NCBI RefSeq assembly: GCF_021378375.1 | Contig: NZ_CP076228.1 | Location: 720,001-752,000 of the forward strand | Reading direction: 5' to 3' | From: Wolbachia endosymbiont of Drosophila innubila | Lineage (GTDB): Bacteria; Pseudomonadota; Alphaproteobacteria; Rickettsiales; Anaplasmataceae | DNA: 32,000 nucleotides | Shown here: positions 1-32,000 of the stretch, in pieces | Layout: every line of letters starts with the position of its first letter | Numbering within the stretch: the first letter of the stretch is position 1 | The notes under the pieces: model-generated | The model's input: only the letters and a program-made list of their open reading frames with translations | The model's database searches: none | What the model was told of the DNA's origin: nothing | Translations under genes and position numbers: made by a program

Positions 1-1233
1 TCCAAAGCACTACTTCATTCTTCCTATCAGTATGCTCACACGAAAAATGATCTGTCGAAGCTTGGCATAAAAATTAAGGATGCAAGTTTCGATTTAAAAG
101 AAATGCTAGGCTATAAGGACGCCAGAGTTCAGGAACTTGGAAAAGGTATAGAATATCTGTTTAACCTTCACAAAATCACTAAAATCAATGGGCTTGCTTC
201 TTTTGACCAAGGTAATCTTGAAGTTTCAGTTGAAGGTAAGGTGCTGAAGACAAAAAATATAGTAATTGCAACCGGTTCTGACGTTATTTCTTTGCCAGGA
301 ATTAATATCGATGAGAAAAGTATTATTTCATCAACTGGTGCATTATCTTTAACTGAAGTACCAAAAAAACTTGTCGTAATCGGAGCCGGGGCAATAGGGC
401 TTGAAATGTCTTCTGTATGGAGGAGGCTAGGGTCTGAAGTCACTGTAGTAGAATTTTTTGACAGAATCGCTGCAGCAATGGATGGAGAATTAAGTAAGTC
501 TCTACTTTCTAGTCTACAAAAACAAGGAATAAAATTTTTACTTAGCACTAAAGTTGAGGAGATAAAACAAAGTAGTAATTCTTTGAGTGTGAAAGTTTGC
601 TCTGTAAAAGATAATCAAACAAACACTATAGAGGCGGATAAGGTATTGGTGGCAGCAGGACGCAAACCATGCACTGAGAATCTTGGTATTGATGAAAAAA
701 TAGAAAAAGATAATCGCGGTTTCGTTCAAGTTAACAACAGATATGAAACTAATGTGAAAGGAATATTTGCTATTGGTGATGTGATCGGTGGAGCAATGCT
801 TGCTCATAAAGCAGAGGAAGAAGGAGTGGCAGTTGCAGAGATAATAGCAGGACAGTCACCTCACGTTGATTATGGAATCATACCATCTGTCATTTACACT
901 CACCCTGCGGTTTCTTCGATTGGTAAAACCGAAGAGGAACTCAAAAATGCTGGCCGTAAGTACAAAGTTGGTAAATGTCAATTTGCTGCAAACGGCAGAG
1001 CAAAAATCACTGATGATGCTGAAGGATTCGTGAAAGTGCTGACTTGTAGCAGAGCAGATACAATACTAGGTGTGCATATCATAGGAGCATACGCTGATAC
1101 GCTAATCAACGAAGCAGCAGTTGCAATGGCATATAGCGCAGCAGCAGAGGATATATACAGAATTTGTCACTCTCATCCTGATATAAATGAAGCCTTTCGA
1201 GATGCGTGCATCGATGCTTTCTTTAAAAAATAA
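1..1233 (+). CDS. lpdA: dihydrolipoyl dehydrogenase (E3 component), 5' end upstream of window
   Basis: Frame 1 is open from base 1 (SKALLHSSYQYAH... precedes the listed Met at 103). It has the NAD Rossmann motif VVIGAGAIGLEMSSVW, FAIGDV, and the C-terminal HSHPDINEAFRDA signature of class I pyridine-nucleotide disulfide oxidoreductases. Confidence 0.9.
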   Translation, partial: SKALLHSSYQYAHTKNDLSKLGIKIKDASFDLKEMLGYKDARVQELGKGIEYLFNLHKITKINGLASFDQGNLEVSVEGKVLKTKNIVIATGSDVISLPGINIDEKSIISSTGALSLTEVPKKLVVIGAGAIGLEMSSVWRRLGSEVTVVEFFDRIAAAMDGELSKSLLSSLQKQGIKFLLSTKVEEIKQSSNSLSVKVCSVKDNQTNTIEADKVLVAAGRKPCTENLGIDEKIEKDNRGFVQVNNRYETNVKGIFAIGDVIGGAMLAHKAEEEGVAVAEIIAGQSPHVDYGIIPSVIYTHPAVSSIGKTEEELKNAGRKYKVGKCQFAANGRAKITDDAEGFVKVLTCSRADTILGVHIIGAYADTLINEAAVAMAYSAAAEDIYRICHSHPDINEAFRDACIDAFFKK

Positions 1234-1235
1234 TT

Positions 1236-2165
1236 GTGGACCTCGGTTCAATCATTGAAAAATGGTATGAGTGGCTGAGGTGCAACAGATCTTATTCACC
1301 AAACACTTTAGAGTCATACATGAGGGACTTGAAGGATCTTATAAGTTTCCTAAATACTCACATTGGTGGAGAAGTAAATGTCGGCACTTTGGAAAAATTG
1401 AGCGTACCTGAGTTAAGAAGTTGGCTTACCTCTCGTTACGCAAGAGGTGTAAACGCAAGATCCAACACTCGAGCACTCTCAGTAATCAGAAATTTCTTCA
1501 AGTACATAAAAAATAACCACAATATAGACAATGAAGCTGTATTTTCCTTATCAAGGCCAATTCAGAGAAGAACTTTGCCCAAAGCATTATCAATACCTGA
1601 TATAAAAACTTTATTGAAAGAAATGAAACTATCCGATCTGGGCGAATCTTGGGTGGTAAAAAGAGAAATTGCGATTATCGTCCTGCTATATAGTACAGGC
1701 TTAAGAATCAGCGAAGCGTTGAACCTTAGGGTTAGTGATATTAGCAATGAAAGTTTAATAGTAACAGGTAAGGGAGATAAACAAAGGCAGGTATTCATTC
1801 TTCCGGTAGTAAAAAAGTGTATACAAGAATATGTAAAAGCCTGTCCTTATCTTGGCACTAATAATGAAACACAATATCTTTTTTTGGGAGTAAGAGGAAA
1901 AAAATTGGGAAGAACTTATGTGGCCAATCGTTTGCAAAAAATAAGGAGAATGTTAAATTTACCAGAAATTTTATCTCCACATGCATTTCGCCATAGTTTT
2001 GCTACTCATTTGCTTCAGGAAGATATTGACATAAGATCAATACAACAACTGCTTGGTCACTCAAGCCTGGAAACTACTCAAATTTACACTCACCTCAATT
2101 ATCAAGATGTTTTTAACATGTACAAAAATTTTCAGCAGGGCCTGGAGAAGAAATCAAAACTTTAA
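1236..2165 (+). CDS. xerC: tyrosine site-specific recombinase, XerC/XerD family
   Basis: GTG start 2 nt after the lpdA stop. N-terminal SAM-like core-binding region (SPNTLESYMRDL). Catalytic residues are in the expected order: GLRISEA (Arg), HAFRHSFATHLL (H-x-x-R), LGHSSLETTQIYTH (His...Tyr). The XerC versus XerD choice is tentative, based on remembered resemblance to Rickettsia XerC. Confidence 0.85.
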   Translation: MDLGSIIEKWYEWLRCNRSYSPNTLESYMRDLKDLISFLNTHIGGEVNVGTLEKLSVPELRSWLTSRYARGVNARSNTRALSVIRNFFKYIKNNHNIDNEAVFSLSRPIQRRTLPKALSIPDIKTLLKEMKLSDLGESWVVKREIAIIVLLYSTGLRISEALNLRVSDISNESLIVTGKGDKQRQVFILPVVKKCIQEYVKACPYLGTNNETQYLFLGVRGKKLGRTYVANRLQKIRRMLNLPEILSPHAFRHSFATHLLQEDIDIRSIQQLLGHSSLETTQIYTHLNYQDVFNMYKNFQQGLEKKSKL

Positions 2166-2286
2166 CTTCGTTCTAAACCACCAAGCTGAGTGCTTTCAAC
2201 ATCACTAAGTATTGTGTTTGCTTTATATAAACTACAACATCCTAATAAAAAAAAAGCCAGTGCAACTGCTGTAAAGAAAGCACTTA
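2162..2286 (-). pseudogene. displaced 3' end of the ankyrin/TM gene interrupted by the IS at 2287-3197
   Basis: Removing the IS and one TTA duplication lets the 3166..4710 frame continue for 41 codons, SAFFTAVALAFFLLGCCSLYKANTILSDVESTQLGGLERS*. This is a second hydrophobic helix ending at TAA (2162-2164), overlapping the xerC stop. Confidence 0.7.
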
Positions 2287-2310
2287 GAGGTTGTCCGGAA
2301 ACTAGTAAAT

Positions 2311-2775
2311 TCAAGCATATTCCCTCTTTAACATAACCCTACTCATAGCTAGGTATATGAAATTCTCAGTGGATGTTGTGAGTAAATCATACTCCTTCGA
2401 TAGCCTTCTATTCCTATTAACCCAAGCAAAAGTCCTTTCTACAACCCATCTTCTTGGCTGTACTTTAAACCCTTGTTCTCTTGTTGGTAGTAGCTCAGGT
2501 GGCGTATCTTTGTGCACCCAAAATCTACATGGAGGCCTTTTAACAATTTCAATATCTATGTCATATTCTTCCTTTATGTGATTCTTTAAATTTCTTCCTT
2601 GGTATCCCATGTCAGCCCACATTTTTAACTTTAGTATATTTTGTTCTCATATTGTTTAATGCTATTTTAATACCATCTCTATCATTTTCGTTAGCAGCGC
2701 CTACGTAACAACCTAGTATAAAACCCTGAGTGTCTGTAATTATATGCCTTTTTTACCCTTTACTTTTTACTTCCA
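2311..2775 (-). pseudogene. IS5-family transposase catalytic part (orfB), reading frame broken
   Basis: The C-terminal 103 aa (ADMGYQG...RWVVERTFAW...RRLSKEYD, DDE region) are open at 2311-2622. The upstream YDGSKK / RHIITDTQGF...ANENDRDG segment lies in other frames, with breaks at A-runs. Confidence 0.75.
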
Positions 2776-3138
2776 TCATAGCTTTGATCCCCCCTTTTCT
2801 GTAGTCTTTACAGATTGACTATCTACTATACAGGCACTCGGCTGCTCATTCTTTCCTATTTTTCTTCTACTATATTTTGTAATTTCATAATTCATTTTCT
2901 CAAAAATTCCCTGCTTCTTCCATTGCCTGAACTGCTCATACACAGTCTTCCATAGCGGAAAATCATTTGGTAAATACCGCCATTGACACCCTGTACGCAA
3001 TACATAGAAAATTGCTTCTAATATTTCTTTTTTGCTATACTTTGGCAGCCTTCCTCCTTTCTTGTATGATACTCTGAAGTGTTTTTCTATTCTTGCCCAT
3101 TCCCTTTCGCTTAGATCTGTTGGATACTTTTTTCTCAT
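2776..3138 (-). CDS. IS5-family transposase, N-terminal ORF (orfA, HTH region)
   Basis: 120 aa with YVLRTGCQWRYLP and SACIVDSQSVKTTEKGG, typical of the IS5-family N-terminal DNA-binding part. Confidence 0.85.
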   Translation of the reverse strand: MRKKYPTDLSEREWARIEKHFRVSYKKGGRLPKYSKKEILEAIFYVLRTGCQWRYLPNDFPLWKTVYEQFRQWKKQGIFEKMNYEITKYSRRKIGKNEQPSACIVDSQSVKTTEKGGSKL

Positions 3139-3165
3139 CTTTACCCCGTACTAAAATTTCAGATA

Positions 3166-4710
3166 TTATAGCCTTTTACTTGTTTCCGGACAACCTCTTA
3201 TTATCCCTGGATAATCTTCTATTACTAAACATGCAACAACAGTATATACTCCAAGCAATATAAAACATGCAGAAGCGTAGTTGCTCAGTTTTCTACCAGA
3301 AGAAATTGCTTGCGAGGATTTTTCGTTTTTATTACTACGGAGCAGTCTATTTTCTGATGAAAGCCTATCTCTTTCTTCCCTTACTTGTTTCAAATCTCTT
3401 TTTAATCGTGAAATTTCGACAGTGTCGCTTGCTCTTCCATACACAATTCTATTAAGTCGAGTTACTTCACTATTTAGATCATTGATTTTTGTTTTTTGAG
3501 CCGATTTTTCCTGCCTTAAATCTTCTTCTAACTGTGAAATTTTGTTAATGCCTCTCGTTCTTTCGCGTACGACCCTATCCAGCTCTCGTTCTTTTTCTAT
3601 GAGTTGAGCTTTCGTTCTTTCAAGTTCACCTTTAAGTTCTTGTATAACTTGCTCAGAACCTACCGGTATATCATTCGTACTTGCCAAAGGTTGTAATGTA
3701 TTTGCAGGAAATTTTTCATTTAGATAATTTGTAATAGATTCGATTGGATTATTAACACCCCTCAATGCAGCAGTAACAATTGCATGACTCATGAAGCAAT
3801 TATCTTCTACTAATTTTTTTACATCATCTAAATCTTTTTTATTAATAGTAGCGGTTAATCGCTCTGTAATGGCTTGTTCAATTATTTGCTTCACCCACGA
3901 ATTTTGCTCTATAGCTTGTATTGGCTTTATTTGACTAAAATCTAGCTCTTCATGTTTTAAAAGTTTTGTCAATACTTCTTTGTTATCTGATGTTATTCCT
4001 TGTAAACATGATTGAATAATTAAGCTAAGCGGCGTTTCTATTTCTTCATTTTGGCTTCTTTTCCAGCAATTAGGGTTAAACTCTTGATTTAATGGTCTTT
4101 TCGCTTGGTAAATGTTTCTGCTAGAAAGAGCACCTAACAACTCGTTTGCTTTTTGTGCTTTTTTAAATTCTAATTTTATTACGCGCTCAAATCCTCTTGT
4201 AATACAATCTTTAGAGCTTTTATATTCATAATTTTTGATATCAGTTTTTATATCTGGGTGCGTGAGCAATATTTTTACCACATCTTTAGCCCCAATTTGA
4301 CAAGCAATATGTAAAGCTGTGTCTTTGCGTATATTAGATGTTGTTATAAATCCTGATATTTGAATTTGTGTACTAAGATCATATCTCGTCCGTGTTGTAG
4401 ACACAGATTGCTTACTCTGAGCATTAATATTGATACTTCTGTTTTGTATAAGCAATTTAGCCATTTTCTCTAACGTAGCCTGTCCATTACCGCTGACAGC
4501 GCAGACATTGACAATAGACATCAAAGGTGTCATGCCCTCCTTATCAAACGCATTAACATCCGCACCTTCTTTCAGAGCTTGTTTAAAAGCTTCCGGGTTT
4601 TCGTTATCAATAGCCTTAAATAACTTTTGTGTTGGTTCATCGAGCTGTCTTGAAGTTGTCTGATTATATCTATAACCATTAGTATTTATCCCATCCCCTC
4701 TATAAAGCAT
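3166..4710 (-). CDS. ankyrin-repeat, coiled-coil, C-terminal transmembrane protein; 3' end replaced by IS sequence
   Basis: ANK motifs (GADVNAFDKEGMTPLM, DTALHIACQIGAKDVVKILL). Long heptad-like charged segment (ELKGELERTKAQLIEKERELDRV...RLKRDLKQVREERDRL). Hydrophobic helix ACFILLGVYTVVACLVI. The last 10 codons (RGCPETSKRL*) are encoded by the IS terminal repeat. Confidence 0.85.
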   Translation of the reverse strand: MLYRGDGINTNGYRYNQTTSRQLDEPTQKLFKAIDNENPEAFKQALKEGADVNAFDKEGMTPLMSIVNVCAVSGNGQATLEKMAKLLIQNRSININAQSKQSVSTTRTRYDLSTQIQISGFITTSNIRKDTALHIACQIGAKDVVKILLTHPDIKTDIKNYEYKSSKDCITRGFERVIKLEFKKAQKANELLGALSSRNIYQAKRPLNQEFNPNCWKRSQNEEIETPLSLIIQSCLQGITSDNKEVLTKLLKHEELDFSQIKPIQAIEQNSWVKQIIEQAITERLTATINKKDLDDVKKLVEDNCFMSHAIVTAALRGVNNPIESITNYLNEKFPANTLQPLASTNDIPVGSEQVIQELKGELERTKAQLIEKERELDRVVRERTRGINKISQLEEDLRQEKSAQKTKINDLNSEVTRLNRIVYGRASDTVEISRLKRDLKQVREERDRLSSENRLLRSNKNEKSSQAISSGRKLSNYASACFILLGVYTVVACLVIEDYPGIIRGCPETSKRL

Positions 4711-4801
4711 ATTAAACCTACCTAATAATTTACTAATATAATTATGAAAAAGAAAAGGAAAAGGAAAATTGCAAGCGATTTATTCAAAATCCTAGAATTA
4801 A

Positions 4802-5749
4802 CTACGACTCTAAAAACTTTTCTGCATCAAGCGCAGCCATGCATCCTGTTCCTGCTGCAACTACTGCCTGACGATATACCTTATCTTGAACATCACCTGC
4901 AGCAAACACTCCTGCCCTACTAGTTAAAGTTGTTCCAGGTTTTGTAATGATGTAACCCTGCTCATCCATTTCAACAAAGCCTTTAAAAATACCCGTATTT
5001 GGTGCATGCCCGATTGCAATGAACACTCCATCCACTTTTAATTCTTGGGTTTTATCGATCTCTGCTGATTGAATCGCAATACCAGCAACCCTTTTTGGAT
5101 TTTCTTCTCCAAGAATCTGCTCTACGGTATGGTTCCACATTACTTTTATTTTATCATTTTTAAAGAGCCTATCTTGCATTACTTTTTCCGCTCTTAATTT
5201 ATCACGCCTGTGTATTAATATCACTTCTTTGGCAAATCGAGTTAAAAATATTGCTTCTTCAACAGCAGTGTTTCCACCACCAATCACAGCTACAACTTTA
5301 TTCCTAAAAAATGCACCATCGCAAGTCGCACAAGCTGAAACCCCATAACCCTGAAATTTCTTTTCACTTTCTAAACCAAGCCACTTCGCTTGCGCACCAG
5401 ATGCAATGATAATTGCATCTGAATAGTAGTCATTGATATTACCAGAAGATCTAAATCTATACTCATTAAAGTCCTCAAGTTGTTCAACGCTTTTTATCTC
5501 ATCATCTATTATTTTTGCTCCAACCTTTTCTGCATGAAACCTCATTTGCTCCATTAGTTCTGGACCCTGTATTGAAACAAAACCAGGATAGTTTTCAACA
5601 TCTGTAGTAATTGTAAGCTGACCACCAGGCTGCATTCCCGTTACTACAATTGGCTCTAAGTTTGCACGTGCTGCATATATAGCGGCAGCATAACCCGCTG
5701 CCCCAGATCCAATAATAAGAACTTTTGTACTAAATTTATAATTCTTCAC
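4802..5749 (-). CDS. trxB: thioredoxin-disulfide reductase
   Basis: 315 aa with FAD motif IIGSGAAGYAAA, redox-active CATCDG, NADPH motif VIGGGNTAVEEA and C-terminal FAAGDV. Confidence 0.93.
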   Translation of the reverse strand: MKNYKFSTKVLIIGSGAAGYAAAIYAARANLEPIVVTGMQPGGQLTITTDVENYPGFVSIQGPELMEQMRFHAEKVGAKIIDDEIKSVEQLEDFNEYRFRSSGNINDYYSDAIIIASGAQAKWLGLESEKKFQGYGVSACATCDGAFFRNKVVAVIGGGNTAVEEAIFLTRFAKEVILIHRRDKLRAEKVMQDRLFKNDKIKVMWNHTVEQILGEENPKRVAGIAIQSAEIDKTQELKVDGVFIAIGHAPNTGIFKGFVEMDEQGYIITKPGTTLTSRAGVFAAGDVQDKVYRQAVVAAGTGCMAALDAEKFLES

Positions 5750-6335
5750 TGTATGAGTTTAGATAATCAGCTACTCCTTCATCGCTTGCCTGCATTGCTG
5801 GCTTACCTTTCTTCCACCCTGCTGGACATACTTCACCATGCTCCTCATTATGTTTAATTGCATCAACGATTCTAACGAATTCATCGATATTACGCCCTAA
5901 AGGCAAATCATTTATCGATTGATGACGTACAATAAATTTATCATCAATAACGAAAGTTGCTCTCAGCGCAATTGAGTCATCATATAAGACCCCATAGTCT
6001 CTTGATATAGACTTTTTGATATCAGACACTAAAGTGTAGCTAATCTCTCCAATACCACCATCATTAACTGGAGTGTTTCGCCATTTATAATGTGAAAATT
6101 TTGAATCTACACTTATTCCTATCACTTCAACACCACGCTTTGCAAACTCATTTATTCTATTATTGAGCGATATCAATTCAGTTGGGCAAACAAAAGTAAA
6201 ATCAAGTGGATAGAAAAAAAGGACAGCATACTTATTTTTTATGCGCTTACTCAGACAGAAATCATCAACAATTTCTCCGTCAGAGAGAACAGATGAAGCA
6301 GTAAAATCGATAGCAGATTTTGTTACAAGATTCAT
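5736..6335 (-). CDS. ahpC: typical 2-Cys peroxiredoxin (AhpC/Tsa family)
   Basis: 199 aa with peroxidatic site FTFVCPTE and resolving Cys in GEVCPAGW. It overlaps the trxB start by 14 nt, so it is likely co-transcribed. Confidence 0.9.
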   Translation of the reverse strand: MNLVTKSAIDFTASSVLSDGEIVDDFCLSKRIKNKYAVLFFYPLDFTFVCPTELISLNNRINEFAKRGVEVIGISVDSKFSHYKWRNTPVNDGGIGEISYTLVSDIKKSISRDYGVLYDDSIALRATFVIDDKFIVRHQSINDLPLGRNIDEFVRIVDAIKHNEEHGEVCPAGWKKGKPAMQASDEGVADYLNSYSEEL

Positions 6336-6364
6336 AATTAACCTATTCTTTTAAAATAACTTTA

Positions 6365-6393
6365 ATTTTACATCTTGATAAACTTATATGCAA
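6365..6393 (-). promoter_or_regulatory. candidate sigma70-type promoter of ahpC-trxB
   Basis: The minus strand reads TTGCAT, 17 nt, TAAAAT, ending about 30 nt upstream of the ahpC ATG. Confidence 0.45.
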
Positions 6394-6500
6394 GTTTTCT
6401 TTGGTTTTAGTCCTATAAAAACTTCCTAAAATAGCTCTTCTTTTTTACCGATAAGATACAATCCAGGTTGGAATACTGAGTTGGTGAGTATAAAATTCTA

Positions 6501-6669
6501 CGTCATGCCACCGCGAACCGTCATACCGCCACGGTATCTCAGCCGCTCACAAGTAGCGGGATGACGAGCTTATCGTCATGCCACCGCGAACCGTCATACC
6601 GCCACGAACCGTCATACCGCGATTCATTCGCGGTATCTCTAGATCCCGCTAACAAGTAGCGGGATGACG
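6501..6669. repeat. cluster of short palindromic intergenic elements (family 1: CGTCATaCCGC...GCGGGATGACG)
   Basis: Several nested or tandem copies of a hairpin-forming unit. The same unit recurs at 27812-27956 and 30581-30632. It resembles the small palindromic repeats described in Wolbachia/Rickettsia intergenic DNA. Confidence 0.8.
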
Positions 6670-7163
6670 GTTGTCGTTTAGCTATAAATGTTAAAAAATT
6701 TGCCAAACGAAAAAAAAGGCAAAAGAAGCCCCGTGGTTGGCTAATTACTTACATTATACTTTCAAGTATGGCGTTTTTTTATTCTAAACGTTTAATAACC
6801 GCGATTCAGTTGCTTTTAAGCCGCAACTAATCTAAATTATAAACATTAAGAAATTTACTAAACAGAAAAAAAGGCAAAAGAAACCCTAGGGTAGCTAGTT
6901 ATTCACTATCCATTTTTTAAGTTGGCGTTTTTTTATGTTTTAAATGCTTTATAAGCGCATTTTAGCTTATATTAGGTAAAAACCTAGAAGCTTTATAAAG
7001 ACATAAGGTGCACATAGTGCAAAAAATTAAACATGAGACGCCAGATACGTGAGTTTTTTTGTCATTTAATCTGTACAGAGAAGATAAATAAATAGCTTCA
7101 GTTTTATGATAAGGGAGTTGGCGGAGTTTGTCAAGTAAGTTTTTCGCTTCTGCGGGCTACTTG
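6670..7163. repeat. long non-coding dispersed repeat, copy 1 (two ~150-bp tandem sub-units plus conserved distal block)
   Basis: Colinear with 27957-28452. Internal sub-units begin near 6684 and 6838 and share AA(A/G)AAATTT.C.AAAC..AAAAAAAGGCAAAAGAA.CCC ... GGCGTTTTTTTAT. No ORF is conserved between the two copies. Confidence 0.8.
7106..7134 (-). promoter_or_regulatory. near-consensus sigma70-type promoter inside repeat copy 1
   Basis: The minus strand reads TTGACA (7134-7129), exactly 17 nt, TATCAT (7111-7106). Hexamers and spacing are identical at 28396-28424, although the spacer sequence differs. Confidence 0.5.
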
Positions 7164-7200
7164 AATAACGGCTACAATGTTCATACAGCTATGTACATAG

Positions 7201-7246
7201 CTGGAATCCAAAAAAAGAACCAAGTAGCCAAGCTACTTGGATGACA
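7201..7246. repeat. short palindromic element (family 2 fragment)
   Basis: CTGGAATCCA...CCAAGTAGCcaaGCTACTTGGATGACA. The hairpin CCAAGTAGC/GCTACTTGG is related to elements at 18526-18645, 23643-23672 and 27598-27765. Confidence 0.65.
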
Positions 7247-7283
7247 GAAGGTAATATAAGAAGTCTATTGGCTCTCGTATACC

Positions 7284-8153
7284 TTAGTGAAACTTAACAA
7301 GTTTATCTATAGTTTTAGTGATGATTCTTGGAGTATCCGGAGAAACTGCTGAGCTCAGCCTATTTAGTCGCTCTATAGCAAACTCGCTGTTCTCATTTGT
7401 TATGAAATCACATAAAATATTTTCTATATCCTTAGTAACACTTTCATGCTTCCTCAGAGGATGATTATGTGGATACCTATTGATGGTTCTGATGCTAGAA
7501 TACTCAACAAAAGCTTGATCCTTAAAAGCAAGTTGTCTCAATTTCTCTTTGAATTTTCCTTCTTCCTCTTTTGCTAAAAGGCGAGACTTTATCAGTGATT
7601 TTATAATCAAATTTATAGCTTGATGCATTTCAGAATGCACTATAACTTTAATGGTATTTTCTTCTACTATACAATCATAAATACTTTTTTCGCTCTTTAG
7701 TGACTCTATAAGCGTTCTGCTATTTTGTGAATTCAATTCCAAATTCTCTTCACTCATAGGAGTTATTATGAAGGTGTTCTTACTCACTCTGATGTTAAAT
7801 TGTGGAGAGCCTTCAGAAAAGGAAGCTACATCCTTAAATTCAAGTGCATGATTGTATGCAGCAAAAAGGGTGTGTGCTATAACACTACTGGGCACCTTCA
7901 TTCCATGTTTACTCAGGTGGTTCAATACATTTTCAACCTCATGATATGTAAAGTCTGTATCTTTTAGCAATTCAACAGCTTCTATGCCGTTGTGTTGTTT
8001 ATACTCTATTCTCACTTCTTCTGTAAAAAGTGTTTTAGCTGCTATATGTTTATCAAGCACTGTGAAAATCTTGATGAAATTCTCTAAATCTTGTTTGTTA
8101 ACTAATTCGATACTAATTAAGTTTCTGCTAATAATTGAAATATTTTTTGTCAT
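7284..8153 (-). CDS. hypothetical protein, 289 aa, no recognisable domain
   Basis: Long uninterrupted ORF with host-like codon usage. Predicted soluble and Lys/Glu/Ile-rich. I recognise no motif. Confidence 0.6.
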   Translation of the reverse strand: MTKNISIISRNLISIELVNKQDLENFIKIFTVLDKHIAAKTLFTEEVRIEYKQHNGIEAVELLKDTDFTYHEVENVLNHLSKHGMKVPSSVIAHTLFAAYNHALEFKDVASFSEGSPQFNIRVSKNTFIITPMSEENLELNSQNSRTLIESLKSEKSIYDCIVEENTIKVIVHSEMHQAINLIIKSLIKSRLLAKEEEGKFKEKLRQLAFKDQAFVEYSSIRTINRYPHNHPLRKHESVTKDIENILCDFITNENSEFAIERLNRLSSAVSPDTPRIITKTIDKLVKFH

Positions 8154-8268
8154 TTTTTCCCACTAAAAAAACTCACTGAATGAATTGTATTTTTAATTCA
8201 TTAAGAATTGTTTAAAGTGAGCATACTAGTTTTCATTTACGTATTACACGACAAAACAAGATAAAAAG

Positions 8269-8607
8269 TTACATAAAATCATCATGTGGTATAACACACT
8301 CTCCACATTCATCATTGCTGTTTGTGTAGGTTGTGACATCAGTGTGATTGTCATTATTATTTAGCATATCATCCAACTTTCCTTCTTTTTCAAGATCCAT
8401 CAATTTGTCACACCCCCCCATGTGCTTATCGTTGATAAAAATCTGTGGAACTGTTCTAACGTTATACTTTGATTTTATGTCGTTAAATAGATCTGAGTTT
8501 TTGAGCACATCAATTTCTTCATACTTCACACCTTTTTTATCTAGTAAATCCTTTGCCCTTATGCAGTATGGACAGCCCTTCTTTACATATATCACAACAT
8601 TTTTCAC
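8269..8607 (-). CDS. grxC: dithiol glutaredoxin with ~30-aa C-terminal extension
   Basis: The N-terminal ~80 aa are canonical Grx (VIYVKKGCPYCIRAK, TVPQIFI, GGCD). The tail NNNDNHTDVTTYTNSNDECGECVIPHDDFM adds a second C-x-x-C. Confidence 0.88.
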   Translation of the reverse strand: MKNVVIYVKKGCPYCIRAKDLLDKKGVKYEEIDVLKNSDLFNDIKSKYNVRTVPQIFINDKHMGGCDKLMDLEKEGKLDDMLNNNDNHTDVTTYTNSNDECGECVIPHDDFM

Positions 8608-8675
8608 AATTTATCTCCGTAGCTTACTAAAATATAGTTATTATATATAAGAAACATGTAAAAACATCAAATTGT

Positions 8676-9608
8676 ATGAAAATTATTTATAATTGTGAGC
8701 AAGGAATAGAAAATAATATAGCACTAACCTTCGGAAATTTCGATGGCATTCATTTAGGACACGAGTTTGCAATTTCTACTCTAAAGAAGGTAGCACAAGA
8801 AAGAGGATTACCCTCTGCAGTTTTAACTTTTGAGCCTCACCCATCAACTGTTTTATTTGGTAGAAACAATTTTAGGTTAATAGACCAAGAACAAAAAAAG
8901 GAACTAATCAGCAGCTATGGTATAGATTACTTATATATTATTAATTTTAATAGAGGTTTTTCTGAGGTTAGCTGCGATGACTTTATCAGTGAGATTTTAA
9001 TAGATAAATATGGCGCTAAACACATAATTGTCGGAGAAAATTGCACTTTTGGTCATAAACGATTGGGTAATATATTAACTCTAGAGAAATATTCTGAAAT
9101 ATATGGATACTCTTTGACTAAATCAGAGCCATTAACAATTGACGGCAAAATTTGCTCTTCTTCTTCAATAAGGGAGTATGTACAAAGGGGCGAAATAGAA
9201 ATTGCTAATAAATTGCTCGGCAGGCCTTATCAAGTTTCTGGTGTTGTGACAAAAGGTGCATGTAGAGGTAGAGAAATAGGATTTCCAACCATAAATATTC
9301 CTATAGAAGATTGCATGATAAAACCTAAGTTTGGCACATATTACGCTAGAGTGACTTTTCCTGATAGTAATCCAAATTGGTTATATGGAGTAGTCAATAT
9401 TGGTATGAGACCTACTTTTAAGGATCTGAAAAAGCCTATAATAGAAATGCACATATTCGATTTTGATGAAGACGTATATAGTCATAAAGTCAATATACAA
9501 CTTTTAAAATTCATAAGGTCAGAAAAAAAATTCCATAGTATTGAGGAGTTAACAAAACAGATAAATTATGATATACTTAAAGTTTATAGGTTAAAGGCAA
9601 ATTTATGA
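8676..9608 (+). CDS. ribF: bifunctional riboflavin kinase / FMN adenylyltransferase
   Basis: 310 aa with the N-terminal nucleotidyltransferase motif GNFDGIHLGH and the C-terminal riboflavin kinase region (GFPTINI, EMHIFDFDEDVY). Confidence 0.92.
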   Translation: MKIIYNCEQGIENNIALTFGNFDGIHLGHEFAISTLKKVAQERGLPSAVLTFEPHPSTVLFGRNNFRLIDQEQKKELISSYGIDYLYIINFNRGFSEVSCDDFISEILIDKYGAKHIIVGENCTFGHKRLGNILTLEKYSEIYGYSLTKSEPLTIDGKICSSSSIREYVQRGEIEIANKLLGRPYQVSGVVTKGACRGREIGFPTINIPIEDCMIKPKFGTYYARVTFPDSNPNWLYGVVNIGMRPTFKDLKKPIIEMHIFDFDEDVYSHKVNIQLLKFIRSEKKFHSIEELTKQINYDILKVYRLKANL

Positions 9609-10081
9609 AAAAGTTATGCTTAGTTGTTATATTAATTATAGTATTGATTGACCAAACGAGCAAATTGTACATAAACTCATTGATTGATGAAGGAGAATCA
9701 ATTGAGATCGCTAGTTTTATAAAACTAGTTGAAGTTTGGAATTCAGGTATTAGTTTTGGAATGTGTAGCGCTTTACCACATGGCGGTTTCTTTTTTTCAG
9801 CATTTTCAATACTAATAATTGGTATACTTGCATATTTGATATACAAGTCTGACGATCAGTCAACTTACCTTGGTTTTTCTCTGATGATTGGTGGAGCAAT
9901 CGGAAACGTAGTTGATAGGATCTATTGGGGAGCTGTATATGATTTCATATATTTTCATATTGATGATTGGTATTGGCCAGCCTTTAATTTAGCAGATTTA
10001 TCTATAGTTTGTGGAATGTTTACATTGTTATATAAGTGGTATATATACGATATGCTTATTTCTAAACAAAATGAGGAATAA
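9605..10081 (+). CDS. lspA: lipoprotein signal peptidase (signal peptidase II)
   Basis: 158 aa with four hydrophobic segments and conserved NSGISFG, GGAIGNVVDR and FNLADLSI. The ATG overlaps the ribF stop (ATGA). Confidence 0.92.
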   Translation: MKKLCLVVILIIVLIDQTSKLYINSLIDEGESIEIASFIKLVEVWNSGISFGMCSALPHGGFFFSAFSILIIGILAYLIYKSDDQSTYLGFSLMIGGAIGNVVDRIYWGAVYDFIYFHIDDWYWPAFNLADLSIVCGMFTLLYKWYIYDMLISKQNEE

Positions 10082-10110
10082 AATAATTGTTTTTATATTA
10101 GGTCGAAATA

Positions 10111-11451
10111 ATGCTTCATAAGTTTTTTAGTTTTCTTATACTACCTGTACTTTTTTTTACTTACCCAATTTCTTCGAATGCTTTAAACATAGAGCACAAC
10201 ATAAAATATACTAAACTCAGTAACGGACTAGATGTTTATGTTGTTTCTAATCATCGGATTCCAGCCGTTTTACATGCAGTAATATACAAAGTTGGGGGAA
10301 TGGATGATCCAATCGGCAAAGCAGGATTGGCTCACTACTTTGAACATTTAATGTTTGAAACTACAGGGAAGTTCACAGATATAGAAGCCACTATGAGTAG
10401 CATTGGGGCTCAATTTAACGCATTTACCACTAAAGAATATACCTGTTATTTTGAGTTGATCCCCAAAAAAGATTTACCACTTGCAATGGAAGTTGAAGCA
10501 GATAGAATGGGCAGCTTTAATGTTACTCAAGACAAAATAGATAGAGAAAAAAACATCGTATTAGAAGAAAGAAAGATGAGATTTGATAACCAACCTCATA
10601 ACTTGTTATGGGAAGAAATGGATAGTGCATTTTACCGTACTGGCTATGGTAGGTCTGTTATCGGCTGGGAGAGCGATATCAAAACTTACAATTTGGATGA
10701 CATAACGAGGTTTCATGATAACTATTATCACTCCGGCAATGCAATATTACTGATTGTGGGTGATGTGGAACTTGATGAAGTAGTGAAATTAGCAGAAGAA
10801 AAATATGGCGAAATTAAAGCTAAGCCTGTAATGAGAAATTACCCAAATCAGGATCCAGTGCATAATGCAGATCTATCGGTGACCTTAGAGAGCACTGAAG
10901 TAAAAGAATCAGTTTTATATTTTCGTTATCGTGTTCCCTTATTTGATCACATAAATGAAGCCTCTGCTGCTCATTTAGCGGTTGACATTTTAGGTGGCGG
11001 CAAATCCAGCAAACTGTATAAAGATTTGGTTTTAGATAAAGATGTGGCAGTATCAGTGTTTGCTTATTATAATAGCCTAGCTTTTAGTGATGGCTACATT
11101 GATATTATGATAATTCCAAAAAGTGGCGCTAATTTAGATATTGTTGAAAGAGAGTTAGATAATGCTATTAATGGCTTCGTATCTAAAGGGGTGACGAGCG
11201 AGGAATTACAAAGCTCAAAATATAGGTATAAGGCAGCACAGTTTGATAATCTATCTGACTTAACTCATATAGCGATGTTCTATGTGCCACACCTTGCACT
11301 TGGTATTCCACTTGATGAAATAGATATTTCATATAGCAAGATTAATGATGTCAATCTAGAGGATGTAAATAATAAAATCCGTGCTATTTTTTCTGCTAAT
11401 AAGTTAATTGGTCGTTTATTACCAAAAAGAGATAATAATGAGAATAAGTAA
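10111..11451 (+). CDS. M16-family zinc peptidase (insulinase/PqqL-like), predicted active subunit
   Basis: 446 aa with an N-terminal signal-like segment and an inverted zincin motif H-x-x-E-H in GLAHYFEHLMFE, plus the downstream Glu region. Confidence 0.88.
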   Translation: MLHKFFSFLILPVLFFTYPISSNALNIEHNIKYTKLSNGLDVYVVSNHRIPAVLHAVIYKVGGMDDPIGKAGLAHYFEHLMFETTGKFTDIEATMSSIGAQFNAFTTKEYTCYFELIPKKDLPLAMEVEADRMGSFNVTQDKIDREKNIVLEERKMRFDNQPHNLLWEEMDSAFYRTGYGRSVIGWESDIKTYNLDDITRFHDNYYHSGNAILLIVGDVELDEVVKLAEEKYGEIKAKPVMRNYPNQDPVHNADLSVTLESTEVKESVLYFRYRVPLFDHINEASAAHLAVDILGGGKSSKLYKDLVLDKDVAVSVFAYYNSLAFSDGYIDIMIIPKSGANLDIVERELDNAINGFVSKGVTSEELQSSKYRYKAAQFDNLSDLTHIAMFYVPHLALGIPLDEIDISYSKINDVNLEDVNNKIRAIFSANKLIGRLLPKRDNNENK

Positions 11452-12757
11452 AATTATATTTCTATTTTTTTTCTGTCTAGGCTTTAATTTACAAGCAAGT
11501 GGTAACCTAAATATAGAGGAGGTCACTACCCGTAAAGGATTTAAGTTTTTATTTGTAGAAAATCATGATTTGCCAAAAGTTTCACTAAATATATCGTTCA
11601 AGGATGCAGGTTATGTGTATGAGAATAAGGAAAAACAGGGGCTTGCTTGGTTTACTTCTCTTGTAATCCAAGAAGGGGCAGGAAAAAATGATGCCAAAGA
11701 TTTTGCGAAAAAGCTTGAAGATAAAGGGATTAGTTTAAATTTTATTGCTGATTTAGAAGCATTTAGGGTTTCATTAAATACTTTGTCTGACAATCTAGAG
11801 GAAGCAATTTCATTACTGAGCGATACTATAATGCGTCCTAAAGTTGACCCTGAAGGGTTGAATAGAGTTTTCGAGAAAGCCAAAGTTGATTTTAATAATC
11901 TTGAAAAAAATCCTTATTTTGTTGCTGGAAAAGAATTAGATACGTTATTGTTTAAAAAACATCCTTACTCAAAAAGTGTGTACGGTACTCTTGATACTAT
12001 AATGAGCATTACTAGAGACGATGTTTTAACATACATAAAGCGTAATTTTGCTAAAGATAACATAGTTATCAGTGTTGCTGGTTGTACAAAAAAAGAAGAA
12101 ATTATTACGCTATTAGATAAATATTTATCTAAATTGCCGTCAAAAAGATCAAAAGTTAGAAAAATACCTGTAAAAAATAATTTTGGTTCTGCAGAAAGTA
12201 AGAATATTTTTATGGATATACCACAGAGTGTGATACTTTTTGCTCAAAAAGGTATAGCTTATGAAGATCCTAATTATTATAACGCTGGTGTCTTAATTGA
12301 TGCACTTGGTGGCATGAGGCTGAATTCAATATTAATGACAGAACTGAGGCAAAACTTGGGTATTACTTATGGTGTTTATGCAAGTATTATTTCCAATAAA
12401 CATGGAAATATTATATCTGGATTTATAAGTACTGATAGTTCTACTGCTGGCAAAGCTATATCAGCAGTAAAAGATACATTTAGCAGAATAAAAAAGCAAG
12501 GAATTGACGAACAATTGTTCAAGGATGCAAAAATTGGCTTGGTAAATAATCTTGTCCTTTTCCTGTCCAATAACACAAATACAGCAACGCTGCTAGATAA
12601 TATGCAGATAAATGATCGTGATGTTAACCGTATAAATAATTATGCGAATATCATTAATGATGTTAAATTAGAGGAAGTAAACGAACTGGCAAGTTCTTTA
12701 CTGGAACCTGAAAATTTATTTTTTGTTGAAGTTGGAAAAAACGCTCAAGGTCAATAA
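11438..12757 (+). CDS. M16-family peptidase paralogue lacking the HxxEH motif (probable non-catalytic partner)
   Basis: The ATG at 11438 (MRISKIIFLFFFCLG, signal-like) overlaps the upstream stop. It has an M16 fold-like sequence, but the position of HxxEH reads GLAWFTSLVIQEG. Confidence 0.8.
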   Translation: MRISKIIFLFFFCLGFNLQASGNLNIEEVTTRKGFKFLFVENHDLPKVSLNISFKDAGYVYENKEKQGLAWFTSLVIQEGAGKNDAKDFAKKLEDKGISLNFIADLEAFRVSLNTLSDNLEEAISLLSDTIMRPKVDPEGLNRVFEKAKVDFNNLEKNPYFVAGKELDTLLFKKHPYSKSVYGTLDTIMSITRDDVLTYIKRNFAKDNIVISVAGCTKKEEIITLLDKYLSKLPSKRSKVRKIPVKNNFGSAESKNIFMDIPQSVILFAQKGIAYEDPNYYNAGVLIDALGGMRLNSILMTELRQNLGITYGVYASIISNKHGNIISGFISTDSSTAGKAISAVKDTFSRIKKQGIDEQLFKDAKIGLVNNLVLFLSNNTNTATLLDNMQINDRDVNRINNYANIINDVKLEEVNELASSLLEPENLFFVEVGKNAQGQ

Positions 12758-12766
12758 TTATTACAG

Positions 12767-13327
12767 TCATATATCTTCTGCTATTGACCTTACTGCTTCT
12801 ACATAACACTTATGCTCCTCAGCTAGAATGCGTTCTGAGAGGCTTTGAATATCATCAGCTGGTAACACTGGTACAACAACTTGAGCAATTATGGCTCCAG
12901 CATCAACTTCAGGAGTGACATAATGTACAGTACAACCTGTAATTTTTACACTTGCTTTTAGAGCTTGCTCTTGAGCGTTTAGGCCTTTAAAAGACGGAAG
13001 TAAAGAGGGATGAATATTTATCACCTTGTTATGCCATTTACTCAGAAAATCAGCTTTGAGAATTCTCATAAACCCTGCAAGGCAAATTAAATCAACCTTA
13101 TGTTGAACAAGTATTTCGTGAATTTTACCAGCATCAAGCGGTTTATCTTTAACAATAAACGCTGAGATTCCTGCTTGCTCTGCTATTTTCAGACCAGCAG
13201 CTTCGCTATTATTTGTGATAACACATGCAACTTCTGCGGAAAAATTCTGATCTTGACATGCTTCTATTAAGGCCTGCATATTCGACCCCCTACCTGAAAT
13301 TAGTATTCCGAGTTTTATCTTTTTCAT
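12767..13327 (-). CDS. purN: phosphoribosylglycinamide formyltransferase
   Basis: 186 aa with ISGRGSNMQALI, INIHPSLLP and the GCTVHYV...DAGAII motifs of PurN. Confidence 0.93.
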   Translation of the reverse strand: MKKIKLGILISGRGSNMQALIEACQDQNFSAEVACVITNNSEAAGLKIAEQAGISAFIVKDKPLDAGKIHEILVQHKVDLICLAGFMRILKADFLSKWHNKVINIHPSLLPSFKGLNAQEQALKASVKITGCTVHYVTPEVDAGAIIAQVVVPVLPADDIQSLSERILAEEHKCYVEAVRSIAEDI

Positions 13328-13631
13328 TATAGCACAGTTAGTTTAGAATTTAGTTAATACTAACAAAACAGCTCAAAAGGAAAACTTATTTTATAGCAAA
13401 GAAGGCAGACTAAACTCTTTACATAAGTGGACCTCTAATTTTGGACCTCACTGGACAACACAAAATAACGAATAGCCCCATGTACCCAGCTAAAACTAGC
13501 TTTAATGCTTAGATATTGTGCTATTTTTGTATAATATACTATTATAAGTATATATTTTTGTAATCGCGTTATTATTTATTTAACAAAGTATTAGTATAAT
13601 TTATTACACTGGATTAAATGGAGAAAGTTCA

Positions 13632-14048
13632 ATGAGTAAATTACCGAACAATGCAAAAATAGGTAAATCTCAGGTTACTCAGTGGGAGGTAATAAAAAAT
13701 TGTGAATATGCTGATAATTGCTTGTCAAAAATAGTAACTTTGTACGTTATTAGAATAACTCAGCTATCAGATTTTTATACGAGTGACGAACCTGAAATTA
13801 ACACTGTTTTAGCAAGAATAAGCGTGACAAGTGAAAATGTATTTTTAAACAAGGCTACTACTATTGAAGTTATGGAAGGTATTTTTCCGTATAAATTCAA
13901 CAGCAAGAAGAGAAATAACGTATTAAGGTTAGAAGATTTGTATAATTATTTATGTTCTATTGTTAACAATAGCCTTCCAAAAGAAATGCTTGAAAGTCTT
14001 GTAAGGGAATATAAGGATGCTATTAACTTATTTAAAGCAATTACTTAA
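13632..14048 (+). CDS. hypothetical protein, 138 aa
   Basis: ORF preceded by GGAGAAAG about 6 nt upstream of the ATG and by a TATAAT-containing AT-rich region. No recognisable domain. Its 3' end overlaps mnhE convergently by 8 nt. Confidence 0.5.
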   Translation: MSKLPNNAKIGKSQVTQWEVIKNCEYADNCLSKIVTLYVIRITQLSDFYTSDEPEINTVLARISVTSENVFLNKATTIEVMEGIFPYKFNSKKRNNVLRLEDLYNYLCSIVNNSLPKEMLESLVREYKDAINLFKAIT

Positions 14049-14571
14049 CTGAACGTAGTATTTTTAAGATTTTATTTTCTATTTCAGAAATGCCGCTTTC
14101 AAGATCTTTATCTATCAAATACATGGTAGAGAAATATGTTTTCTGCTTACTTTCAACATTGATAGTTAAAGTTCCGGGAGTTATTGTGACTGAATTGGCA
14201 AATAACGCAATGCTTTCATCATTATGCCCTTTGCATTTTCTTAGAATAATGATTGGCTCAAGCTTAGATTTGAGTTGTAGCACCTTTTTTGTTACATAAA
14301 CACTTGATAAAATGATTTGGTACATTAACCATGGTATATAACTTACTAACTTATAAAACGACAGTCTACTCGTACTATTTAAAATCTGGCTAAGAGCTCT
14401 TTCAGCGTTTATCAACCTTCTAAAGATAAACGATGTGAATATAGAGGAAAACACTCCACAAAAAATAAAAAACGGCTCAAAATAACCAGACAATACAGTC
14501 CATAGAACAAATAAAATTATAAATGACAGAGAAAAAAACTTGATTTCCTTCCTAAAGTTGAGGTTTTTCAT
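14041..14571 (-). CDS. mnhE: monovalent cation/H+ antiporter subunit E (Mrp/Mnh)
   Basis: 176 aa with N-terminal hydrophobic helices (LWTVLSGYFEPFFIFCG) and the family-typical SVTITPGTLTI motif. No other mnh subunits are adjacent. Confidence 0.8.
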   Translation of the reverse strand: MKNLNFRKEIKFFSLSFIILFVLWTVLSGYFEPFFIFCGVFSSIFTSFIFRRLINAERALSQILNSTSRLSFYKLVSYIPWLMYQIILSSVYVTKKVLQLKSKLEPIIILRKCKGHNDESIALFANSVTITPGTLTINVESKQKTYFSTMYLIDKDLESGISEIENKILKILRSVK

Positions 14572-14687
14572 AGTCTGTAATATAACTTAAATGACTCTTT
14601 AAGGAAAGATAATAACGAATATTTAGGTTCTTGACTTCTATGTTAAAAGATATAACAACTAAGTTATGTATTTTAAGTGAGGAAGTT

Positions 14688-15968
14688 ATGAAATATGACA
14701 AATTTATGGAAATATTAAAAAAAATAAATGACCTTTCAGATTTGAGCAAGGACAATATAGTTGAAAAAATAAAAGCTAAGTTACAAGAAGAAGATCCAAA
14801 TTTATGTCAAGAGTGGGAAAAGAGTAAACCTGACAACGATAGTGGATCTGGCATAAATTACATATTTACTATATCTCGTGGTCAAAATTCTAAGGAAGTC
14901 AAATTGTTACATCTTGCTTCTTATTGGAACTGTGCAAATGTAGCAAAAGCTCTGATTGAAAACGGGGCAGATATTAATGCAGAACATGATAATAAAATTA
15001 CTCCTTTACATATTGCTGCTCACTATGGCCACGAAGATGTAGTAACCATTCTAACTGGAAAAGGAGCAATTGTTGATGCAAAAAATGGTGATGGATGGAC
15101 TTCTTTACATTTTGCTGTTGAAAAGAACCACGAAAATGTAGTAAACACTCTAATTGGAAAAGGAGCAAATGTTAATGCAGAAAATGATAAAGGATGGGCT
15201 CCTTTACATCTTGCTATTACAAATGGCCACAAAGAGATAGTACAAGTTCTATCAAAAGCAGAAGGAATCAACGTTGATGCAAAAAATAGTGATGGGTGGA
15301 CTCCTTTACATCTTGCTGCTGCAAATGGCCGCGAAGATATAGTAGAAACTCTAATTGAAAAAGGAGCAGATGTTAATGCGAAAGATCATTATAAATGGAC
15401 TCCTTTAACATTTGCTTCTCAAAAAGGCCATGAAGTGGTAAAAGGAGCTCTATTAAAGGCACAAGAGAACATCAAAGCTTTGCATTCAGCTGTTAAACAT
15501 AATAATGAGGAGGAGGTGAAAAACCTATTAAATAAAGGAGTAAACGTTAATGCAAAAGATGATGATGGATGTACTCCTTTACATCTTGCTGCCAGAGAGG
15601 GCTGCGAAGATGTAGTAAAAACTCTCATTGCAAAAGGAGCAAATGTTAATGCAGAAGGTATTGTGGACGAGACTCCTTTACATCTTGCAGCCAGAGGGGG
15701 CCATAAAGATGTAGTAGACATTCTAATCGCAAAAGGAGCAACGGTTAATGCACAAAATAATAAAAGATATACTCCTTTACATATTGCTGCTGAAAAGAAC
15801 CACATAGAAGTAGTAAAAATTCTAGTTGAGAAAGCAGATGTTAATGCAGAAGATATTGAGGACAAGACTCCTTTACATCTTGCTGCTGCAAAGGGCCATA
15901 AGGATGTAGTAGAAACTCTAATTGCAAACAAAGTAAGAGGTTGTCCGGAAATAAGTAAAAGGCTATAA
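14688..15968 (+). CDS. ankyrin-repeat protein (about 10 ANK repeats), 3' end replaced by IS sequence
   Basis: Tandem 33-aa repeats (G.TPLHLAA..GH.DVV..LI.KGA.VNA) as ~99-bp DNA repeats from about 14900 to 15930. The ATG at 14688 has a strong GAGGAAG RBS; the ORF is open from the TTG at 14631 and an ATG at 14640. The last 10 codons (RGCPEISKRL*) come from the IS terminal repeat. Confidence 0.88.
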   Translation: MKYDKFMEILKKINDLSDLSKDNIVEKIKAKLQEEDPNLCQEWEKSKPDNDSGSGINYIFTISRGQNSKEVKLLHLASYWNCANVAKALIENGADINAEHDNKITPLHIAAHYGHEDVVTILTGKGAIVDAKNGDGWTSLHFAVEKNHENVVNTLIGKGANVNAENDKGWAPLHLAITNGHKEIVQVLSKAEGINVDAKNSDGWTPLHLAAANGREDIVETLIEKGADVNAKDHYKWTPLTFASQKGHEVVKGALLKAQENIKALHSAVKHNNEEEVKNLLNKGVNVNAKDDDGCTPLHLAAREGCEDVVKTLIAKGANVNAEGIVDETPLHLAARGGHKDVVDILIAKGATVNAQNNKRYTPLHIAAEKNHIEVVKILVEKADVNAEDIEDKTPLHLAAAKGHKDVVETLIANKVRGCPEISKRL

Positions 15969-15994
15969 TATCTGAAATTTTAGTACGGGTAAAG

Positions 15995-16356
15995 ATGAGA
16001 AAAAAGTATCCAACAGATCTAAGCGAAAGGGAATGGGCAAGAATAGAAAAACACTTCAGAGTATCATACAAGAAAGGAGGAAGGCTGCCAAAGTATAGCA
16101 AAAAGAAATATTAGAAGCAATTTTCTATGTATTGCGTACAGGGTGTCAATGGCGGTATTTACCAAATGATTTTCCGCTATGGAAGACTGTGTATGAGCAG
16201 TTCAGGCAATGGAAGAAGCAGGGAATTTTTGAGAAAATGAATTATGAAATTACAAAATATAGTAGAAGAAAAATAGGAAAGAATGAGCAGCCGAGTGCCT
16301 GTATAGTAGATAGTCAATCTGTAAAGACTACAGAAAAGGGGGGATCAAAGCTATGA
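15995..16356 (+). pseudogene. IS5-family transposase orfA, frameshifted
   Basis: Identical to copy 1 orfA except that the A-run at 16100-16104 is A5 instead of A6. This splits the frame, so only the 74-aa distal part (16132-16356) stays open. Confidence 0.85.
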
Positions 16357-16824
16357 TGGAAGTAAAAAGTAAAGGGTAGAAAAAAGGCATATAATTACAG
16401 ACACTCAGGGTTTTATACTAGGTTGTTACGTAGGCGCTGCTAACGAAAATGATAGAGATGGTATTAAAATAGCATTAAACAATATGAGAACAAAATATAC
16501 TAAAGTTAAAAAATGTGGGCTGACATGGGATACCAAGGAAGAAATTTAAAGAATCACATAAAGGAAGAATATGACATAGATATTGAAATTGTTAAAAGGC
16601 CTCCATGTAGATTTTGGGTGCACAAAGATACGCCACCTGAGCTACTACCAACAAGAGAACAAGGGTTTAAAGTACAGCCAAGAAGATGGGTTGTAGAAAG
16701 GACTTTTGCTTGGGTTAATAGGAATAGAAGGCTATCGAAGGAGTATGATTTACTCACAACATCCACTGAGAATTTCATATACCTAGCTATGAGTAGGGTT
16801 ATGTTAAAGAGGGAATATGCTTGA
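16357..16824 (+). pseudogene. IS5-family transposase catalytic part (orfB), reading frame broken
   Basis: The 103-aa C-terminal ORF (16513-16824) is identical in protein sequence to copy 1. The upstream YDGSKK*RVEKRHIITDTQGF... segment has an in-frame TAA and shifts frame at the A6 run before 16513. Confidence 0.8.
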
Positions 16825-16848
16825 ATTTACTAGTTTCCGAACAACCTC

Positions 16849-16934
16849 TCAGATACTTTACAAGAAAAAGTGGGATAGAGGCAAAAGCAAATATTAATAA
16901 GGATAATTTAAGAAAAGCGCATACTAGAGTTTGA
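16849..16934 (+). pseudogene. possible displaced 3' end of the ankyrin gene 14688..15968
   Basis: With the IS removed, the ANK frame continues RYFTRKSGIEAKANINKDNLRKAHTRV* to the TGA at 16932-16934. This is weaker than the ANK1 case: it is short, has no diagnostic motif, and the duplication is imperfect. Confidence 0.4.
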
Positions 16935-16995
16935 AGAAGCAGTAAAAATAAAAAATATTATTGAAAGGTTAAATAGCATATGATATAATATATAT

Positions 16996-17060
16996 ATAGT
17001 GTAAAAATGTAAATAATTTTATTGACATCTTTACATTAATAGTTCTTAAATATTTAGCAC
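16996..17060 (+). repeat. left arm of ~65-bp inverted repeat bounding the orphan-gene cassette; contains a promoter-like TTGACA
   Basis: ATAGTGTAAAAATGTAAATAATTTTATTGACATCTTTACATTAATAGTTCTTAAATATTTAGCAC aligns with the reverse complement of 21542-21606. By hand alignment about 56 of 66 positions match, and all but one of the mismatches are transitions. TTGACA is at 17022-17027, followed 18 nt later by TTAAAT. Confidence 0.7.
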
Positions 17061-17099
17061 TGTAGAATTAAATTATTAAGTTCTGTGAGGGAAGTAAAA

Positions 17100-18512
17100 A
17101 TGGTGGAAAGCTTTTCAGGTAACAACAAAGGCAGTAATTTTATTGAGGAGGCAAAAATAATGGAAAATTTTTCAGATAATAACGGAAACGGTAGCTCAAT
17201 CTTCCAAGGAAAAATCAGGGAGCAAGATTGCTCTGCAGAGCAGAAGCTAAATGAACTAAAAGCAGCCATAGAGGAGCTTACCAGACAAGATTTGCTCAGG
17301 AGGCTCGAGTGTGAGCGTCAGGCTTCTAGTTGTATCGATGAAATATCATCTCAAGGAGAGCTACATATCGGAGAAGGTGATGATGAGGATTACTTCACTG
17401 GTGAAAAAGAAAGAGTACTCGGAGATTTCTGGAATTTCTTTGAATCTCTCTTCAACCTTTTTGAAGTAGATGTAGATGATCCGAAAATCTACCAAATGCT
17501 CAAGGAGAAGGAAGAAAAAAACCTGATTGCTGCGATAATGAAGTTTTTGCGTGATAAGCTTAAGGAGTTAATCAAGAAGATTTTTGCACGCGATTTAAGT
17601 TTCAATCAGAAGTTGGACAAAGAGATAAAAGAATTGCAGGAAAAATTAGGCAGTGGTGAGTTATCAGAAGAAGAGTTTGCAAGGGCGTTAGAAAGATTAA
17701 CTGCATTGCAAGATCTGAAACTCAGGTTACAAATGGCCGTTGTCGGATGGATTGTTACAATGTTCGCAGAGATGTTTGGAGTTGAGTTGGCGGCTGCGGT
17801 AGAGGCATCTACAGAAAAAGAAGATAAAAAAGCAGAAAAAACATCATTAGAAACAACTAAAGAAGTTTGCGAAAACGTAGAAATGAAAGTGGATGAAAGA
17901 GAAAAACCTAAAGTGCCAGTTTTCCTTTTTGAAATTTCACCAGGATTTGTAAGACCGGTTGTTCTGAGCAAACCAGAACTTGAAATTGTGTCAGATCCTT
18001 TGAAACATCCATTGCGTCTTGCTGAGCTTGAAAGAAAATATCATGAAAATTCACAAAAACCAGAAAAAGTGAATGAAGAGAAAAAAGCGAAGCCTGAACC
18101 GAAGAAAGAGGTGTGTCCACCGAAACTTCCAGACAAGAAGCCTGTGGCAAGTGGGATAAAAATTAATTTTAATAAAATAAAGAATATTGGTTTCCGAGAA
18201 AGGGATGCGAATACTAGTGTTAATGGAAGAGGAACCACGCCACCCACTAATGGACAAAGAAACAAGCTTGATAATGGGAAGAAAAACGAGTCTGCTAGTT
18301 ATGCAGCAAGCCGTCTGAATGGTAATGTTAATAAGAAAGAAGCGGATAACCTTTACACCGAACTTGCAAAAGAACTTGCCAATTTTAAAATAGGTGTTTG
18401 GAATGGTGCTGAGAATGAAGGTTCTGTGAATGATGCTCAATCACCAAGAGGATTGACTAATGATGTAAAAGTTGAGAAATGTGTAGAAGGTCAATCAGTA
18501 AGAAAGACATAA
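17100..18512 (+). CDS. hypothetical protein, ~470 aa: N-terminal tandem repeat, coiled-coil, hydrophobic segment, Lys/Pro/Glu-rich tail
   Basis: The ATG at 17100 is preceded by GAGGGAAG; the ORF is open from the GTG at 17085. A 20-aa unit is duplicated (MVESFSGNNKGSNFIEEAKI / MENFSDNNGNGSSIFQGKI). Charged helical stretches follow (KEIKELQEKLGSGELSEEEFARALERL), then the hydrophobic MAVVGWIVTMFAEMFGVELAAAV and the low-complexity KPEKVNEEKKAKPEPKKEVCPPKLPDKKP. Confidence 0.7.
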   Translation: MVESFSGNNKGSNFIEEAKIMENFSDNNGNGSSIFQGKIREQDCSAEQKLNELKAAIEELTRQDLLRRLECERQASSCIDEISSQGELHIGEGDDEDYFTGEKERVLGDFWNFFESLFNLFEVDVDDPKIYQMLKEKEEKNLIAAIMKFLRDKLKELIKKIFARDLSFNQKLDKEIKELQEKLGSGELSEEEFARALERLTALQDLKLRLQMAVVGWIVTMFAEMFGVELAAAVEASTEKEDKKAEKTSLETTKEVCENVEMKVDEREKPKVPVFLFEISPGFVRPVVLSKPELEIVSDPLKHPLRLAELERKYHENSQKPEKVNEEKKAKPEPKKEVCPPKLPDKKPVASGIKINFNKIKNIGFRERDANTSVNGRGTTPPTNGQRNKLDNGKKNESASYAASRLNGNVNKKEADNLYTELAKELANFKIGVWNGAENEGSVNDAQSPRGLTNDVKVEKCVEGQSVRKT

Positions 18513-18525
18513 TCGTGAAGGTAGT

Positions 18526-18645
18526 TAGATCCCAGTGTCTGGGCACTGGGATGACACCCTCTTCGATGGAAACCAGCGTCAGCTACTTGGATGACGCCTC
18601 ACCATGTCATTCCAGTGCGTGACGCTGGAATCCAGGAGTATAAAA
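18526..18645. repeat. short palindromic elements (family 2: GATCCCAGTG.CTGGGCACTGGGATGACA / GTCATTCCAGTGCGTGACGCTGGAATCCAGG)
   Basis: Two hairpin-forming units lie immediately after the 470-aa ORF stop. Related copies are at 27598-27765, 7201-7246 and 23643-23672. Confidence 0.75.
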
Positions 18646-18686
18646 ATGACGAATAAAATTTATACTAAAAAATATAAAAAAAGTGC

Positions 18687-18713
18687 TTGCACTACATTTA
18701 TTTTTAGTATATT
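18687..18713 (+). promoter_or_regulatory. possible internal promoter for the 64-aa and 819-aa ORFs
   Basis: TTGCAC, 15 nt, TATATT about 30 nt upstream of the ATG at 18745. The spacer is shorter than optimal, so this is weak. Confidence 0.25.
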
Positions 18714-18744
18714 AGTTGCATAATATTTTTACTTAAGGGTCAAT

Positions 18745-18939
18745 ATGTATAGTAATAATGATAAAAAAGATAGCGATAAAGGGTTTACTCCAAGCAGCAG
18801 GTATGAAAAGTATAGCGGTTCTAATCCGGTAATGCTTGAGGCACGTGAAAGACAGAGACGTGAAAGTAGCAAGCCTGGCTCGCAAATGGAGAGTAGTAGC
18901 TCTACTAGTGCTGGTAGTAGTAAAGGTAAAAGTAAGTAA
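18745..18939 (+). CDS. small Ser/Lys-rich hypothetical protein, 64 aa
   Basis: ATG preceded by AAGGG. The sequence is low-complexity and highly polar (…ESSSSTSAGSSKGKSK). It ends 33 nt before the 819-aa ORF. Coding status is uncertain. Confidence 0.4.
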   Translation: MYSNNDKKDSDKGFTPSSRYEKYSGSNPVMLEARERQRRESSKPGSQMESSSSTSAGSSKGKSK

Positions 18940-18972
18940 TGTTGTTTCATCATAATTTTAGTAGGGGGAGTT

Positions 18973-21432
18973 ATGGGTAATTCTACAAAAGAGCTAGTTA
19001 ACGCATTTAACTTAAATAATTATGGTATCGATAAGGTCAATACTAATTTTACTGTAGAAGGTAAAAGGATTGTTGGTTTATTTGCTAGTGGTACTAATAC
19101 AAAAGAATATCTGCGAAGAATAAGAGAGGAGATAATAAAGCAGCACTACAGTGATGGAACTGAGGTAGCAAGTGAATATTATAACTTAAACTATTTTCCA
19201 TTTGTTCTAGATGCTAATCTTGATAAAGAGGATTTAGGTAATGGCATAGTGAAAGTAAAGCTTGCAGATTCTACAGATAATCGAGTAATTCGTAACTTGA
19301 AGGTTCATTTTGCTAATGAGTTTGAGGGGGCTGTGAGATCTAAAGTGGCTGCACTTCTACAAGAATTAGTAGGAATAACGAAGGAACAAGCATATGAATG
19401 GGTCAATGGAACTGTTGGAACAGGAGCGATAGGTAGTCCTTATCTATACTGTATAGCTTTTAGCAACGAGTACCTCGAAAAAAGGTATAATTCGAGGATT
19501 TTTGAGCTATTGAAGAGTCTTTATATCAGTGAATTTAACTCAAGATTAGAGGCGTGTGGTCTTAAGAGTTCAAACTTTTATGAATATAAAGATGGTATGT
19601 TATACATTAAAAATGTGAGTGATAAGGTAGTCAGGAGTGTAACAGAATATGTTAAAGGGCGAGTAGCGCTTGATTTTAGAACTCCAGGCAGCGTAGAGTC
19701 TAAAGTTAAAAATTGTAAAAATGTTTTGAGTGAACTAATTCTTAAAGCGACAGGAAAGTTTGTTGACGGGTATGATTATGATGACTTTACAAACAAAAAC
19801 AAAATAAAGAATGGGCATAGTTTTGCTCTTATACCTTTTATAGAAGAGAATGGTCAGTTGAAATCTTTAAGTTCTAGGGATGCATCAAAGATTAAAGGAG
19901 GAATATTTAATGATTTTCATTGTATAAGTGATATTAGAGGCAAAACTGCAAATCCACAATTTGCTAATTGTAAAGAGCCAGTTTATGCTTTCTCTAATAA
20001 GCAGATTGCTCAGTTACTTCCTAAAATTATGGGGTCTCCAATTGCATATAATCAAATAAACGGACGTTTTGAATTTGCAGTTGATCTTGAGAATTTTAAG
20101 AGACGTAGCTCGAGTCGATCCTCCTCAACGGTAACTTCTCCACTCAATTCTCCTACACATGCAGAGCGACCAAGAACACCGCTTGAACAAACTGGAGCTA
20201 GGTTTTTTGAATCTAGAGGAGACAGAGATAGTGGTCTTGATGATTCACCTCCACAACTTAAGGATTCTGGTTCTTCAAGTGGTGGTCCAAGTTCTGGCTT
20301 AACTGAATTGTCATCACCGACACAGAAGTTTCCCAAGCGAAGTCGTGGTGAAGGGTTAGAGAGGCTTCTCAGGCAAGGATCAGAAAGAGAGGAAGGAAAA
20401 GGGGGGCTGTTTCAGTTGGTGCCGGGGGAAATAGATTCAAGTCAATCCACTGGTGATCAATCACAGCTATCTTTGAGTAGATCATCATCGATTTCTTCTC
20501 CTATAGCATGGGATGATTCAACATTCTTAAATCCTGAGGTTTCTAATGAGGAACCTAAAAAACAGCAAGTTACTAAGGAAAAGGAAGAAGAAAAGTTGTT
20601 TAAAGCATTGCTTTATTGGTTTAACTTAAATAATTATGCTTTGGATCCTCCTCATACTAACTTTATTGTAAAAAATGGGAAGATTGCTAGTTTAATTGAT
20701 GATAGTGTTGATGTAAAAGAGTATTTAGAGGAGATAATAGATAAAACGAAAGAAGAGTATTGTGTCAATAAGGAAGAAGCCTATGATCTCAATGAGTTTC
20801 CATTTCAATTTCTTTCTAATTGTGAGAAAAACCAAGAAACAACAGTTGTTGCTAATATAAGTCGTGGTGCCTTACTTAACTTAAAAGAACTTTTTAGTCG
20901 GGAGCATGAGGGAAAAGTAGAAATAAAAGATATCGACATTAACATCGTCGAAAAGGCAGTGAAATCTGAAAAGGACAAATGGGTAAATTTTCAGGTGCAA
21001 GAACATGGGTTATCCCCTAAAAAAGCAATTAAAACCTGTTATCCCGATGAAAGCGTATTAGAATATATTTCAATTACAAAAGACAAAGGTGGATACTGGA
21101 TTAACCGTGATTATGATGGTTCGGAAGTAGAGTCGTTTAGGAAAGAGCAATGGCCTGCTAAAGGTACGTCAAAAGCTGAAAAGATGAAGTCCGAAGATAA
21201 TAAAGGCAGCGGTATCTCTTCAGCGGAGGCGACTGATGCTGAAAACGTAAGCTCTAAAGCTGAGGCAACAACAAGTGGTTATGAGTCTATGGATTGTGAG
21301 AATACTAGAGGAGGATCGCCAAAACGTACTCTAGAGTTGAGTGTGGGAATGGAAGAATTGACAATATCCACAGACCTGTATGCCACTAAGGCCGAGCAGC
21401 ACTCTTCCATAAAAAAATTTAGAAGCAATTGA
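18973..21432 (+). CDS. hypothetical protein, 819 aa: two copies of a ~110-aa module separated by a Ser/Pro-rich disordered linker
   Basis: Strong RBS AGGGGGAG 5 nt upstream of the ATG. Module 1 (FNLNNYGIDKVNTNFTVEGKRIVGLF...KEYLRRIREEI...YNLNYFPF) repeats as module 2 (FNLNNYALDPPHTNFIVKNGKIASLI...KEYLEEIIDKT...YDLNEFPF). The linker is RRSSSRSSSTVTSPLNSPTHAERPRTPLE...SSSGGPSSGLTELSSPTQKFPKRSRGEG...SLSRSSSISSP. Confidence 0.8.
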   Translation: MGNSTKELVNAFNLNNYGIDKVNTNFTVEGKRIVGLFASGTNTKEYLRRIREEIIKQHYSDGTEVASEYYNLNYFPFVLDANLDKEDLGNGIVKVKLADSTDNRVIRNLKVHFANEFEGAVRSKVAALLQELVGITKEQAYEWVNGTVGTGAIGSPYLYCIAFSNEYLEKRYNSRIFELLKSLYISEFNSRLEACGLKSSNFYEYKDGMLYIKNVSDKVVRSVTEYVKGRVALDFRTPGSVESKVKNCKNVLSELILKATGKFVDGYDYDDFTNKNKIKNGHSFALIPFIEENGQLKSLSSRDASKIKGGIFNDFHCISDIRGKTANPQFANCKEPVYAFSNKQIAQLLPKIMGSPIAYNQINGRFEFAVDLENFKRRSSSRSSSTVTSPLNSPTHAERPRTPLEQTGARFFESRGDRDSGLDDSPPQLKDSGSSSGGPSSGLTELSSPTQKFPKRSRGEGLERLLRQGSEREEGKGGLFQLVPGEIDSSQSTGDQSQLSLSRSSSISSPIAWDDSTFLNPEVSNEEPKKQQVTKEKEEEKLFKALLYWFNLNNYALDPPHTNFIVKNGKIASLIDDSVDVKEYLEEIIDKTKEEYCVNKEEAYDLNEFPFQFLSNCEKNQETTVVANISRGALLNLKELFSREHEGKVEIKDIDINIVEKAVKSEKDKWVNFQVQEHGLSPKKAIKTCYPDESVLEYISITKDKGGYWINRDYDGSEVESFRKEQWPAKGTSKAEKMKSEDNKGSGISSAEATDAENVSSKAEATTSGYESMDCENTRGGSPKRTLELSVGMEELTISTDLYATKAEQHSSIKKFRSN

Positions 21433-21467
21433 TCTAATCCACCGCTCTCAGCCACCTAAGCGTTTTA

Positions 21468-21497
21468 TTAGGGTTAGGGCAAAGTCCCTGACCCTAA
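21468..21497. terminator. strong hairpin downstream of the 819-aa ORF (possible terminator or insulator; not canonical)
   Basis: TTAGGGTTAGGG caaagt CCCTGACCCTAA forms a 12-bp stem with one G-U pair and a 6-nt loop. No U-run follows immediately on either strand. Confidence 0.3.
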
Positions 21498-21541
21498 AGG
21501 CACTGGTGTTAGTTTTTCTCATCCATTGTAGATATTGCGCG

Positions 21542-21606
21542 GTACTAAATGTTTAAAAAGTATTAATATAAAAATATCAATAAAATTATTTATATTTTTA
21601 TACTAT
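21542..21606 (-). repeat. right arm of the ~65-bp inverted repeat bounding the orphan-gene cassette
   Basis: The reverse complement reads ATAGTATAAAAATATAAATAATTTTATTGATATTTTTATATTAATACTTTTTAAACATTTAGTAC, homologous to 16996-17060. The -35-like hexamer is degraded to TTGATA. Confidence 0.7.
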
Positions 21607-21633
21607 GCACATTACATCATGTGTTATTTAACC

Positions 21634-23541
21634 TTACAATAATTTTTTTATTCTTGCTGCTTCTTCAAATTCTAAATTTTCAGCATGCTCTATCATTTGC
21701 TTTCTCAAATCATCCTTATTAGTATTTACTTTCGGTTCTGCTATTGCCCTCTCCTGTAAGGTGTTTGATATAGGTTTTATTATAGTCTTTGGGACAATAT
21801 TGTGCAATATATTATGTTCTTCTTGTTTTTTTTTTCTTCTTTCGGTCTCTCTTAATGCGCGGTCCAGAGAACCAGTGATTTTATCTGCATACAAAATTAC
21901 TCTACCTTCAGCATTACGCGCAGCACGACCAATCGTTTGAATTAATGAAGTTTCCGATCGCAAAAATCCTTCTTTATCAGCATCCAAAATTGCAACCAAC
22001 CCACACTCTGGAATATCAAGACCTTCCCTCAGCAAGTTAACACCTACTAAAACATCGATTTCTTTAGATCTCAATTTGTATATAATTTCTATTCTCTCCA
22101 GCGCAGCAATATCAGAATGCAAATAACTCACTCTCATATTCATTTCACTCATATATTCAGCTAAATTTTCAGCCATTTTTTTCGTCAATGTAGTGATTAA
22201 AACACAAAATCCCTTCCCTATTGTCACTTGTGCCTCATGAATTACATCATCAATTTGACTCTCTATTGGTTTTACAATGCAGATTGGGTCCGTAAGCCCT
22301 GTTGGACGGATAACTTGCTCTATAAATACATTACTGGTCTTTGCCAACTCATACTTTCCGGGAGTGGCTGAAATGTAAACAGTCTGCGGCCTAACTCCCT
22401 CCCACTCTTCAAATTTTAATGGACGATTATCAAAAGCGGAAGGGAGCCTGAAGCCATAGTCAATCAATTTCTTTTTACGCGCCTCATTACCACTGTACAT
22501 CGCACCAACCTGAGGAACGGTGACATGACTCTCATCAACAAATAAAATTACGTCTTTAGGTAAATATTCAAACAAAGTAGGTGGTGGATCCCCAGCTTCC
22601 ATTCCATAGAGATAACGCGAATAATTTTCAATACCTTTACATATTCCTGTTGTTCTCATCATTTCGATATCAAAATTAGTGCGTTGCTCGAGGCGCTTTG
22701 CTTCAACAATCTTGTTTTGCGAGTAGTAATAATCCAAGCGTTCATGCAGCTCTTTTTTGACTAGTTCAATTGCCTGCAACAAAGCCTCACGCGGGGTTAT
22801 GTAATAGCTATTTGGAAAAATGGTGATTTTATTTACGCCTTTGGTAACATTGCCCGTTATAGCATCAACTTCAGAAATTTCTTCTATTTCATCGCCAAAT
22901 AACGATAAACGCCAAGCTTTATTTTCATAATGGGAAGGAAATATATCAACAATATCGCCGCGCACTCTGAAATATCCTCTCTCAAACCTGGCATCAGAGC
23001 GCTTGTATTGAAGATCAGTTAAGTTGCTCAGGAAATCATTAATACGAATTTTATTTCCAACACTAAGCGGTATGATCATGCTGCGGTAGCTCTCAGGCGA
23101 ACCAAGACCGTATATGCAGGAAACACTGGCAACTACGATCGTATCCCTGCGCTCCAAAAGGGAGCAGACGGTGGAATAACGCAGCATCTCAATTCTTTCG
23201 TTAATTGCAGAATCTTTTTCGATATAAGTATCAGTTTGTGGTAAATAGGCTTCAGGTTGATAATAATCATAATAAGAAATGAAGTATTCAACAGCATTAT
23301 GGGGAAACAATCCTTTCATTTCCTCATAAAGCTGTGCTGCTAAAGTTTTATTGTGTGCCATAATTAATGCAGGCCTGTTTGTCCTTGCAATAACATTTGC
23401 CATAGTAAAAGTTTTCCCAGAACCAGTAACTCCAAGCAAAACTTGGTCTCTTTTATTGCTATTTAGCCCCGCAATTAAACTATCGATTGCCTGCGGTTGA
23501 TCTCCAGCAGGTTGAAAATGTGTAGTGATTTGAAATTTCAT
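21634..23541 (-). CDS. uvrB: excinuclease ABC subunit B
   Basis: 635 aa with Walker [11 protein letters not shown], helicase motifs ([22 protein letters not shown]), the beta-hairpin region [10 protein letters not shown] and the C-terminal UVR motif EFEEAARIK. Confidence 0.95.
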
Positions 23542-23935
23542 AGACTTTACTTACTATCTTTGATTCATTGCATAGTGAACACTATATTGCTTTTAAGATA
23601 AGTTGTATAGCTATCGTAAAGCCATAAAACATTAACCAACAATGTCATGCAAGTAGCTGACACTGGAATCTTGTTTCAATGTTAAACAAAATACCATAGA
23701 ATTCAAGAAGACAATTCCTAAAAAATCCCTACATCCAAAAAAAGGCAAAATGCTGCTTGAATAAGCTAAATTTTTTTAGATGCAAAAACAATAAAACATA
23801 GTTGATACTAAATTATAGTACTCCTATGACAACGTTACAAAAATTAAGGAAATGGATAGCTCTGATCAATTGGAATAGTATTTTCAGGTACCGGTGGTCA
23901 ATATGACATTTTTAAAATAAAGATTTAGAACCTGT

Positions 23936-24249
23936 TTAAAATCTTCTCAATAGAAGAGAAATGAAGGAAAGAACGACCATTTGCAGGCTAGTGTTAAGTT
24001 TTCGCTCGCAATTTTTCCACAATCGTCTGCATTTTTCTAACCAAGCGAAAGATCGCTCTACAACCCATCTTTGTGGCAATACAGCAAAGGAATGTAATTC
24101 ACTTCGTTTTATTACTTCTACAGTTGCTCCAATAATCGTTTTTATTTGAGTTGCAAAATTTTCTCCTGTATAACCTGCATCGACCAGTATATTTTTAACT
24201 TCCGAGAGGTTTTCTTTTGCGCTTTCAACCATTCTCACAGCACTGCTAA
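23936..24249 (-). pseudogene. IS4/IS5-superfamily transposase, C-terminal fragment only
   Basis: DAGYTGENF...RWVVERSFAWLEKCRRLWKNCE is the DDE C-terminal region. The N-terminal part is missing, cut off at the left end of the IS982-like element. Confidence 0.8.
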
Positions 24250-25186
24250 CCCCAGTTGTAAATTAGAAAAAATAGAAAAGGTAAGGAAATAGGGTAAACT
24301 CCGAGGTATTTGATATTCATTCCTAAAATAGGAGGTTACCAATGAAAGAGAAAGTAACAGAAATCTTTTGTATAGTCGATGATTTTTGCAATACAGTCGA
24401 TGAAAATTTTGCAGAAAAACTTCTACCAAGTGGCAAAAAACCAACCAGGACGCCAGAGATTACGCATTCAGAGATTTTTACCATAATATTGCTATATCAA
24501 GTGCGACAATTTTAAAATTTTCTATGTGCATTATTTGAAATTATTATACGAATCAGCGTTTCCAAAATTGCCATCCTATAGTAGGTTTATCAGGCTAAAA
24601 TCGCAGGTTTTATGGTATTTAGCGCTCTTAATGCAATGGTTTTGCGAACAGTCAAAAGTGACAGGGATTTCGTACATAATCTATCGCTGTTTGCCATCCA
24701 AAAAGGACCTCGAGAAACAAAGTTTTCAAAGGGTTGGCAAAGATTGGAAAGACTACTTATGGGTGGTTTTTCGGTACATCTAGTAATCAACGAAACTGGC
24801 GAAATTCAAGGGGTTACGGTGACAAAAGGCAACGTTGATACCTGTGCCAAATTTAACTCAGAAATTGACTGGATTATTGTTTAGAGATAAAGGATATATC
24901 AAAAAAGATCTTTTTCACGAATTATTCGATAGAGGGTTAAAGCTTGTAACCAGTATAAAAAGGGTATGAAAAACTCATTAATGGTGCTAAATGAGAAGAT
25001 TTTGTTAAGAAAAAGATCGATTATTGAGACAGTTTTTGGCTCTCTGAAAAACAAATTTGAGATTGAGCATACTCGCCACAGATCACCGATAAATTTTTTG
25101 GTACACATTTTTTCTACGCTTGTTTCATATTCCATGCAGCCGCTGCATTTCTAAGCTTTACTTCGTTGGCTAATCCGCAACTGGGG
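24250..25186 (+). mobile_element. IS982-family element, transposase multiply frameshifted (degenerate)
   Basis: Ends CCCCAGTTGTAAATTAG (24250) and, reverse-complemented, CCCCAGTTGCGGATTAG (ending 25186). The internal frames read MKEKVTEIFCIVDDFCN (ATG near 24341), FPKLPSYSRFIRL, GFSVHLVINETGEIQGVTVTKGNVD and IIETVFGSLKNKFEIEHTRHRS. These are IS982-type motifs spread over three frames. Confidence 0.8.
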
Positions 25187-25450
25187 TATATAGGGTTGAC
25201 ACCAAGGCAATATTCTTCTGGAAAAGTTGATCGGCATGGCAGCATATCAAAGATGGGACCAGCGGAATGTAGAAGTATGTTATATGAAGCTGCACAAACA
25301 ATGCTTACAGTTACCAAGAGGACATTTAAATTAAAAAACTGGGGTTGCGAAGAAAAAAGGAATGAAAAAAGCAATTGTAGCAGTAGCAAGAAAATTAGCT
25401 GTAATTATGCATAGGATGTTGGTTGATAAAACAGAATTTTATTATCAATA
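25187..25450 (+). pseudogene. IS110-family transposase, C-terminal fragment, frameshifted
   Basis: GLTPRQYSSGKVDRHGSISKMGPAECRSMLYEAA, then after a frameshift in an A-run, KKAIVAVARKLAVIMHRMLVDKTEFY*. This is the typical IS110 C-terminal domain. The N-terminus is absent. Confidence 0.75.
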
Positions 25451-25758
25451 AACATCAAAAGAGCATAGGACAATAATTTTATTGAAAATAAAGATAGCAA
25501 TGCCGATGGAAGGGACAAGCAAGAACTTAGTTAGACTTCGTGGTAAACATGTTACCGTCCACTTCCGCCTAACAAGTATAATGCGGCTTGACAAGTTTAT
25601 TGTCATCTCAGACCGCGGAGAGAACCATATGCTACTTTTCACTTATGTAAAATTACCAAGGATTATGGAGAAGATATGCTGTTTTGATTTGTGTGAAAAT
25701 TATTGTTGACTTATGTGCAATTAGAGAACCTAAGTCACTTTAGCTATATATAAAAGGT

Positions 25759-26136
25759 TTAAGTGGTTGTATTGATGTATCTTTGTATTAAAAAACACCC
25801 AATAAGCAGAGTTGTAAGTGGAATAAACCACAAAATGTAAGTGCTAGGTGGTACGATTATAATTGAATTGCCGTAAGAATTTTTTAACTCTGAGATTATC
25901 TCTTCATCAGTGTATCCATCATTGATTTTTTTACGAATTGCTTCTCGCATATCATACGCGATCTGAGATCCAGATTCAGACAATGATTCGCCAGAACATA
26001 TTGGACACCTTATTATTTCAAATAAACTGGTTGCTCGTTTTTCCATGCTTTTATCTCTGAGTTTATTATCCAGAGTAAAAGCGTTTACGCCTGAGTGGAA
26101 TATCAATATGAAAAGTAAGCTAATTACTATTCTCAT
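25759..26136 (-). CDS. ccmH: cytochrome c-type biogenesis protein CcmH/CycL
   Basis: 125 aa with a signal-like N-terminus, the motif RCPICSGESLSESGSQIAYDMR (C-x-x-C heme-handling) and a C-terminal TM helix. Confidence 0.88.
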   Translation of the reverse strand: MRIVISLLFILIFHSGVNAFTLDNKLRDKSMEKRATSLFEIIRCPICSGESLSESGSQIAYDMREAIRKKINDGYTDEEIISELKNSYGNSIIIVPPSTYILWFIPLTTLLIGCFLIQRYINTTT

Positions 26137-27160
26137 TCTTGGTTAATTGGATTATTTTACTGAGTTGGTTCATAAAATCAGTGATGGATAACTTTCCAAT
26201 AAAGCTTGACCCTACATCATCATCGTACTTTATTGAAAATCGAATGCCATTATCAGTTGTTTTTTCTGATAAGGAAGGTACTAATTTTTCGAACGCATCT
26301 GAAGTTTTTGAGTCACCAATCATAAACGAGATTAATTCTTTATAATTTGATATAGCCACGTTGATTTTGTCTTTAAATGAATATGTAACTAAGTTGTAAT
26401 TGTTTACCCCACCATCTGCAGCAAAAGAAAAATTATTACTTTGAATCAAAAATTTCTCTATATTGAAATTAATTCTGGAAGCCGAGATGTCGTTTACAAA
26501 TTCATAATCAAATTTAATGTCGATACTAAGGTAACTTTCAGGACTTGCAGTATTTTTATACCGATAAGTATACAAATCAAATCCTAGCTTAGCATTTCCA
26601 CTCAGTTCTTTATCGAGGTGAAATTGAATGTAATTGCTTTTATCATTCACTTCAGTTATAACACTTTGCTGATTTTCTAAAACATCACATTTTAATCCAT
26701 AATCTTCGTAACGAAGTGTATCTATATAGTCTATCACGGTACTATTTTTGTTGAATCGCAATGAAGATGGTAAATCGTTTAGTCTAACAACAAAGTGGCT
26801 GCTATCGTTTGTGTGGCATTTTATATTCTTTTTCTCATCACCATGAACAGCAATATTGACTTCATTGCTTGGTATGTAGATATATACTGATTTATCAAAC
26901 AATCTATTTTTTATCAATAAAGCATCAGATGAGATGGTTAATTGCTCATTGGAAAATTTTGGGTTTGTCACACGAAAAATTAGGTTAGAAGGAAATCCAC
27001 TAAAATCATGTGAAATATCAAATTTTTCGTCGTTAATGTATAGTATTGTTTCAGCTAAAAGATTTTTTACCTTACATGCAGAAAAATACCAAAAACCAAT
27101 ATACGCTACAGGAATAAACAAAAGTAAAGAGATGATAATATAGATAAAAATCTTACGCAT
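26120..27160 (-). CDS. membrane-anchored hypothetical protein, 346 aa
   Basis: A single N-terminal TM helix (IFIYIIISLLLFIPVAYIGFWYF) is followed by an Asn/Ser/Lys-rich domain. It lies between fdx and ccmH with 2-nt spacing and a 17-nt overlap, so it appears operonic. Confidence 0.7.
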   Translation of the reverse strand: MRKIFIYIIISLLLFIPVAYIGFWYFSACKVKNLLAETILYINDEKFDISHDFSGFPSNLIFRVTNPKFSNEQLTISSDALLIKNRLFDKSVYIYIPSNEVNIAVHGDEKKNIKCHTNDSSHFVVRLNDLPSSLRFNKNSTVIDYIDTLRYEDYGLKCDVLENQQSVITEVNDKSNYIQFHLDKELSGNAKLGFDLYTYRYKNTASPESYLSIDIKFDYEFVNDISASRINFNIEKFLIQSNNFSFAADGGVNNYNLVTYSFKDKINVAISNYKELISFMIGDSKTSDAFEKLVPSLSEKTTDNGIRFSIKYDDDVGSSFIGKLSITDFMNQLSKIIQLTKNENSN

Positions 27161-27162
27161 AG

Positions 27163-27522
27163 CTAATCACTCCCCTGTTTATCCAATGATATATTTCTTG
27201 TACCCCTTGGTATGGTTACACACAAGCCGTCGATATCTTTTGTGATTTTTATTTGGCACCCAAGTCTTGATGTCTCTGTTAAGCCGAAAGCTAGGTCTAA
27301 CATATCATTTTCCTCATCAGATATAGGGTTATGTATTTCTACAGCATTATAAAACTTTGGATCAACAATTACATGGCATGTAGAGCAAGCAAGAGAACCT
27401 TCACATGCACCTTCAAGCAGATCTGGATCACTTCTGTGGGCTAAATTGAGCAGAGTTTCTCCCTCTGCAGCTTCATAGCTTTTCTTACTCCCATCAGGTA
27501 AAATAAAAGTAACAGATGGCAT
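27163..27522 (-). CDS. fdx: 2Fe-2S ferredoxin, adrenodoxin type
   Basis: 119 aa with the cluster ligands in CEGSLACSTCHV and the distal Cys in LGCQIKI. Confidence 0.9.
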   Translation of the reverse strand: MPSVTFILPDGSKKSYEAAEGETLLNLAHRSDPDLLEGACEGSLACSTCHVIVDPKFYNAVEIHNPISDEENDMLDLAFGLTETSRLGCQIKITKDIDGLCVTIPRGTRNISLDKQGSD

Positions 27523-27597
27523 ATTATTCCTATTAAAATCCTTACTAATTTCTCTATATCCTACAGGTAATAACTAATATTTGCAAACTCTTTACAA

Positions 27598-27765
27598 TTC
27601 CAGTGCCTATTTTTTGTTATCCAAGTAGCCGACACTGGTTTCCAGAAAAAAGGGTGTTATGCAAGTAGCTGACACTGGTTTCCATCCAAGACGGCAGTGC
27701 CCTCTTCTTGTCATCCTAGTGCCTTCTTCTTGTCATCCCAGTGCCCAGACACTGAGATCCAGGAA
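27598..27765. repeat. cluster of family-2 short palindromic elements
   Basis: CCAGTGCC..., the CAAGTAGC(C/T)GACACTGGTTTCCA core (27631-27653) repeated at 27662-27684, and GTCATCCCAGTGCCCAGACACTGAGATCCAGG. Confidence 0.75.
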
Positions 27766-27811
27766 TTTTATTAAGTTAGTAAGCATAAAAGTATAGCTAA
27801 CGCGAGCTCTA

Positions 27812-27956
27812 CGTCATACCGCCGCGGTATCTCTAGATCCCGCTAACACGTAGCGGGATGACGAACTGCTATACCGCCACGAACCGTCATACCGCGATTC
27901 ATTCGCGGTATCTCAGCCGCTAACAAGAGATCCCGCTAACAAGCAGCGGGATGACG
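27812..27956. repeat. cluster of family-1 short palindromic elements
   Basis: CGTCATACCGCCGCGGTATCTCTAGATCCCGCTAACACGTAGCGGGATGACG and related units, colinear with 6501-6669. Confidence 0.8.
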
Positions 27957-28452
27957 GTTGTCGTTTAGCTGCAAACGTTAAGAAATTTACCAAATGAAAA
28001 AAAAGGCAAAAGAAGCCCTGGGGTTATTATCCGCTTTAAAATATTGGCGTTTTTTATGTTTTAAACGCTTGACAAGCAAGATTAAGCTGCTTTTAATTGC
28101 AACTAACTTACGCTGCAAATGTTTAAGAAGTTTACTAAGCAGAAAAAAGACAAAGAATCCCCGAGTTAGCTAGTCTTTTACTATCTCTGTCGAGTATTGG
28201 CATTTTTTGATGTCTTGTAACGCTTTATAAGCGCGTTCAGCTTATTTAGATAAAAATCTAGATGTAGATGAAGTTTTGTAAAGACATACAGTATCTATAT
28301 ACTGCAAAAAATTGAACATGAGACGCCGATACATTAAGTAATCCTTACCTTTTAATCTGCAGATTGGCGAAAGCAAATACAATAGCTTCAGTTTCATGAT
28401 AAGGGGGCTAGCGAAGGGTGTCAAGTAAGTTTTTTCGTTTCTGTGGGCTACC
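27957..28452. repeat. long non-coding dispersed repeat, copy 2
   Basis: Colinear with 6670-7163 in the same orientation, diverged by many substitutions and small indels. The two internal sub-units begin near 27973 and 28116. Confidence 0.8.
28396..28424 (-). promoter_or_regulatory. near-consensus sigma70-type promoter inside repeat copy 2
   Basis: The minus strand reads TTGACA (28424-28419), exactly 17 nt, TATCAT (28401-28396). This is the same architecture as 7106-7134. Confidence 0.5.
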
Positions 28453-28460
28453 TGGTTTTC

Positions 28461-30482
28461 CTACTGAAATTTTGAAAAATGTAATCTACTCCTATATTCA
28501 AATATATCAAGCAGTAATTCAAAATCAGCCATTGCGCCTTTTGCGTTATTATACGCGAGATTGAGCAGCTCTTTGTCCTGATATAAATCAGCAAATTTAA
28601 ATTCCATACATCCTGATTGTTTTGTGCCTAAAATATCTCCACTGCCTCTTAGCATCATATCCCTTTCAGCAATGTAAAATCCATCTTGTGACTCACACAT
28701 GATCTTTAACTTTGAAGATGAGCTTTTACTTAAATTATCGTATAATAATACACAAAAAGATGGCTTGTTTCCTCGCCCTACTCTGCCTCTTAACTGATGC
28801 AATTGTGATAACCCAAATTGCTCTGCATTTTCTATAATCATGATGGTTGCATCTGGCACATCTATACCAACTTCTATCACAGTGGTTGCAACAAGCAGAG
28901 AAAATTCATTCCTTTTGAAGGAAAACATAACTTGATCTTTCTGCTCCTGAGTCAATTTTCCGTGTATTATCCCGACTTTATCAAGAAATGTTTTTTGTAA
29001 TTCCTGAAAACGCATCTCTGCTGCAGCAATATTGGTCTCTTCGTTTTCTTCTATATATGGACAAATCCAATATGCTTTTTCGCCCCTGTTTATAGCACCT
29101 TTTAGCTTTTCAATAACATCTGGCACCCTACTAATGTTCATAGTTACAGTTTTTATTGGCAATCTGGATTTTGGTTTTTCTTTCAAAATTGAACATTCAA
29201 CATCACCATACATAGCTTGCTGCAAGGTTCTTGGAATGGGAGTTGCAGTAACGAAAAGTATATCGGCATTTTCTCCTTTTCCTACCAAGCGATTTCTCTG
29301 CATCACTCCAAATCGCTGTTGTTCGTCTATGACTGCAAGCCCTAAATTTTTAAATGTAACGTTAGCTTGAAATAGTGCATGAGTGCCAATCACTATATTT
29401 AAAACACCACTTGCAAGTTCGTTCATGATAATCTTTCTTTCCTTGCGCGAAGTTTTACCAGTAAGCAGCGCAACTTTTATATCGGTACAGGATAAAACTT
29501 CCTCAATCCAATTATAATGTTGCTCCGCCAAGATAGTAGTCGGTGCCATTAGAGCTGCCTGCATGTTGTTTTCTACCACATTTATCATTGCAAAAAGTGC
29601 AACTACGGTTTTGCCACTACCAACATCACCTTGCAGCAAGCTTATCATGCGATACTTGGATTTTTGTCTCTCTGAGATCTCATCTATTGCACGAGTTTGA
29701 TCATTTGTTAATTGAAACGACAATTCATTTAAAACTTGCTCTTTGTATTTACTCAATATTATAAATTCTCTTCCCCTTTCTTTCACATGATTTTTTCTTG
29801 CAAGTTTCAGCGCTAGCTGATACGCAAACAATTCATCATAAGCAAGCCTTTTTCTACAAACCTCAGCTTCCACCAATGAGCTTGGTCTGTGCAACTTTAT
29901 GATGCTTTCCCTCCAACTTAACCATTTTTTTTGCTTGATTAATGTATCATCTATCCACTCTGGTAAATCAGGCAATTCCTTTAGATTAGAGCTTATTATG
30001 TTCCCAATGCGCTTATTGGTAATGCCACGGCATAATTGGTAAACTGGCTCTATGCAAGCTATTTCTTTAAATTGGTTGATGTCAAGCGACACGTAATCTG
30101 GATGAGTAATTTGCCAATGTTCAGCAAATTTTTCGAGTTTGCCACTGATGATCACATTCGCTCCAATTGGAAATAGTTTATATAAATACTTAACTGAGTA
30201 ATTAAAAAAGACTATGAATATATACTGACTCTCACTTTCAACGACTATTTTATATGGTCTGCCTCTAAAAGTGGGCGACTGATGCTCATAAACTTTTGCA
30301 ATGAAAGTTGTAAATTCTCCAACTCGAGCATCAGATAGTAACTTGCTTCTATCCACATAACTAAGTGGCTTATAAAACAGCAGATCCACCACCTTGTCCC
30401 CACCACAAAGTTTAGGCAATATTGCGGAATGGAACTTAGGTATATTCTCCAGCCTGCTATTTAGAAAAATCTGATTGCTCAT
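28461..30482 (-). CDS. recG: ATP-dependent DNA helicase RecG
   Basis: 673 aa with an N-terminal wedge/OB region, Walker A GDVGSGKTVVA, DEQQRFG (DExx box), helicase C motifs (QLHQLRGRVGRG) and the TRG-like motif. Confidence 0.94.
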   Translation of the reverse strand: MSNQIFLNSRLENIPKFHSAILPKLCGGDKVVDLLFYKPLSYVDRSKLLSDARVGEFTTFIAKVYEHQSPTFRGRPYKIVVESESQYIFIVFFNYSVKYLYKLFPIGANVIISGKLEKFAEHWQITHPDYVSLDINQFKEIACIEPVYQLCRGITNKRIGNIISSNLKELPDLPEWIDDTLIKQKKWLSWRESIIKLHRPSSLVEAEVCRKRLAYDELFAYQLALKLARKNHVKERGREFIILSKYKEQVLNELSFQLTNDQTRAIDEISERQKSKYRMISLLQGDVGSGKTVVALFAMINVVENNMQAALMAPTTILAEQHYNWIEEVLSCTDIKVALLTGKTSRKERKIIMNELASGVLNIVIGTHALFQANVTFKNLGLAVIDEQQRFGVMQRNRLVGKGENADILFVTATPIPRTLQQAMYGDVECSILKEKPKSRLPIKTVTMNISRVPDVIEKLKGAINRGEKAYWICPYIEENEETNIAAAEMRFQELQKTFLDKVGIIHGKLTQEQKDQVMFSFKRNEFSLLVATTVIEVGIDVPDATIMIIENAEQFGLSQLHQLRGRVGRGNKPSFCVLLYDNLSKSSSSKLKIMCESQDGFYIAERDMMLRGSGDILGTKQSGCMEFKFADLYQDKELLNLAYNNAKGAMADFELLLDIFEYRSRLHFSKFQ

Positions 30483-30580
30483 TGAGATTCATACATGTGT
30501 AAAACTGTTATAGAGCCTTTTTAAAATCTTGTCACCTTATGGTCAGGTATGCACTATAGCTAGCACAGCTCTCTAACGTT

Positions 30581-30632
30581 ATACCGCGATTCATTCGCGG
30601 TATCTCAGCCGCTAACACGTAACGGAATGACG
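30581..30632. repeat. single family-1 palindromic element
   Basis: ATACCGCGATTCATTCGCGGTATCTCAGCCGCTAACACGTAACGGAATGACG matches units at 6610-6669 and 27880-27956. Confidence 0.7.
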
Positions 30633-30715
30633 AATTTGTTGTTTTTAAAATCGTCGGTAAGCCTAAGTTACCCCTAACTATATTTGCTATCATAGGGCTT
30701 ATAGTAGGTATTTTA

Positions 30716-30744
30716 TTGACTAATTAATCATTTTTATGTATTAT
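30716..30744 (+). promoter_or_regulatory. candidate sigma70-type promoter of the 276-aa orphan gene
   Basis: TTGACT (30716-30721), 17 nt, TATTAT (30739-30744), about 30 nt upstream of the ATG at 30776. Confidence 0.45.
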
Positions 30745-30775
30745 TATACCGTTAGCAGTCTATATCAAGGTATTA

Positions 30776-31606
30776 ATGATGAACGGCTCTACACCAAAAG
30801 AAAAGGAAAATCCAATAGTTACACTAAGAGCTCAAGCAGAAAAGTTTGGTTTTAGCAGGTTGAGGGCTGGTAAAGATAATGCTGAAGCGAATTCTGGTGC
30901 AACTATGTACGTAGATCTTCCAAGAATGAAACTTGTTATTCAGAACAAAGTTATAACAAAAGAGCTTGTTGATGAATTATATAATAAACATACCAACCTC
31001 ATTTCAAATGACAAAAATAAGTACCGCCAATTTGTAAAACAAGTTTTTACAGAGCTATTTGAATATGCTGAAGCAGAAGTTCCAAATGATTCTATTCTAG
31101 AAGAACTAATCACTAATTGTAACCAGGCTGCTTATGTGGGTGCATTGTATGGTAAAGGAGGACCTATCCTTCATTTAGCTGAAACATATGGGTTATTGTT
31201 TCAGTCTAATCATGTAATACATATTAACTGTAGTGATCCAAGTCATGCGGCAATCAGAATTGAAGAAAAAATTGCAGTTCGCACTTTTGCAGAACTGGAA
31301 GAAGAATTCTGTAAATTGGATAGCTCGCTAGAATTCACACTTAAGTCTCAAGGTGATAAAAATGTAACATATGAAGATGGTAAATTGTCACTTACTGTTC
31401 CTAAGAGACTGAAGGACTATAATATAGGTGATAAAAACTTGTTTGACGTTATAAAAGAGTGTTTTCAGAAATTTTGCGAGAGGCTTGGATTTTTTAAAAT
31501 AAAAATAGAGCATGGCTTGGATAAGCCACCAAAAGTGAACAGCCATCTGGAAAATATGGAACCGCCCATTCATAGCAATGAGTATGGAAATACACCTGGA
31601 AACTAA
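30776..31606 (+). CDS. hypothetical protein, 276 aa, no recognisable domain
   Basis: Clean ORF with an upstream AAGG and a promoter-like element. Predicted soluble and acidic, with a polar tail (PPKVNSHLENMEPPIHSNEYGNTPGN). Confidence 0.6.
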   Translation: MMNGSTPKEKENPIVTLRAQAEKFGFSRLRAGKDNAEANSGATMYVDLPRMKLVIQNKVITKELVDELYNKHTNLISNDKNKYRQFVKQVFTELFEYAEAEVPNDSILEELITNCNQAAYVGALYGKGGPILHLAETYGLLFQSNHVIHINCSDPSHAAIRIEEKIAVRTFAELEEEFCKLDSSLEFTLKSQGDKNVTYEDGKLSLTVPKRLKDYNIGDKNLFDVIKECFQKFCERLGFFKIKIEHGLDKPPKVNSHLENMEPPIHSNEYGNTPGN

Positions 31607-31609
31607 CAA

Positions 31610-32000
31610 TTAAAATATTTCAAGCGCTGTTAGCTCATTTGCACAATCAATGACTTCAGAACTTGGGAACTGGTTTTTAAACCAAGTGTACTGGCGTTTT
31701 GCGTAGTGTCTTGTGTTTGTTTGAGCAATCTGTATCGCTTCGTCTAAAGTAATCTCACCTTTCAAATACTTTACAATTTCTGGCACTCCATGTGCTTTCA
31801 TAGCTGGCAAATTTGGAGCTAAGTTCATACTAAGTAGCTTTTTTACTTCATCAATTGCTCCATTTTCGATCATTTTGATAAAACGAGAATTTATTTTTTG
31901 GTATACATCCTCACGTTTAGGCAAAATTGTATATATCTTAAAATTATCGAATAAAGGAGGCTGTCTATTTTCTTGCCATACAAAGATTGTCTTACCAGTT
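31610..32000 (-). CDS. miaA: tRNA dimethylallyltransferase, C-terminal part (5' end beyond window)
   Basis: The minus-strand frame is open to the window edge (TGKTIFVWQENRQPPLFDNFKIYTILPKREDVY...). It contains the MiaA-typical TRHYAKRQYTWFKNQ. Confidence 0.88.
   Translation of the reverse strand, partial: TGKTIFVWQENRQPPLFDNFKIYTILPKREDVYQKINSRFIKMIENGAIDEVKKLLSMNLAPNLPAMKAHGVPEIVKYLKGEITLDEAIQIAQTNTRHYAKRQYTWFKNQFPSSEVIDCANELTALEIF

Follow-up and report, generated by a model that had tools for sequence, protein, structure and literature searches.

Composite elements and cargo cassettes bounded by insertion sequences (IS) or terminal inverted repeats are among the described systems that the locus reported here resembles, i.e. 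inverted repeats enclose a few accessory-looking genes and IS elements lie nearby. The locus differs from them in that its repeats consist of host-gene sequence, and in that no transposase, target-site duplication, copy-number variation or presence/absence variation accompanies them. Inversions with duplicated breakpoints are the other relevant system. The staggered-break model, in which an inversion carries inverted duplications of a breakpoint, was described for Drosophila. There, as here, a segment is inverted in comparison to outgroups, and sequence that is present once at the outgroup breakpoint is found at both ends of the segment in opposite orientation. The present case is different in being bacterial, old (apparently before the split of Wolbachia supergroups A and B) and small (4.5 kb inverted, ~0.35 kb duplicated).

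The enclosed genes are homologues of WD0835, WD0837 and WD0838 of wMel. WD0835 was described as a Wolbachia-restricted candidate effector with a conserved N-terminal and a variable C-terminal half, and in mosquito cell culture it gained non-synonymous mutations in parallel (bioRxiv 10.1101/2023.09.20.558649). The literature treats it as a candidate host-interaction effector and discusses it as a regulator of symbiont density. Its expression is reported to correlate across host development with that of WalE1 (WD0830), a characterised Wolbachia effector whose gene is a neighbouring locus in wMel; we detected no sequence relationship between WalE1 and the three proteins. WD0838 was reported among the paternally transferred Wolbachia proteins. 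The label given to WD0838 in PMC10442437, 'glycerophosphoryl diester phosphodiesterase', is unsupported by any family match. The locus tags WD0835, WD0837 and WD0838 are absent from the main text of Rice et al. 2017.

Organization of the locus

The window, i.e. the whole stretch of DNA that was analysed, comprises 32,000 nucleotides from the Wolbachia endosymbiont of Drosophila innubila, and all coordinates refer to it. The features of interest are the following.

14631-15935, + strand: ankyrin-repeat gene with 10 Ank repeats (E = 4e-91), 3' end truncated by an IS
15936-16850, + strand: IS5-family insertion sequence, which we take to be ISWpi1-like, ~916 bp, Pfam DUF4096 and DDE_Tnp_1_2, transposase in fragments
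16851-17060, + strand: whole left arm, a frameshifted uvrB 3' pseudogene fragment and a copy of the uvrB-WD0835 spacer
16851-16983, + strand: uvrB 3' remnant in the outer left arm, with a 17-nt deletion and a frameshift
16961-16989, + strand: best sigma-70 match for the three-gene unit, TTGAAA, 17-nt spacer, TG-n-TATAAT (11/12)
16997-17038, + strand: AT-rich 20+2+20 palindrome, left copy
17100-18512, + strand: gene 1, WD0835 homologue, 470 aa from the ATG at 17100, with GAGGGAAG just before it
18567-18634, unstranded: G+C-rich palindromic repeat between genes 1 and 2 (-41 kcal/mol, z = -3.8)
18745-18939, + strand: gene 2, WD0837 homologue, 64 aa, rich in serine and lysine
18973-21432, + strand: gene 3, WD0838 homologue, 819 aa
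21468-21497, unstranded: G+C-rich hairpin 36 bp past the gene 3 stop (-34.9 kcal/mol, z = -2.9)
21542-21811, - strand: whole right arm, the last ~59 uvrB codons (21634-21811) and the 92-bp former uvrB-WD0835 spacer (21542-21633)
21564-21605, - strand: palindrome, right copy, 29 nt past the uvrB stop and followed by CTTTTT
21634-23541, - strand: uvrB, intact, WD0839 homologue, 635 aa

An earlier reading of the same DNA (below, the sequence-only reading) had placed the three genes between an IS-disrupted ankyrin gene on the left and uvrB on the right, and this neighbourhood was confirmed. The ankyrin reading frame continues into the end of the IS. The IS has the terminal inverted repeats GAGGTTGTCCGGAAA and is 99% identical over 921 bp to another copy at 2283-3200, which has TTA on both sides. 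The triplets that flank the copy at 15936-16850 are TAA and TCA, i.e. there is no identical target-site duplication, and this copy is therefore a chimera produced by recombination between two IS elements. Its presence truncates the left arm on the outer side. Collinearity with the wMel-like loci begins at 16849 and extends to at least 25322 with 99% identity, and gene order and spacing are as in wMel, where WD0838 adjoins WD0839 (uvrB). The left flank is different: wMel has WD0834, degP and hflKC in the place where the window has the IS and the truncated ankyrin gene. The left-arm remnant of the window is ~33 bp shorter at its outer end than that of wMel.

The palindromic repeat at 18567-18634 belongs to a dispersed family, with further copies at 23644-23666 and 27616-27678. 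For the hairpin at 21468-21497, a role as terminator or 3'-end structure of the three-gene unit is probable, and in supergroup B a conserved copy of this 3' flank likewise follows gene 3. The tail of uvrB is shortened by a 1-nt deletion that is common to supergroups A and B. An Rfam scan of the whole window gave no match.

The three genes and their products

The three ORFs (475/470, 64 and 819 aa) had been described as orphans. This is correct in the sense that they belong to no Pfam or NCBIfam family: searches with the three proteins returned sub-threshold noise alone (GvpG, SHOCT, NUC, XopX), and the names 'GvpG' and 'SHOCT' on some NCBI records are due to such a sub-threshold match. It is not correct in the sense that WD0835, WD0837 and WD0838 have hundreds of Wolbachia homologues. 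The proteins of the window are ~96-97% identical to members of a wMel-group cluster that includes AAS14521 (WD_0835) and AAS14523. The family is small, i.e. 138 clusters among 1.84 billion representatives.

Gene 1 has an alternative start at GTG 17085, which gives the 475-aa form. Its protein consists of a helical N-terminal half (~aa 42-225) and a disordered, fast-evolving C-terminal half, and its AlphaFold model (pLDDT 42) is too poor for a fold search. The gene 2 protein is likely to be disordered, judged from its composition. For the gene 3 protein the predicted layout is a confident N-terminal domain (aa 1-375), a disordered linker (376-533), a C-terminal domain (534-725) and a disordered tail. 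Within the protein, residues 6-124 show homology to residues ~544-652. An exact-sequence look-up of the 819-aa protein found no identical entry, and close homologues were used instead. Gene 3 had no fold or sequence match among solved structures, and profile searches with the gene 1 and gene 3 families against PDB sequences gave nothing meaningful. If the N-terminal domain of gene 3 is truly without a structural relative, the operon would encode a new fold specific to Wolbachia and Mesenet.

The three genes are inherited vertically as a unit restricted to Wolbachia and near relatives, and they probably form a single transcription unit (operon). As regards function, the lineage restriction, the disordered and fast-evolving regions and the statements in the literature point indirectly to the three proteins as candidate type IV secretion effectors.

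The inverted repeats

The sequences at 16996-17060 and 21542-21606 are reverse complements over 65 nt, with 56 of 65 positions matching (86% complementary). In 20 dinucleotide-preserving shuffles of a 9-kb region, the best matches comprised 38-44 positions. The reverse-complementary arms of ~65 bp that had been claimed are thus real, and their differences are indeed nearly all transitions (8 of 9). It is only the outer boundary of the repeat that had been set too narrowly. Homology runs outward to 16851 on the left and to ~21811 on the right, i.e. the 65-bp match is the inner portion of a longer repeat of ~210 bp in the window and ~250-290 bp in relatives without the IS.

The outer portion of the repeat is the 3' coding end of uvrB. 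Translation of the left arm yields EAKANINKDNLRK and, across the 17-nt deletion and the frameshift, LEFEEAVKIKNIIERLNSI followed by a stop. The tail ...KNIIERLNSI, which is the ancestral C-terminus, is retained in the remnant, as is the ancestral stop codon (TGA, 16981-16983). Between the two arms, the inner 65 bp are 86-91% identical, the outer part 64-73% (gapped global alignment) and the whole arms ~77% (BLAST). The higher similarity of the inner part would call for constraint or gene conversion.

Conservation and synteny

WD0835, WD0837 and WD0838 are kept as a unit in supergroups A-E and in wCfeF and wCfeT, and the sister genus Mesenet has recognisable homologues of two of the three genes. 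In every Wolbachia supergroup sampled, the position of gene 2 is taken by a small ORF (64-75 aa); its sequence similarity was compared in supergroups A, B and C and in wCfeF. Two orientations of the unit are seen. In wFol (supergroup E), wLsig (supergroup D), wCfeT and Ca. Mesenet, uvrB is followed on the same strand by the homologues of gene 1 and gene 3, and the small ORF is between them in wFol, wLsig and wCfeT. Homology of the genes in these loci is borne out by BLAST (E = 1e-10 to 6e-65) and, for gene 3 of Mesenet, by hhalign (84%, E = 8e-6). In supergroups A and B the unit is inverted, i.e. convergent with uvrB, and the uvrB end and spacer are duplicated at both ends. This orientation is fixed in all A and B loci sampled, and the arms and the gene order are common to wMel-like, bee-associated and wCauA strains of supergroup A and to one strain of supergroup B. 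When the uvrB 3' end and spacer of D and E, where they are single-copy, are aligned with the arms of A and B, they are collinear with the left as well as with the right arm.

A third situation is found in wOo (supergroup C) and wCfeF, where uvrB is not adjacent and the left arm alone accompanies the three genes. In wOo ~200 nt of the uvrB 3' end still precede gene 1. At the protein level the remnant is weak (tblastn E = 0.001 in wOo and ~1 in wCfeF). In wOo and supergroup A the distal flank is on opposite sides of the unit: next to the 3' end of gene 3, wOo has a block of WD0834 pseudogene, degP, hflC and hflK, whereas the WD0834-degP-hflCK block of supergroup A abuts the remnant on the gene 1 side. 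There is one reference lineage for this flank swap, wOo, because the genes that follow gene 3 in supergroups D and E are different ones (rpoD; a UvrD-like helicase). The UvrD-like genes of loci L083 and L089 were tried as a flank comparison and rejected, as they are not orthologues (21% identity). A contig search with a UvrB query returned, among the matches listed, distant uvrB loci only (54-64% identity), none of them labelled Wolbachia or Mesenet, the list having been filled by matches to a universal motif.

Some loci contain additional copies. Locus L083 (supergroup B) has, between gene 3 and uvrB, a second stretch in inverted orientation that comprises upstream gene, remnant, promoter and the 5' half of gene 1, and wCauA has a second, paralogous module arranged head to head. 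Both in L083 and in L088 the additional copies are local duplications in inverted orientation.

Promoter and palindrome

The -35 hexamer of the match at 16961-16989 is inside the last ancestral uvrB codons, and the -10 hexamer follows directly after the ancestral uvrB stop. Both hexamers (TTGAAA-17-TATAAT) are kept in the left arms of supergroups A and B and of wCfeF, while wOo has kept the -10 alone; the counterpart in wLsig is TTGAAA-17-CATAAT. On these grounds the likely promoter and leader of WD0835-WD0838 can be placed at 16961-17099. Transcripts of gene 1 would be expected to begin at ~16996 from this promoter, or at ~17070 if a second candidate -10 hexamer, TAGAAT at 17063-17068, is used. 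In the right arms the hexamers are degraded to TTGTAA...TGTAAT or TGCTAT. The sequence-only reading had considered antisense transcription from the right arm into gene 3, which finds no support in the sequence, as the canonical promoter appears to have decayed there. The promoter-like core ATTTTATTGA(C/T)A that it had noticed is present in both arms; it is the 3' half of the palindrome and is without an acceptable -10. The same applies to its proposed TTGACA at 17023-17028, which was rejected, there being no acceptable -10 at a distance of 16-18 nt.

The left copy of the palindrome contains the ATTTTATTGACA of that reading and would form a hairpin at the 5' end of the leader if the promoter at 16961-16989 is used; the right copy may act as a 3' hairpin of uvrB. 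The right copy differs from the left by two double changes from G-C to A-U. The palindromes of the arms fold with -12.8 to -13.4 kcal/mol (z ~ -2), and in the right arm CUUUUU follows. A consensus terminator scan makes no call here because the stem has too few G-C pairs. Pairing is kept at 81%, in comparison to 36-50% when the partners are slid, and double changes are seen at 3 positions; the covariation is weak, i.e. 23-25 of 500 shuffles reach the observed value.

Origin of the repeats

The repeats are very probably what remains of an ancient inversion in which a conserved three-gene unit was flipped relative to uvrB, one breakpoint being left duplicated. The orientations agree with this, being the same as that of uvrB in D, E, wCfeT and Mesenet and convergent in A and B; the breakpoint sequence of the uninverted state, aligned from D and E, is the sequence of the repeat; and the distal flank has changed sides between wOo and supergroup A. 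The sequence-only reading had considered the remnant of an inverted duplication, which was right in essence, although the duplicated unit is the uvrB 3' end with the uvrB-WD0835 spacer and not a promoter with its gene.

We propose the following course of events. In the ancestral state the three-gene unit would have been located directly downstream of uvrB on the same strand, and its promoter would have overlapped the last uvrB codons and the stop. As to the ancestral downstream flank, wOo itself could be rearranged. The unit would have been inverted in the common ancestor of supergroups A and B, which have the 1-nt deletion in the uvrB tail and the arms in common; the event would therefore predate their split. 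The duplicated region would have included at least the last 86 uvrB codons and ~95 bp of spacer. We infer that staggered breaks at one end of the inversion gave rise to this duplication, with one copy placed at each end in opposite orientation. As uvrB sequence, the copy before WD0835 would have degenerated into a pseudogene; its promoter and leader were retained, so that in our proposal it still drives the operon. The copy on the working uvrB would have kept its coding function and the palindrome and lost the promoter hexamers. In other words, since a single copy was half coding and half regulatory, the two copies would have decayed in complementary ways. At a later time, recombination between ISWpi1-like copies would have exchanged the sequence left of 16851 for the truncated ankyrin gene.

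The sequence-only reading had raised, as one of two possibilities, a mobile or formerly mobile effector cassette with terminal inverted repeats, inserted between the ankyrin gene and uvrB. Such a cassette would fit the inverted repeats around exactly three lineage-specific genes, the variation of the module flanks between supergroups and the vicinity of IS elements, but we find it barely credible. The arms run on into the coding sequence of uvrB, a core gene, and are for this reason not the termini of an element; their counterpart in D and E is a single-copy uvrB and spacer, and wOo and wCfeF have the left arm alone. There is no transposase or recombinase within the arms (none of the three internal ORFs matches Pfam or NCBIfam), and transposase fragments are found outside the arms only, in the IS at 15936-16850. 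The junction with the ankyrin gene is a later, IS-mediated event of this lineage only, whereas the position next to uvrB is held even in the outgroup Mesenet. Presence/absence polymorphism and further copies of the arms had been named as features to look for; the unit is present in every supergroup sampled, and the module is found once, at a uvrB-linked or remnant-linked site, in A-E, wCfeF, wCfeT and Mesenet. As the locus is not a transposable effector cassette, it provides no evidence for horizontal shuttling of these genes.

An origin in two steps deserves more weight, even if it is still unlikely. Here, either a copy of uvrB and the spacer was inserted in inverted orientation after gene 3 and the original uvrB was deleted except for its 3' remnant, or the block of uvrB and the module was duplicated tail to tail and the redundant uvrB and second module were lost; the same low likelihood applies to both variants together. 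The locus is prone to inverted duplications, as is seen from the inverted copy in L083 and the second module of wCauA, and the final arrangement would not differ from the one left by the inversion. By sequence alone, a one-step staggered-break inversion and an inverted duplication followed by loss would look alike. More events are required, however, and a simple duplicative insertion does not predict that hflKC-degP-WD0834 changes sides between wOo and supergroup A. It is also conceivable that the repeats were kept for a function of their own, i.e. as the recombination substrate of a reversible operon flip, by which coupling to the transcription of uvrB would be switched, or as paired operators for a palindrome-binding regulator. 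The better conservation of the inner 65 bp between the arms, the maintained pairing of the palindrome with its double changes and the occurrence of both module orientations among the supergroups speak for it. We nevertheless consider it very improbable: a single orientation is found in all sampled loci of A and B, arms with the overall identity given above are poor substrates for homologous recombination, no site-specific recombinase gene is nearby, and the covariation is weak.

Implications

We put forward, tentatively and with more doubt than confidence, the possibility that the regulatory region of the operon is embedded in the last codons and the 3' flank of uvrB and is under selection, with the palindrome as a shared RNA or operator element. 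Such selection would explain why the uvrB 3' fragment before gene 1 survived at least two separate events, i.e. the A/B inversion and, in supergroup C (wOo), a loss or relocation of uvrB. The remnant of wOo, which is without an adjacent uvrB, is consistent with a regulatory region inside the uvrB end. wCfeF may be a further case of a retained uvrB fragment, its remnant being weak. The palindrome would once have coupled the termination of uvrB to the initiation of the operon and would now have separate roles at the two sites. The 3' end of a DNA-repair gene would in this manner have persisted as regulatory sequence after the gene itself had moved. The inversion with its paired uvrB scar is, moreover, a clean rare genomic change and a phylogenetic marker common to supergroups A and B.

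Extent and origin of the inverted repeats

The three-gene module (gene 1, 17100-18512; gene 2, 18745-18939; gene 3, 18973-21432; all on the plus strand) lies between two arms that the sequence-only reading had described as reverse complements of about 65 bp, differing almost exclusively by transitions. The stretches 16996-17060 and 21542-21606 are indeed 86% complementary (56 matches in 65 nt), and 8 of the 9 differences are transitions. When the 9 kb around them were shuffled 20 times with dinucleotides preserved, the best inverted 65-mer match was only 38-44. The repeat is, however, much longer than 65 bp and runs outward on both sides: a repeat search of the window gave four collinear inverted pairs (left 16877-17060, right 21542-21739), and gapped alignment and blastn placed the outward limits at 16849 and about 21811. 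The features concerned are the following.

About 15934-16852: IS5-family element, with a 99% identical copy in the opposite orientation at 2283-3200
16849-17060: left arm, uvrB 3' pseudogene fragment and post-uvrB sequence (alignment, blastn)
16997-17038: AT-rich palindrome (20+2+20) of the left arm
21542 to about 21811: right arm, 3' end of the working uvrB and post-uvrB sequence (alignment, blastn)
21634-23541, minus strand: uvrB (WD0839 homologue)

The outer section of the repeat is coding sequence of the adjoining uvrB. Translated, the left arm reads ...EAKANINKDNLRK... and then LEFEEAVKIKNIIERLNSI*, spanning a 17-nt frame-shifting deletion; it is thus a uvrB 3' pseudogene fragment followed by about 80 bp of post-uvrB sequence, of which the right arm has a copy behind the working gene. 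Arms of identical type, reaching about 33 bp further outward (L082 7839 and 12793), are carried by a wMel-group locus (L081) and a bee-associated supergroup A locus (L082).

Gene order in other genomes

The window is collinear with L081 from 16849 to at least 25322 (99%) and with L082 over 16849-26000 (97%). The order gene 1, small gene, gene 3 is also kept in supergroup B (L083), in wOo (supergroup C) and in wCfeF; the flanks of the module differ among these three, left-arm sequence precedes gene 1 in all of them, and there is no right-arm copy after gene 3 in wOo or wCfeF. In wFol (supergroup E), wLsig (D), wCfeT and Candidatus Mesenet, the sister genus, uvrB and the module share a strand, with uvrB immediately upstream. 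Here the homologues of gene 1 (E = 1e-35 in wFol, 6e-65 in wLsig, 1e-29 in wCfeT, 2e-10 in Mesenet) and of gene 3 (5e-20, 5e-40 and 1e-50 in the first three) are found downstream of uvrB, and the second Mesenet gene matches the N-terminal domain of gene 3 (hhalign 84%, E = 8e-6).

In supergroups D and E the uvrB 3' end and the spacer between uvrB and gene 1 are single-copy, and this sequence can be aligned collinearly with either arm of supergroups A and B. The ancestral order is therefore uvrB, gene 1, gene 2, gene 3; in A and B the module has the opposite orientation relative to uvrB, and the breakpoint region occurs at both of its ends. An inversion predicts a flank swap, and this is observed: the block that adjoins the uvrB remnant on the gene 1 side in supergroup A (hflK, hflC, degP, WD0834) lies next to gene 3 in wOo, as a degraded WD0834 followed by degP, hflC and hflK. 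Both the arrangement and a 1-nt deletion shortening the UvrB tail are common to A and B, so the event is older than the A/B split; the ancestral tail with its TGA stop survives in the left arm alone.

The module had also been read as a mobile cassette, which we reject, since the arms run on into uvrB coding sequence. The other suggestion, an inverted duplication, was essentially correct, except that what was duplicated is the uvrB 3' end with the spacer and not a promoter with its gene. We propose an old inversion of a conserved operon, in which the uvrB 3' end and spacer would have been duplicated at the breakpoint. This is an ordinary kind of genome change, and a literature search found no publication describing this inversion; it is useful chiefly as a phylogenetic marker and as a guide to the promoter of the operon.

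The UvrB deletion lies in an A-run near the 3' end and gives a shorter, different terminus (...IKKLL*, window 21634-21660) in place of ...IKNIIERLNSI* (pseudogenic left arm, window 16951-16983). In precomputed Pfam lists the two closest clusters of UvrB (99% and 94% identity) lack the UVR domain (PF02151), which UvrB of wFol, wCfeT and Mesenet has.

Predicted promoter and palindrome

The best sigma-70 match of the region (TTGAAA, 17-nt spacer, TG-n-TATAAT; 16961-16989, 11/12) has its predicted -35 within the last codons of the ancestral uvrB and its predicted -10 directly after the ancestral stop codon. Left arms of A, B and wCfeF retain both hexamers and wOo just the -10; the wLsig counterpart is TTGAAA-17-CATAAT. 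In right arms the hexamers have changed to TTGTAA, which now contains the stop codon of uvrB, and to TGTAAT or TGCTAT. Just past the inner end of the repeat lies another conserved motif, TGTA(G/A)AAT (17062-17069); it is missing from the right arm and could be an alternative -10.

With a transcript start near 16996 the leader would begin with the palindrome. Both arms have kept the palindrome (81% paired, as against 36-50% with slid partners), with both-side changes at three positions, including G-C to A-U via G-U in the right arm. The observed values were reached by only 23-25 of 500 shuffles, a suggestive signal that falls short of proof. In the right arm the palindrome lies 29 nt past the uvrB stop and is followed by CTTTTT, and so it may serve as a uvrB 3' hairpin. 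The promoter-like core ATTTTATTGA(C/T)A noted earlier in each arm exists as a motif, but it is the 3' half of the palindrome; as no acceptable -10 follows, we rejected it as a promoter, and antisense transcription from the right arm is not supported by the sequence.

The three genes and their proteins

Family scans gave no Pfam or NCBIfam family for any of the three ORFs, as had been noted, but the genes are not orphans: they are homologues of wMel genes. Exact-sequence and cluster look-ups identified gene 1 as a homologue of WD_0835 (450-475 aa by annotated start), gene 2 as a homologue of AAS14523 (64 aa; WD0837 assigned by position) and gene 3 as a homologue of WD0838 (819 aa), next to which uvrB is WD0839. 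There are more than 186 homologue clusters for gene 1 and 83 for gene 3, nearly all labelled Wolbachia, and the nearest homologues of both come from wInn. An exhaustive profile search found only 138 relatives of gene 3 among 1.84 billion representatives.

The literature presents WD0835 as a candidate effector restricted to Wolbachia, conserved in its N-terminal half and variable in its C-terminal half; during culture in mosquito cells it gained non-synonymous mutations in parallel, and its expression follows that of WalE1 (bioRxiv 10.1101/2023.09.20.558649). WD0838 was detected among paternally transferred Wolbachia proteins (PMC10442437). We note that candidate effector is a literature label, and that this status is putative for the module proteins.

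The structure model of gene 1 is of low confidence (pLDDT 42), with predicted helices at residues 42-225 and the remainder disordered. In the model of gene 3 a disordered linker (376-533) joins a confident N-terminal domain (aa 1-375, pLDDT about 88) to a C-terminal domain (534-725), after which comes a disordered tail. Residues 6-124 recur at about 544-652 as an internal duplication (34% identity, E = 1e-14). Foldseek gave no match below E = 0.05 in PDB and BFVD, and profile searches against PDB sequences none for the gene 1 or gene 3 families. The linker is rich in serine, proline and glycine and highly variable in length among strains (proteins of 520-1165 aa). Gene 2 encodes a 64-aa protein rich in serine and lysine. 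All Wolbachia supergroups sampled have a small ORF of 64-75 aa at the corresponding place, with identities of 44-52% in B, C and wCfeF.

Rearrangements around the module

The IS5-family element, which like its copy at 2283-3200 we take to be ISWpi1-like, cuts short its neighbours on both sides, an ankyrin gene and the uvrB remnant. The triplets bordering it are unequal (TAA and TCA), whereas the copy at 2283-3200 lies between two TTA triplets and looks like a simple insertion. For the element beside the remnant this points to recombination between two IS copies rather than to a simple insertion, an event that would account for the lack of hflKC, degP and WD0834 here.

The site is prone to inverted duplications, as related loci in supergroup B and wCauA (supergroup A) show. 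In the former (L083 12654-19118) gene 3 and uvrB are separated by a 6.4-kb insertion whose start falls within the right-arm palindrome. In this insertion are ankyrin fragments, a fragment of a phage terminase, and a second copy, in inverted orientation, of the 462-aa gene upstream together with the remnant, promoter and 5' half of gene 1. In wCauA (L088 6288-12019) a second, paralogous module stands head-to-head beside the first, with a 5'-truncated gene 1 copy (95% DNA identity) and a gene 3 of only 34% protein identity, whose distant paralogue family is shared by several further strains of supergroup A (P0072-P0081). In wCfeT a DDE_Tnp_1-family IS lies between genes 1 and 2 (L092 10633-11589) in an otherwise ancestral uvrB-module order; if the three genes form an operon, it would be split there.

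Immediately past uvrB (window 23936-25400) there are several degraded transposase fragments. They include pieces of DDE-type ORFs, and comparison with the collinear L082 identifies a Transposase_20 fragment. L081 and L082 have these fragments too, which makes the junction an old one within supergroup A. The window also has four matches to a dispersed family of G+C-rich palindromic repeats (18567-18634, 23644-23666, 27616-27678). One of them separates genes 1 and 2 and another is just upstream of uvrB; the repeats resemble palindromic repeat elements known from Rickettsiales genomes.
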